Assembly: GCA_963805645.1 (NCBI GenBank)
Contig: CAWDVA010000002.1
Location: 48,923 to 112,922 of the forward strand
Length of the DNA: 64,000 bases
Direction of reading: 5' to 3'
DNA from: an uncultured Chloroflexia bacterium
GTDB taxonomy: Bacteria; Chloroflexota; Limnocylindria; QHBO01
This document shows positions 1 through 64,000 of the stretch, piece by piece. The notes under the pieces were generated by a model. That model was not told the DNA's origin, ran no database searches, and saw only the letters and a program-made list of their open reading frames with translations. Positions within the stretch are counted from its first letter, which is position 1; every line of letters starts with the position of its first letter. Both the position numbers and the translations under genes were made by a program.

Positions 1-439
1 CCATCCGGATCCAGGCATCCATGGTGTCGTCGAAGGCGTCGGGGACCAGGGCGTAGTGCGCGTAGATGCCGCGGCGGACGAACGGGTCCGACCAGGCGGC
101 GTACAGGTCGCGGGTCAGCTCGGGATCGGCTGAGGCGGCCAGCGCCTGGCCCGCCAGGCCCACCCAGGCGGAGCGGCCCCAGATCTCCTCCAGCCGCGGC
201 GATCCCGCCATGAAGCCCACGAGGTCATCTCGCTCGTCCAGGGCGGCGACCGCGAGCGCGCCGGCGGCGGCGAGCACAGCCTCGAGCGGGGGTCGCATGG
301 CGGCCGGGTCTGCGAACCGCGGCGAGAGGGCGGGCAGGGCGGCGCGCCATCGGGCGTGACGGGCGGCGAGGAGACTGGCCGCCGCCGCGACGTGCTGGGT
401 CTCGAACGGCACGATGCGATGCCGCGGCACCTGGCTCAT
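1..439 (-). CDS. Probable GNAT-family acetyltransferase, N-terminal part (runs off window)
   Basis: Manual translation MSQVPRHRIVPFETQHVAAAASLLAARH...DDLVGFMAG...RDLYAAWSDPFVRRG; open to window edge; TATAGT 9 nt upstream of ATG. Confidence 0.55.
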   Translation of the reverse strand, partial: MSQVPRHRIVPFETQHVAAAASLLAARHARWRAALPALSPRFADPAAMRPPLEAVLAAAGALAVAALDERDDLVGFMAGSPRLEEIWGRSAWVGLAGQALAASADPELTRDLYAAWSDPFVRRGIYAHYALVPDAFDDTMDAWIRM

Positions 440-449
440 GGAGAGCGGA

Positions 450-1166
450 CTATAGCTGCCCGCCTCGACCGGTGCCCTCGCCGTGCGCCATCCCCAGCCG
501 CTCCAGCAGCCGCTCGCCGGCCGCCCAGGCGAACGGCTCGTCGCGCTGGAGACGCCGCGACTCCTCGGCCAGGATGGTCGCGTGGCGTGGATGCTCCCTG
601 GCCAGGATCGGGTGGTGCCGGAAGCGCAGCGTCTCGTAGCAGACGAAGGCGGCGTATCGGTCCAGGGGCTTCGCACGGGAGAGCGCCTCTTCGACGCCCG
701 GCTCGAAGTCGATGGGGACCATGATCCGCCCGAAGAACGCCCCGAGGTCCGTGGCGATGGGGTCCTCGAACTGGCTGTGCCCGCCAAGGCTGAGAATCGG
801 CCCCAGGGAGGTGAAGACCACCAGGGTGGTGTCCGGCCCGCCCTCGTCGGCGACGACCGTCCCACCCAGGCTCACGTAGTCGTTCTGGATCCCCAGCCGG
901 TCGAAGAGCTCCACCTTCCCCCAGCTGAAGCGGCCTTCGACCGGGAGCTTCGTCCGCCGGGTGATGTCCACGGCGTGGCCGCGGTTCTCCTCGCCGGTGG
1001 TCCAGTACCGGATCCGCTCGGGGTCGTAGTGCCGCAGGGTCGGCTTGTCCCGGATCGCGACCATCAGCCGCGAGGGTCCGGCGGGCACCGGGTAGTGGGA
1101 GTCCAGCCAGAACCCGAGGTCCGCCAGGCGGTGCGCCGCGTCCGACAGGTTCAATGTCATGGTCAT
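450..1166 (-). CDS. Hypothetical protein (~238 aa)
   Basis: Globular-looking ORF MTMTLNLSDAAHRLADLGFW... with GC3-rich codons; no family recognised; start uncertain. Confidence 0.7.
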   Translation of the reverse strand: MTMTLNLSDAAHRLADLGFWLDSHYPVPAGPSRLMVAIRDKPTLRHYDPERIRYWTTGEENRGHAVDITRRTKLPVEGRFSWGKVELFDRLGIQNDYVSLGGTVVADEGGPDTTLVVFTSLGPILSLGGHSQFEDPIATDLGAFFGRIMVPIDFEPGVEEALSRAKPLDRYAAFVCYETLRFRHHPILAREHPRHATILAEESRRLQRDEPFAWAAGERLLERLGMAHGEGTGRGGQL

Positions 1167-1242
1167 GCACGCATCGTCATCCGACGGTTGCCGGAGGACA
1201 AGGTCCGCTCGGCACTCGCTGGCGGGACTCCCGGCTCGGGCC

Positions 1243-1665
1243 TCAGCGCACCCCGACCGCGCCGTCCTCGCCCACGGTGACCGTCGAGCCCGGCGTGATC
1301 CGGCGGCGGTCGGCATCGGGCAGGACCAGGACCGGCAGGCGCGTGCCGTACAGCTCGGCAGCCACGGCGGCGCCCAGGGCGAGGATGAGGTCCGGTTCGC
1401 CCAGGATCACCGCGGCCGGCGCGGTGCCGGCGCGGACCATCTCCGCCAGCACCGAGGCCGACGAGGAGGATCCGCGGGTGGCCGGGATGACCAGGACCGT
1501 GCCGGTGACCCGGGCGCCGTGCTGCGGGTGTCGCGGCTCCACGATGCGGCCGCTCCCGGGATCGACGCCGCCCCACAGGCTGAGCGGCTCGTCCAGGACC
1601 AGTGCTGGCGCCCTCGCGGCCCCCGGGGCGAGCACCCGCGCCGGCGACCGATCCGGGCGGCTCAT
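1243..1665 (-). CDS. Aconitase X swivel subunit (DUF126)
   Basis: EPLSLWGGVDP..G.I....HPQ.G and RGSSSSASVL motifs; ATGA overlap with upstream gene. Confidence 0.9.
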   Translation of the reverse strand: MSRPDRSPARVLAPGAARAPALVLDEPLSLWGGVDPGSGRIVEPRHPQHGARVTGTVLVIPATRGSSSSASVLAEMVRAGTAPAAVILGEPDLILALGAAVAAELYGTRLPVLVLPDADRRRITPGSTVTVGEDGAVGVR

Positions 1666-2939
1666 CCCGCGTCCCACGCCGAGGGGAGCCGCACCACGCG
1701 CCCGGCAACCGCGGAGGCCACGCACTCGGCCGTGCTCCCGAAGACCACCGACGCGCCGATGTTGCCCGGGGCGTAGTAGGCCCACTTCCCGGAGTCGCTC
1801 ATCACCGCCCCGTCCCCGCCGCGAAGGACCGGCGCGACGTAGCTGCAGGTGTCCACCAGGAGCGTGACGCCGGCCGTACGCAGCCGGCCCGCGATGCCCA
1901 CCGCCTCCGCTGCCTCCATGATGTCGCGAGCGGTGGAGACCATGAGCTCGACCCCCGTGGCGACCCGCGCGCCGTCGAGCAGATCCAGGAGTCGCGTCAG
2001 CTCGGTGAGCGAGGCGTGCGGGGTGCCGAGCGCCACGGCGCGCAGCCTCTGCCGGTCCCCGGCGGTGCTCAGCGCGGCACGGACCTCGCGGAGCTCCGCC
2101 AGCCCGATCTCCTCGGTGGCTTCGGGCTCCCCGCCGCCCAGCGCGGCTTCCAGGGTGGGCGCCTCGGGAGTGGAGCCGACGGCGTGGAACATCGCGACCG
2201 CCCCTGACGAGGCGGCCGCCGCACCGATGGCCTTCAGACGGTCCTCCGAGAGGTTCGGCGGCAGCCCGTCGAGGGCCGCCACCCGGGATCCGGCCCGCCG
2301 CCCGAGCACCAGGCCCAGGACCGGGTACAGGGCGTCGTCGTCGAGCAGCGCGGCGGGGAGATCGGCGGCGAGGCGCAGGACCAGGCGCGCCCGGCGCGCA
2401 TCGGTCCGGTGCAGACCGGCATCGGGCACGCGACCGGCGATGGCGCAGGCGACATCGATGAAGTCGCCGTAGCGGTTCGTCCGTGCGCCCAGCACCGAGT
2501 TGGCGAAGACGATGGCGTTCGACTCCGCCCAGGCGACCTGCTCGCCCAGCGCCGGGCGGGCGTCAGGGAGCTGGTAGGGGGCACAGGTGTACGTCGCCCG
2601 GCAGCCCAGCGCCCGGTAGCGCTCCATCAGCAGCCGGCCGCGCTCGGCGGTCCGTGGGTCCCCGCGCCACAGATCGGGGTGGAGCAGGTCCAGCGCCCCC
2701 ACGTTCAGCGTGGTCGGGACCGCCACGTGCGCTCCACCGGCGACGAGGCGCTCGACGAAGTCGACCGACGCCTCACCGTGGTACAGGCAGGAGTCGACGT
2801 GCGCACGAGTGATCGGGATCAGCCGCTGCGCGTCGAGGAGCTCCGCGGCACGGACCACGAGCCGCATCGCCAGGGCGGCACCGTCGCCGTGCTGACCGGC
2901 GAGCATGGCGCGCTCGACCGGGGTGAGGGCCAGCGTCAG
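1662..2939 (-). CDS. Aconitase X catalytic subunit (DUF521)
   Basis: AHVDSCLYHG, TCAPY, AWAESNA, NSVLGARTN, LGTPH, DTC, SGKWAYY motifs; probable CTG start. Confidence 0.9.
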   Translation of the reverse strand: MTLALTPVERAMLAGQHGDGAALAMRLVVRAAELLDAQRLIPITRAHVDSCLYHGEASVDFVERLVAGGAHVAVPTTLNVGALDLLHPDLWRGDPRTAERGRLLMERYRALGCRATYTCAPYQLPDARPALGEQVAWAESNAIVFANSVLGARTNRYGDFIDVACAIAGRVPDAGLHRTDARRARLVLRLAADLPAALLDDDALYPVLGLVLGRRAGSRVAALDGLPPNLSEDRLKAIGAAAASSGAVAMFHAVGSTPEAPTLEAALGGGEPEATEEIGLAELREVRAALSTAGDRQRLRAVALGTPHASLTELTRLLDLLDGARVATGVELMVSTARDIMEAAEAVGIAGRLRTAGVTLLVDTCSYVAPVLRGGDGAVMSDSGKWAYYAPGNIGASVVFGSTAECVASAVAGRVVRLPSAWDAG

Positions 2940-3388
2940 CCGCGCGCCTCCTCCGCTTCGATGCGCGTGATCTTCTCGACGCGCGGCACGTGCCGTCCAC
3001 CCTGGAACTCGCCCGCCAGGAACTCCCGGACGCACGCGCGCGCGATCTCCACGCCGGTCACCCGGGCGCCAAGGGAGAGGACATTGGCGTCGTTGTGCTC
3101 GCGTCCCAGGCGAGCGACGACCGGGTCGGCCGCCTCCACGCAGCGGATCCCGCGGATCTTGTTGGCGACGATGGCCTCGCCGGTCCCGCTGCCGCCCAGG
3201 ACGATCCCCCGCTCGTAGTCACCACGGGCAACGGCCCGCGCGACCGGGGCGATGAAGTCCGGGTAGTCGACCGGGTCCGCCGAGTAGGTGCCGAAGTCGC
3301 GGTACTCGACGCGCAGCTCGTCGAGGAGCGTGCAGAGGATGCCCTTGAGCTCGAAGCCCGCGTGATCCGAACCGATGGCGACGCGCAT
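2936..3388 (-). CDS. rpiB: Ribose-5-phosphate isomerase B
   Basis: GSDHAG, VDYPD, GSGTGE, ANKI.GIR, REHNDANVL, GGRH. Confidence 0.95.
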   Translation of the reverse strand: MRVAIGSDHAGFELKGILCTLLDELRVEYRDFGTYSADPVDYPDFIAPVARAVARGDYERGIVLGGSGTGEAIVANKIRGIRCVEAADPVVARLGREHNDANVLSLGARVTGVEIARACVREFLAGEFQGGRHVPRVEKITRIEAEEARG

Positions 3389-3393
3389 GGCGC

Positions 3394-3999
3394 TCAGTCT
3401 ACGAGCCCCACGACCGCGGCGAGGTCGTCGCGCGTGACGGGACCCTCGCGCAGGACCCGCGGTCGCTCCTGCGTGGTGTCCAGGACGGTCGACGCCACGC
3501 CCCCCGGCACGCGCCGGCCGTCCACGACGGCCGCCAGCAGCTCGGTGTCGGCGAAGGCGATCAGGACGTCATCGGCCTCGTATGTCTCCGGCTCGCCGGA
3601 GCGATTCGCGCTGGTGGCGACCAGCGGCCCGCTGCGCGCGATGAGATCAAGGGCAACGGGGTGGTCCGGAGCCCGGAACGCCTGGGTTGCGCCGGTCGCT
3701 GCCGAGGGCAGGATGAGCGTCAGCGCTCCCGGCCAGAAGGCCGCCGCCAGGGCTTCGACCCGGGCGTCGGCGACGAACCCCAGCTCCCTCGCCTGCGCCA
3801 GGGTGGCGAGCAGGATCGGGATGCGCTTGTCGGTCGGCCTCCGCTTCGCCTCGAAGAGGCGTTCGAGCGCATCAGGGTCGCCCACCCGGCAGCCGATGCC
3901 GTACACGGTGTCGGTGGGGAATGCGACGAGGGCGCCCGCCCGGAGCAGGCCGGCCGCCGCGGCCAGCCCGTCCGCGCCCGACGGAAGTCGCTCGGTCAT
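3394..3999 (-). CDS. tsaC: L-threonylcarbamoyladenylate synthase (Sua5/YrdC)
   Basis: AFPTDTVYG, K.R, FWPGALT, TSANRSG. Confidence 0.93.
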   Translation of the reverse strand: MTERLPSGADGLAAAAGLLRAGALVAFPTDTVYGIGCRVGDPDALERLFEAKRRPTDKRIPILLATLAQARELGFVADARVEALAAAFWPGALTLILPSAATGATQAFRAPDHPVALDLIARSGPLVATSANRSGEPETYEADDVLIAFADTELLAAVVDGRRVPGGVASTVLDTTQERPRVLREGPVTRDDLAAVVGLVD

Positions 4000-4028
4000 G
4001 CGACCAATCCTGCGCCTTCGGGCGCCGT

Positions 4029-4970
4029 TCAGTCGAGCCGCTCGATGCGGACCACGCGGTCGATCCCGGCCAGGTCGGGTGCCAGGGTCACCGCGACGGG
4101 GATCGGAAGGGATGCCGCCTCGTCCCGCACCGCGTCCCCCTGGCCCGCGCCGATCTCCAGGAGGGCAACCCCGCCCCGCGCCAGCCGGGAGGGCAGCTGG
4201 GCCACCAGGCGCCGGACCAGGTCGAGGCCGTCCGCTCCGCCGTCGAGCGCCTGCCGCGGCTCGAACGCGATGCTCCCCGGCGCCGCGGCGACCTCGGCGG
4301 CGGTCAGGTAGGGCAGGTTGGCGGTCACCAGGTCGGGAAGCGGGAGCTGGCGCGGATCACCGCCGGGAGGACCGGCCCCCTCCAGGAGATCGCCCAGGGC
4401 GAGGGTCACCAGCCCGCCCACGCCGTGCGCCGCGAGGTTCTCCGCGGCGAGCTCCAGCGCATCCGGCGCCACATCGCTCGCGACGAGGCGGATCCGTCGC
4501 AGGGCGAGGGCGGCGCGGAATCGCAGCGCGAGCGCCAGCGCCACCGCGCCGCTGCCGGTCGCCACGTCCCAGGCGACGATCCGGCGCGTGTCGGCGGCCA
4601 GCCGCGCGGCGATCTCGGCGATGGCGGTCTCCGCGAGCTGCTCGGTCTCCGGGCGCGGGATGAGGGCTCGCGGGTCCACCGACATGCGCAGGCCGAACCA
4701 GTCCTTGAAGCCGCGGATGTACGCGACAGGCTCGCCCGCGCACCTGCGCACGACCCAGGCGTCGAGCTCCGCGGCGCGCGTCTCGTCCAGCGACTCCTCC
4801 GGGTGGGCGAGCAGCCAGGTTCGGTCGCGTCCGAAGGCGTGGCTCACCAGGAGCTCGGCGTCGAGCCGCGGCGTCTCGGTGGGCGAGGCGGCGAGGCGCG
4901 CCGTGGCGCGCGCCAGCAGGGACGAGGCGGCCAGGTCCGCGGCGGGCGCGGAACGGCCTGCAGCCGCCAT
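4029..4970 (-). CDS. prmC: Release factor glutamine methyltransferase
   Basis: GEPVAYI, LIPRPETE, DVATGSG, ANLPY; adjacent to prfA. Confidence 0.95.
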   Translation of the reverse strand: MAAAGRSAPAADLAASSLLARATARLAASPTETPRLDAELLVSHAFGRDRTWLLAHPEESLDETRAAELDAWVVRRCAGEPVAYIRGFKDWFGLRMSVDPRALIPRPETEQLAETAIAEIAARLAADTRRIVAWDVATGSGAVALALALRFRAALALRRIRLVASDVAPDALELAAENLAAHGVGGLVTLALGDLLEGAGPPGGDPRQLPLPDLVTANLPYLTAAEVAAAPGSIAFEPRQALDGGADGLDLVRRLVAQLPSRLARGGVALLEIGAGQGDAVRDEAASLPIPVAVTLAPDLAGIDRVVRIERLD

Positions 4971-4974
4971 CGGT

Positions 4975-6054
4975 CTAGGCCCCGTCGCCGGCGCCCACCT
5001 GCGCCAGGCGCTCTGCCTGGTCGTGCTCGATGAGCGGCTCGACGAGCCGGTCCAGGTCTCCCTCCAGCAGCCCCGGCAGGTTGTGGACGGTGAGCCCGAT
5101 GCGGTGGTCTGTCACCCGGTCGTCGGGGAAGTTGTAGGTGCGAATCTTCTCCGCGCGCTCCCCGCTCCCGACCTGCGAGCGGCGCTGCTCGCCACGCTCG
5201 TCGGCCTGCCGCTGGCGCTCGCTCTCCAGCAGGCGGGCCCGCAGGATGGCGAGCGCCTTCGCCTTGTTCTTGTGCTGGCTCTTCTCGTCCTGGATGTCCA
5301 CCACGAGCCCGGTGGGCAGGTGGGTGATGCGCACCGCGGAGTCGGTGGTGTTCACGCTCTGGCCACCCGGACCGGACGAGCGCTTGACCTCGATGCGCAG
5401 GTCCCTGTCCGGCAGGTCCACCTCGACCTCCTCCGCCTCGGGCAGCACGGCCACCGTCGCCGTGGAGGTGTGGATCCGGCCGGACGACTCCGTCACCGGG
5501 ACTCGCTGGACGCGGTGGACGCCGCTCTCGTACTTCAGCCGGGAGTAGGCGCCCGCCCCGGTCAGCTCGGCGATCGCCTCCTTGAGCCCGCCCGAGTCCG
5601 ACTCGCTCGACGCCAGGAGCTCCACCTTCCAGCGCCGCCGCTCAGCGTACCGGGCGTACATCCGGAAGAGATCGGCGGCGAAGAGCGAGGCCTCCTCCCC
5701 GCCGGTCCCCGCGCGGACCTCCAGGATCACGTTCCGGTCGTCGTTCGGGTCGCGCGGCACGAGCAGGCGTCGCAGCTCTGCGGAGAGCTCGTCCTGCCGT
5801 GCTTCCAGCCGACCGATCTCGTCGCGGGCCATCTCGCGGACCTCCTCGTCGGGGTCATGGAGCATGCCGCGCGTCGCCTCCAGCGCCGCCGTCAGCTCCC
5901 GGTACGCGCGCGTGGCCGCCACCACCGGCTCCAGGCGGGAGAGCTCGCGCCCCAGGTTGGCCAGGGCGCCTGGGTCGGACGCCACTCCCGGTGTCGCCAT
6001 CTGCCGGGCCAGCTCCTCGTAGCGCGCCTCCAGCTCGGCGAGCCGGTCGATCAT
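4975..6054 (-). CDS. prfA: Peptide chain release factor 1
   Basis: MIDRLAEL..., [12 protein letters not shown] motif, GGQ, RTYNF. Confidence 0.97.
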
Positions 6055-6965
6055 GCCGGGTCGGCCCCCGCGCCGTCCGGGCCAAGGTCCGCTCCCGCGC
6101 CGTCCGCGGCGAGGCAGCTGCTCAGCGAGGCGATGCTCACCTCCAGCATCGAGTGGTCCGGCGGACGGGTGGTGAGCGACTGGAGCCACAGGCCGGGCGC
6201 ATAGATCGCGCGGACGACCGGGTTGCCGTAGTGGCTGGCCCCGAACCGCACGAGCTCGTAGGCCACGGCCGCGATCACGGGCACCAGCGCGATCCGGGAC
6301 AGGAACAGGAGCGGCAGCGGGACTCCGGTCCTCGGGATGAGGCTGAAGAACAGGATGCTGATCACCACCACGATGAGGATGAAGGTGGTCCCGCAGCGGG
6401 TGTGTGCGGTGCTGAAGCGGTCGACCTCGACCGGCGTGAGCGGACGCCGGGCCTCGTGGGCATGGATCGCCTTGTGCTCCGCGCCGTGGTAGGCGAAGAC
6501 GCGGCGGATGTCCGACATCATCCCGATGAGGCCGATGTAGGCGACGAAGATCACCAGCCGGATGGCCCCCTCCGCCAGGTTCGCGCCGATGTCGCCGCCC
6601 GCGGTGTGCACGAAGCCGGAGAGCACGAGCGGCAGCACGAAGAAGATGCCCACGGCGAAGCCGAGCGAGACGACCATGCTGCCGATGAGGGTCCCGCGGC
6701 CGATCTGGATGTCCTCGCCCTCGGCCGCGATGGCCGCCGAGCGCATGAGCATCCGCGTTCCGAGCACCAGCGTCTCGTACAGGACGAAGACGCCGCGCAC
6801 GAACGGGGTCCTGATCCATCGGCCCCTCGACAGGGCGGCGGGGAGCGGCTCGGCGTAGGTGACGATCTCGCCGGACGGCGGACGGACGCTCATGGCGACG
6901 GTGGTGCGGCCACGCATCATCACGCCCTCGATGAGCGCCTGGCCGCCGTAGAAGAAGTCCGGCAT
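6051..6965 (-). CDS. DUF1385 membrane protein (possible in-frame extension to 7100)
   Basis: [25 protein letters not shown]; usual neighbour of rpmE/prfA. Confidence 0.9.
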
Positions 6966-7105
6966 GCGGAAGCGCACGCGGTCGCCCGCGTGCGCAACGG
7001 TCTCGATGACGAAGGGCCCGGCCGCCATGAGCAGCTCGGGGAGGAGGAAGACGAGGTGGGGCGCCAGGCGCGCCGGCCACCCCCGCAGGCGCCGGCGCAT
7101 GCCGC

Positions 7106-7312
7106 TCAGCGCAGCGAGCGCTCCATGCGCCGCTGGAACCGCTCCACCTGGCCGGCGGTATCCACGATGTTCTGGGTGCCGGTGTAGAACGGATGACACT
7201 TGGAGCAGACCTCGACGCGGATCGACTCTGCGGTCGACCCCACGGTGAAGGTGTTGCCGCAGACGCAGTGAACCTGCGCCTGATGGTACGCGGGATGGAT
7301 GTCGGGCTTCAT
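7106..7312 (-). CDS. rpmE: 50S ribosomal protein L31 (Zn-binding type)
   Basis: MKPDIHP, Cx[12 protein letters not shown]. Confidence 0.97.
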
Positions 7313-7331
7313 GGACTGACCTACCGGGGTG

Positions 7332-7592
7332 CTACGCGCCCGCAGCGCGAACGCTCACGCGCTTCTTGCTGCGGGTCTCGTGAGTGAACTTGACCGTGCC
7401 CTCCGCGGTGGCGAAGAGCGTGTAATCGCGGCCCATCCCGACGTTCTCGCCGGGGTTGAAGGTGCTGCCGCGCTGCCGCACGATGATGGTGCCGGCGTGG
7501 ACCGCCTGCCCGTCGCCGCGCTTCACGCCAAGCCGCTGGCCTGCGCTGTCGCGGCCGTTCTTGCTGGACGAGCCGGCCTTCTTGTGTGCCAT
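7332..7592 (-). CDS. rpmA: 50S ribosomal protein L27
   Basis: [16 protein letters not shown]. Confidence 0.98.
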
Positions 7593-7595
7593 TCG

Positions 7596-8240
7596 CTATT
7601 CCTCCTTGGCCGGTTCGGCCTTGGGCTTCGCGCTCCGGCGAGCCCGCGGCTTGGGTGCGTCCTCCGCGGGAGCCGATGACGCCTTCGCGCCGGACGTGGC
7701 CCGCGCGCGGGTCCGAGGCTTCTTCTCGCTGGTCGCCGCGGCGGCCTCCGTGTCGGCCGGCTCTCCCGCCGTGGACGCGGCGCGCGCGCGCGACGGGCGG
7801 GCCGGCTTCTTGGCCGGCGCCTCTGCCGGTTCGGCAGCGGACGTCGCCTTCTTCGCGGCCGCCCTGGTCGCCGGCTTCGAGCGGCCCGCCTTCTTCGGCG
7901 TGGGCTCCTCGGCCGTGACGGTCTTGCCGTCCGCGCTGATGGCGTCGATATGCAGCCGCGTCAGGTGCTGCCGATGGCCGGTGCGCCTGCGGTACTTGAC
8001 CTTCTGCTTGAACTTGAAGACCACGATCTTGGGGCCGAGCTCCTCGCCGAGGACCGTGGCCTTGACCGAGGCACCTTCGACCGTGGGCGTCCCCACGGTC
8101 ACCGTCTCGCCGTCGCCAACGAGCAGGACGCGGTCGAACGTGACCGAGCTGCCGGGCTCGCCGGCGAGCTTCTCCACGACAAGCGTGGAGCCGGCCTCGA
8201 CACGGTATTGCTTCCCGCCGGTCGTCATGACGGCGTACAT
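7596..8240 (-). CDS. rplU: 50S ribosomal protein L21 with long Ala/Lys/Pro-rich tail
   Basis: MYAV..TGGKQY, GHRQ; ~110 aa low-complexity extension. Confidence 0.95.
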   Translation of the reverse strand: MYAVMTTGGKQYRVEAGSTLVVEKLAGEPGSSVTFDRVLLVGDGETVTVGTPTVEGASVKATVLGEELGPKIVVFKFKQKVKYRRRTGHRQHLTRLHIDAISADGKTVTAEEPTPKKAGRSKPATRAAAKKATSAAEPAEAPAKKPARPSRARAASTAGEPADTEAAAATSEKKPRTRARATSGAKASSAPAEDAPKPRARRSAKPKAEPAKEE

Positions 8241-8333
8241 GCTCAATCTCCGTTGGTTTCGATCGGGGGCGTCGAGCGAAGCGGCCCGACGCACAGCGAA
8301 GCGGGCCGACGAACAGCCCGCGGGGTGAGGAGT

Positions 8334-9050
8334 CTACCGGGCGATAGGGGGGGTGTCAACGAAGAGGAGCCGGGTCCGGACGGTGCGCTCGATGCGCAGC
8401 GGCACGTCCAGCGCGTGCACCACGTCCTCCGGACGACCGGCGCCCGTGGAGTCGTGGCGCAGGACGACCCGCAGGCGCGCCCGGTGCTCCTCGGGATCCA
8501 CCTCCATGACCTCGATATCCTCGATGTACGGACGCAGGTCACGCTGGCCCGCGTCGGATCGTCGCTGGGTCTCGCCCCGGCGGCGCATGCCGGGCAGCCG
8601 TTCTCGTGCGAGCAGGCGCACGACGGCGCCGCGCAGGTCCTCCTCGCTCATCTCGCCGCGGGAGCGCACCGCGACCTCGTACTCGGCCGCGCGCACCTGC
8701 GAGGCGGCCGACGGGTACCCGTGCCACACCTCGCGGGCATCGACGAGGGCCAGCCCTTCGGTGAGGAGCTCGGCCGCGGCACGGATCCGGTCGATGGGCA
8801 CCAGGTCGTCGAAGTAGGCCTCCAGGATCTCCCCCCGCAGCTCCACGGCCACGGGCAGGTTGGCGGCCAGCTGGAGCCGAGGCTTGGGCCGCTTGGCGTT
8901 GCTGTGAGAGAGCGGCAGGCCGGTCTCGCGGAAGACGCGCTCCCACTCCTCGATGACCTGCTGCTGGCGCATGCGCAGCAGGGGGGCGGTGCGGCTGAAG
9001 AGCAGCTGCCACCGCTGTCGCGGCGGCTGGTCGGGTCGTCTGGTGGTCAT
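8334..9050 (-). CDS. TIGR03936-like radical SAM-associated protein (DUF2344)
   Basis: WER.FR..GLPLS.S...PKPRL....LPV, RDLRPYI, GRPEDV; typical position between rodA and rplU. Confidence 0.8.
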   Translation of the reverse strand: MTTRRPDQPPRQRWQLLFSRTAPLLRMRQQQVIEEWERVFRETGLPLSHSNAKRPKPRLQLAANLPVAVELRGEILEAYFDDLVPIDRIRAAAELLTEGLALVDAREVWHGYPSAASQVRAAEYEVAVRSRGEMSEEDLRGAVVRLLARERLPGMRRRGETQRRSDAGQRDLRPYIEDIEVMEVDPEEHRARLRVVLRHDSTGAGRPEDVVHALDVPLRIERTVRTRLLFVDTPPIAR

Positions 9051-9133
9051 GCGAACGGTCATGGTACCCGCCGCCGGGAGGGGCGGCCAGCGCGCGGCCG
9101 GGGTCGTGCGCGTCCTTGGGTACCATGGAGGGC

Positions 9134-10357
9134 GTGACCGACCTCATCGGCGCCGCCCAACGTCACCGGCTGGGGCTCTTCACCCTCGTCGTCCTCGCCC
9201 TCCTGGCCTGGGTCTTCTGGAGCGCCCGCGGCGCCCTGCCGGCCTTCGCCATCGGCACGGCGCTTGCCTTCGTCCTCGATCCTCCGATCACCCGGCTCCA
9301 CCGGCTCGGCGTCCCTCGCTGGGGCGGGGTGCTGCTCATGTACGTGGTCGTGGTGGCCCTGGTCTGGGCGCTCGTCGCCTTCGCCGTCCCACCCCTGGCC
9401 GCGCAGACCCGGGACTTCATCGACAACCTGCCACGGCTGGTCCAGGCGATCGTGGACGTCGAGCGCGGCGTCGAGTCGTGGTACGCGTCCCTGCCGCTCC
9501 CCGGCGACCTGCGCACCTTCCTCGACCAGGCCATCGTGCAGGGCCAGCAGCAGGCGGCGGACGTCCTGCGCGCCATCATCGGCCCCACGCTCGGAACCCT
9601 GCTGCGCACGGTCACCTTCGCCTTCGGGTTGATCGTGGTGCCGGTCTGGCTCTTCTTCGTCCTCAAGGACCGCGAGGGACTGCCCGACGCCGTGGCCGGC
9701 GCCATGCCACCGTCCTGGCGCGACGACGCGCGGAACATCCTGGCGCTGCTGGCCCGCGTCGGTGGGCGCTGGGTGCGCGGAGAGCTCGCTCTGGGAGCGG
9801 CGGTCTTTGCAGCGACCGCCGTCGGCTTCGGGATCCTCACCCTGGTCGGCTTCGGCGAGTTCGGCAAGTTCACCCTGGTGCTCGCGCTCTTCGCCGGCGT
9901 GCTCGAGTGGTTCCCGGTCATCGGTCCCATCATCGCCGCGGTGCCGGCCCTCCTCGTGGGGCTCTCCATCTCGCCCGGGGCTGCGATCGCCGCCATCGCC
10001 GTGTCGACCGCGGTCCAGCAGCTGGAGAACAACCTGCTGGTGCCCAAGGTGATGGGGGATGCGGTCGAGCTGAACCCCGCGGTGATGATCCTCGCGCTGG
10101 TCGCCGGAGCGGCGCTCTTCGGCATCGGCGGGGCGATCCTCTCCGCGCCGGTGGTCGCCGCGGGCCGCGACCTGTACCGGTACACGTTCGCTCGTCTCTC
10201 CGCGGTGCCGGCCGGGGAGGCACACGCCCGCACGCTCCGCCACGGCACCCCCGCGATGGACGAGCCACGGGGAGAGGGCGGCGCCGACGACGGGCCACCC
10301 GGAGACGATGCGCCCGGTCCACCCGACGGTGCGGGGACGCCGGCCACGCGGGACTGA
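9134..10357 (+). CDS. AI-2E (PerM) family transporter
   Basis: Multiple TM helices; FP.IGP, QQLENNLL.PKVMG.AV.LNP motifs. Confidence 0.9.
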   Translation: MTDLIGAAQRHRLGLFTLVVLALLAWVFWSARGALPAFAIGTALAFVLDPPITRLHRLGVPRWGGVLLMYVVVVALVWALVAFAVPPLAAQTRDFIDNLPRLVQAIVDVERGVESWYASLPLPGDLRTFLDQAIVQGQQQAADVLRAIIGPTLGTLLRTVTFAFGLIVVPVWLFFVLKDREGLPDAVAGAMPPSWRDDARNILALLARVGGRWVRGELALGAAVFAATAVGFGILTLVGFGEFGKFTLVLALFAGVLEWFPVIGPIIAAVPALLVGLSISPGAAIAAIAVSTAVQQLENNLLVPKVMGDAVELNPAVMILALVAGAALFGIGGAILSAPVVAAGRDLYRYTFARLSAVPAGEAHARTLRHGTPAMDEPRGEGGADDGPPGDDAPGPPDGAGTPATRD

Positions 10358-10445
10358 CCGATCGCCGGGCGCACATCGACCGCGGGGCAGCCGCTCGATC
10401 GCGGAACGCTGCAGCGCGCGGGCGCACGTGCGCTGGGCGCGTGCG

Positions 10446-11586
10446 CTAGAAGGTGGGCTTGCGCGAGTGGGTTCGGACCGACTCGAGGATGCCGAGCCCG
10501 AAGAGGAGGCTGATGGTGCTCGAGCCGCCGTAGGTGATGAAGGGGAGGGGGATGCCGGTCACCGGCATGATGCCCATGACCATCCCCACGTTCACGAGCA
10601 GCTGGAAGAGGATCATGCTCCCCAGGCCGTAGGCGACCATGCTGCCCAGCGCGTCGCGGGCGCCCCACCCGATTGCCAGGATGCGCCACACCAGGAGCGC
10701 GAAGAGCAGAAGCAGGAGCATCCCGCCCACGAAGCCCAGCTCCTCGGCCACCACGGTGAAGATGAAGTCCGTGGTCTGGACCGGCAGGAAGCCCAGCTGG
10801 TTCTGCCGTCCCGCCGTCAGGCCCTGCCCGAACCACCCGCCGGAGCCCACCGCATTGAGCGCCTGCACGAGCTGGTAGCAGGCTCCCTGCGGGTCGGCGT
10901 AGGGGTTCAGGAAGCAGAAGAGCCGCTCGCGCTGATAGCCGGCGAGGGCATTGACCGCCAGCGGCGCCACGCCGACCACCGCACCGGTGAACAGCGCCAT
11001 CCAGCCGATGCTGGCACCGCTCATGAAGAGCATCCCCACCAGGATGGCGACGAAGACGAGCGCGGTGCCCAGGTCCGGCTGGCGGAAGACAAGGAAGGTG
11101 GGGATTCCCATCAGGACCCCGGCGCCGATGATCGTCGACAGCTTGCCGATCCTCTCGCGTCGGCCCGAGAGCCAGGAGGCCAGCACCACGATCATCAGCA
11201 CCTTGCTGACCTCGCTGAACTGGAAGTCCAGCCCGGCGACGCTGATCGAGAGCGTGGCGCCGTTCAGGTTCTGCCCGACCAGCAGGGTGAGTCCCAGCAG
11301 CGCGAGCACCACGAGGTAGATGGGCGTCGTGAAGGTCGACAGCCAGTGGTAGTCGATGGACGCGACCACGAAGAAGATGGTGAAGCCGATGGCGACCCAG
11401 ATCAGGGTCTTCACCGTCTGGCTGATGCCGCCGGCATCGGTCGCCCGACGCATTGAACGAGGCGGAGTAGCCCATCACCACCCCGAAGCCAACGATCAGG
11501 ACCAGGTAGAGCAGGAGCTGCCAGTCGAAGGCCCGCAGTGCGCGAGCGCGCACGTTGTCAACAAAAGTAGTGGAGGCGGCACCCAT
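10446..11586 (-). CDS. rodA: Rod shape-determining protein RodA (SEDS), split by a 1-nt frameshift near 11444-11446
   Basis: N-terminus FDWQLLL in one frame; Q.SE..K, QPDLGT, GSGG..G.G, TDFIF, GIPLPFITYGGS in the next; span is 3n+1 (1141 nt). Confidence 0.9.
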
Positions 11587-11589
11587 CGC

Positions 11590-13509
11590 TCAGTTCCCTC
11601 CCAGCAGGCTGAGGGTGCGCGGGTTGAGCCGGTAGTCCCTCTGCACGTTGAAGTACATCTGGAGGAAGTACTTCACCACCTCGGTCGAGACGTTTCCCGG
11701 AACGGTGGCCGAATAGGAGAAGGTGAGGACCTCGAGCGAGGCATCGGTGGCACCGGGCCGCGAGGGCAGCCAGCCCACGAACCAGGAGTGGAACGGCAGC
11801 GACCCGTTCTGGAGCTTGTCGCCGAACTCGGCCGTGCCGGTCTTGCCCGAGAGGGCACCGGGCAGCGGCACGTCGCGGATGTTGAACGCGTGCCCGGTGG
11901 TGATCACGTCTCGCGCGCCCAGCCGCATCACCGCAAGGTTGCTGGTGCTGGCCTTGAGCGGGCGGGCGACCTGCGGCGAGAACTCCTTGATGAGCTTGCC
12001 ACTCGCATCGGTCTCGCCACGGACGATCATGGGGACCATGAGCTTGCCGCCGTTCGCAAGCGCGGCGTAGGCATTCGCGAGCTGCAGCGGGGTCACGGCG
12101 ATGACGTTCTGGCCGATGCCGGCCTGGGCGAGCTCACCGGTGAAGACATTGGGACGGCCCTGGCTCTGCGCCCATTCGGTGCTCGCGATGATCCCGGACG
12201 CCTCCCCGGGGAGGTCGATGCCCGTCGGGGCGCCGAAGCCGAAGTCGTGGGCCCACTTGGCGAGCTTGTCGATGCCCAGGTGGACGGCCATCTGGTAGAA
12301 GAACGTGTCCGAGCTCTTCGCATAGGCCTGCTGGACGGTGAGCCTGCCGAAGCCGGCCCGGTTCCAGTCGTACAGGCACTGGTTGGCCGGGGCTCCGGGG
12401 ATGTGGTAGCAGGCGTAGGTCTGCCAGGTCTGGCGGGGCGTCGTCACGCCCTCCTGGAGCGCCGCGGTGCCGGTCACCAGCTTGAACGTGGAGCCGGGCG
12501 GATAGATATCCGCGATGGCGTGGTTGCGGAGTGGCTGGTTGGGGTTGGACAGGTACGCCTGGAAATCGGCCGTGCTGATGCCGGTCGCGAACTTGTTGTT
12601 GTCATAGCTCGGCAGCGACACCATCGCCAGGATCTCGCCCGTCTGCGGGTTCATGACGATGGTCACGCCCTGCTTGACGCCTGCCGCCTTCATGCCCCAC
12701 GTCAGCGCCTCCGTGGCCATTCGCTGGAGCCGGGCATCGATGGTGAGCATCAGGTTCGTCCCGGGGATCGGCTGCTTCTCGGTGCCCACCACCTTCACGG
12801 GCCGGCCCGTCGCGTCGCGCTCGACCTGCTGCGACCCGTATGTCCCGCGGAGGAGGCTCTCGAAGGAGGCCTCGACGCCGTCCTTGCCGATGGCATCGTC
12901 GGGCAGGTACCCCTGGTCGGCCAGGGTCTTGAGCTGGGCCTGGGTGACGGGACCGGTGTACCCCACGACGTGCGCCAGGAGCGAACCGTCCACCTTGCCC
13001 TGCTCATCGAGGTACTCGCGCACCGGATCGACGCCGACCACGATGCCGGGCAGGTCCCCGGCCCGCTCGGAGAGGAGCAGCGCGGCGTCCCGGGAGATGC
13101 CATGGGCCAGCGGCACCTGGTCGTAGGGCGAGCCGCGGTACGCGTCGAGGCGGACCCGAAGGCCGTCGATGGACGTCCCGGTGATGATCGCGACCTGCGC
13201 CAGGACGGCGGAGCGCGCCACCTTGTCTCCGGGGAGGCTCGCCGGGACCGCGTCCACGGTCCAGGAAGGAACGTTCACGGCGACCGGCCGGCCCTCGCGA
13301 TCGAAGATCAGTCCGCGCGGTGCCTTGATTGGCTCGCTCACGATCTGGGCCGCCGTCACCCGATCGGCGTACATCGTTCCGTTGAGGACCTGCATCTGGA
13401 AGAGTCGCCCGCCGAGCAGGGCGAACAGCAGCGAAGCCGTCACGCCGAACGCGATGAAGCGCGGCCGCGAGCGCGGCAGGTCGCGCCGACCCTCGTTCAG
13501 ATCCGCCAT
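11590..13509 (-). CDS. mrdA: Penicillin-binding protein 2
   Basis: APRGLIFDR, STFK (SxxK), SSD, KTG motifs; N-terminal TM. Confidence 0.95.
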   Translation of the reverse strand: MADLNEGRRDLPRSRPRFIAFGVTASLLFALLGGRLFQMQVLNGTMYADRVTAAQIVSEPIKAPRGLIFDREGRPVAVNVPSWTVDAVPASLPGDKVARSAVLAQVAIITGTSIDGLRVRLDAYRGSPYDQVPLAHGISRDAALLLSERAGDLPGIVVGVDPVREYLDEQGKVDGSLLAHVVGYTGPVTQAQLKTLADQGYLPDDAIGKDGVEASFESLLRGTYGSQQVERDATGRPVKVVGTEKQPIPGTNLMLTIDARLQRMATEALTWGMKAAGVKQGVTIVMNPQTGEILAMVSLPSYDNNKFATGISTADFQAYLSNPNQPLRNHAIADIYPPGSTFKLVTGTAALQEGVTTPRQTWQTYACYHIPGAPANQCLYDWNRAGFGRLTVQQAYAKSSDTFFYQMAVHLGIDKLAKWAHDFGFGAPTGIDLPGEASGIIASTEWAQSQGRPNVFTGELAQAGIGQNVIAVTPLQLANAYAALANGGKLMVPMIVRGETDASGKLIKEFSPQVARPLKASTSNLAVMRLGARDVITTGHAFNIRDVPLPGALSGKTGTAEFGDKLQNGSLPFHSWFVGWLPSRPGATDASLEVLTFSYSATVPGNVSTEVVKYFLQMYFNVQRDYRLNPRTLSLLGGN

Positions 13510-13513
13510 CGGT

Positions 13514-14008
13514 TCACCAGGCCGCCTTCTCCTCCGGCCGGTAGCGGAGCAGGAGGATGCGCGTGGGGACGAGGAGAACTCCGGCGAGCGCCGCGTTCAG
13601 CACCGCTGCGGGAATGATGAGCTCCAGCGGGACACCCACGTCGAGCGAGCCGCCCACGGCGGTCAGCGCACCGAGGCTGATGAAGTCGGCAACCACGCTC
13701 CCCGCGAAGGCTGCGCCGATGGGATAGACCCACACGAGGCGGCCCAGGACGGTCGACCCCGCGCTGACCAGCGCGGCCACCGCCAGCATGGCAAGGGGTA
13801 CCGATCCGAGCGGTTCAGGAATCAGCAGGTTCGCGACGGTCCCGGCAACGAAGGCCCACACGATTCCCTGCGAGAAGCCCAGGCTCGTCGTGACCAGCAC
13901 CACGGCCACGAGAACGATGTCGGGTTTGACGCCACCCAGGACGACCACCGGGGCCAGGCCCGCATGGACGATCCCGACGAGGATGGCGAGAAGGACGCTG
14001 ATATACGT
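13514..14008 (-). CDS. mreD: Rod shape-determining protein MreD
   Basis: Hydrophobic, GVKPDIVLV motif, upstream of mrdA; inferred ACG start at 14008 (first canonical start 13948). Confidence 0.8.
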   Translation of the reverse strand, partial: TYISVLLAILVGIVHAGLAPVVVLGGVKPDIVLVAVVLVTTSLGFSQGIVWAFVAGTVANLLIPEPLGSVPLAMLAVAALVSAGSTVLGRLVWVYPIGAAFAGSVVADFISLGALTAVGGSLDVGVPLELIIPAAVLNAALAGVLLVPTRILLLRYRPEEKAAW

Positions 14009-14139
14009 GGTCGGGCCCCCTGGTTCCCGTGATGGTCGCTGTGTTCGCCGGGGTCGAGTATACCGATCAAGGGCGGCGACCCGGGACCCGGGTCCCGGAC
14101 GGCTCGAGGGGGCGGATCCGCACCCGCCGCGGCTGTGAC

Positions 14140-14155
14140 TGTTTCCCGTGAAACA
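14140..14155. promoter_or_regulatory. parS: parS centromere site
   Basis: TGTTTCCCGTGAAACA, 15/16 match to TGTTTCACGTGAAACA, directly upstream of parA. Confidence 0.92.
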
Positions 14156-14241
14156 TCGGTCCGATAACCGCTCGACGGACCGCCGGTAAGCCCGAAAAAG
14201 GTAGAATATCGGTGCCCATCTGAACTCGTACCGGAGCGCCT

Positions 14242-14995
14242 GTGGCCAGGGTTACGGCCTGTACCAACCAGAAAGGCGGCGTCGGGAAGACCACGACCGT
14301 CGTGAACCTGGCGGCGTACCTGGCCCTCTCTGGAATCCCGACCCTCGTCGTCGACCTCGATCCCCAGGGGAACGCCACAAGCGGACTCGGAATCGACCGG
14401 CGGCGCCTGGATCGTTCCGTCTACGATGCGATCCTCGATCGGGTTCCGATTGGTGACCTCGCGGTCGGCACGCCGATCGAGGGGCTGGATCTCGTCCCGT
14501 CCACGCCGTCGCTTTCCGGCGCGGAGGTCGAGCTGGTGGGGGTTGCCGCGCGTGAACGAAGGCTCGCCGCGAGCCTGGCGGACCTGAACGGCAGGTACGC
14601 CCGGGTGCTCGTGGATTGCCCGCCCTCGCTGGGCTTGCTCACGGTGAACGCGCTGACCGCGGCCGACGGGGTCCTGATCCCGATACAGACCGAGTACTAC
14701 GCCCTGGAGGGGCTCAGCCAGCTGGTGAACACCATCCGCCTCGTGCGCGAGGCCCTGAATCCCCGCCTGGAGATCGACGGCGTCCTGCTGACGATGTTCG
14801 ACGCGCGCACGAAGCTTTCGGCGCAGGTCGCCCATGAGGTGCGGCGCCACATGAACGGCACGGTCTACGACACCGTCGTTCCGCGATCCGTGCGCCTCTC
14901 CGAAGCCCCGAGCCATGGCCTGCCGATCGCCCTGTACGACCCGTCTTCGCGCGGGGCGGATGCGTACCGGGCGCTCGCCGATGAGGTCATTTCTC

Positions 14996-15003
<8 letters not shown>
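14242..15003 (+). CDS. parA: Chromosome partitioning ATPase ParA/Soj
   Basis: NQKGGVGKTT, DLDPQGNAT, DCPPSLG, EAPSHG; TAGAAT at 14202-14207. Confidence 0.96.
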
Positions 15004-17877
<2,874 letters not shown>

Positions 17878-17900
17878 ATCGGGAGCCGGAGCGTAACGCC

Positions 17901-18152
17901 ATGCCATCACGCCATATCGCCGACATCCGACAGGTCCCGGCCAAGACGGGTCGCACCCTCGATGAATGGTGCGAGCTGCTCGAGGCCAACGGCGTCGGTG
18001 ACCGCCGCGAGGCGGTGAACTTCCTTCGCGACGGCTATGCCGTCAGCCACGCCTTCGCCCTGGCGATCGCCGATCAGTGCCTGCGGCGCAGCCGGGACGA
18101 CGATGGGTTCGGAGGCTGGACCGACGACGAGGAGGAGGACGATCGCTGGTGA
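17901..18152 (+). CDS. DUF4287-like small protein
   Basis: KTGRTL.EW, FL...Y..SH..A.AI pattern. Confidence 0.7.
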   Translation: MPSRHIADIRQVPAKTGRTLDEWCELLEANGVGDRREAVNFLRDGYAVSHAFALAIADQCLRRSRDDDGFGGWTDDEEEDDRW

Positions 18153-18694
18153 GCACCCGTGCCGGCGGGGAGGCCGGCCGCGCCACCGTCGGCACCAGCC
18201 GCGAGATCCGCGGCAGGGACGGGCGGCGCTACGCGTTCGCGGACCACAACTGCTTCGCCTGCAGCGGCACGAACCCCATCGGGATGCGGCTCGAGATCGA
18301 GCTCGGCGACGGCACGGCGCGGGCCGAATGGGTCGGCGAGCCGGACTACGTGGGCTGGGAGGACAAGATCCACGGCGGGATCCTCGCCACCCTGCTCGAC
18401 GAGGTCATGGCCTGGGCGCCCTCCAGCTACGACTCGTGGGCCGTGACGGCCGAGATGCACCTGCGCTATCGCTCCCCGGCCAACCCGGGCGAGCGCCTGG
18501 CGGCGGAGGCGCGCGTCGTCGGGCGCAAACGGCGCATCTACGAGGTGCACGGCGAGGTGCGCGGCGAGGATGGGCGCCTGGTCGCCGAGGCGGACGGCCG
18601 ATTCCTGGGTGCCAGCCCCACGGAGAAGCGCGGCCTGAAGGCCCGATACGGCATGCCGGCCGAGCTCCCGGCGACACAGGCGCTGCGGGAATAG
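18149..18694 (+). CDS. PaaI-family (hotdog) thioesterase
   Basis: CFACS..NPIG, HGGILATLLDE. Confidence 0.88.
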   Translation: MSTRAGGEAGRATVGTSREIRGRDGRRYAFADHNCFACSGTNPIGMRLEIELGDGTARAEWVGEPDYVGWEDKIHGGILATLLDEVMAWAPSSYDSWAVTAEMHLRYRSPANPGERLAAEARVVGRKRRIYEVHGEVRGEDGRLVAEADGRFLGASPTEKRGLKARYGMPAELPATQALRE

Positions 18695-18756
18695 GACGAA
18701 GGACGCTGCGAAGCGACAAACGCGACACGAACCAGACGAGGTAGCGCAGGAGACCC

Positions 18757-21291
18757 ATGGCAATGGACCAGACCGGCCTGATCCGGCCGGTGGCGATCGA
18801 GGACGAGATGCGCTCGGCGTACATCGACTACGCCATGAGCGTCATCGTGGCGCGCGCCCTGCCCGACGTGCGCGACGGGCTGAAGCCGGTCCACCGCCGC
18901 ATCCTCTACACGATGCACGAGATGGGGCTGCGATCCACCTCGTCGTACCGCAAGTGCGCCGGCGTCGTGGGCGAGGCGCTTGCGAAGTACCACCCTCACG
19001 GCGACGTCGCGCTGTACGACGCGCTCGTGCGCCTGGCCCAGGACTTCAGCCTCCGCTACCCGCTCGTCGATGGCCAGGGCAACTTCGGCTCCATCGATGG
19101 CGACCCGGCCGCCGCGTACCGGTACACCGAGGCGCGCATGGCGCAGATCGCCGACGAGATGCTCGCCGACATCGAGAAGGAGACCGTCGACTTCGGCGAC
19201 AACTTCGACGGCCGCCTGCGCGAGCCCCTGATCCTTCCCGCGCGCCTGCCGAACCTGCTGGTCAACGGCTCGAGCGGCATCGCAGTGGGAATGGCCACGA
19301 ACATCCCGCCGCACAACCTCGATGAGATCTGCGATGCGGCCATGGGCCTCATCGACAACCCGGAGATGACCGTCGACGACCTGTGCGAGATCGTCCACGG
19401 CCCCGACTTCCCGACCGGCGGCACCATCTTCCGCTACGAGGAGGTCCGGAATTCGGTCACCGGCGAGCGCGAGCGCCAGGACGCCATCCGCCACATGTAC
19501 GCCACGGGCCGAGGGCGCGTCATCATCCGTGGCCAGGTCGCCTTCGAGGAGATCCGCCCCGGGCGGATGGCCATCGTGATCACCGAGCTGCCGTACCAGG
19601 TCAACAAGACCACCCTCATCGAGAAGATGGCGGAGATGGTCAGCGGCAAGAAGATCACCGATGTGAGCGACATTCGCGACGAAAGCGACAGGAACGGCAT
19701 GCGGATCGTCGTCGAGATCAAGCGCGACGGCAGTCCGCACACGGTCATGCAGCAGCTGTTCAAGCACACGGCGCTGCAGACCAGCTTCAGCGCGAACATG
19801 CTCGCCCTGGTCGACGGCCAGCCCATGACCCTGGGGCTCAAGCGGATGCTCGAGCACTACATCGCCTACCGGCGCGAGGTGATCCGTCGGCGCACCGAGT
19901 TCGACCTTGCCCGGGCCCAGGAGCGCGCCCACATCCTCGAAGGACTCAAGATCGCGCTCGACAATCTCGACGAGGTGATCGCCACCATCCGGGCTGCCGC
20001 CGACGTGGAAGCGGCACGCAGCGCGCTCATGGGGCGCTTCGGCCTCTCGGAGGCGCAGGCCAACGCCATCCTGGAGATGCAGCTCCGCCGGCTGGCCGCC
20101 CTCGAGCGCAAGAAGATCGAGGACGAGTACGAGTCGATCATCCGCCTCATCGCGGAGCTCGAGGACCTCCTCGGCAACCCGCGCAAGATGCTGAACGTCA
20201 TCAAGGACGAGCTCACCGAGCTCAAGCGCAAGTACGGCGACGAGCGCAAGACCCGCATCAAGGCCGATGCGAACCGCGAGCTCACCGAGGAAGACCTGAT
20301 CACCGCCGAGGACGTGGTGGTCACCCTGAGCCAGCGCGGCTACATCAAGCGCCAGCAGATCGGCACGTTCCGCAGCCAGCGTCGCGGCGGGCGGGGGAAG
20401 CTCGCCATGCTGACCCGCGAGGAGGATGCCGTGCGCCACCTCCTCGTGGCCAACACGCACGACAACATCCTGTTCTTCACCAACCGCGGGCGCGTCTTCA
20501 TCACCAAGGTCCACACCCTGCCCGAGGCGACGCGCCAGGCGAAGGGGCTGCCGATCATCAACCTCCCCGGCGTCCAGGTGGAGTCCGGCGAGTACGTCAG
20601 CGCCATCATCAGCCTGCCGCGCTTCGAGCCCGAGCACTACCTGCTGATGGCCACCAGCCGGGGGATGGTCAAGAAGACCTCCCTGGCCGAGTACGCCAAG
20701 ATCCGCGCCAACGGGCTGATTGCCATCAACCTCCTCGACGGCGACGAGCTCCGCTGGGTGGGCATCACCGACGGCGCAAGCGACATCATCCTCGCCACGC
20801 GAAAGGGCCAGGCGGCCCGATTCCACGAGGTCGAGGTGCGATCCATGGGCCGTGATACCCGCGGCGTCACCGGGATCCGGCTGCGGGCCGGTGACGAGGT
20901 GATCGGGATGGAGGTCGTCGATCCCGGCCAGGAGCTGCTCGTCGTCACCGAGCAGGGCTACGGCAAGCGGACGCCGTTCAGCGAGTTCCCGGTGAAGCAC
21001 CGGGCGACCGGCGGCGTGATCGCGAACTCCCTGAACCGCGACACCGGCGACGTGGCGGCGATCCGCATGGTCGGCCGCGAGGACGAGGAGATGATGCTCA
21101 TCACCGAGGAGGGCACGATCCTGCGCACCATCGTGGCCAGCGTGAACCGTTATCGCCGCCCGAGCCGCGGCGTCACGGTCATGAAGCCGGGACCGGGCGA
21201 TCGGATCGTATCCATCGCCGTCTTCGTCGACAACCAGCCGCCGGAGCCGGACCAAGAGCCTGGCGCCGACGAACCTGAGCCGGCGTCATGA
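18757..21291 (+). CDS. gyrA: DNA gyrase subunit A
   Basis: [22 protein letters not shown] catalytic Tyr, GyrA box QRRGGRG, pinwheel repeats. Confidence 0.97.
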
Positions 21292-21379
21292 CGGGGGGCG
21301 CGGCATGCGGGGCGACGGGGCGCATCGGCGGATGACGAGTCGGTAGAATCGGACCCGAGATCTGGCGCAGGAGATCCAC

Positions 21380-22414
21380 GTGTACGCCGACGAGTTCAGT
21401 ATCTACGCCGGCAACGCCAACAAGGCGCTCGCCTCCGACATCTGCCGCTACCTGAAGACGCGGATCGGCGACGTGGAGGTCTTCCAGTTCGCCAACGAGA
21501 ACATCTTCGTCCGGGTCAAGGACAACGTCCGTGAGCAGGACGTCTTCCTGGTCCAGCCCACCTGCCGCCCCGTGAACCAGTCGGTCATGGAGCTGTTGAT
21601 CATGATCGACGCGTTCAAGCGCGCGTCGGCGGGACGGATCACCGCGGTGGTGCCGTACTACAGCTACGGCCGCTCGGACAAGAAGGACCAGCCCCGCGTC
21701 CCCATCACCGCTCGGCTGATCGCCGACATGCTCACCGTGGCAGGCGCCGATCGCGTCCTGACCATGGACCTCCACCAGGGCCAGATCCAGGGCTTCTTCT
21801 CCATCCCGGTCGACGAGCTGACCGCGGTCGACATCGTGGCCCGCTACATCAAGGACAAGCAGATCGACGACATGGTCGTCGTCAGCGAGCTGGGCTTCGC
21901 GAAGAAGGCTCGCAACTTCGCCGAGAAGCTGGGCGCCCCGCTGGCCATCGTGGAGAAGCGCCGCGTGGGCAACGAGGACAAGACGGAGCTGATGAACATC
22001 ATCGGCGAGGTCGATGGGAAGAACGCGGTGATCATCGACGACGAGATCGACACCGCCGGATCGCTCATGGAGGCGGTCCATGCCCTCGTCGAGCATGGCG
22101 CGAAGGAGATCTACTCCTGCGCCACCCACGGCGTCTTCTCCCCACCGGCGCTGGACAGGATCATGGCCTCGCCCATCACCGAGATCGTGGTCACCGACAC
22201 CATCCCGCTGCCGGCGGGCACGGACCGCTCCCGGATCACGGTCCTTCCCATCGCTCCGCTCTTCGGAGAGGCGATCCGCCGCATCCACCGCGGGGAGAGC
22301 GTGGGCGCTCTCTTCAGCTCGGAGGTGGAGCTCGTGGAGGAGATGACCTTCTGGGACGCCCACGCCGCCGACGATGACCCGGACGCCCCCTTTCCCATAG
22401 CCGTAGAGGGATAG
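21380..22414 (+). CDS. prs: Ribose-phosphate pyrophosphokinase
   Basis: PYYSYGRSDKK, MDLH, DDEIDTAGS, ATHG; AGGAG RBS; TAGAAT at 21344. Confidence 0.95.
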   Translation: MYADEFSIYAGNANKALASDICRYLKTRIGDVEVFQFANENIFVRVKDNVREQDVFLVQPTCRPVNQSVMELLIMIDAFKRASAGRITAVVPYYSYGRSDKKDQPRVPITARLIADMLTVAGADRVLTMDLHQGQIQGFFSIPVDELTAVDIVARYIKDKQIDDMVVVSELGFAKKARNFAEKLGAPLAIVEKRRVGNEDKTELMNIIGEVDGKNAVIIDDEIDTAGSLMEAVHALVEHGAKEIYSCATHGVFSPPALDRIMASPITEIVVTDTIPLPAGTDRSRITVLPIAPLFGEAIRRIHRGESVGALFSSEVELVEEMTFWDAHAADDDPDAPFPIAVEG

Positions 22415-22425
22415 CGAGCCGGGCC

Positions 22426-23598
22426 GTGGCGGACAAGATGGTCGCGTGGTCCGGCTACCAGAACGAGATCTACCTCGCCGGCACCGCCGGCGCCCGTCCG
22501 ACCGTCCCGCTCAACCCGGACGCACTGGAGGAGCACGCACGCTCCGTGCTCAGCCCCGAAGCGTTCGCGTACGTCGCCGGTGGCGCCGGGGCGGAGCGGA
22601 CCATGGCCGCCAACCGTGAGGCACTCGACCGGCGTCGGCTCGTGCCGCGCCACCTTCGCAGCGTCACCGAGCGCGATGTCAGCTGCCACCTGCCCTGGGC
22701 CACACTGCCGGCCCCGATCCTCCTGGCGCCGATCGGGGTCCTGGGCATTGTCCATCTCGAGGCCGAGCTGGCGGTGGCCGAAGCGTCACGCGCCACCGGC
22801 GTGGGATTTCTCCTCTCGACGGTCTCGTCGCATCCGATGGAGCAGGTGGCGACGGCCGCCGGGGAGGCGCCGCACTGGTTCCAGCTCTACTGGCCACGGG
22901 ACCGCGACCTGTGCGCGTCGTTCGTGCACCGGGCCGAGGCGGCCGGGTATGGGGCCATCGTGGTCACCGTCGACACCTGGCAGCTCGCCTGGCGACCCCG
23001 CGACCTGCAGAACGCCTATCTCCCGTTCCTGAGCGGCGAGGGCCTCGCCAACTACCTGACCGACCCGGTCTTCCGCGGCGCGCTGCCGGTTCCCCCCGAG
23101 CAGGACCCGCGCCCGGCCATCCAGCGCTGGACCGAGATCTTCAGCGATCCTTCGCTGAGCTGGGAAGACCTCGCCTGGCTTCGGGAGCAGACCCCGCTTC
23201 CGATCATCCTCAAGGGCATCGTGCATGCCGATGACGCGCGTCGGGCGATCGAGGCGGGCGTCGACGGGATCGTGGCCTCGAACCATGGCGGACGCCAGGT
23301 GGACGGCGCCATCGGCGCGCTCGATGCGCTGCCGGAGGTGGTGGCGGCCGTCGACGGACGTGTCCCCGTGCTCTTCGACAGTGGCATCCGCACCGGCGCG
23401 GACATCCTGAAGGCCCTGGCCCTCGGAGCCAGCGCCGTGCTCCTGGGCCGACCGTACGTCTGGGCCCTCGCCCTCGGCGGCGCCGATGGGGTGGTCCAGC
23501 TGCTGCGCGGCCTCATGGCCGAGCTGGAGATCAGCATGGCCCTCTGTGGAGCGCGTTCCCTCCGCGAGGTGGGGCCGGAGCTCCTGGCAGAGACCTGA
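22426..23598 (+). CDS. FMN-dependent alpha-hydroxy-acid oxidase (lactate 2-monooxygenase-like)
   Basis: WFQLYW, SNHGGRQ, DSGIR, GRP. Confidence 0.9.
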
Positions 23599-23645
23599 CG
23601 GCGGAACCGGCGCCATCGGTCCTTGGACGTATACTCGCTCTCCCG

Positions 23646-26600
<2,955 letters not shown>

Positions 26601-26830
26601 CGCCATCGGCTGCCGGGCAGTCAAATGTCATACGACCGCGAACCCCGGGGATGCACGAATGTTCCTGAGGGGACGCTCCCGTCCAGTCCGTTGCCGGGAT
26701 GCACCGATTAGGCGCCGATTCCGCACGATTTGCCCTCTGGTCAATGCGAGGCGAAGCCGCTAGCATGGGGCACTGCGCGGACCGGGGACGCGGTGATCCC
26801 GGGGGTCCGTCGCCATACATGGAGAGCTTC

Positions 26831-27124
26831 GTGAAGCAGCTGACCGCACCCAGCCGTGTCGTCGAACCACTCCCCTCGCCGACCACGGAGCTCCCGCTGG
26901 TCACCCGCTTCCGAGACCCATCGGTTCCCTACCAGGATCTCATCCAGTGCGAGCGCGACTGCATGCGCTGCACCTATGCGGCGACGCTCGGGTGCGACGG
27001 AAATTGCGGATCGTGCCCGCGACAGAGCTACTGCCCCTGCGTGAACCCGGCCAAGGTGCGCAACAAGAGCGTTCGCCTGACCGAGGTCGAGCTGACCGTG
27101 GTGCAACCGCTTGGACGCAATTAA
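26831..27124 (+). CDS. Small cysteine-rich hypothetical protein (97 aa)
   Basis: GGAG RBS before GTG; GC3-rich codons; 8 Cys; stop overlaps start of prfB. Confidence 0.7.
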   Translation: MKQLTAPSRVVEPLPSPTTELPLVTRFRDPSVPYQDLIQCERDCMRCTYAATLGCDGNCGSCPRQSYCPCVNPAKVRNKSVRLTEVELTVVQPLGRN

Positions 27125-28236
27125 GGACGAGGCTGAGCGACTCGCCAGCCTCGTAGCCGACACGGCGGTGCGACTTTGACTTGCCCGCCAAGGAAACCGA
27201 GCTCGCGGAGCTAGAGGCCCGCTCCACGGATCCCACCCTCTGGGACGACCCGGCCGGCGCACAGGCACTGCTGCGTCGAGCGGATGAGCTCCGGGACGAG
27301 ATCGCGGCCTGGCGTGGGCTGGAACAGCGCGCGCGGGCCACGGCCGAGATGGCCGAGCTGGCCGCTGCCGAGCCGGACGGCGGGAGCTCCATGAGCGCCG
27401 ACCTCGAGCGGGAGCTCGCCACGCTCCAGGCGGACTGGAAGCGGATGGAGGGCCAGCTGCTCCTTTCCGACCCCTACGATGCGAGCCCGGCAATCGTCTC
27501 GATCCACGCCGGCGCCGGCGGCACCGAAAGCCAGGACTGGGCCGAGATGCTCCTGCGCATGTACCTGCGCTGGTCGGAGCGGAACCGCTACAAGACCGAG
27601 ATCCTGGACCAGACCGAGGGAGAGGAAGCCGGTCTCAAGTCGGTCACGGTGGGGATCACGGGCCGATGGGCGTACGGGCGCCTGAAGTCGGAACGTGGCG
27701 TCCACCGTCTCGTCCGGATCAGCCCGTTTGACTCCCAGAAGCGACGGCACACCAGCTTCGCCCTGGTCGAGGTCATGCCCGAGGTGCCGGAGGACGCAGA
27801 GGTCGAGATCCGCGACGACGACCTGCGAGTCGAGACCTATCGCAGCTCCGGAGCGGGCGGGCAGCACGTCAACAAGACGGACTCCGCGGTGCGGATCATC
27901 CATCTGCCGACGGGGATCGTGGTCACCTGCCAGAACGAGCGCAGCCAGATCCAGAACCGACAGCGCGCGATGGCCGTTCTGCGGGCGAAGCTGATCGAGC
28001 GCAAGATGGAAGAGCGCGAGGCGGAGCTCGCGAAGCTGCGCGGCGTGCATGTCGAGGCGGGCTGGGGCAACCAGATCCGCAGCTACGTGCTCCAGCCCTA
28101 CACCATGGTGAAGGACCTGCGAACCGGCGTGGAAACCTCGAACCCGACCGCCGTCCTGGACGGTGACCTCGACGAGTTCATCGACGGCTACCTGCGGTCA
28201 CGGATCGGCGAGACCAGCGAGGTGGCGGCGCCATGA
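27111..28236 (+). CDS. prfB: Peptide chain release factor 2 with programmed +1 frameshift
   Basis: TTG start, MDAIKDEAERLASLVADTAVRL, then CTT-TGA-C at 27174-27180; downstream SPF and GGQ motifs. Confidence 0.96.
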
Positions 28237-28994
28237 GCATCACCGCCCCGGTGATGGCCACCGGCAGCATGGCGGAGCGAGCCGCGGTGCTCGCCGCCGC
28301 TGAGCCGGTGATCACCATGCTCGACGCCGGTGTGACCTACCCGAACGGCAAGGTCGCCCTGAGCGATGTCAACGTCACCATCCCGCGCGGCGACTTCGTG
28401 TTCCTGGTGGGTGCGTCGGGCGCGGGCAAGACCACGTTCATCCGCCTCCTCATTCGCGACGTGCTGCCGACGTCGGGCCGCGTCTCCGTGGCGGGCCGAG
28501 ACCTGGTGCGGCTCCGCCGTCGCGACGTGCCCCGCCTGCGGCGCCGCATCGGCATCGTGTTCCAGGACTTCCGCCTGCTGCCCGCCAAGACGGTCTTCGA
28601 GAACGTCGCCTTCGCCCTCGAGGTGACCGGTGCCAGCCGCGGCGAGATCCGACGCCGGGTGCCGATGCTCCTCAACCTGGTGGGCCTCCACCAGCACGTC
28701 GATCACCTGCCGACCCAGCTTTCCGGCGGCGAGCAGCAGCGGGTCGCGATCGCACGGGCCCTGGTCCACGACCCCGCCATCCTCATCGCGGACGAGCCGA
28801 CCGGCAACCTGGACCCGGTCACGAGCTGGGAGATCATCCAGCTGCTGATCCAGATCAACGCCCTGGGGACCACCGTGCTGATGGCGACGCACAACCAGGA
28901 GATCGTGAACGCCATGCGGCGCCGCGTCCTGGCGCTCGAGGGCGGGATGCTCGTCCGGGACGAGCCCCAAGCCGCGTACGAGCGGGAGTACTGA
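28233..28994 (+). CDS. ftsE: Cell division ATP-binding protein FtsE
   Basis: [32 protein letters not shown]. Confidence 0.95.
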
Positions 28995-29000
28995 GCGACC

Positions 29001-29909
29001 GTGCGATTCTTCCGATTCATCGGCTTCAGCGCCGTCCGCGCCTGGCAGGGGTTCTGGCGCAACGCGATGATGAGCCTGGCCACCACGGCAACCGTGGTGC
29101 TCATGCTCGTCCTGCTCTCCGGGCTCTTCATCGTGGTCAGCGGCCTGAACTCGGGACTCCAGTTCATCGAGAGCAAGGTGGGAGTCACCGCCGAGCTGGT
29201 GGGCGAACCGGACCAGCCGGACCTCACCACGGACCAGCTGGACGCGCTGATCACCTTCACGCGATCCCTGCCGGGGGTCGACACGGTGACCTACGTGAGC
29301 CCGGCGATGGCCATGCAGCGCCTCAAGCAGGTCTACGCGCAGCGCGGGCAGCAGCTGGACCTGGGCGAGTCGGGAGGCAACATCAAGCTCTACGCGAGCA
29401 TCGAGGTCTCACTCACCGATCCGTCGTACTCGGAGTCGGTGGCGAGCGCGCTTTCCGACCGCTCCGAGGTCGTGCAGATCACGACCAAGCAGGCCTCCGT
29501 GGACAAGCTCATTTCAGTCATCAACGTGATCCGGACGGTGGGCCTGGTGGCCATCACCCTGGTGGGCCTGACGGTGCTGTTCATGATCGTCAACACCATC
29601 CGGATCGCGGTCTACGCCCGCGCCAACGAGATCGAGATCATGCGGCTTGTGGGGGCATCGGACAGCTTCATCCGGTGGCCGTTCATCCTCGAAGGGATCC
29701 TCTGCGGCCTGCTGGGGGCCCTGGTGGCGATCGGCATGGTGGCCATCGTCTGGGACCCGATCCAGCCGATCCTCTACAACGTCTTCCAGATGCCCGTGGC
29801 GGTGGGCGCCCGCTTCCTGGCCACCCTCTCCGCGCTTCTCCTGGCCGTGGGCCTCGGCGTGGGCGCGGTGGGATCCTGGATCAGCGTCCGCTCCTATCTG
29901 AGCGCGTGA
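29001..29909 (+). CDS. ftsX: Cell division permease FtsX
   Basis: [23 protein letters not shown]...FIRWPF..EG. Confidence 0.95.
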
Positions 29910-30014
29910 CTGCCTGACCGCGGCCGGGACGGCCCGGCTCGCCCATTCGAACCGTGATGGCCCCGTGACCGGCCCCGCACGGGAACGATGCTAGACTCAC
30001 GGAGCCCCCCAACG

Positions 30015-31484
30015 ATGACGAGCACCGATCCGACCGAGACGCCCACCCCGGCGTCCACCGAGCAGACACCCACACCACCGACGGTTCCGTCAGTGCCGAT
30101 GCCGACCGCTGCCCCCGTGGCGCCGGCCTCGCGCTCCTTCGGGTCGCCCGCCGGCTGGATCGTGGCGCTGGCGCTGGCCTCCGTGGTGGGTGCCCTGCTG
30201 TTCGTGGGCGGCTACCTGGCCGCGGGCGGCAACCGCACGACCGGATGCTCCGCGCCGGCGGCCGCCTTCGCCCCGTTCTGCGACGCGTACGACAAGCTCA
30301 AGAGCGAGTACGTCGATCCGCTCGACGACTCGACGCTCGTCCAGGGCGCCATCCAGGGCATGTTCCAGTTCGGAGTGCCGGACCCGAACACCAGCTACAT
30401 GCCACCGACCCAGTACCAGCAGGCGCTGGGGGATCTGTCCGGCAAGTTCAGCGGCATCGGCGCCGAGATGTCGGTGAAGAACATCCAGAACCCCACCGAC
30501 CTCGCCTCGTGCACCACCCTGTCGGACGCCTGCGTGCTGGTGGTCGTGAGCCCCCTCTCCGGCTCTCCCGCCGAGAAGGCCGGGTTGCAGCCGGGCGACA
30601 TCGTCACCGCGGTCGACGGCACCAGCGTCAACGGGTCGACGATCAACGACCAGATCACCAGGGTGCGCGGCGCGACCGGCACCAAGGTGACGCTCAGCAT
30701 CAAGCGCGGCGACTCCGCCTTCGACGTCACCATCACCCGGGCCGAGATCACCATGAAGGAGGTGGAGACCAAGCTGATCGACGGGCACATCGGCTACATC
30801 GCGCTCCACGCCTTCAGCGACGCGTCGCCGGACGAGTTCAAGGCCGGGCTCAAGAGCCTCCTGGACCAGGGGGCCGACCAGATCGTCTTCGACCTGCGTA
30901 ACAACGGCGGCGGCTACATCCTCTCGGCCCAGAAGATCGCATCGCAGTTTGTCAGCTCGGGGACCATCTTCACCCAGGAGTCCTCCGGCGGCGAGGTCAA
31001 GACCTGGAGCGCGCTGGACGGCGGATTGGCGACGAATCCGAAGATCCCGGTCGTGGTGCTCGTCAACGGGGGCAGCGCGTCCGCCTCGGAGATCGTGAGC
31101 GCAGCGCTCAAGGAGCTCGGGAGAGCGACCCTCATTGGCGAGCCCACGTACGGCAAGAACACCGTGCAGGTCTGGGCTCCGCTGCAGAACGGCGGCGGCG
31201 TGCGGATCACCATCAGCCGCTGGTTCCCGCCGAACCACGACAGCGTTCATCCCGATGGCGTCCAGCCCGACATCGCGGTGACCATCCCCGACGGGACGCC
31301 GCCCGAGAAGGACCTGATCCTGGACCGTGCGGTCGCCTACCTGGGCTCCCTGACCGGAGGCGCACCCGCTCCATCGCCGGTGCCTTCGGCCTCGCCCGGG
31401 CAGGCCGCGCTGGCCCCGGTTGGCGGATTCTTTGACCGCATGCTGAGCTGGGATCCCGGCGGGCTGACGAACGCGTACGGCTGA
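30015..31484 (+). CDS. ctpA: S41 carboxy-terminal protease (PDZ)
   Basis: N-terminal TM, FSGIG, PDZ, DLRNNGGG, SASASE, TYGK. Confidence 0.92.
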   Translation: MTSTDPTETPTPASTEQTPTPPTVPSVPMPTAAPVAPASRSFGSPAGWIVALALASVVGALLFVGGYLAAGGNRTTGCSAPAAAFAPFCDAYDKLKSEYVDPLDDSTLVQGAIQGMFQFGVPDPNTSYMPPTQYQQALGDLSGKFSGIGAEMSVKNIQNPTDLASCTTLSDACVLVVVSPLSGSPAEKAGLQPGDIVTAVDGTSVNGSTINDQITRVRGATGTKVTLSIKRGDSAFDVTITRAEITMKEVETKLIDGHIGYIALHAFSDASPDEFKAGLKSLLDQGADQIVFDLRNNGGGYILSAQKIASQFVSSGTIFTQESSGGEVKTWSALDGGLATNPKIPVVVLVNGGSASASEIVSAALKELGRATLIGEPTYGKNTVQVWAPLQNGGGVRITISRWFPPNHDSVHPDGVQPDIAVTIPDGTPPEKDLILDRAVAYLGSLTGGAPAPSPVPSASPGQAALAPVGGFFDRMLSWDPGGLTNAYG

Positions 31485-31511
31485 CCCGTTGCCGGCTGGC
31501 GGCATCGCTGC

Positions 31512-31640
31512 TAGCATCACGCGCAACGAAAGGAGGTGGTGTGCAGTGAGTAGTCCCTGTCACGCCACCACCGAGGCGGTGCGATAACCACCCTTCGCGT
31601 GGTAGCGAGGTGAGAGCCGGCTGAAACGGCCGGCTCTTTC
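31512..31640 (+). other. Candidate small RNA / 13-codon sORF unit (ORF 31546-31587, MSSPCHATTEAVR)
   Basis: TAGCAT -10-like box, AAAGGAGGTG SD, GTG...TAA, downstream hairpins and terminator. Confidence 0.55.
31612..31640 (+). terminator. Intrinsic terminator-like hairpin upstream of smpB
   Basis: AGAGCCGGC-TGAAACG-GCCGGCTCT followed by TTC. Confidence 0.7.
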
Positions 31641-31690
31641 CATGCCTGCCGAGTCTTCGCCGATGAGCCGAAACAGCGCGAAACGGACCC

Positions 31691-32155
31691 ATGCCTGACA
31701 AGACGATCGCCCTCAACCGCAGAGCACGCCACGAGTACGCCGTCAGTGAAACGCTGGAGGCGGGCCTGGTGCTGACCGGGACGGAGATCAAGTCGATCCG
31801 GGCCGGCAAGGTCAACCTGGCCGAGGCGTACGCGCGCATCGAGCACGGCGAGGCCTGGCTCATTGGTGCGCACATCGCCCCGTACGAGCAGGGCAACCGC
31901 TACAACCACGAGCCGCGACGGACGCGCAAGCTGCTCCTCCACCGCGACCAGATCGCGGAGCTGGTGGGGCTGACACAGGCCAAGGGCCAGACCCTGGTGC
32001 CCCTGCGCCTCTATATCCGCGATGGCCGAGCGAAGGTCGAGCTGGGCATCGCCCGCGGCAAGAAGACGCACGACAAGCGGCGCACCATCGCGGAGCGCGA
32101 CCAGCGGCGCGAGCTGGAGCGCGAGGCCAAGACCGCAGGGCGGATCAAGCTCTAG
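31691..32155 (+). CDS. smpB: SsrA-binding protein
   Basis: [36 protein letters not shown]. Confidence 0.98.
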
Positions 32156-32274
32156 GGAGTTGATGCCCCTTCAATCTCGGGCCGGGTTGGGGTGCGGGCG
32201 ATCCCGGGGCGCGCGACGCGCGAATGGTCTCAGATCCCCCACCCGGCGACTGGTAGGGGGTGCCCGGAGCCTCC
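32156..32274 (+). ncRNA. Candidate structured RNA (long irregular hairpin), family unassigned
   Basis: Nested complementary segments across the whole intergenic region (see findings). Confidence 0.4.
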
Positions 32275-32279
32275 GCGGC

Positions 32280-33116
32280 TCAGCGCGGCACGAACCAGGT
32301 GACGGGACGTTCCACGTCGGCGGCCACGACCAGGACGGTTCCGCGAAGGACATCCATCCCGATCACGCCCTCGACCGTGCCATGGGCCTCCGGCGTCATG
32401 AACACCGGGCCCATGGGCAGTAGCGCGTCGCCGATGCGCAGCCGGGCTCCCTCGACCGTGGGCGACCGCATCTCCCGTCCACCAATTGCTCGACCACTGA
32501 CCGCCTCGGCGCCAAGGGCCATGCCGGGCAGGGCCGCGGCGGCGAACGACGTGGAGCGCGCCCCCGAGTCGAGCAGGGTCAGCATCTCGCGGTGACCGTC
32601 GACGGCACCGTGCACCAGGATGGTGGTCTCGGACGGATCGCGCCCGAGGCGGACCGGGCGAAGGGAGGGATGTCGGCGTCGCAGCTCGGCGAGAACCGCC
32701 TCGAGCGGACCGTCGACCACGGACAGCTCCGGCGAGGCAAGATCCAGGACGATCCAGGCCGACCGATGCAGCGCCTGCGGGCTCAGGAACCCGCCGATCC
32801 CCCAGCCCGCGAAGGGCGGAGGCCCTTCTGCGACGGGAACGCCGTGCAGCGACATCGGCCAGCCGGTCAACGAGCCCTGCAGGCGGTCGACGCGCCAGGA
32901 TGGGACGGAGTCGCCCGCCGCATCGGTCCCGGGTTCGTCCGGCGACAGATCGGCTCCGATGCGTCGCGCGAGATCAAGGGTGAGGACATGCTCCGAGGCG
33001 CCGGTGTCGCAGATCAGTCGCGTCCCCACGCCACCCACCACGGCGAGCACCATGGGTGCATGCGTCAGCTCGCCGGTGGCGGTTTCGTACGTGATTGGCG
33101 TGCGCAGCAGCTCCAC
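32280..33116 (-). CDS. Two-domain retropepsin-like aspartyl protease
   Basis: ICDTGAS and LLDSGAR motifs; GVIGMD flap motif. Confidence 0.8.
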   Translation of the reverse strand: MELLRTPITYETATGELTHAPMVLAVVGGVGTRLICDTGASEHVLTLDLARRIGADLSPDEPGTDAAGDSVPSWRVDRLQGSLTGWPMSLHGVPVAEGPPPFAGWGIGGFLSPQALHRSAWIVLDLASPELSVVDGPLEAVLAELRRRHPSLRPVRLGRDPSETTILVHGAVDGHREMLTLLDSGARSTSFAAAALPGMALGAEAVSGRAIGGREMRSPTVEGARLRIGDALLPMGPVFMTPEAHGTVEGVIGMDVLRGTVLVVAADVERPVTWFVPR

Positions 33117-33197
33117 CGCGGGATGGTGGCCGATGACGCCTAGAACAGGTGTTCACATCGGCACATCGGTCTGGTAGAATGCGCCCGTTCGGTTCGT

Positions 33198-33560
33198 GGG
33201 GATGTCAGGTTTCGACAGGGCTCAGGGACCGGAGATCGCAGGTCGAGGTCGCCCGCAGGCCTCGTTAAACCGCGGGCAAAGCCAGTAACTGGCAACAACA
33301 GTTACGCCCTCGCCGCTTAGTCGGTGAGCATCGACACCGTCCCCCCTCCCCGGACGGTGAAGATGTCATCAGGGGAGGTGCGGCGTCGCCGACTCCGGTG
33401 AGCGGCGTCAAAGAGCCGAGAGGCACCACCGGATAGCAAGCGGAGCACCCCGCCGGTCGGGGACCCGCAACGCGAAGCGCAAGTTGGCCGGAAATACCTG
33501 TAGGAAGTCTCCGGCGACTCGGTTCTGGACGGGGAGTTCGATTCTCCCCCATCTCCACCA
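33198..33560 (+). ncRNA. ssrA: tmRNA; tag (A)GNNSYALAA at 33291-33320
   Basis: 5' GGGGATG..TTCGAC; 3' T-arm GTTCGATTC and CATCTCCACCA with G3-U wobble; tag ORF ends YALAA-TAG; TAGAAT at 33175-33180. Confidence 0.97.
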
Positions 33561-33738
33561 CACACCCCATCCGCGCAGGGAAGGCTCTCCTCCCCCTTGC
33601 CTGCCGCCGGCATGTCGACGCTCACGCGTCCGGCCCAATTTGAACCGTGGCGAGGTTTCGTCCGCCTGATCAGTGAAGGATGCGCGCGTCCTCGTCGACG
33701 GCAGCCGGCGTCGGACCACGCCTGACAGGAGGGAACCC

Positions 33739-34326
33739 ATGCGTCATTCGCCGACGGGCAGGGGTGTGCTCGGCATCGCCGTCATCTCTGCTCTGCTGAT
33801 GTTCACGGCCGCGCAGCCGGTGCTTGCGAACCGCGGGCACCCGAACCAGATGGTCCCGTTCAGCGCAAGGTTCACCACCATGCAGACCGGCATGGACGCG
33901 ACATTCACGACACCGGGTGCCGAGCGCTGCACCATCCCGCCGCCGGGCCTCGGGTGGTTCTCGGTGTTCGATGGCCAGGGCGTCGGCACCCACATCGGGC
34001 GCTACGTCGAGCACAACACGCACTGCACGTACGTGGACGGACCCACCGCCAGCGGCGTCCGAGGCCACATCGAGCTCGCCGAGGACAGGATCGTCACCGC
34101 CAACGGTGACGTCCTGACCGGCGTCTACCAGGGAACCTGGGAGGTGAACTATGTCACCGGTACTGCGACCGTCGACATGACATACCAGGTCACCGGTGGT
34201 ACCGGGCGCTTCGCCGGAGCCTCCGGTGCCGGCACCTCCCATCTCGATCAGTCGATCACCACCGGCGCGGGCGTGGGGTACCAGGCGGGCTGGATCTCGT
34301 ACGACGCGTCGGACCGCGCTCACTGA
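33739..34326 (+). CDS. Secreted beta-rich hypothetical protein (dirigent/AOC-like barrel)
   Basis: AGGAGG RBS, signal peptide, VTGGTGRFAGASG motif. Confidence 0.7.
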   Translation: MRHSPTGRGVLGIAVISALLMFTAAQPVLANRGHPNQMVPFSARFTTMQTGMDATFTTPGAERCTIPPPGLGWFSVFDGQGVGTHIGRYVEHNTHCTYVDGPTASGVRGHIELAEDRIVTANGDVLTGVYQGTWEVNYVTGTATVDMTYQVTGGTGRFAGASGAGTSHLDQSITTGAGVGYQAGWISYDASDRAH

Positions 34327-34416
34327 CGCGGCATCTCCCCGTCCCGGGCCGCGCCGCCGCGATGCGGCGCGGCCTAGACTGTGGCCGAGCCCAAGCATTC
34401 GCGTAGGAGGCAAGCC

Positions 34417-34791
34417 ATGAGCGATGCACCGCGCGCCGTGCCACCGTCGGCGCTGATCGAACTTCCCGACCTGCAGACGGCCGGCATGCGGCGCCGGCAG
34501 GCGTTTGCCGAGGAAGACCGATGGATCGGCTACGTCAGCAGTGAGCCCGGCGAGTGGAGCGGCTGGCACCACCACGGCGAGCATGACACGTACCTGTACG
34601 TGCTCGCGGGCGTCGTCGAGTTCGAGTACGGCAACGAGCACGCGACCGCCACCATCGGCCAGGGCGAGTTCGGCCACATGCCGCACCACGTCGTCCACCG
34701 CGAGCGCACGCGACCGGGCCAGACAGGCGAGGTCGTGCTGGTCCGCATCGGCCACGGACCGACGGTGTTCAACGTCGACGGGCCTGGCTGA
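34417..34791 (+). CDS. Cupin domain protein
   Basis: SGWHHHGEHDT, MP..VVHRE; AGGAGG RBS. Confidence 0.85.
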   Translation: MSDAPRAVPPSALIELPDLQTAGMRRRQAFAEEDRWIGYVSSEPGEWSGWHHHGEHDTYLYVLAGVVEFEYGNEHATATIGQGEFGHMPHHVVHRERTRPGQTGEVVLVRIGHGPTVFNVDGPG

Positions 34792-34795
34792 GGTA

Positions 34796-35674
34796 TCAGC
34801 TCGCCGTCAGCCCTCGCCCCTCGGGTCGCGTCAGCTCCGGCATCACCGGAATGACGATGACGTATTTCCCATCCTTGTCGGGGTGTGGTCCGTCGTAGAG
34901 CAGGTGCCAGGGCATGAAGTCCTGCGGCAGATCCTCGACGGCCACCAGCGTGTCGGGCGGGTTCGACTCGCCCCAGATGCTCGAGATGCGCGGATACCAG
35001 ACGTCCTCGATGTAGACCCCGGTGACGGTGAAGTCATTCGTCACGGCGGGATCACGAGTCGCCTCGAAGCCGGACATGACCCAGGAGTGCACGCCCTTCC
35101 AGACCAGGAGGCCCGCCGGACGGTTCGTGAGGCGCACCTGCCTGGCCGCGAGCTGGATCGCCGCCTCGAGCGTGGGCTGGATGCTCACCTCATAGGATCC
35201 ATAGCCGAGCCGCTGCAGGCCGATGGCCCAGGCCTCCGGCTCCGCGCCACCTTCGCGGTCAGGGGCGATGCTCCGCGCGTAGCTCCACAGCTGCTGCTGG
35301 GTCGCCTTCGAGACATCGGCACCGGCGTCCATGATGTTCATTGAGGTCTGCATGGCGGCCGCCAGGCACCAGGTGTCCAGGTACTCGCGTGCGTAATCGC
35401 CGTCCCGATACAGGTCCATCCCGAACGGTCCCGGGGTGGGGGTCGGCGTGGACGGGCCCGTTGCCGGCGAGAGCGATGGCGTCGCCGTCGCAGCCGGCAG
35501 CGCCGGGACCGATGGGCTGGCGGGCGGCCACTCCCGCTGCCAGGGGCTGACCGATGGCGCCACCGCCCGGATGGCACCACCCAGGACCCCGAACGACGTC
35601 CCCAGGCCGATGAGCAGGACCGCGGCCACCACGATGCCCGTCAGCGCCTGGCCCGGTCTGGGTCGCAGGCTCAT
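34796..35674 (-). CDS. Membrane-anchored or secreted protein with putative papain/C39-like domain
   Basis: N-terminal TM, Pro/Thr linker, WCLAAAMQ (Cys) and G.HSWVMSG (His). Confidence 0.65.
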   Translation of the reverse strand: MSLRPRPGQALTGIVVAAVLLIGLGTSFGVLGGAIRAVAPSVSPWQREWPPASPSVPALPAATATPSLSPATGPSTPTPTPGPFGMDLYRDGDYAREYLDTWCLAAAMQTSMNIMDAGADVSKATQQQLWSYARSIAPDREGGAEPEAWAIGLQRLGYGSYEVSIQPTLEAAIQLAARQVRLTNRPAGLLVWKGVHSWVMSGFEATRDPAVTNDFTVTGVYIEDVWYPRISSIWGESNPPDTLVAVEDLPQDFMPWHLLYDGPHPDKDGKYVIVIPVMPELTRPEGRGLTAS

Positions 35675-35808
35675 GCCCTGTACCCGGCGCTGCGCCTCGC
35701 TCCCCGGCGCGCGCGCCATGCCGGGTGCCAGCCCGAGGGCCGGGAGCGCCACGATTCCCGCGGTGCGTGCGACATCGGCGGGGCACCGGGCGCTCGGCGA
35801 CTCGTCAC
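35671..35808 (-). CDS. Candidate 45-aa Arg/Trp-rich small ORF
   Basis: GGAGG 7 nt before GTG; stop forms ATGA overlap with the next gene. Confidence 0.35.
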   Translation of the reverse strand: MTSRRAPGAPPMSHAPRESWRSRPSGWHPAWRARRGARRSAGYRA

Positions 35809-35949
35809 GGCGTAACCTCCCCTCTCACGGCGGGATCATGGCAATCGCCGGGGCGTCCGGCAAGAGCGCGCCGACGGCGCGGAGGTGAACCTCGGCGGCA
35901 CGGCGATCGTGCAGGCGGCGAAGCGCGGAGCGGCGGTCCCCGCCGCAGC

Positions 35950-36885
35950 CTAGGAACCGGGCGAGGCGGATGGAGCGGGCGCCGCTGACTCGGCCTCCGA
36001 GAGGAGCGCGCGAACCATGACGGCGCGCGGGTCGTCGGGGGCGGCGACCAGGAAGGCCTGGAACTCCCTGACGGCGGTGGTGGTGTCGTTCGCGCCGCGC
36101 AACGCGATGATCCCGCGGAAGAACGGGATGTCGGGTGAGTCCGCTGCGACCCTGGCGTAGGCATCGGTGGCCGAGGTCGCATCGGTCCAGTCGCCGACAT
36201 TGACGTAGGCGGTGATCAGGCGCTGGTAGGCGCTGGCGTCGGTCGGCTCGAGGCTGATGAGGGCCAACAGGATGGTGCCCGCACGGCTCAGGTCGTCGGC
36301 GGTGCCGCCCTGCAGGTAGGCATCGGCCAGCTTCGAAAGCGCATCGGTATCGCGGGGATTCGCCGTGAGCGCGTCGAGCAGCTGCCTGATGGTGGCCTGG
36401 CGCGCCGCCTCCTGCGCCTGCTGCGAGGCCAGGGCCTCGTTGGTCTGGGTGGGGTTGGCCAGGCTGAAGGGCGCCGGCAGGACGAAGCCGATGACGACCG
36501 CCAGCGCCAGCACGGCCGCCGCGAGCCCCACCCGCCGTGGCGGCAGCGGTGAGCCCGCGGCAGGGTGGTCGGCCCGGGCCGCCAGGGGTCCGGCCTCCGC
36601 GGACTCGAGGGCGGCCAGCGTCTCCGCGGCACGCCGCTCCGCCTCCTCGCGCTGCGCTGCATGGGCGGCCTCGTCGAGCGACCCGGCGCGGTGGTCGGCC
36701 TCCACGTCGCGGATCGCCTCCAGCGCGACCCGATGCCGGATGCGCAGCACGTCCAGGTCCTCGCGGGCCTCGTCCGCCGACGGGATCGTCCCTCCGCGCC
36801 GGGCCCGGACGAACGGGGTCGCGATCAGCGCCGCCACACCGCCACCCACGAGGACCAGCAGGAGCAGCTCCATCGGGTCAGGCAT
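35950..36885 (-). CDS. ccmI: CcmI/CycH-like TPR protein
   Basis: TM, then IRDVE.D...G.L; second TM; TPR-like helices; last gene of ccm operon. Confidence 0.75.
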   Translation of the reverse strand: MPDPMELLLLVLVGGGVAALIATPFVRARRGGTIPSADEAREDLDVLRIRHRVALEAIRDVEADHRAGSLDEAAHAAQREEAERRAAETLAALESAEAGPLAARADHPAAGSPLPPRRVGLAAAVLALAVVIGFVLPAPFSLANPTQTNEALASQQAQEAARQATIRQLLDALTANPRDTDALSKLADAYLQGGTADDLSRAGTILLALISLEPTDASAYQRLITAYVNVGDWTDATSATDAYARVAADSPDIPFFRGIIALRGANDTTTAVREFQAFLVAAPDDPRAVMVRALLSEAESAAPAPSASPGS

Positions 36886-37351
36886 CCAGCGCCTCCACCT
36901 CGTCGCGGATGCGCTGGCGCACCGCGGTGTCGTTGGGCGAGGTCCCGTCCGCGGGCGGCGTGGGGCGTCCACGGCCGGCGCGCAGCCAGGCGATCAGGCC
37001 CACCGTGGCCAGGGCGACGAGACCCAACGGGATCCAGAACCAGGCCGGCGACGAGGGTTCCAGGAGGATCCACTCGCCGTAGCGAGCCACGAAGTAGTCG
37101 CGAACCTGGGCCGGGGTCTGGCCGGCGGCGAGCTGACGGGCGACCTCGTCGCGGATGGCGGTCGCCGAGGTGGTGTGGGACTCGGCCACCGAGAGCCCCT
37201 GGCAATCGGGGCAGCGCAGCTCCGACTCGAGCTGCTGCGCCTCCTGGGCCCGGGTCAGGGCCGGTGCGGGCCGCATGAGATCGACGACGACCGCCGCCGC
37301 CAGGGCCAGCAGCGCGACGATGGCCAGGGTGAAGGCCGTGCGTCGGATCAT
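36878..37351 (-). CDS. ccmH: Cytochrome c biogenesis protein CcmH
   Basis: LRCPDCQG.SVAES, YFVARYGEWILL.P. Confidence 0.92.
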   Translation of the reverse strand: MIRRTAFTLAIVALLALAAAVVVDLMRPAPALTRAQEAQQLESELRCPDCQGLSVAESHTTSATAIRDEVARQLAAGQTPAQVRDYFVARYGEWILLEPSSPAWFWIPLGLVALATVGLIAWLRAGRGRPTPPADGTSPNDTAVRQRIRDEVEALDA

Positions 37352-37899
37352 TGCGCGGCCACCGGCACGCCCAGGGCCGCCATCTGGGCCGAGATGACCT
37401 CGGAGGTCACCGGGCCGATCTGCTTGCCGCGCACGACGCCGTCCGCGTCCACGAAGAACGTCTCCGGCGGCCCGGTCACCCCGAAGTCGACCGCCGTGGC
37501 TCCTGACGGGTCGAGCAGGTCGGTCCACCCGCCGTCGCCATAGCGGGAGAGGAACCGGGCGGCCCCCTCCGCGTCATCGTTGTAGAGGATGCCCACGATC
37601 GTCACCCGGTCGCCGTAGCGCTGGGCGAGGTCGAGGAGCACGGGGTGCTCCTGCGCACACGGCGGGCACCAGCTGGCCCAGAAATTGAGGACGAGCGGCT
37701 TCCCGGCCAGGTCGTCCGAGCGCAGCGTCGTCCCGTCCAGGGTGGTCAGCTCGAAGGAGGGCATGGGCTTGCCGATGAGCGGCGAGGGGATGGCGGATGG
37801 GTCGTGGCCGAAGCCGATGAACAGCACCGCGACCACCGGCACCAGCACCACGGGCACGATGAGCCAGCGAAGACGCCGCCGGACGGTTCCGGTCGCCAT
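37348..37899 (-). CDS. ccmG: CcmG/TlpA thiol:disulfide oxidoreductase
   Basis: PSPLIGKP, NFWASWCPPC, GPPETF. Confidence 0.92.
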   Translation of the reverse strand: MATGTVRRRLRWLIVPVVLVPVVAVLFIGFGHDPSAIPSPLIGKPMPSFELTTLDGTTLRSDDLAGKPLVLNFWASWCPPCAQEHPVLLDLAQRYGDRVTIVGILYNDDAEGAARFLSRYGDGGWTDLLDPSGATAVDFGVTGPPETFFVDADGVVRGKQIGPVTSEVISAQMAALGVPVAAQ

Positions 37900-37904
37900 C
37901 GGCC

Positions 37905-39914
37905 TCACGCCTCCGCGGGAGCCGATGGGGCGGCAGTCGGCTCCTCCGCGTGCGCGCCGACGGTCGCCCGCCTGCGTTCCGGCCAGATGGCGAAGAGGGC
38001 GCCCAGGCCCACGATGCCGCCCCCGAGCCAGATCCACACCACGCCGGGGTTGACGAAGACGCGGATCGTCGCCTGTCGGGTTCCGCCGTCGTAGCCGATG
38101 AGGGTCACGTACAGGTCCTCCCCCAGGGAGGATCGGACCGCGGGCGTGGCGATCAGGGTGTCCGAGTTGGGGTAGTCGCGCAGCGCGGTGGTCAGGGTGC
38201 CCGACTGCGGCCCGCGATACGTCATCGCGGCGCTCGTCTCCACGACCCGCGGATCGTCCGCCAGCGGGGCGGTGGTCAGGTCGTCATAGGTGAGCGTGTA
38301 GCCGCGGATGGAGATGGTGCCGCCGGGCTCGAGCGTCGCCGAGGCCTGGGCACCCTGCGTGGCGCTGATGGCGATCGCCACCCCCATGACCAGGATGCCG
38401 GCGTGGACCGCGTACCCGCCGTACCGTCGCCGGTTCCGGGTGGCGAGCCGGGCGAGGGCCACCGGCGGCGACTCGTGCCGGCTCCGCGCGCGGGCTCGCA
38501 CCCCGCGCACCATCTCGTCGCCCATGATCACCGCCACGTAGACAGCGAGGCCAACGGTGGCCAGCGGCGCCGGGTCGCGCAGGCCCAGGGCGAGGCAGAT
38601 GGCCACCACCGCGATGCCGGCCAGGATGGGGATCCCGAACCGCTCCTGGATGGTGCGCCAGCCGGCGCCGCCCCAGGGCAGCGCCGGCCCCACGCCCATG
38701 AGGAAGACGAGCGCCAGGAAGAGCGGGGCGTTCACCCGGTTGAACCACGGCGCCCCCACGCTGATGGTCCCGCCGTTGAAGAGCTCGACGATGAGGGGCA
38801 GCAGCGTGCCGAAGAGGACCGCGAAGGTGATCCCCAGGAACAGGACGTTGTTGAACAGGAACGCCGACTCGCGGCTCACCGTCGCGGCGGGACGATCGCG
38901 GTCGCCCAGGTCGGGAAGGCGCCAGACGAGGAGCGTCAGCCCGCCACCGAGCGAGAGGATCACCGCGGCCAGGAACCAGGGGCCAATGGCCGACTGGGTG
39001 AAGGAGTGCACGCTGGCCACGACGCCGGACCGGGTGAGGAACGTCCCCACGATGGTCAGCACGAAGGTGGCGATGACCAGCGCCGAGCTCCAGATCTTCA
39101 GTGAGCCGCGCCGTTCCGCGACCATGGACGAGTGGATGAAGGCGGTGGCCGTCAGCCACGGGAGCAGCGCCGCATTCTCGACCGGATCCCAGGCCCAGTA
39201 GCCGCCCCAGCCCAGGACCTCGTAGCTCCACCAGGCGCCGGCGGTGATGCCCAGGGTCAGGAAGATCCAGGGCACGATGGTCCAGCGCCGCACGATGGCC
39301 AGCCACTCCTCGTCCGTGCGGCGGGTGATGAGCGCCGCCATGCCGAACGCGAACGGCACCGACATCCCGGTGTAGCCCAGGTAGAGCAGCGGCGGATGCA
39401 GGCCCATGAACGGGTGGTTCTGGAGCAGGGCATTGGGACCCGCCCCTTCCGCGGCCACCGGTACGGTGCGGATGAACGGGTTGCCGGGCCAGATCATGAC
39501 CGCGAAGAAGAAGATGGCGATGAACGCCAGCGTGGCACCGGCCCACGGCATGAGCGCCGGGTGACGATCGCGGTAGCGGTAGAGGACCACCGCGGCGTAG
39601 CCGGTGAGGAGCAGCGTCCAGAACAGGATGGAGCCCTCGAGCGCGGCCCACAGGCTGATGACGCTGAAGAATGGCGGCGTGGTGGTGGCGTTGTTGCGCG
39701 CGACGTACAGGATCGAGAAGTCGTGGGTGAGGAGCGCGGTGATCATGATCGCGGAGGCGACGGCGGCCATGGCGAAGGCCAGGTACATGGCCCGCCGCGC
39801 GGAGGCAAGCAAGGTGGCGTCGCGGCGCCGGCCGCCGGCGATGAACGCGAAGGCGGCGAAGGTGGCGGTCGCCAGTCCCACCACGATGGCGACGTGGCCC
39901 AGGGTGGCGAGCAT
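37905..39914 (-). CDS. ccmF: Heme lyase CcmF
   Basis: HPPLLYLGY, WGGYWAWDPVEN, TRSG...SVHSF. Confidence 0.97.
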   Translation of the reverse strand: MLATLGHVAIVVGLATATFAAFAFIAGGRRRDATLLASARRAMYLAFAMAAVASAIMITALLTHDFSILYVARNNATTTPPFFSVISLWAALEGSILFWTLLLTGYAAVVLYRYRDRHPALMPWAGATLAFIAIFFFAVMIWPGNPFIRTVPVAAEGAGPNALLQNHPFMGLHPPLLYLGYTGMSVPFAFGMAALITRRTDEEWLAIVRRWTIVPWIFLTLGITAGAWWSYEVLGWGGYWAWDPVENAALLPWLTATAFIHSSMVAERRGSLKIWSSALVIATFVLTIVGTFLTRSGVVASVHSFTQSAIGPWFLAAVILSLGGGLTLLVWRLPDLGDRDRPAATVSRESAFLFNNVLFLGITFAVLFGTLLPLIVELFNGGTISVGAPWFNRVNAPLFLALVFLMGVGPALPWGGAGWRTIQERFGIPILAGIAVVAICLALGLRDPAPLATVGLAVYVAVIMGDEMVRGVRARARSRHESPPVALARLATRNRRRYGGYAVHAGILVMGVAIAISATQGAQASATLEPGGTISIRGYTLTYDDLTTAPLADDPRVVETSAAMTYRGPQSGTLTTALRDYPNSDTLIATPAVRSSLGEDLYVTLIGYDGGTRQATIRVFVNPGVVWIWLGGGIVGLGALFAIWPERRRATVGAHAEEPTAAPSAPAEA

Positions 39915-39922
39915 GGCCGGTC

Positions 39923-40390
39923 CTAGCCGCCGCTCCCCGACGGGATGAGGTGCGACGGGATCGCGCCATCGGTCGGGGCCACGTACGTCTCGTTGTGCTT
40001 GATCAGGATCTGGGTGGCGGCGAAGGTGCCGTCAGTGCCCAGGGTGCCCTCGACCACCGCCCCGGCGTCGATGCGCGGGCACTGGACGGCCTCGCCCGGC
40101 GCGTTGTGAACGGCGATGGCGTTCGTGTTGTCCGTGAGCGTGAACCGCACCTGGCCGTCCGAGCAGTCCAGGGTCCCGGTCTGCACCAGGCCGCCGAGCC
40201 GGATGGTCTGGCCGATCTCCTTGTCACCCAGGGCCAGGATCTCGGTGGGCGTGCGGTAGTAGACGAGCGCGTCGCCGATCCCGCTGAACGCGAAGTAGCC
40301 GATGACGGCCACCACCACGGCAGCGCCGATCACCAGGCCCCATCGGCTGCGGTGCGGCCGCGGCGGTGGCGCCGGAGCGCTGACGGTCAT
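39923..40390 (-). CDS. ccmE: Heme chaperone CcmE
   Basis: TM, YYRTP, IRLGGLV, KHNETY (HxxxY). Confidence 0.92.
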   Translation of the reverse strand: MTVSAPAPPPRPHRSRWGLVIGAAVVVAVIGYFAFSGIGDALVYYRTPTEILALGDKEIGQTIRLGGLVQTGTLDCSDGQVRFTLTDNTNAIAVHNAPGEAVQCPRIDAGAVVEGTLGTDGTFAATQILIKHNETYVAPTDGAIPSHLIPSGSGG

Positions 40391-40551
40391 TCGCTCCCCG
40401 GTGGGGTGCGGTTGCCCGTGGCCGCGTCCCGATCCTGTGCATCGGCCTCGCGTCGCGCGGCGCGGAGGCGCCAGGCAAGGGTGCCGGCGTACACCGCCAG
40501 CCCGCCGAGGATGCCGGTGAAGCCGGCGATCACGAAGCCCAGGTCGGTCAC
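40387..40551 (-). CDS. ccmD: CcmD-like small membrane protein
   Basis: 54 aa, single TM plus basic tail, overlaps both ccmC and ccmE. Confidence 0.7.
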   Translation of the reverse strand: MTDLGFVIAGFTGILGGLAVYAGTLAWRLRAARREADAQDRDAATGNRTPPGSE

Positions 40552-41339
40552 GGCAGCGCCCCCCCGGTACCGGCCGCGTCGACGTTGGGGGGTCCCGCGG
40601 TGCGGGCGCCATCGGTCCCGGCCGAAGGGGCTGCCTGGGCGCGGAGCCTGGCCGCGGTCAGGCGACCGGCGCGGATACGCTCCTCGAGGGCCAGCTCCGT
40701 CCGGGCAAGCTGGTATCGACGGATCATCAGCCAGGCCCACGCGAGGGTGAATGCGGTGAGCATGCCCATCAGGGTCAGGACGAACACCAGCGGCGCCGCC
40801 GGGTGGAGGAGCTTGTCCGGCGAGCCGAACGTGGCGCCCTGGTGCAGGCCCCGCCACCAGACGACGCTGAAGTGGACGATGGGGATGTCGGCGGCTGCCA
40901 CGAGGCCCACCACCGCGGCGCGCGTGGCGCGCCGGTACGGGTCGTCGGAGAGACGCCGCAGCAGGAGGTAGCCCACGAAGAGGGCGAGGAGGATGGCCGT
41001 GGTCAGCATCCGTGGGTCCTCCCACTGCCAGAAGGTGCCCCAGACCGGCTTGCCCCACATCATCCCGCCCCAGATCGCGAGGGCGGTGAAGAGCGCCCCG
41101 AGCTCCGCTGCGGAGACGGCGACCGCGTCGAAGCGCAGGTCGCGCTTCCACAGCCAGCCGATGCCGGCCAGCGCCGTCACCCCGCCCGACAGGTAGGCCA
41201 GCCAGGCCGAAGCGACGTGCGGGTACATGATCCGCTGGGCGTCGCCCTGGTTCACGTCGGCAGGCACCACGAGAAGGCTCACCGTGGTGCCGGCCACAAT
41301 GGCGATGAGCGCGACGAAGCCCAGGATGCGCGTCTTCAT
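40548..41339 (-). CDS. ccmC: Heme exporter CcmC
   Basis: Y.HV, WGKPVWGTFWQWEDPR, WWRGLHQ. Confidence 0.95.
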   Translation of the reverse strand: MKTRILGFVALIAIVAGTTVSLLVVPADVNQGDAQRIMYPHVASAWLAYLSGGVTALAGIGWLWKRDLRFDAVAVSAAELGALFTALAIWGGMMWGKPVWGTFWQWEDPRMLTTAILLALFVGYLLLRRLSDDPYRRATRAAVVGLVAAADIPIVHFSVVWWRGLHQGATFGSPDKLLHPAAPLVFVLTLMGMLTAFTLAWAWLMIRRYQLARTELALEERIRAGRLTAARLRAQAAPSAGTDGARTAGPPNVDAAGTGGALP

Positions 41340-41343
41340 ATGC

Positions 41344-42036
41344 CTAGACGTCCTCCAGCAGGAAGCCATAGGTGCCGGCTCCCGCGACGAGCATGATGAT
41401 GTCGAACCCGGCGAGGAGCTGCAGCCACGCCCACAGCTCACCGGATGGATCCCCGCCCAGCGCGGCCGCCGTGGCCCTCACGGCGGCGAGGAGCAGCGGC
41501 GCCACGATGGGCAGCACCAGGAGCGGCAGCATCACCTCGCGGGCGCCCATCCGAACCGTCACCCCGGCGTAGAAGGTGCCCGCAGCGGCAAACCCCAGCG
41601 AGCCGAGCACGATGGTCAGGACCAGCGCCGGGAGCGCCGGTCCCAGGTTCATCCCGTACAGGATCGTCACCACCACCAGCAGGACCGCGCCGAGGATGAG
41701 CATGGCGACCAGCCCGGACAGAACCTTGCCCGCGTAGATGGCGCGCCGGTCGACCGGGTACAGCGCGAGCTGCTCCAGGGCGTCGTCGTCGATCTCCACC
41801 TGGTGCAGCCGGGCCACGATGAGCAGGCCGGCGAACACGATCGCCAGCCACAGCAGTCCGGGCGACGCCTCCGCGAGCCTGGCCGAGTCCGGGCCCAGGG
41901 CGAAGCCGAAGAGCAGCAGGACGAGCGCGGCGAAGAACAGGGTCGACGTTGCGGCGTGCTTGCCGCGCAGCTCGGCCACCGCGTCCTTGCGGGCGATGGC
42001 CCAGGCGGCCGACCAGGTGCGGCCGATGGCGCTCAC
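41344..42036 (-). CDS. ccmB: Heme exporter CcmB
   Basis: KD...ELR, PGLLW, MLPLL.LP; six TMs. Confidence 0.92.
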   Translation of the reverse strand: MSAIGRTWSAAWAIARKDAVAELRGKHAATSTLFFAALVLLLFGFALGPDSARLAEASPGLLWLAIVFAGLLIVARLHQVEIDDDALEQLALYPVDRRAIYAGKVLSGLVAMLILGAVLLVVVTILYGMNLGPALPALVLTIVLGSLGFAAAGTFYAGVTVRMGAREVMLPLLVLPIVAPLLLAAVRATAAALGGDPSGELWAWLQLLAGFDIIMLVAGAGTYGFLLEDV

Positions 42037-42821
42037 CTGGCAGCCCCTGCCGCAGCCGGCTCCGATCCACGGTTCGATTCCTGCAGCACGGGCGCCACGC
42101 TCGTCGCGCCATGCCCGGTGACCTCCGCCACGAGCCCGCCGTCGAGGTGCACGGTGCCGTCCACGAGATGCGCGATGCGCTCCACGGCGTGCGAGGCCAG
42201 GAGCACCGTCACACCCACGCCCCGCCAGGCATCGAGCATCCGGTCCACGAGCGCCATCCCGTCGGGATCGAGGGCGGCGTGCGGCTCGTCCAGGAGGACG
42301 AGCGAGGGGGCCGCCAGGAGCATGCGGGCCAGGGCGATGCGCTTGCGCATGCCCGCCGAGAAGCCGCGAACGCGGAGATCTGCGGCATCGGTCATGCGCA
42401 CCTCGTCCAGGGCCGCCGCGATGCGCTCGCCTGCCTCCGCCGGCACCAGGCCCAGGAGCCGGGCGCTGAAGCGCAGGTTCTCCGCGGCGGTCAGGTCGTC
42501 GTACAGCCCGGTGGCGTGGGAGAGGTAGGCGACCCGGGCCCGGACCTGGTCGGCGTGGCGCGCCACGTCCAGGCCGTCCACCGCCGCCGTGCCGAAGCTG
42601 GGCCGGATGGCCGTGGCCAGGATGCGCAGGAGGGTCGTCTTGCCGGCGCCATTTGGCCCCACGAGGGCGATCACCGATGCCGGCTCCACGCGCAACGAGA
42701 CGCCGGCGAGCGCCGGGCTGCGCCCGAAGAGGCGCGCGAGCTCGGCTGTCTCGACCGCCGGGGGCGGCGAATCCTGCAGCCCGAGCGAGCGTGGAGAGCG
42801 GTAGATGGTGGTCTGCGGCAT
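42033..42821 (-). CDS. ccmA: Heme ABC exporter ATPase CcmA
   Basis: GPNGAGKTT, LTAAENL, FSAGM, LLDEP. Confidence 0.92.
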   Translation of the reverse strand: MPQTTIYRSPRSLGLQDSPPPAVETAELARLFGRSPALAGVSLRVEPASVIALVGPNGAGKTTLLRILATAIRPSFGTAAVDGLDVARHADQVRARVAYLSHATGLYDDLTAAENLRFSARLLGLVPAEAGERIAAALDEVRMTDAADLRVRGFSAGMRKRIALARMLLAAPSLVLLDEPHAALDPDGMALVDRMLDAWRGVGVTVLLASHAVERIAHLVDGTVHLDGGLVAEVTGHGATSVAPVLQESNRGSEPAAAGAAR

Positions 42822-42858
42822 GCTCGGCTCAAGGGGCACGAAGGCGTGGGTGCAGGCC

Positions 42859-42887
42859 ACTATGCGACCTGCCCACGGGAGCGTCAA
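42859..42887 (-). promoter_or_regulatory. Sigma70-type promoter of the ccm operon
   Basis: TTGACG-17 nt-CATAGT. Confidence 0.6.
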
Positions 42888-43087
42888 ATGCCCCGCACCG
42901 CGGGGGCAACCGGCGAGAAATTGAACCACGCCGCGATCGGCGAACCCCTGACAGTCTGGGGGCTCGCCCGGGCGTGGCAGTGAACCGCGCGCCGTGCGGG
43001 AGGGTAGTCTCTTCACCCGCCACCGGGGGATTCCGTCGGAGTGTCTCGCTTCCCTTCGCCAACCTGCGCTTGCGCGGTGCACGCTCG

Positions 43088-46000
43088 ATGAGCATGGCCT
43101 CGCTGCGCCTGGTCCTGGCGCGCATCCGCGCCGACTGGGTGGTGACCGCTGCCGCGACCCTGGTGATCCTGGTCGCCACCACCCTCCTCTCCTCCGGTCT
43201 CATCTACGCCGATGCCGTGACCCTGCAGGGCCTGCGCCGTTCCCTGGCCGACGCCCCGGTGCGCCAGGCAAACCTGCAGGTGAGCACGCGCATGACACCG
43301 GCCCAGGCCGCGGCTGCCGACGCGGCGGTGCGCGGGGCCACGACCGCGACGCTGCCGGTGCCCGCGGGCGTGGTGCGGATCTCCGAGTCGGACTCGTTCG
43401 CCCTGCCCCAGCAACCCGACGACGGAGTTCACAACCTGGCCGTCTTCGGCGACTACCAGGGGATCGACGCGCACGCGAGCCTCGTCGAGGGGACCTGGCC
43501 GCAGGCGCGGACGATCTCCACCGGTCCCCTGGAGGTGGCCATCCCGGGGCGCCTGGCAGAGGACCTGGGCGTCGCCGTGGGCGACACGCTGACCATGCCC
43601 AGCCGGTTGAACGCCTCGCTCAGCGTGACGGTCCGGGTCACGGGCATCTACCGTATCGACGACCCCGCGGACCCGTACTGGTGGGCGGAGCCGATGGCGC
43701 TCGACGGCGCCACCGAGAGCACGAACTACACGACCTACGGCCCGCTCATGCTGGCCGATGGCGACTTCGGAGCGGTCATCACCGCCGACTCGGCCGAGAC
43801 GGACTGGCGGATCTTCCCCCACCTGTCGGGCGTGGACCTAGACGGGCTGGCGCCGCTGCGGGCCGGCGTGGCGCGCATGGATGGCACGCTGACGACCGCC
43901 ATTGACGAGGTCGTTGCGCAGGCCCCCGACCTCACGGTCTCGACCGGCCTGGTGCCGATGATCGATGACCTGCAGCGCGCCCTGCTGGCGACCCGCACCG
44001 GCGTCCTCCTTCTCCTGGTCCAGCTGGTCGCCCTGGCCGCGTACGCGCTGCTGCTCACCGCGGGGCTGATGATCGAGCAGCGGCGGGTGGAATCGGCGAT
44101 GCTCCACGCACGCGGAGCGGCCACCGGCCAGCTGGTGGCCCAGGCGCTGATCGAGGGCTTCGTGCTGGCCGTTCCGACGGCGGCGGTCGCGCCCTGGCTC
44201 GCCGCGTTTGCCCTGCGCCTGTTCAACCGGTTCGGTCCTCTCGCCGACATCGGGCTGACGATAGACCCGCAGGTCTCGGTGGCGTCCTACGTGGTCGCCG
44301 GGCTGGGAGCGCTGCTGGCGGTCGGTGCGCTCGTGGCGCCGGCCATCCGTGCCGCGCGCTCGCTGAGCGCCGCGTCGCGCGCGAAGGGTCGCCAGGCGAG
44401 TCGGGGAATGGCCCAGCGCGTGGGACTGGATCTCGCCCTGGTGATCGCGGCGGCCGTGGGCCTCTGGCAGCTGCGCCTGTACGGCGGAGCGCTGACGAGC
44501 ACCTTCCGGGGCGGCCTGGGGATCGACCCGCTCCTGGTGGCGGCCCCCGCCATCGGCCTCATCGCGGGCTCGATCCTGGCCCTGCGCCTGATCCCGCTCC
44601 TGGCCCAGGTCGCCGAGGCGCTCGTCTCCCGCCGTCGGTCCGCGGTGGCCTCGCTGGGCGCCTGGCAGCTTGCCCGCCGCCCCCTGCGCTACAGCCGCGC
44701 GGCCCTGCTGCTGACCCTGACCGTGGCGCTCGGCGGCTTCGCCACGCTGTACATCGCGACCTGGAGCGGGTCGCAGCGCGACCAGGCGGCGCGCGAGGTT
44801 GGTGCCGACATTCGCGTGGAGCCCGACCACCGCTCGGGCGCGATGCCTCTCACTGCGCTGGACGGCGCGTACGGCGCCCTCCCGGGGACCACCGCGGTCA
44901 TGCCCGCGCGGCGCGGCACGCTGTCCGTGTTCGCGGCCGGCGGCAGCGTCGAGCTGCTGGCCCTCGACGCGGCCACCGCGCCCGGGGTCGTGGCCTGGCG
45001 CGCGGACGAGGCGGCACAGCCGCTCGCCGCCCTCATGGCGCCGCTCGTCGCGGCCCGACCGTTGCTTGACGGACCGGTCCTGCCCGGCACGCCGGCGCGG
45101 ATCGCGGTGGACGTGGGCGTCGCCCTGGAGCCTCCCCCCAGGATGCCCCCGGGTCGTGACCCGCCGGTCGTTCCGGCCTCCGGTGCCCTGCGTCTCCTGG
45201 TGACGGACGGGACCGGGTCCGTCCATCTCGTGGCCCTTGGCGACGTGAACCTCGTCGACGGGACCCAGCGGATCGAGCGGACCGTGGGCGCGGCCGGCCC
45301 GGACGGAAGCTGGTTCGCGTTGCCGGCGCCGGTGCGCCTGCTCTCGATCTCCCTGGGCATCGACCTGCCCGGTCCGAACATGCAGTTCAACGGCACCGTC
45401 ACGGTCCGCGGCATCGAGACGTCCGACGCGGTCGAGGGCGATGCCTGGACCGCCGCTACGCTCGGCGGGAACTGGCTCACCGCCGAGCCGGGATCCGTGA
45501 GCCTGGGAACGCTTGGCCTGGCGCCGGCAGGCCACGGCGAGCTGGCCATGGCCATCGACACCGGTGTCACGCGTGCTGGGCGGCGCGGCCCGCAGTACGC
45601 GATCCAGCAGGCCGGCCTGCGAGCGGTGACCGCCGGGGCCGTGCCGATCCTGGCCAACGCGCGCTTCCTGACGCTGGTGGGGGCGAAGACGGGCGGCACC
45701 CTGGCGCTCGACCTGGGCGGCGGCCCCGAGCCGGTGCGCATCTCGGGGGTCTTCGATGACTTCCCGACCACCGACGCCACGATGCCCATCGTCATCGCCG
45801 ACCTGCCGACCATCCAGGTCCAGCAGGCCATCAACAGCCGCCCGCAGGTTCCGACCGAGTGGTGGTTGGCCACCGCGCCGGCGACGGACGCCGCAACGGC
45901 TGCCGCGCTGCGCGCGGCGCCGTACAGCAGCACCTCGGTGATGGACCGCGCCGAGCGGGCGATCGCGCTCCAGACGGATCCGCTGGCGCTGGGCGTCATA

Positions 46001-46417
46001 GGCGCGCTGACCCTGGGATTCGTGGCGGCCGCGCTCTTCGCCGCCATCGGCTTCGCGGTCTCCGCCGCGGTATCGGCGAGGGAGCGCATGACGGAGTTCG
46101 CCGTGCTGCGCGCCCTGGGGCTCTCGCAGGTGCAGCTGGCGGGCTGGCTCGCCGTTGAGCACGCCCTGCTCGTGGTCGTGAGCCTGGCGGCGGGGACCGG
46201 GCTGGGGCTGCTGCTGGGATGGCTGGTGCTGCCCTTTGCGACCATGAAGCGTGATCCGGGCCCGGTGCTGCCGGCGCCCATCCTGACCATTCCCTGGGAC
46301 AGCATCGCGCTCCTCGAGATGCTCGTCGTGGCGGTCCTGGCGGCGACGGTCCTGGTTCTCGTCGTCCTCCTGCGACGGGTGGGCCTTGGCAGCGCGCTGC
46401 GGCTGGGGGAGGACTGA
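43088..46417 (+). CDS. Large FtsX-like ABC permease
   Basis: Two FtsX-type TM blocks (RR.E...L.ARG; ER..EFAVLRALG) with large extracellular domains. Confidence 0.88.
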   Translation: MSMASLRLVLARIRADWVVTAAATLVILVATTLLSSGLIYADAVTLQGLRRSLADAPVRQANLQVSTRMTPAQAAAADAAVRGATTATLPVPAGVVRISESDSFALPQQPDDGVHNLAVFGDYQGIDAHASLVEGTWPQARTISTGPLEVAIPGRLAEDLGVAVGDTLTMPSRLNASLSVTVRVTGIYRIDDPADPYWWAEPMALDGATESTNYTTYGPLMLADGDFGAVITADSAETDWRIFPHLSGVDLDGLAPLRAGVARMDGTLTTAIDEVVAQAPDLTVSTGLVPMIDDLQRALLATRTGVLLLLVQLVALAAYALLLTAGLMIEQRRVESAMLHARGAATGQLVAQALIEGFVLAVPTAAVAPWLAAFALRLFNRFGPLADIGLTIDPQVSVASYVVAGLGALLAVGALVAPAIRAARSLSAASRAKGRQASRGMAQRVGLDLALVIAAAVGLWQLRLYGGALTSTFRGGLGIDPLLVAAPAIGLIAGSILALRLIPLLAQVAEALVSRRRSAVASLGAWQLARRPLRYSRAALLLTLTVALGGFATLYIATWSGSQRDQAAREVGADIRVEPDHRSGAMPLTALDGAYGALPGTTAVMPARRGTLSVFAAGGSVELLALDAATAPGVVAWRADEAAQPLAALMAPLVAARPLLDGPVLPGTPARIAVDVGVALEPPPRMPPGRDPPVVPASGALRLLVTDGTGSVHLVALGDVNLVDGTQRIERTVGAAGPDGSWFALPAPVRLLSISLGIDLPGPNMQFNGTVTVRGIETSDAVEGDAWTAATLGGNWLTAEPGSVSLGTLGLAPAGHGELAMAIDTGVTRAGRRGPQYAIQQAGLRAVTAGAVPILANARFLTLVGAKTGGTLALDLGGGPEPVRISGVFDDFPTTDATMPIVIADLPTIQVQQAINSRPQVPTEWWLATAPATDAATAAALRAAPYSSTSVMDRAERAIALQTDPLALGVIGALTLGFVAAALFAAIGFAVSAAVSARERMTEFAVLRALGLSQVQLAGWLAVEHALLVVVSLAAGTGLGLLLGWLVLPFATMKRDPGPVLPAPILTIPWDSIALLEMLVVAVLAATVLVLVVLLRRVGLGSALRLGED

Positions 46418-46420
46418 CCG

Positions 46421-49225
46421 ATGGCGCTGCTGCCGCCACGCCGTCGCAACCCGCTCGCCGCGGCGTGGGCGATCCTCTGGCTCTCCGTCCGGCGGTTCCG
46501 CAGCGAGCCGCTGCTCCCGCTCCTGGCGGTGGTCATGGTGGCGGTGAGCGCCGGGATCCTGGCCGCCGCGCCGCGCATAGCAAACCGCGCCGCGGACGAC
46601 GAGGTCCGCGCGGCGCTGCGAGATGCGACCCCGCTGCAGCGCAACGTGCAGCTGTCCGGGATCGACGTCATCCAGTCCACCGGCGAGCTGGTCGACCGCA
46701 CGACCCGGCTGCTGCACAGCATGGAGGCGCCGCTCCAGGCGGTGATCACCGGGAGCAACTGGGCCGCCCTCTCCGTGCGGTTCAACGCCGATGTCCCGAA
46801 CAGCACGGCCTACAGCGAGAAGCCGGTCCAGATGGTGCTGACCGACCGCAGCGGCCTGGACGGCGAGGTCACCGTGGTCAAGGGCGTGCTCCCCGGCGGC
46901 GACCGCTGCGGATGCGAGGCCGACCCCGAGAACCCGACCGCCAACCCGATCCCGGTGGGAATCGCCATCTCCGACACGACCGCCACCTTCCTCTCCTGGG
47001 ACGTTGGCGACGTGGTCCCGCTGGCCGTTGACCCCAGCGACCCGCTCAGCTTCGCCGGCTTTGCCGCACCCCGCATCGACGCCACGGTCGTGGGCATCTT
47101 CCACGTTCGCCAGCCCACCGCCGAGTACTGGTTCGCCGACACGCGCCTGGCGAACGTCATCGAGACCAAGCCCGACCAGGGTGGCGTGGTGATCGCGGCT
47201 GCGCTGCTTGGCGATGGAGGGTTCGTGGACCTGGGACAGGCGACCCCGGTCTGGACCTACCAGCTCAACTACACCGTCGACGGGTCCGGGCTGGACGCCG
47301 GCCAGGCGGCGGCCGTCGGAGATGCCGCGCGCCGTCTCGCCACCGATCCGATGCTCCGGCGCTTCGGCGCACGCTTCTTCGGCGGCGCCATCACCGTGCA
47401 CACCTCGCTTCCCCAGATCCTGGCCCGGGCGGCCGAGGCCTTTGGGCAGACCCAGGCCGTGCTGCTCATCGCCCTGCTGGGCATCGGGTCGGTCGCCGCC
47501 ACCGCCCTTGCGTTGCTCGCCGTCCTGCTCGTGGCCCGGCGGCGCGAGGCCGCCGCGGTGATCCGCGGCCGGGGCGGGTCGCGCGTCGAGCTGGCCCTGC
47601 CCCAGGTCATCGAGGCCTTCGCCCTGGCGCTCGTGGGCGGCGGGACGGGCTGGTACCTCGCTGAGCGGCTCATCCCGGCGCGGGACAGTGACATCTCCGC
47701 TCTGGCGGCGCTCGGCATGGTGCTCGTGGGCGGCGCCGCGGTGAGCATCGCCGTCCTGGGCCAGGCGCGGCGCGGACAGCGGGAGCTCGAGCGCGACGAG
47801 CGCCACCTCCAACGCCTCTCCCCCCGCAGGCTCGTGGCCGAAGGGCTGGTGGTGGCGGGGGCGGCGGCCGGCGTGTTCCTCGTCCGCCAGCGCGGCTTCA
47901 CGGTGGGTCCCAACGGGCCGGATCCCTTCCTGGCACTGGCGCCAGGCCTCGCCGCCCTGGCGGTGGGCCTCGTTGTCCTGCGCCTCTATCCGCTGCCCGT
48001 TGCGCTGGTTGCCGCGCTGGCGGCCCGCGGACGAGGGCTGGTGGCCGCCCTGGGCCTCGGTCGGGCGGCTCGCCGCCCGGACGCGGCCCGGCTGCCGATC
48101 CTCGCCGTGCTCCTGGCCGCGGCGATGGCCAGCTTCGCCGGGGTCGTCACCGCCAGCATGGCGTCGGCGCAGGAGATCGCTTCGTGGCAGCAGCTCGGCG
48201 CCGACGTCCGGGTCACCGCCTCGGCGGGCGCCAACCTCGCGGGCGCCAACCTCACGAACCTGCCCGGTGCCTCGGCGGTGGCAACGGCCAGCCTCAGCAC
48301 GTCCGTCCCCTTCAGCGTCCTGGGATCGGGCGGCGGGTCCGTGCGCATGATCGGCGTGGACGCGGCGTCGTTCACCGACGTCACCGCCGGCACGCCGGCC
48401 GCCATGGTCTTCCCGCCGGGCTTCGCCGGAAGCACCGCGGACGGCTCGCAGGACGACCCCATCCCGGCCGTGACCACCTACCAGATCCCGGGCAGCCGCA
48501 ACCAGTTCGCCGTCGGCGCCCGCTTCGTGCTGGCGTTCAGCGGGAAGGGCGTCAACTTCGTGGTGGCCGCGGTCCGCGACGGGATTCCCGGCCTGGTGGC
48601 GGGTGGTGGCTGGGCCGTGGTCCCGTCGTCCGCGCTGGCCACCGTGTTCGGCGCCCAGGCGCCGCCTCCGACCATGGTCTTTGTTCGGGGTGCGCGTGCC
48701 GCGAACGCCGTGACGAGCGCGGTCCATGCCCGCGACCCGAACGCGACGGTGGAGACCCGGGCCGACGCGCTCGGGCGCCTGTCGCGGACGCCGCTGGCGA
48801 GCGCCGTGACGGACGGCTTCGGCCTGGCAGCGATCCTGGCGGCGGCGTTCGCGGCGCTGGCGGTGATCCTGGGCCTGGCGCTCAGCGGGCCGGAACGGGC
48901 GCGGGACACGGCGCGGCTGCGGACCATGGGCCTGGCGCCGGGCCAGATCCTGGGCCTGGCAGCGGTCGAGCAGCTGCCGCCGGTGATCGTGGCGCTCGCG
49001 GCGGGCGGCGCCTTCGGCATCGGGCTGGCCTGGCTGGTCCTGCCCGGGGTGGACCTCTCGGTCTTCACCGGCGGGGCGGTGGCCGTGCGGCTGATCGTGG
49101 ACCCGACGCGAACCGCGGTGCTGCTGGGCGCCGTCTTCGCCACGGTCCTGGTGGGTGTGCTGCTGGCGGCGGCGGCCGACCGCAGGCGGCAGCTGGGACG
49201 CGCGCTGCGCGTGGGTGAAGAATGA
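46421..49225 (+). CDS. Large FtsX-like ABC permease (second subunit)
   Basis: Same architecture; RRRE....RGRG, RLRTMG. Confidence 0.88.
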   Translation: MALLPPRRRNPLAAAWAILWLSVRRFRSEPLLPLLAVVMVAVSAGILAAAPRIANRAADDEVRAALRDATPLQRNVQLSGIDVIQSTGELVDRTTRLLHSMEAPLQAVITGSNWAALSVRFNADVPNSTAYSEKPVQMVLTDRSGLDGEVTVVKGVLPGGDRCGCEADPENPTANPIPVGIAISDTTATFLSWDVGDVVPLAVDPSDPLSFAGFAAPRIDATVVGIFHVRQPTAEYWFADTRLANVIETKPDQGGVVIAAALLGDGGFVDLGQATPVWTYQLNYTVDGSGLDAGQAAAVGDAARRLATDPMLRRFGARFFGGAITVHTSLPQILARAAEAFGQTQAVLLIALLGIGSVAATALALLAVLLVARRREAAAVIRGRGGSRVELALPQVIEAFALALVGGGTGWYLAERLIPARDSDISALAALGMVLVGGAAVSIAVLGQARRGQRELERDERHLQRLSPRRLVAEGLVVAGAAAGVFLVRQRGFTVGPNGPDPFLALAPGLAALAVGLVVLRLYPLPVALVAALAARGRGLVAALGLGRAARRPDAARLPILAVLLAAAMASFAGVVTASMASAQEIASWQQLGADVRVTASAGANLAGANLTNLPGASAVATASLSTSVPFSVLGSGGGSVRMIGVDAASFTDVTAGTPAAMVFPPGFAGSTADGSQDDPIPAVTTYQIPGSRNQFAVGARFVLAFSGKGVNFVVAAVRDGIPGLVAGGGWAVVPSSALATVFGAQAPPPTMVFVRGARAANAVTSAVHARDPNATVETRADALGRLSRTPLASAVTDGFGLAAILAAAFAALAVILGLALSGPERARDTARLRTMGLAPGQILGLAAVEQLPPVIVALAAGGAFGIGLAWLVLPGVDLSVFTGGAVAVRLIVDPTRTAVLLGAVFATVLVGVLLAAAADRRRQLGRALRVGEE

Positions 49226-49247
49226 CGCGACGGAGGAAGATGGACCC

Positions 49248-50246
49248 ATGACCCGAACGCCGACCACGTCGGTCGACCTGCAGCGCCTGCTGGATCAGCG
49301 CGGCAACCCCGACCAGCCGCGCTTCGGCGCGGGGGCCGAGATCGTCTGCGACGGCCTGGTGAAGATCTACAAGGTCGCCGACCTCGAGGTGGTGGCCCTC
49401 CAGGGGCTTGACCTGCTCGTCGAGCCGGGCGAGCTTATCGCCATCGTCGGAGCCTCGGGGTCGGGGAAGAGCACCCTGCTCAACATCCTGGCCGGCCTGG
49501 ACGTTCCCTCGGCGGGTCGCGCACTGGTTGCGGGGCATGACCTGCTGTCCATGAAGGAGCGCGAGCGCACCGCGTACCGCCGCGGGGTCATTGGCTTCGT
49601 CCGGCAGCAGACCGCGTCCAACCTGCTGCCCTACCTGTCCGCGCGCGAGAACGTTGAGCTGCCGATGTCGCTCGCCGGCGTGCGCGCCGGCGCCCGGCGC
49701 TCTCGCGCCGAGGAGCTCCTCGAGCAGGTGGGCCTCGCGCGTCGGGCGGGCCACCGGCCGGACCGGTTGTCCGGCGGCGAGCAGCAGCGGGTGGCCATCG
49801 CGGTGGCGCTGGCCACCGGACCGCGCGTGCTCCTCGCCGACGAGCCCACCGGCGAGCTCGACTCGGTGACCGCCGGCGAGATCTTCGGCCTCATGCGTCG
49901 GGCGTCCGAGCTGTACCACGTCACCGTGGTGATCGTGACCCACGACCCGCAGGTCGCCGATCACGTGGATCGAACCGTGGCGATCCGCGATGGACGGACC
50001 GCCTCCGAGACGCTGCGCCGGGTCGAGGCCGGCGACGACGGGGAGCACCGGATCATCAGCGAGGAGTACGCCATGCTCGACCGGGCCGGGCGCCTCCAGC
50101 TCCCGCGCGAGCACATCGAGGCGCTCCACCTCGAGCGGCGCGTGCGCCTCCTGCTGGAGCCCACCCATGTCGGCGTGTGGCCCGATGGCAGTGATGGACC
50201 GATGCCGGCGCCGCCATCGGTCCCGGACGAGGAGGACGACGCATGA
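49248..50246 (+). CDS. ABC ATPase (LolD/MacB-like) with C-terminal extension
   Basis: [25 protein letters not shown]; tail LDRAGRLQLP. Confidence 0.92.
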   Translation: MTRTPTTSVDLQRLLDQRGNPDQPRFGAGAEIVCDGLVKIYKVADLEVVALQGLDLLVEPGELIAIVGASGSGKSTLLNILAGLDVPSAGRALVAGHDLLSMKERERTAYRRGVIGFVRQQTASNLLPYLSARENVELPMSLAGVRAGARRSRAEELLEQVGLARRAGHRPDRLSGGEQQRVAIAVALATGPRVLLADEPTGELDSVTAGEIFGLMRRASELYHVTVVIVTHDPQVADHVDRTVAIRDGRTASETLRRVEAGDDGEHRIISEEYAMLDRAGRLQLPREHIEALHLERRVRLLLEPTHVGVWPDGSDGPMPAPPSVPDEEDDA

Positions 50247-50962
50247 CCGCCGTCGCCGCCCCAACCCTGCTCGCCGCCAGCGGGCTCGTCCGCGACTACC
50301 CGGTGGGAGACTCCGTGGTGCACGCCCTGCGAGGGATCGACCTCGCCGTGGAGCGCGGCATGCTCGTCGTCGTGCAGGGGCGATCCGGCTCCGGCAAGAC
50401 GACCCTGCTCAACATCCTCGGCGGCCTGGACCGGCCCACCCGGGGGAGCGTCCTGCTCGATGGCGAGGAGCTCACGCGCCTTCCCGAGTCGACCCTGGTC
50501 CGGCTGCGTCGCACCCGGATCGCCTTCATCTTCCAGTCGTTCGGGCTGATCCCCATCCTCTCCGCCGCCGAGAACATCGAGGTGCCGATGCGCCTCGTGG
50601 GGCGCGATCCCCGCGAGCGCGCCGAGCGCGCCCGGCTGCTGCTGGACCTGGTGGGCATCGCCGACCGAGCGCGCCACCGGCCGCATGAGCTGTCGGGTGG
50701 GCAGCAGCAGCGCGTCGCCATCGCCCGCGCCCTTGCGAACTCGCCGGAGCTGCTGCTCGCCGACGAGCCGACCGGCCAGCTGGACTCGCAGACCGGCCGC
50801 GGGATCATGCGGCTCATGCGCGACCTGGTGGATGCCCACCGTGTCACCGCGCTGGTGGCGTCGCACGACCCCATCGTCCTCGAGGCGGCGGACCGCATTC
50901 TGCAGCTCTCGGACGGCACGATCGTCGGGGACCAGGCTGGTCTCACCCCTATGAAGCGCTGA
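50243..50962 (+). CDS. ABC ATPase (LolD/MacB-like)
   Basis: GRSGSGKT, LSGGQQQR, ADEPTGQLD. Confidence 0.92.
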   Translation: MTAVAAPTLLAASGLVRDYPVGDSVVHALRGIDLAVERGMLVVVQGRSGSGKTTLLNILGGLDRPTRGSVLLDGEELTRLPESTLVRLRRTRIAFIFQSFGLIPILSAAENIEVPMRLVGRDPRERAERARLLLDLVGIADRARHRPHELSGGQQQRVAIARALANSPELLLADEPTGQLDSQTGRGIMRLMRDLVDAHRVTALVASHDPIVLEAADRILQLSDGTIVGDQAGLTPMKR

Positions 50963-51046
50963 GGCCGTGTGCTAGCGTGGCGGGCCGCGGTCCGCCACGA
51001 CCATCGTTCATCCGCGACCGCAAGCGACGGAGGCACACCTGATCCC

Positions 51047-51463
51047 ATGACCTTCTCCAAGCTCGACGCGACCGACAAGCTGGCGGTGTACGGATCGTGC
51101 GCGGTGATCGTGGGGGCGATCGTCGGCGGCACGGTGACCTCCCTCGGCTGGCTCGCGTTCCTCGCCGCGATCGGCATGCTGGCCGTGGTCTTCCTGCCGC
51201 AGCTCGCGCCGTCGACGGCGTTGCCCGGCAGCAAGGGCAGCCTCATGGTCCTCTGCGGTGGCGCCGCGGCCGTGATCATGGTCCTTGGTCTGCTCACGGC
51301 CCTGAACTGGTTCGGCCTGTACTTCTCGGCGCTGCCGCTGCAGGCGATCTTCTTCCTGGTCGCCGTCGGCGGCGGGCTCACCATGGGCTGGGCCGGCTGG
51401 CAGGTCTTCCGGGCCGAGGGGGGCAAGTTCCAGATCGGCAACCCGCCGGGTCCGGGCGCCTAG
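51047..51463 (+). CDS. Hypothetical 4-TM membrane protein
   Basis: GGAGG RBS; four hydrophobic segments. Confidence 0.75.
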   Translation: MTFSKLDATDKLAVYGSCAVIVGAIVGGTVTSLGWLAFLAAIGMLAVVFLPQLAPSTALPGSKGSLMVLCGGAAAVIMVLGLLTALNWFGLYFSALPLQAIFFLVAVGGGLTMGWAGWQVFRAEGGKFQIGNPPGPGA

Positions 51464-51927
51464 CTCGTCGAGCAGCGGCGGGCGAGCAGGCCGGCCAGGT
51501 CGTCCGGCTCGCCCCACGCCTCCTCGGGCCCCGCGGGTACGCCGCCGCGCACGGGGCGAGCCTCCGCGAGGCGGCCTGCCACCGCATCCCCGGCCAGCCC
51601 GTCGTCTATGGCGTCAACCGCCCTGGCCAGGATGGAGCGCCGCCCCGCGTCACGCTCGATCGACGCGAGCCAGCGGAGGAGACCGGCGAGATCCGCCTGC
51701 GTCGCCTCCCAGGCCACCGGGGGTGGCTCGAGCGCCTCTTCGTAGTACGCGATGGCCGCCAGCAGGAGCTCATCGGTACGTGTCTCGCCCTCGCTCTCCG
51801 AGCGGCGCACCGTCCCGGCTGCATCACCGCATGCCAGGCGATAGCCACCCGCGTCGCGGGCGAACCCCACCCAGGCGGCGGCAGGCGCGCTCAGCGACCC
51901 CACCGCCACGACGAGCGGCTCGTCCAT
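51460..51927 (-). CDS. Hypothetical protein
   Basis: MDEPLVVAVGSL...LLLAAIAYYEEAL...EATQADL; fills the gap downstream of jag. Confidence 0.6.
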   Translation of the reverse strand: MDEPLVVAVGSLSAPAAAWVGFARDAGGYRLACGDAAGTVRRSESEGETRTDELLLAAIAYYEEALEPPPVAWEATQADLAGLLRWLASIERDAGRRSILARAVDAIDDGLAGDAVAGRLAEARPVRGGVPAGPEEAWGEPDDLAGLLARRCSTS

Positions 51928-51961
51928 TCCCCACCCTGCCCGGGTTCTGATCGAACCTGAG

Positions 51962-53014
51962 TCAGCCCTCCACCTTGCTCGCGGGCAGGATGACAATCCG
52001 GCGGCTGGGATCCACGCCGACGCTCTGGGTGCGCACCCTGGGATTGTCGACCAACGCCATGTGGACGATGCGCCGCTCCACGGCGGGCATCGCCTCGAGC
52101 TGGATGATCTTGCCGGTCTTCTGGACGCGTTCCGCCGCTCGCTTGGCGACGTCCCGCAGCTGGTCTTCCCGGCGACCGCGGTAGTTGCCGACGTCGACCG
52201 CAATCCGGTTGTGCTGGCCCTCCTTGCGGGCCAGGATCAGGTTGACGAGGTGCTGGAGGGACGCGAGCTTCTCCCCGCGGCGGCCAATGAGAACGCCCAG
52301 GTCGTCACCCTTGACGTTGAGCTTCGCCGTCTCGGTGCCCATCGTGATCTCGACCGTGCCGGAGAGGTCCATGAGGCGCAGCAGCTCCTCGAGGACCGCC
52401 TTGGCCTCTTCGAGCGCACCTCGCTCCGCGTCGGACAGCTCTTCCATGGGCTTGGCAGGCACGAAGGGCGCCGGCTCCCGGGCCGGGCGATCCCCACGCG
52501 CGGACCGCTCGTCACTCTCGGGGCGCTCCTCACGCGCGGGTCGCTCACCACCCTCGGGCTGTTCGGCACCCTGTGCCTCGGCGCGTTCCGTGCGACCGCC
52601 GCGACCACCGCGACCGCCGCGGGTCGGGCGCTCCGACGATGGGCTCCGGGTCCCGCGGCCCCGGCCACCCCGGCTCCCGCGCCTGCGCCCTTCCTCGGCC
52701 CGCGCCAGCTCCACCGCCTGGTCGGCGGCGGCGTCGCCTTCCTCCAGCTCGGCGACCGCGGCCGGTGCCGCGTCAACATCTGCCGACGGAGCTGCGGCGG
52801 CCGGCTCCGGCGCCTCGCGAACGCTCGACGCGGCGGCGACCGCGGAGCGGGGAGCGGCCAGGATCCGGGCCTCCTCGCCGCCGACGCCGAGGATGCCGCG
52901 GCTGCCCTGGGAGAGGATCTCGATGTCGAGGTCGGACAGGTCCGACTCGAACTCCTTCATCGCGGCGCGGATCGCCTCCTCGACGTTCTTGCCGGTGAAC
53001 TCTCGGAATGTCAT
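51962..53014 (-). CDS. jag: Jag/EloR (KhpB) RNA-binding protein
   Basis: Jag_N, KH (LIGRRG), R3H (ERRIVH). Confidence 0.95.
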   Translation of the reverse strand: MTFREFTGKNVEEAIRAAMKEFESDLSDLDIEILSQGSRGILGVGGEEARILAAPRSAVAAASSVREAPEPAAAAPSADVDAAPAAVAELEEGDAAADQAVELARAEEGRRRGSRGGRGRGTRSPSSERPTRGGRGGRGGRTERAEAQGAEQPEGGERPAREERPESDERSARGDRPAREPAPFVPAKPMEELSDAERGALEEAKAVLEELLRLMDLSGTVEITMGTETAKLNVKGDDLGVLIGRRGEKLASLQHLVNLILARKEGQHNRIAVDVGNYRGRREDQLRDVAKRAAERVQKTGKIIQLEAMPAVERRIVHMALVDNPRVRTQSVGVDPSRRIVILPASKVEG

Positions 53015-54204
53015 CGCTTGCGGCCTCGCTTCTTTCTGCCGGGGCGCGGAAGCGCTCCGCCGGCGCGTTGCTGCCCGCCTGGGCGCCGCTCGGTCTGGGG
53101 CTGCCCCGTGCGCGGGACCTGTCCCGCGGCAGGCGTGGATGGGGGTGGGGGTGGGCCGGCCGACCCGGCCCCGCCACGTGGCTCGCGTGAGGGGCGGACG
53201 CCCCCGACGGTGGCGAGCTGGTTACGGGCGAAGGGTGGGGTCCAGCCGAACAGGGGGAACAGGTTCCCCCAGCCCATGATCGTGTACTGCTGCATGACCA
53301 GGTAGGCGGTGTAGACGACCCAGTAGAGGATCAGGCCGCTCGCGAACAGACCGCCCCAGAAGATGGTGAGCAGCGGGAACAGGTACGTCATGGTGCTGGT
53401 GGCGCTCGACGTCGGGTCGTCGGAATTGGGCGTCGGCTGCGCCATCTTGACCTGCACGAACTGCAGGATCGCGGCGATCACCGCGATGAAGGACAGCCCG
53501 AAGCCCAGGATCGGAATCGCGAAGGCGTGGTCGGGCAGGGCCAGGTCCAGGTGAACACCGGTGAACGGGTTCACCAGCCACGGGACGGTGGTCGTGATCT
53601 GGCTGGACAGGTGGAGGGGATCGATCAGCTGGCAGTTGAGCGGCAGGAAGTGTGTGAACGCGCCGTTGAACTGCTCCAGGTTGCATGGCCCGCTGACGGG
53701 GGCGATGAACTGGGTTGTAGAGCCGGCGACCTGCTGGATGCCGGGGAGCGCCTGCTGGAGCGCCGTGAAGTCGGCCGACTTCACCTGGTCGGCGTTGAGG
53801 GTCACGATGTTCGAGGCCCGGATCAGCGCCTGGTACAGGGCCCACAGGATGGGCAGCTGGAACACGACCGGCAGGCAGCCCGCCGTGGGGCTGACGCCGT
53901 GCTCGCGGTAGAGCGCCATGGTCTCTTCCTGGGCCTTGGCGCGATTGCCCTTGTGCTTCCGCTGCACCTCCCGGACCAGCGGCTGCATCCGCTGCATCTC
54001 TTTCTGCGAGCGGATCTGCTGGATGAACAGCGGCGCCAGGATGGTGCGGATGACGATGGTGAAGACGATGATCGCCAGCGCGAAGTCGCTGAAGAGCAGG
54101 TGGTAGAAGCCGACCAGCAGGTTGAAGAGCGGCAGGTAGAAGATGTCCCAGGGGGGCGTGAAATGCTCGATCCCGAGGAAGCCGGCCGCGAGGGTGGGCG
54201 TCAT
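53011..54204 (-). CDS. yidC: Membrane protein insertase YidC
   Basis: AII.FTI.IR, M.LYREHG.SP..GCLP, GLILYW. Confidence 0.93.
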   Translation of the reverse strand: MTPTLAAGFLGIEHFTPPWDIFYLPLFNLLVGFYHLLFSDFALAIIVFTIVIRTILAPLFIQQIRSQKEMQRMQPLVREVQRKHKGNRAKAQEETMALYREHGVSPTAGCLPVVFQLPILWALYQALIRASNIVTLNADQVKSADFTALQQALPGIQQVAGSTTQFIAPVSGPCNLEQFNGAFTHFLPLNCQLIDPLHLSSQITTTVPWLVNPFTGVHLDLALPDHAFAIPILGFGLSFIAVIAAILQFVQVKMAQPTPNSDDPTSSATSTMTYLFPLLTIFWGGLFASGLILYWVVYTAYLVMQQYTIMGWGNLFPLFGWTPPFARNQLATVGGVRPSREPRGGAGSAGPPPPPSTPAAGQVPRTGQPQTERRPGGQQRAGGALPRPGRKKRGRKR

Positions 54205-54219
54205 GGGTTCACTCGCGTC

Positions 54220-54426
54220 CTATCGAACCGGGTCATAGCCGCCGGGATGGAGCGGGTGACAGCGGGAGATGCGTCGGACGCCCATCCACGAGCCACGCAG
54301 CAGCCCGTACTTCTCGATCGCCTGGTAGGTGTACACCGAGCAGGACGGCGTGTATCGGCAGCTGGGCGGCATCCAGGCCGTGAGGCGCTGGTAGGCCTTG
54401 ATCAGTCCGAGCCCGATGATCTTCAC
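54220..54426 (-). CDS. yidD: Membrane protein insertion efficiency factor
   Basis: [13 protein letters not shown]...GGYDPV. Confidence 0.96.
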
Positions 54427-54764
54427 GTTCCGATCCCGATCTCCGATCGCCGGAGCACGTTGGCGAGCGCCTCGCGGAGCTCCGCGTAGGTCGCCTGCGC
54501 GGCGTCGGGCCGCGCGATCACCAGCAGGTCCCAGCCTGTCTCAAGTTGGCCGTAGCGCTCGCGGAAGAGCGCGCGCAATCGGCGTCGAACCCGGTTCCGC
54601 TCCACCGCTCCACCGAGCGATCGCGGGGTGCTGAGCCCGATCCTCGTCGTCGCTCCGGAGGTGCGCAGTGCCCGCAGCACCAGGAGCGGGTTGGATCGTG
54701 CCCTTCCGCCTCGCGCGAGAGCCTCGAAGTCCGCCTTGCGCCGGAGCATCGGGAAGGCCGGCAC
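54423..54764 (-). CDS. rnpA: RNase P protein
   Basis: [21 protein letters not shown]. Confidence 0.93.
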
Positions 54765-54781
54765 GTTCGAGGGTCCGTGCG

Positions 54782-54916
54782 TCAGGCGGACAGCTTGGTG
54801 CGCCCCTTTGCTCGACGCCGGGCGAGCACGCGCCGACCACCCTTCGAAGCCATGCGGGCGCGGAAGCCATGCTCGCGCTTCCGGGCGCGCTTCTTGGGCT
54901 GGTACGTCTGCTTCAT
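54782..54916 (-). CDS. rpmH: 50S ribosomal protein L34 (not in ORF track)
   Basis: [44 protein letters not shown]. Confidence 0.97.
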
Positions 54917-55042
54917 GGTGCGTGGGCTCTTTCCCGTGCGATGTTGACGGTACCGTCACGATTCCGGGCCATTAACACACGAACGGCTGGCGGGTGCCAG
55001 CCTCACGCGATGGACTTCGTCGCCCGGGTCGCTTCGGGGCGG

Positions 55043-55071
55043 ATCATACCGGCGGCCACCGGGCCCGTCAA
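55043..55071 (-). promoter_or_regulatory. Sigma70 promoter of the rpmH operon
   Basis: TTGACG-17 nt-TATGAT. Confidence 0.75.
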
Positions 55072-55272
55072 ACCTCCGAGGGCCGGGGATCGAAGGCCGA
55101 ACGGCTCCCTGCGCCGGGGTCGCATTGACCATTGTCGGTCCGGAAACTCGGCTGCTACACTACCGCGACCCCCGGTTCCGGAATGCGAGCTCTCGCGGTC
55201 TCCGGCTTCCCCGGAGGAGTACGATCCGGACCCTTTCCCCGCGGTGCCTTGTCGGACGGGAGACGTCGATTG

Positions 55273-56613
55273 ATGGATGCGAAGCAGGTATGGCGCGCTG
55301 TCCTTGGCGAGCTGCAGGTGAGCCTCTCACCGGCGAACTTCGAGACCTGGCTCAAGGACACCGCCCTCGTCGAGATCGATGAGAACCACTTTCGCATCTC
55401 GGCTCCCAACGGCTTCGCCCGCGACTGGCTGGACAATCGCTACCGCCCGCTGATCAGCCAGACCCTCACCCGGGTCGTGGGTGGATCGGTCCAGATCGAG
55501 TTCGTGGTCGCCGACGCGCCGGGCCCCGTCCCGAGCCAGGCCGACGAGGACTCCCTGCCGCTGCCGCCCGTCTCGGCCGGGGGCAACACGGTCAACCTCA
55601 ACCCCCGCTACGGCTTCAGCAACTTCATCGTCGGGTCGGCCAACCGGCTCGCGCACGCGGCCGCCCTCTCGGTCGCCGAGCGCCCTGGCCACGCCTACAA
55701 CCCGCTCTTCCTGTACGGGGGCGTGGGCCTGGGCAAGACCCACCTGATGCACGCCATCGGCAACTCGGTGGCCGCCAAGTTCCCGCGCAAGCGGATCCTG
55801 TACGCGACGAGTGAGAAGTTCACGAACGACTTCATCAACTCCATCCGCGAGCAGAAGATGGAGGACTTCCGGAACCGATATCGCCGCATCGACGTGCTCC
55901 TCATCGACGACATCCAGTTCATCGCGGAGCGCGAGCGGACCCAGGAGGAGTTCTTCCACACCTTCAACGCCATCCACGAGGCGGGCAAGCAGATCGTGCT
56001 GTCCTCGGATCGCCCGCCCAAGGCGATCACCACCCTCGAGGAGCGCCTGCGCTCCCGGTTCGAGTGGGGGCTCATCGCGGACCTCACCCCGCCGGACCTC
56101 GAGACGCGCATCGCCATCCTGCGCTCCAAGGCGGAAGACCAGATCGGGCTCATCCCGGGGGACGTCATCGAGTTCATCGCCCGCAAGGTGGTGAGCAACG
56201 TCCGGGAGCTGGAGGGGGCGCTGAACCGGGTCATCGCCTATGCCTCGATGAGCGGCATGCCGATCAACATCGAGCTGGCGTCTGCGGTCCTCTCCAACGT
56301 GATGTACAACCCCAAGAAGCGGTCGATCACCCCGCAGCGCATCGTGCGCGCGGTGGCCGACTACTACGGGGTGAACCTCGACCAGCTGCGCAGCAGCAAG
56401 CGTGACCGAGCCATCGTCGTGCCCCGGCAGATCGCCATGTTCCTCATCCGCGAGGAGACCGACATCAGCCTGCTGCGGATCGGCGCCGAGCTGGGCGGGC
56501 GCGATCACTCCACGGTGCTCCACGCCTGCGACAAGATCACCCGCGAACTGTCCGAGAACGACGAGATGCGCCGGGAGATCAACGCCGTTCGGGAGATGAT
56601 CTACTCCGAATGA
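55273..56613 (+). CDS. dnaA: Chromosomal replication initiator DnaA
   Basis: YNPLFLYGGVGLGKTHL, DDIQF, RELEGAL, GGRDHSTV. Confidence 0.98.
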   Translation: MDAKQVWRAVLGELQVSLSPANFETWLKDTALVEIDENHFRISAPNGFARDWLDNRYRPLISQTLTRVVGGSVQIEFVVADAPGPVPSQADEDSLPLPPVSAGGNTVNLNPRYGFSNFIVGSANRLAHAAALSVAERPGHAYNPLFLYGGVGLGKTHLMHAIGNSVAAKFPRKRILYATSEKFTNDFINSIREQKMEDFRNRYRRIDVLLIDDIQFIAERERTQEEFFHTFNAIHEAGKQIVLSSDRPPKAITTLEERLRSRFEWGLIADLTPPDLETRIAILRSKAEDQIGLIPGDVIEFIARKVVSNVRELEGALNRVIAYASMSGMPINIELASAVLSNVMYNPKKRSITPQRIVRAVADYYGVNLDQLRSSKRDRAIVVPRQIAMFLIREETDISLLRIGAELGGRDHSTVLHACDKITRELSENDEMRREINAVREMIYSE

Positions 56614-56972
56614 TCACCGCCCCCTGCCGATTGGCGCGGGCCGGGAGAGTGACGTGGTTTCGTGGATAACCGGCCCGATCCGGTGGACATCACGGGCCGG
56701 TTGTGGAAAACCCGTCCTGGCGCAGCCGTCCTGCGGGCACCCTTATCCGCACCCGTCACACCGCTGCGGGCCGGTCTTCCCAACGGTCGTCACCTGCTCG
56801 TCAACAGCCCACCGGGTCCGCTTCGGGCACGTAGATGCCCTCCGTCCACACCGTCCACACCCCTACGAGGGACTACGACGGGTATTCTTCTCTTATTCAT
56901 GAGTACTTCGTAGGGTCGAACACAAGAGGACCCGCGCACCAGCGCGGGCACGCAAGGTGAGGGTGAGGTTCG
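56614..56972. other. oriC: Probable oriC
   Basis: DnaA-box-like CGTGGATAA (56661), TGTGGAAAA (56702), TTATCCGCA (56743), tandem CCGTCCACA x2 (56842-56859), then TAC/GAC triplets and an AT-rich stretch. Confidence 0.85.
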
Positions 56973-58106
56973 ATGAACGTCTCGGTCATGCAGGAGAACC
57001 TGGCACGCGGGCTCCAGATGGTGAGCCGAGCCGTGAGCAGCCGTGCCACCCTGCCCGTGCTGGCCAACGTGCTCCTCAAGACGGAGAACGCCGGGCTCAA
57101 GCTGACCGCGACGAACCTGGAGATCGGGATCAGCTGCTGGGTGCCCGGCAAGGTCGAGGAGGAGGGCGAGATCACCGTCCCGGCGCGCCTGATGACCGAC
57201 CTCGTGGCCTCCCTGCCGAACCAGCGGATCGACCTGGTCCTCTCGGCCAAGGATCGCACGCTCAAGGTCACCTGCGGCGGGAGCAAGTCCTCCATCAAGG
57301 GCATCGAGGCCGATGAGTTCCCCGTGGTCGCGGCCATCGGCGAGGCGCCCACCACCTCGGTCCCGTCACGCGCGCTGCGCGAGGCGCTCGGAGAGGTCGT
57401 CTTTGCGGCGGCCGCGGACGAGAGCCGCCCCATCCTGACCGGAGTGCTGACCCGCCTGACCGGCGAGGTGATGACCCTGGCCGCGGCCGACAACTACCGA
57501 ATCGCGGTCCGGACCCTGGGCCTTGCCAGCCCGGTGGGCGCCGAGCTGGCGATCGTCGTGCCCGCGCGATCCTACGCGGAGCTGATGCGCATCCTGCCCG
57601 ACTCCGATGACGCCATCGAGATGACCGTCACCCCCAACCGCAGCCAGGTCCTCTTCCATGTCGAGGGAACCGATCTCGTCAGCCGCCTCATCGAGGGGCA
57701 GTTCCCGAACTACGAGCCCGTGGTCCCCAAGCGCGATGCGTGGACCGCGAAAGCCGTCGTCGACCGGGAGGCGTTCCTGGCCAGCACGCGCCGGGCGAGC
57801 ATCTTCGCCCGCGACAGCGCGAACATCGTGAAGGTCGAGGTGGGTGACGGACCGGATGGCAGCGGCCTCTCCATCTCGGCGCATGCCGCCGATGTCGGCG
57901 ACAACGCGGACGTCCTGGAGGCGGCGGTCGAGGGCAGCGGGACGACGATCGCGTTCAACGCCCGCTACCTGGTCGACGTGCTCGCCAACCTTGGTGCCGA
58001 GCAGGCCACCCTGGAGCTCTCCGGACCCCTGGCGCCGGGCGTGGTGCGCGGCGTCGGCAAGGAGGACTACGTCCACGTCATCATGCCGGTCCGCACCGCC
58101 AGCTGA
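56973..58106 (+). CDS. dnaN: DNA polymerase III beta clamp
   Basis: ATNLE, SRPILTG, SRLIEGQFPNY, VIMPVR. Confidence 0.98.
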   Translation: MNVSVMQENLARGLQMVSRAVSSRATLPVLANVLLKTENAGLKLTATNLEIGISCWVPGKVEEEGEITVPARLMTDLVASLPNQRIDLVLSAKDRTLKVTCGGSKSSIKGIEADEFPVVAAIGEAPTTSVPSRALREALGEVVFAAAADESRPILTGVLTRLTGEVMTLAAADNYRIAVRTLGLASPVGAELAIVVPARSYAELMRILPDSDDAIEMTVTPNRSQVLFHVEGTDLVSRLIEGQFPNYEPVVPKRDAWTAKAVVDREAFLASTRRASIFARDSANIVKVEVGDGPDGSGLSISAHAADVGDNADVLEAAVEGSGTTIAFNARYLVDVLANLGAEQATLELSGPLAPGVVRGVGKEDYVHVIMPVRTAS

Positions 58107-58146
58107 GGTCACGCGGCACCTGGCCGCGTGACGCCGTCGCTTCCGC

Positions 58147-59337
58147 ATGCACCTCACCCGTCTCGTCCTGGAGCAGTTCCGCAGCTACCCGTCCGCCGAG
58201 CTGCATCCCGATCCAGGGCTGACGATCGTCGCCGGACCGAACGCGGCCGGCAAGACCAACCTCCTCGAGGCCGTGCACGTGGCGGTGACCGGTCGCTCGC
58301 CGCGGGCCGCCACCGACGCCGAGCTGGTTCGCCACGGGGCCCAGTTCGCGCGTGTCCGCCTGGACCTGGTGGACCCCGCCGGCGCCGAGCTGCGCATCGA
58401 GGCGCTGCTGCCCGGCAGCGATGCCCCTCGCGAGGTGCGCAAGCGGGTGGCGGTGAACGGGCTGGCGCGCCGTGTCGGCTCACTGGGCCAGACCGCACGC
58501 ACCGTGCTCTTCCGGCCCGAGGAGATGCTGCTCCTCGTGGGATCGCCGTCGGAGCGCCGCCGATTCCTGGACGGGATCCTCACCCAGCGCTCGCGCCGCG
58601 CGGCCCAGGATCTCGCCGAGCTTTCGCGTGTCCTGGCTCAGCGTAACGCCCTGCTCCGTGCGATCCGCCGCGAGGAGGCGACCACCGAGGGGCTTGCCTT
58701 CTGGGACGAGGCGCTGGCGCAGGCCGGCGCGCGGGTGACCACGGCCAGGCTGGCGCTGGTCGGCGAGATCGCAGAGCGGATCGGCCCGCTCCACGACGGA
58801 GTGGCCCCGCCCTCCGAGCGGTCGGACCGCGTGCGGCTGGCGTACGCGGACACGCTCAAGGACGCCTGGCCCGGGCGGGAGACGGGAGCGGCATCGGCCC
58901 GGGAGGACCCCGATGGGATGGCGCAGACCCTGGTGGAGGCCTACCGGCGGCGCCTGGCGGGCGTGCGCCAGAAGGAGCTGTGGAACGGGGTGTCGCTGGT
59001 CGGCCCGCAGCGCGAGGACCTCGCCGTGGAGCTCGACGGGCGAGACGTGGCGACGCACGCCAGCCGTGGCCAGCAGCGGACGATCATCCTGGCCATGAAG
59101 CTCGCCGAGACGGACATCCTGGGCCAGGATGGCCCCACCCCCATCGTCCTGCTCGACGACGTGTTCAGCGAGCTTGACGCGGACCGTTCGGAACGGGCGC
59201 TGGAGCTGCTCCTCGCCCGCGGCCAGGTGCTCGTCACCATGGCCGACCTGTCCGCTCTCCCCGCGCGCCGCCGCCGGAGCGTTCCCATCTGGCAGGTCGC
59301 CGATGGCACGCTCACCCTGGCGCCGCGGGTTGCCTAG
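58147..59337 (+). CDS. recF: DNA replication/repair protein RecF
   Basis: GPNAAGKTNLLEA, SRGQQR, LLDDVFSELD. Confidence 0.97.
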   Translation: MHLTRLVLEQFRSYPSAELHPDPGLTIVAGPNAAGKTNLLEAVHVAVTGRSPRAATDAELVRHGAQFARVRLDLVDPAGAELRIEALLPGSDAPREVRKRVAVNGLARRVGSLGQTARTVLFRPEEMLLLVGSPSERRRFLDGILTQRSRRAAQDLAELSRVLAQRNALLRAIRREEATTEGLAFWDEALAQAGARVTTARLALVGEIAERIGPLHDGVAPPSERSDRVRLAYADTLKDAWPGRETGAASAREDPDGMAQTLVEAYRRRLAGVRQKELWNGVSLVGPQREDLAVELDGRDVATHASRGQQRTIILAMKLAETDILGQDGPTPIVLLDDVFSELDADRSERALELLLARGQVLVTMADLSALPARRRRSVPIWQVADGTLTLAPRVA

Positions 59338-59349
59338 GACGGCACGGAC

Positions 59350-59721
59350 ATGACCGATGACCGACGCCGCCCGGGCGGCGTGGAGGAGGCGGCAGCAGCC
59401 GTCCAGCGTGCCCTGCTCACCTGCGCCGGACCCGCGGCCGCCGAGCAGATCGCCCTGGCCCAGGCGCGCCTCGCCTGGCAGGAGGTCGCCGAGCGCGCAG
59501 GCCTGCATCGCGGCCCGCTGACGAGTCGTCTGGCCGGCATCGTCAACGGCACGGCGCGCATCGAGGCCAGTGACGCCATCCTTGCCTCCGAGCTGCGGTT
59601 CCGATCGGAGGCCCTGGTCTGGGCAGTGAACCAGCGCATGGAGGGCCGCCCGGGTGCCACGCTGCGCATCCGGGCCATGACCATCGTCGTGGGGCGGCCA
59701 CGGCGGGACCGGTCCGTATAA
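59350..59721 (+). CDS. dciA: DciA (DUF721)-like protein
   Basis: Position after recF; W.EV...G...I.A.....ASEL.F....L...VN pattern. Confidence 0.65.
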   Translation: MTDDRRRPGGVEEAAAAVQRALLTCAGPAAAEQIALAQARLAWQEVAERAGLHRGPLTSRLAGIVNGTARIEASDAILASELRFRSEALVWAVNQRMEGRPGATLRIRAMTIVVGRPRRDRSV

Positions 59722-59761
59722 TCGAGGCGCGCAACCGATCCCACACGTCTGAGCCGCCGGC

Positions 59762-61981
59762 ATGACCAACCGACTCGCAACCCGTATCGGACTCCCGGTG
59801 CCGGAGGAACGCCCCGCCGACACGCATGACGTCGTGCGCTTCCGCGAGCCTTCCACCGGCGCGGAGACGCGCACCAAGGGCACCCTCTTCCTGCTGGCGC
59901 AGGTGACCGGTGGCGATGCCGGGGTCGCAAAGGCGGCGCGGGTCGCCCTCGAATCCATCGAGACCGACTACTACTACGACCTGTCAGCGGGGACGCTCGG
60001 GGCGCTGGGCAAGGCGATCGCGGTCGCCAATCGGCGCCTCTTCCACCAGCGCGGGAAGCTGGGGATCCCCCGACGTGCGGGCATCGGCATCATCGCCGTG
60101 GTGGTCCGGGCCAGGGAGGTGCACGTCGCCAAGGTTGGCCCTGCATCGGCGGTGATCGTGCGTGGCACCCGAATGTACGAGCTGCCGCCCCCGCCCACCG
60201 CGCAGGAGGAGGACCCCCGGATCCGCCAGCGCCGGGTGGCGGCCTCGCTGGGAGTGGCGCTCGAGGTGGAGCCGTACACCTGGGAGGGGGAGCTTGTCCC
60301 GGACGACCGGATCGCGCTCGTTTCGCGGAACATGGCCCAGGTCGTGGGGGTCGATGAGCTCAAGCGCGGTCTCGCGCTCCTGCGACCCTCGCAGGCCGTG
60401 GAGCACCTGCAGCACCTGTTCGGGATCCGTGGCGGTCGGGGGTCGGACGGTCTCCTGGTGGTGGAGCTGCTGGAGCTCCCCGTCACGGCCACCACCCACC
60501 AGCTCGAGCCGGTCCATCCGGCCGAGCCGCTCGCCGGCCTGCCGGACCAGAGCCCCGTCCCGCTGGCGGACGCCATCGGCCGCGGGCTGCACCGCACCGG
60601 TGACGCCATCGACGGGCTGCAGGCGGCGATCGGCCGTGGGCTGCTGGTGCTGTTCAGCTGGATCCTGGCCTTCGTTCCGCGCCGCCGTCCGAAGCTGCGC
60701 ACCGTCGCCCGCACGGAGGTCCGCGAGGAGGGCCGCCGGCGCCGCCTGGGGCTCCTGGGCATGGTCGCGGTCGCGGGCATGCTCGCCGCCGGGTTCACCG
60801 TCGCGAGCCTGCCGGCCGTGCGGCCCACCGACGCAATCCCCCGCGCCGCCGTCGCACGCGCTGCCATCGCCCAGGCCAACGACCTGGTCGGCACGGTCGC
60901 GCAGCGGGTCGACGGCCAGGATCTCGTGGCACGAAGCCCGGAGCGGGCGAAGGGCTACCTCAACGATGCGTTCAAGGCGCTGCAGACCGCGCGCGACGCC
61001 GGTGTTCCCCCCGGCCAGCTGGCCAGCCTGGAGGCGAGCGTGGATCGGGGGCTCGACGCGCTCTACACCGTGACCCGCCTCACCGATATCGCGGTGGTGG
61101 CCGACCTGGGTCGGTCCTACGGCGACCTCGTCCCCCTGCGCATGGTCGCGGCCTCCGACGGATCACTGTGGGTGGCCGAGACAGGCCGTGGCCGGGTGAT
61201 CCGGGTGGATCCCGCCGACGGGACGTCGGCGGTCGTGTACCGTGCCGGCCAGCAGGTCGGCAGCGTGACAACCGGCGAGCCGTGGCTCATCGCCACCGCG
61301 GCGACCGACGTGGTGGTGGTCGACCGCCAGCGGCACGCCTGGCGGATGGACCTGGCCCAGCGCAAGCCGACCCCCATGACCCTCAAGGGAATCGACGCGG
61401 TGAGTGCCGGCTCCACCCTGCTCGTCGCGCTGCAGAATCTCCCCCCGCTCGAGATCTTCAACCTCTACCTGGCCGATGTCGGCGACGGCACGGTGAAGAA
61501 GTGGACGCCGCCAGCCGTCATCCCGGTGAACTATCCCGCTGCGCCGGAGAGCTTCCTGACCGCTGATCCCGACCTGTCTGTGGCGAGCGCCACCGACCTG
61601 GCGGCCGACGCGAACCTGTGGCTCCTGCACCGCAACACCGTCACCCGGGTGAACTTCGGCCGGCCCCTGCCGCAGTCAGATTTCTCCCTCGATCCGCCAC
61701 CGGACACGGAGGTCCGTCCCTCCCTCGACTACGAGCTGCTGCGCCAGGCCACGGTCGGAGAGCGGGAGCTGTTCTTCGTCTACGACAGGGCCAATGCGCG
61801 GATCATCGCCTTCCAGCGCGCCGACGGCGCGTTCGTCAAGCAGTGGATGGCGCCGCGGACCGGCGGGTACAGCACGCTGCTCGACGGCGTGGTCGGATTC
61901 GAGGTCAGATCCGCCGCAGATGGGCCGCCCGTCGCGTACCTCCTCAGTGGCGGGCGGGTGATCCGCGTCGTTCTCGAGTAG
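59762..61981 (+). CDS. Hypothetical membrane protein: degenerate PP2C-like domain, TM, helical region and beta-propeller-like ectodomain
   Basis: 739-aa ORF; TATAAT upstream; domain calls made by eye. Confidence 0.75.
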   Translation: MTNRLATRIGLPVPEERPADTHDVVRFREPSTGAETRTKGTLFLLAQVTGGDAGVAKAARVALESIETDYYYDLSAGTLGALGKAIAVANRRLFHQRGKLGIPRRAGIGIIAVVVRAREVHVAKVGPASAVIVRGTRMYELPPPPTAQEEDPRIRQRRVAASLGVALEVEPYTWEGELVPDDRIALVSRNMAQVVGVDELKRGLALLRPSQAVEHLQHLFGIRGGRGSDGLLVVELLELPVTATTHQLEPVHPAEPLAGLPDQSPVPLADAIGRGLHRTGDAIDGLQAAIGRGLLVLFSWILAFVPRRRPKLRTVARTEVREEGRRRRLGLLGMVAVAGMLAAGFTVASLPAVRPTDAIPRAAVARAAIAQANDLVGTVAQRVDGQDLVARSPERAKGYLNDAFKALQTARDAGVPPGQLASLEASVDRGLDALYTVTRLTDIAVVADLGRSYGDLVPLRMVAASDGSLWVAETGRGRVIRVDPADGTSAVVYRAGQQVGSVTTGEPWLIATAATDVVVVDRQRHAWRMDLAQRKPTPMTLKGIDAVSAGSTLLVALQNLPPLEIFNLYLADVGDGTVKKWTPPAVIPVNYPAAPESFLTADPDLSVASATDLAADANLWLLHRNTVTRVNFGRPLPQSDFSLDPPPDTEVRPSLDYELLRQATVGERELFFVYDRANARIIAFQRADGAFVKQWMAPRTGGYSTLLDGVVGFEVRSAADGPPVAYLLSGGRVIRVVLE

Positions 61982-61997
61982 GGCCTAGAATCGTCCC

Positions 61998-62558
61998 ATG
62001 GGCGAGCAGCCATTCGGCCGCGTCAGGCTGATCGAGATGGTCGTGGAGAGCGTTCGAGTCCACATGCTCTCGAGCCAGCACGTCGTGATCCTCAAGGAGT
62101 CCGAGCGCGACCGATACCTGCCCATCTGGATCGGCCCCGCGGAGGCAAACGCCATCGCCATGCGGCTGCAGGGCCTGACCGCCGAGCGGCCGCTGACCCA
62201 CGACCTGCTGGTGAGCGCGGTGGCGGCGCTCTCGGCCAAGGTCAGCAGGGTCGTGGTGACGCACGTCACCGATGGCACTTTCCACGCGCGCCTCTACCTC
62301 GAGACCGCCGACGGGTCCGAGACCGAGATCGACTCGAGGACCTCGGACGCCATTGCCGTGGCCGTGCGCACCGGCTCCACCATCTACGTCGACGAGCGAG
62401 TCCTGGACGAGGCCGGCGTGATGCCCGACGCGAGCGACTCGTCGGACGAGCACGACGAGAAGCTCGCCGTCTTCCGCGAGTTCGTCAACTCGCTCGACGT
62501 CGACCTGGGAACCGGCGAGGGTGGTGGTCCTCCGGCCGAGGAGGAGGGCGGCAACTAG
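61998..62558 (+). CDS. Bifunctional nuclease family protein (DUF151)
   Basis: LPIWIG..EA.AIA, RPLTHDL, DSRTSDAIA.A. Confidence 0.93.
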   Translation: MGEQPFGRVRLIEMVVESVRVHMLSSQHVVILKESERDRYLPIWIGPAEANAIAMRLQGLTAERPLTHDLLVSAVAALSAKVSRVVVTHVTDGTFHARLYLETADGSETEIDSRTSDAIAVAVRTGSTIYVDERVLDEAGVMPDASDSSDEHDEKLAVFREFVNSLDVDLGTGEGGGPPAEEEGGN

Positions 62559-62709
62559 CCCGCGGCTGCTCTGCGAGCCCGCGGACCGAAGATCCGGCTC
62601 CGTTGGGTCCCCGGCCGGGATGATCGAATCGACCCTGCCGGGTCCGGCCGAATGGCCCTACCCGGCTCTGCCGACCCGCGCCACGCTGACCCCTCGAGGA
62701 GGTGGCGCA

Positions 62710-63036
62710 ATGCTCGAGCTGTTCGGCTGGAACCTCGGGGTCGGCGCCTGGGCGGCGCTGGTCCTGGTCCTCGGCGCGCTGGCCTTCAGCATGCTGGCGC
62801 AGTACATCGGCGACGTGGCTTCGGGCTACGAGTGGAGCTTCACGGCCGTGGCCGTGCTGATCGGGGGCTGGATCGGGAGCGAGGCCCTGGGAGCGCTGAG
62901 CACCTGGGGTCCCACGTGGGACGGCCTGTTCGTGCTGCCCGCGATCATTGGTGGCGTGGTCCTGGGCACCATCATCGAGATGGTCACCCGCTGGACGACC
63001 GGGGGCTCCTTCGTGCACCGTCACGGGCCAATTTGA
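62710..63036 (+). CDS. Small 3-TM membrane protein (GlsB/YeaQ-like)
   Basis: GAGGAGG RBS; GGWIGS..LG, PAIIGGVVLG. Confidence 0.7.
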   Translation: MLELFGWNLGVGAWAALVLVLGALAFSMLAQYIGDVASGYEWSFTAVAVLIGGWIGSEALGALSTWGPTWDGLFVLPAIIGGVVLGTIIEMVTRWTTGGSFVHRHGPI

Positions 63037-63051
63037 CGCTGGCGAACGGCC

Positions 63052-63076
63052 AGGGCCCCGGCATCGCCGGGGCCCT
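63052..63076. terminator. Hairpin terminator between convergent genes
   Basis: AGGGCCCCGGC-ATC-GCCGGGGCCCT. Confidence 0.7.
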
Positions 63077-63132
63077 TCGTCGTGTCGCCGCTCCGCGTGT
63101 CGCGCGCGCCGCCGTGCGCCGGGCGGACGGCC

Positions 63133-63915
63133 TCAGCTGAAGAGGGGTCCCACCCCCGAGCCGGACGGCTCGCCCAGCGTCTCGCGCCGTCTGAACCAGA
63201 GCGCCAGCCGCAGCAGGCCGATATCCCGGAAGGTCCGCAGGATCTTCGCGAAGCTCGCCCCGGTGTTCGTGCCCGCCGCACGCGGATAGTGGTGGACGCC
63301 CAGCTGCGCGATGCGGGCTCCGCGGGCGCGGAGCTTGATGAGCAGCTCCGCGGAGAGGAAGGGTGACTCCGCGGTGAGGCGCAGTCCGTCGAAGACCTCG
63401 CGCCGGAACAGCTTCATGGCGCAGTCGATATCGCGTACCCGGAGCCCGAAGACGATCGACGCGATGAGGTTGTAGGTCTTGGCGATGAAGATCCGGTGGA
63501 ACGGGTCGCGGCGCTTGATGCGCCAGCCGATCACCGCGTCGACGGGGCGCCTGTCGGCGTCGTCGAGCCGATCCAGGAGCAGCTTGAGCTCGGCCAGGTC
63601 GAACTGCAGGTCGCCGTCGCTGAAGCTGATCAGCTCGCCCTGGGCATTCGCGAACCCGGCCCGCAGGGCCCCGCCGTAGCCGCGGTTGCGCTGGTGGTGG
63701 ACCCGCACGCGCGGATCGACCGCGGCCAGGCCGTCAGCGATCTCACCCGTGCGGTCGCTGGAGCCGTCGTCGACGACGAGGACCTCCAGGGACTCGACGA
63801 GCGGGCCGATCTTCTCGATCGCCAGCTGGACCGTGCGCTCGACGTTCTCCTCCTCGTTGTAGGCGGGGAAGAAGAAGGTCAGGCGCGGCCGCGCGGGCAG
63901 GGCGCCATCGGTCAC
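63133..63915 (-). CDS. GT2 glycosyltransferase (DPM1-like)
   Basis: PAYNEE, VDDGS.D, NRGYGGA, DGDLQ, DIDCAMK. Confidence 0.93.
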   Translation of the reverse strand: MTDGALPARPRLTFFFPAYNEEENVERTVQLAIEKIGPLVESLEVLVVDDGSSDRTGEIADGLAAVDPRVRVHHQRNRGYGGALRAGFANAQGELISFSDGDLQFDLAELKLLLDRLDDADRRPVDAVIGWRIKRRDPFHRIFIAKTYNLIASIVFGLRVRDIDCAMKLFRREVFDGLRLTAESPFLSAELLIKLRARGARIAQLGVHHYPRAAGTNTGASFAKILRTFRDIGLLRLALWFRRRETLGEPSGSGVGPLFS

Positions 63916-64000
63916 TGGTCGGTCTCCTTGATGCGGTAGATGTCCGGGTACAGGCTGTAGGTCTTTATGGCCTCGGTGGGGTAGAGGTCCAGGACGCGCT
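63912..64000 (-). CDS. C-terminus of an unidentified gene entering from the right edge
   Basis: ...RVLDLYPTEAIKTYSLYPDIYRIKETDQ-stop; GTGA overlap with the GT2 gene. Confidence 0.55.
   Translation of the reverse strand, partial: RVLDLYPTEAIKTYSLYPDIYRIKETDQ

Follow-up and report, generated by a model that had tools for sequence, protein, structure and literature searches.

A conserved intergenic unit with an extended Shine–Dalgarno sequence and a short ORF precedes smpB in Limnocylindria and may act as a ribosome-gated leader

Introduction

What occupies the 206-nt gap between the gene of an S41 peptidase and smpB in this genome, and what might it do? The window, i.e. the whole 64,000-nt stretch of DNA analysed here, carries on its + strand genes matched by Pfam to FtsX (29001-29909), to an S41/PDZ C-terminal peptidase (29988-31484) and to SmpB (smpB, 31691..32155; Pfam SmpB, E = 1.5e-60). 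Farther downstream lies a tmRNA gene (33198-33560), which was called by Rfam at the gathering level and was not called by ARAGORN in 33000-33800. A first-pass annotation, made from the sequence alone, had placed a self-contained transcription unit in the gap and had offered several functions for it, i.e. a small RNA (sRNA) or micropeptide gene, a 30S-binding decoy, or a translation-sensing attenuator controlling read-through into smpB. The unit, from promoter to terminator, lies entirely within the gap on the + strand and is present as a single copy in the source genome (2.89 Mb, 70% G+C).

Anatomy of the unit

Between 31489 and 31645, the window shows a promoter (TTGCCG-17-TAGCAT), a Shine–Dalgarno (SD) sequence of 13 bases, an ORF of 13 codons and a terminator with a stem of 12 bp. 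Folding of 31520-31645 with RNAfold yielded -67.6 kcal/mol (z = -6.6; 0/200 shuffles were as stable) and a structure comprising an SD/anti-SD hairpin, a small hairpin and the terminator. Several of these parts had been named by the first-pass annotation and were found as described, i.e. the TAGCAT -10-like box at 31512-17, the ORF GTG...CGA TAA at 31546-87, additional mini-ORFs of two and four codons, and the pairing of GGAGGTGGTGTG (31532-43) with CACGCCACCACC (31561-72), which was reproduced by RNAfold. Other descriptions held in part. The SD AAAGGAGGTG (31529-38), presented as the strongest of the window, is there but is not unique, the 11-mer GAAAGGAGGTG being found four times in the 2.89-Mb genome (once in the unit, once antisense to the end of the 16S gene, and twice before ordinary genes). 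The terminator exists with a 12-bp rather than a 9-bp stem, and the local ACCAC/GTGGT hairpin can be drawn in the window, but only 57% of its cells are paired in 31 sequences of f1, the family of the source genome (f2-f5 denote further Limnocylindria families). The comparative data presented below support a real transcription unit, so far unannotated, that is conserved, keeps the frame of its mini-ORF and sequesters its SD.

A second mini-ORF, running from ATG at 31642 to a TGA that overlaps the smpB start, was considered and dropped, since relatives, compared by eye, do not keep its frame. Inspection by eye likewise led us to drop a mimic that is tRNA-like or binds SmpB, and no Rfam tRNA model matched the unit; the same applies to a T-box, for which the Rfam model gave no match on the unit.

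Relation to described families and distribution

Whether the unit belongs to a described family, a question raised by the first-pass annotation, was addressed with Rfam 15, in which no described family matched. At the gathering threshold, the tmRNA was the sole match in the window, and no family was assigned to the unit at E<=10 either. When nine loci were scanned at E<=1, nothing overlapped the unit except a sub-threshold match to CC2171 (RF01867). Membership in this family was rejected, the scores being 14.9 bits in the window, where CC2171 ranks below RcsR1 (15.8 bits), and 22.6 bits at locus L029, where it is the sole Rfam match overlapping the unit, as against a gathering threshold of 75 bits. 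No description of such a unit was found in a literature search that left most subscription journals outside its scope. The unit is therefore absent from Rfam 15 and from the searched literature, i.e. undescribed.

Of 41 relatives sampled with a 216-nt query, 30 gave a match. Within f1, 23/24 genomes matched with 79-97% identity over a 145-nt core (query positions ~23-168), and the flanks were unalignable. At the level of the class, a 23-nt core, ACGAAAGGAGGTGRTGTGCARTG, was present with <=2 mismatches in 325/401 sampled Limnocylindria genomes, compared with 0 for a reversed-pattern control. By family, the counts were 99/153 for f1, 75/92 for f2, 135/137 for f3, 15/16 for f4 and 0/2 for f5, and in f2 26/31 genomes match at 3 mismatches. 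Among high-quality Limnocylindria genomes 159/177 carry the core, almost always in one copy. These class counts include genomes flagged as unpublished (G011, G021, G127, G402, G440 and eight more), and no claim is based on these alone.

A scan with one genome per species gave at least 120 matching stretches. Among 80 loci read from those matches, 77 have a short ORF, and three (L126, L127 and L151), although exact matches to the pattern, belong to ordinary genes whose ORFs are long; six of the 80 show a longer, 24-codon form, three of these six being labelled Ktedonobacteria. Several records labelled as other phyla contain an identical Limnocylindria-type unit together with smpB, and these records are probably mis-binned. 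In a phylum-level sample, 125/401 genomes matched at <=2 mismatches, a number that includes chance-like matches. Some families were rich in matches (f6 2/3, f8 2/2, f10 5/5, f17 3/3, f18 5/8, f25 22/30 and f29 11/11), and large families nearly without matches were also seen (f9 1/18, f14 0/8, f15 1/25, f21 0/10, f22 0/26 and f24 1/12). The 2-mismatch matches in other families (L217-L235, L239, L240, L242 and L243) were left out, many of them probably being chance SDs.

Since the core is conserved while its flanks vary, and since the class-wide count stands against a reversed control without a single match, it is confirmed that the unit is real and far beyond chance. Judging from these sequence matches, it is spread over several Chloroflexota lineages, including Ktedonobacteria.

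Promoter and extended SD

The -35 box TTGCCG (31489..31494) lies 17 nt upstream of the -10 box TAGCAT (31512..31517). In an alignment of 20 relatives the TTG of the -35 box is invariant and the spacer is variable, and the spacing between the -10 box and GAAAGG is kept in relatives. The pattern TTGnnn-16..18-TAnnnT, i.e. one simple motif by which other promoter types would be missed, was found upstream of the unit in 30/31 f1 sequences, 100/105 sequences of the f3 group, 4/4 of f4 and 8/8 of the Ktedonobacteria type, and in only 4/27 of f2. The distance from the end of the -10 box to AAAGG is 10-12 nt (9-11 nt to GAAAGG) in 30/31 f1 and 100/105 f3-group sequences, and that to GAAAGG is 9-13 nt in 25/30 loci outside Limnocylindria. 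With 9-13 nt between the end of the -10 box and GAAAGG, the RNA would start only some 1-5 nt before the SD; in the window, the predicted start is at about 31523-31526, some 2-5 nt before it.

The extended SD, GAAAGGAGGTGGT (31528..31540, + strand), is complementary to the 3' end of 16S rRNA: with the source genome's own 16S 3' end, GGATCACCTCCTTTCT, 13 contiguous pairs are possible, one of them G-U. Across f1 it does not vary (31/31 sequences), and it forms the core of the 23-nt class-wide motif. The GTG start of the ORF follows at a 9-nt spacing, which is a proper one, and the GAAA of the SD region is unpaired in the locked fold described below (RNAfold and masked folding). A second SD-like motif, GAGG (31573..31576, + strand), is situated 8 nt before the stop codon. 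GGAG or GAGG was found 5-12 nt before the stop in 160/175 unique sequences from five groups, with ~10 expected from letter shuffles.

The mini-ORF

The ORF (MSSPCHATTEAVR followed by a TAA stop; 31546..31587, + strand) has 13 codons in 31/31 f1 sequences, and its frame is kept in all of them. The start codon of these 31 sequences is GTG in 28 and ATG in three, and the stop codon, located at one aligned position, is TAA in 18, TAG in eight and TGA in five. In other groups the ORF is longer, with 14-17 codons in f3, 15 in f4, 21-28 in f2 and 21-25 in other lineages. Zero indels occur within the ORF in the f1 alignment and indels of 1-4 nt follow directly after the stop; across groups, alignment gaps within the ORF measure 3, 6 or 9 nt, and any length is seen past the stop. 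Start codon and anti-SD are 18, 21, 24 or 27 nt apart in every f3-type sequence (98/98), and both alternative frames are interrupted by stop triplets in 27/31 f1 and 100/105 f3-group sequences. All of these ORF counts refer to related sequences and not to independent events.

The peptides themselves are variable between families (MSSPCHATTEAVR, MIDSTRSCTTSQEMAV, MSNDSCTAASHEVSA, MGDASGNPKT... and MSEPSRCTGSGVESHTFQQRGLRR), and only a short stretch is common within families. The C-terminus is frame-shifted in 10/27 f2 sequences, and no regulatory codon runs were found in the mini-ORF peptides compared between families. The conserved frame, the use of GTG or ATG as start, the switching of the stop codon at one position and the indels in multiples of three support translation of the mini-ORF, and we infer that the ORF is translated. 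Our reading is that selection would act on translation of the frame and not on a particular peptide. Given the short shared stretch and the shifted C-termini of f2, it is unlikely that the peptide acts through a specific sequence.

Locked and open states of the RNA

The SD is predicted to be sequestered from within the ORF. In the minimum-energy fold, the anti-SD CACGCCACCACC, i.e. codons 6-9 of the ORF (31561..31572, + strand), pairs with 31532-43, and the cells of this SD:anti-SD helix (helix A) are paired to 96.8% in the 31 f1 sequences and to 90.5% in 78 f3-type sequences. The helix is almost invariant and thus without compensatory support. When the SD is masked, the ACCAC of the anti-SD pairs instead with a GTGGT at 31599-603, and hairpin B is formed (CGC/ACCAC/CGAGG/GGTG : CACC/CTTCG/GTGGT/GCG; 31563..31607, + strand), with the stop codon in its apical loop. 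ACCAC:GTGGT is paired in 31/31 f1 sequences, the GTGGT being invariant, and in the 78 f3-type sequences four pairs of hairpin B are changed on both sides, in 2, 5, 7 and 12 sequences. Neither helix is at odds with any of the sequences.

The anti-SD would consequently be bound either to the SD (state A, locked) or to the GTGGT decoy (state B, open). State B lies above state A by a median of 4.4 kcal/mol in f1, where B is lower in 0/31 sequences, and by a median of 0.4 kcal/mol in f3, where B is lower in 46/98. Considering that the anti-SD has two exclusive, conserved pairings that are near in energy, the modelled RNA looks like a two-state switch of SD accessibility with nearly equal energies. 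The segment by which the SD is sequestered differs between lineages: in f2, CCTTTC pairs with GAAAGG, and in the Ktedonobacteria type sequestration is by CACACCTTCC. The Ktedonobacteria type also has a covarying long-range helix that links its ORF with the terminator's base (by eye, six loci).

Terminator and attenuation

The intrinsic terminator (31612..31639, + strand) consists of a 12-bp stem (31612-23 with 31627-38, two pairs being G-U), an AAA loop and a TTTCC tail, and is backed by RNAfold and by covariation. Its cells are paired to 97-98%, with changes on both sides at three pairs in f1 and at six pairs in f3. The U-tract is weak, and a simple terminator scan missed this terminator because the U-run is short; at homologous positions, lower-GC lineages have 5-8 U. 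Such strong, U-rich terminators in low-GC lineages are no less expected of an independent sRNA than of a leader.

A ribosome on the mini-ORF was modelled by masking a 29-nt footprint at every codon, followed by refolding. The terminator stayed at least 80% intact at every masked position in 152/167 sequences (28/31 in f1, 96/105 in the f3 group, 24/27 in f2 and 4/4 in f4), and in the masked folding of unit sequences neither a conserved antiterminator pairing nor a complementary segment was found. From the stop codon to the terminator there are 25-32 nt in Limnocylindria and ~95 nt in the Ktedonobacteria types. A classical (trp-type) attenuator is not supported by this modelling, because there is no antiterminator and the terminator is kept at the modelled ribosome positions. 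The suggestion that the unit is a translation-sensing attenuator of smpB is likewise not supported, on the same two grounds, i.e. the intact terminator and the lack of a conserved antiterminator pairing among the sequences folded.

Downstream genes and read-through

In Limnocylindria, smpB is the next gene after the unit in 81/84 loci, the misses being two contig ends and one unexplained case. Outside Limnocylindria, the next gene is birA (26) or greA (3) on the same strand in 29/30 loci, often in the order birA-greA-lysS; the identities of these downstream genes are backed by Pfam matches. In four Ktedonobacteria-type genomes smpB is on another contig, and in a fifth it was not found. The specific link to smpB that had been assumed for the unit is consequently not supported by the gene order. 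The downstream genes (smpB; birA, greA and lysS) show no obvious common regulatory logic, and the source genome's own greA has a different leader.

The spacer between the terminator and smpB (31640..31690, + strand) is unconserved and has no promoter-like motif. Its median length is 44 nt in f1, and spacer medians are 44-75 nt across groups. A promoter motif was found in 0/154 terminator-smpB spacers of f1-f4, with 0.8 expected, and in 2/25 spacers before birA, with 2.2 expected; in the latter test, five of the 30 non-Limnocylindria loci were left out, as there was no terminator or gene by the criteria used. Since the spacers before smpB and birA have no promoter motif beyond expectation, the sequences suggest, within the reach of this one simple motif, that expression of the downstream genes relies on transcripts reading through from the promoter of the unit.

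Contigs from metatranscriptomes of relatives (three studies) cover the unit and the promoter region at a depth of 2-7, and one contig of 636 nt spans the upstream region, the unit and the spacer and extends into smpB. Such assembled RNA contigs indicate presence in RNA libraries only, as neither ends, strand, a discrete transcript nor transcription as such can be read from them, and gaps in their coverage carry no information.

Proposed mechanism and alternative explanations

We prefer to regard the unit as a ribosome-gated leader and promoter for the downstream gene, a tentative reading to which we assign a probability of roughly 0.45. As the downstream gene has no detectable promoter, it would be fed by read-through, which would make the unit its promoter and leader. 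A sigma-70-type promoter would give rise to an RNA whose first few bases enter the 13-nt SD, and the short ORF (13 codons here, 13-28 in relatives), within which the anti-SD lies, would be translated. Opening would start with the 16S 3' tail invading state A via the unpaired GAAA as a toehold, and the anti-SD freed in this way would then be captured by the GTGGT decoy. The constitutive intrinsic terminator would end most transcripts at ~115 nt, no RNA segment preventing termination, and the downstream gene (smpB here, birA-greA-lysS elsewhere) would be fed by what reads through. The output of the switch would probably be the fate of the RNA, i.e. ribosome occupancy of the 5' end, and hence stability, of both the short RNA and the read-through mRNA, and probably neither termination nor a sequence-specific peptide. 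RNA start, translation, read-through and toehold mechanism are what we infer from these patterns, and the output is a guess.

It is tempting to go further and to speculate on a toehold switch occurring in nature, with the ribosome itself as its reader, in which the 16S tail on GAAA displaces the anti-SD, the SD-like decoy traps it, and the RNA reports the supply of free mature 30S subunits, thereby setting the expression of genes for the upkeep of transcription and translation (smpB in Limnocylindria; birA-greA-lysS elsewhere) via protection or exposure of the leader. We consider this extension doubtful; if true, the unit would be a conserved free-ribosome sensor without described counterpart.

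Some of the same observations could be accommodated by an independent sRNA or mini-mRNA gene, i.e. a dual-function sRNA or a micropeptide gene that lies before housekeeping genes by coincidence and acts in trans via its peptide or via exposed segments differing between the two conformers. The unit is equipped with a conserved promoter of its own and with a terminator backed by covariation, which is canonical and U-rich in lower-GC lineages; it is a single-copy element retained by deep lineages in which different genes follow it (smpB versus birA/greA), and the long form of Ktedonobacteria has a covarying long-range helix of the kind typical of structured sRNAs. The weakly similar CC2171, which is reported to be Northern-validated (see below), would provide a precedent for an sRNA that begins with an SD. 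Yet the unit always sits immediately before a gene of the same orientation (81/84 and 29/30 loci), the spacers are short (median 44-75 nt) and lack a promoter motif, and the peptide is unconserved between families and frame-shifted in part of f2, so that we take an independent gene to be rather unlikely, though it is the main competitor. An RNA that titrates or parks 30S or 70S ribosomes via the 13-nt SD at the start and the second SD-like motif 8-11 nt before the stop, i.e. the decoy of the first-pass annotation, would profit from the length and invariance of this SD, from the fixed distance between the second motif and the stop in 160/175 sequences and from the unconserved peptide. It is nevertheless improbable: the gene is single-copy, the more stable state in f1 is the one with the SD locked, the contigs from RNA libraries have a low depth (2-7), and we know of no precedent.

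The probability of a ribosome-mediated attenuator, in which the choice between antiterminator and terminator, and thus read-through into smpB, would depend on where along the mini-ORF the ribosome stands, is smaller still. The order of SD, leader ORF, hairpins, terminator and gene would fit, as would the spacer without promoter, but the terminator is at least 80% kept at each modelled ribosome position in the 152/167 sequences mentioned above, the stop codon lies 25-32 to ~95 nt before the terminator, which is too far for a stop-bound ribosome to cover it, regulatory codon runs are missing from a peptide that is variable, and unrelated genes are headed by the same unit. Finally, the gap might hold no dedicated element at all, i.e. 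the terminator of the S41 peptidase gene and the promoter of smpB together with a chance SD and ORF. The intergenic location between two co-oriented genes is what such an explanation would predict; however, the order is wrong, the promoter coming before the hairpins and the terminator after them, the core is invariant over hundreds of genomes while the flanks vary, the frame of the ORF is kept and the same unit is found in another gene context, by which this explanation is effectively refuted.

With this unit, Chloroflexota, a large and poorly studied phylum, would gain a new RNA family of wide distribution. The unit is ultra-conserved and heads genes for ribosome rescue (smpB), or for biotin ligase (birA), transcript cleavage (greA) and tRNA charging (lysS). 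Its design is unusual, comprising an ORF with its own anti-SD, a competing SD-like decoy, a second SD-like motif before the stop and a constitutive terminator. It offers a testable model for the possible sensing of ribosome availability by RNA, and designers of synthetic toehold switches might find a natural template in it. In the annotation of Limnocylindria genomes, the unit points to where the promoter and leader of smpB are likely to lie.

Comparison with known systems

The STAB-SD of Bacillus thuringiensis cryIIIA is a 5' mRNA stabiliser with a GAAAGGAGG-type sequence at the extreme 5' end. This sequence is perfectly complementary to the 16S 3' end; it is not known to serve initiation and instead stabilises the downstream RNA. 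The unit described here resembles it in having a long 16S-complementary SD at its predicted 5' end, where a bound ribosome could shield the RNA from 5' decay, but differs from it in the conserved start codon at 9-nt spacing, the kept frame and the involvement of the SD in a putative two-state switch.

GraL consists of the terminated greA leader transcripts of Escherichia coli, i.e. short RNAs with read-through into the downstream gene. A promoter-proximal terminator is common to GraL and the unit, and greA is found in the operon behind the unit in most non-Limnocylindria lineages. GraL has, to our knowledge, no SD, ORF or SD lock, and it gave no Rfam match on the unit.

CC2171 is an alphaproteobacterial sRNA of unknown function, Northern-validated according to a preprint (bioRxiv 10.1101/2022.01.24.477521). 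It resembles the unit in a 5' CGAAAGGAGGUGA followed by ..CAGUG and in a GC-rich terminator at the 3' end, but it belongs to another phylum, the middle of the model is unaligned, and the scores stay far below the threshold.

Leader-peptide attenuators, such as those of trp, his and ilv and the ilvB uORF motif (PMC11109978), share with the unit a promoter-proximal SD, a short ORF, hairpins and a terminator, as well as a conserved start and stop in a short ORF before the regulated gene. Passages of PMC11109978 make no mention of a Chloroflexota, smpB or birA motif. In contrast to these attenuators, the unit has a terminator without competing antiterminator and no regulatory codon runs; its ORF sequesters its own SD, and the downstream genes vary by lineage.

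SD-sequestering switches, i.e. RNA thermometers, translational riboswitches and ermC-type leaders, resemble the unit in having conformers with a paired and a free SD that are close in energy. While the SD regulated in those systems is that of the downstream gene, here it would be the mini-ORF's own, and the competitor of the SD would itself be an SD-like decoy.

Gene neighbourhood of the unit

The unit is followed directly by an 18-codon frame (31642-31698), which opens with an ATG right behind the terminator and whose TGA stop shares bases with the start of smpB (ATGCCTGA). In most same-family relatives, the triplet behind CTCTTTCC is ATG, GTG or TTG, and the frame of the post-terminator ORF relative to smpB is not conserved among these relatives in an alignment judged by eye. 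The smpB gene itself lacks a recognisable SD (start context GACC[CG]ATG).

Further downstream, a 277-aa ORF on the minus strand (32280-33116), located between smpB and the tmRNA gene, encodes two retropepsin-like aspartyl-protease domains (Asp_protease_2 and gag-asp_proteas). The tmRNA gene, together with the promoter match ahead of it, occupies 33152-33560 and was recognised by Rfam with 128 bits, whereas ARAGORN did not detect the gene within 33000-33800. This match, TTCACA-17-TAGAAT with a TG, is the only strong sigma-70-like match within 30500-33800.

Related units and other leaders

Limnocylindria-type units were also present in five public MAG records, i.e. loci L094, L111, L112, L150 and L165, labelled as Bathyarchaeia, Alphaproteobacteria, Zixiibacteriota, Steroidobacteraceae and Saccharimonadales. 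Four of the five carry smpB in the flank of the unit, the exception being L094, and all five contigs have probably been mis-binned or mislabelled. Additional variants (L171, L183, L236, L238, L264 and others), with ORFs of 21-25 codons and peptides such as MGSSCCEGSF... and MDRHSCRGTQ..., belong to Chloroflexota families. In one family (f17), greA lies immediately behind the unit, without birA.

Outside the window, the source organism's own genome (G000) harbours two further long SDs (GAAAGGAGGTG), at C2:122081 and C8:137925, which are complementary to the 3' end of its 16S rRNA over at least 11 nt, one of them reaching 13 nt. The genes behind them are ordinary: one product is a protein of 64 aa, the other a response regulator.

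The greA gene of the same genome is preceded by a leader (G000:C4, approximately 92030-92376, again outside the window), in which TTGACA-17-TACAAT is followed by a GC-rich structure of around 130 nt and a U-rich terminator. It is a different leader, greA's own, and contains no SD or ORF resembling those of the unit.
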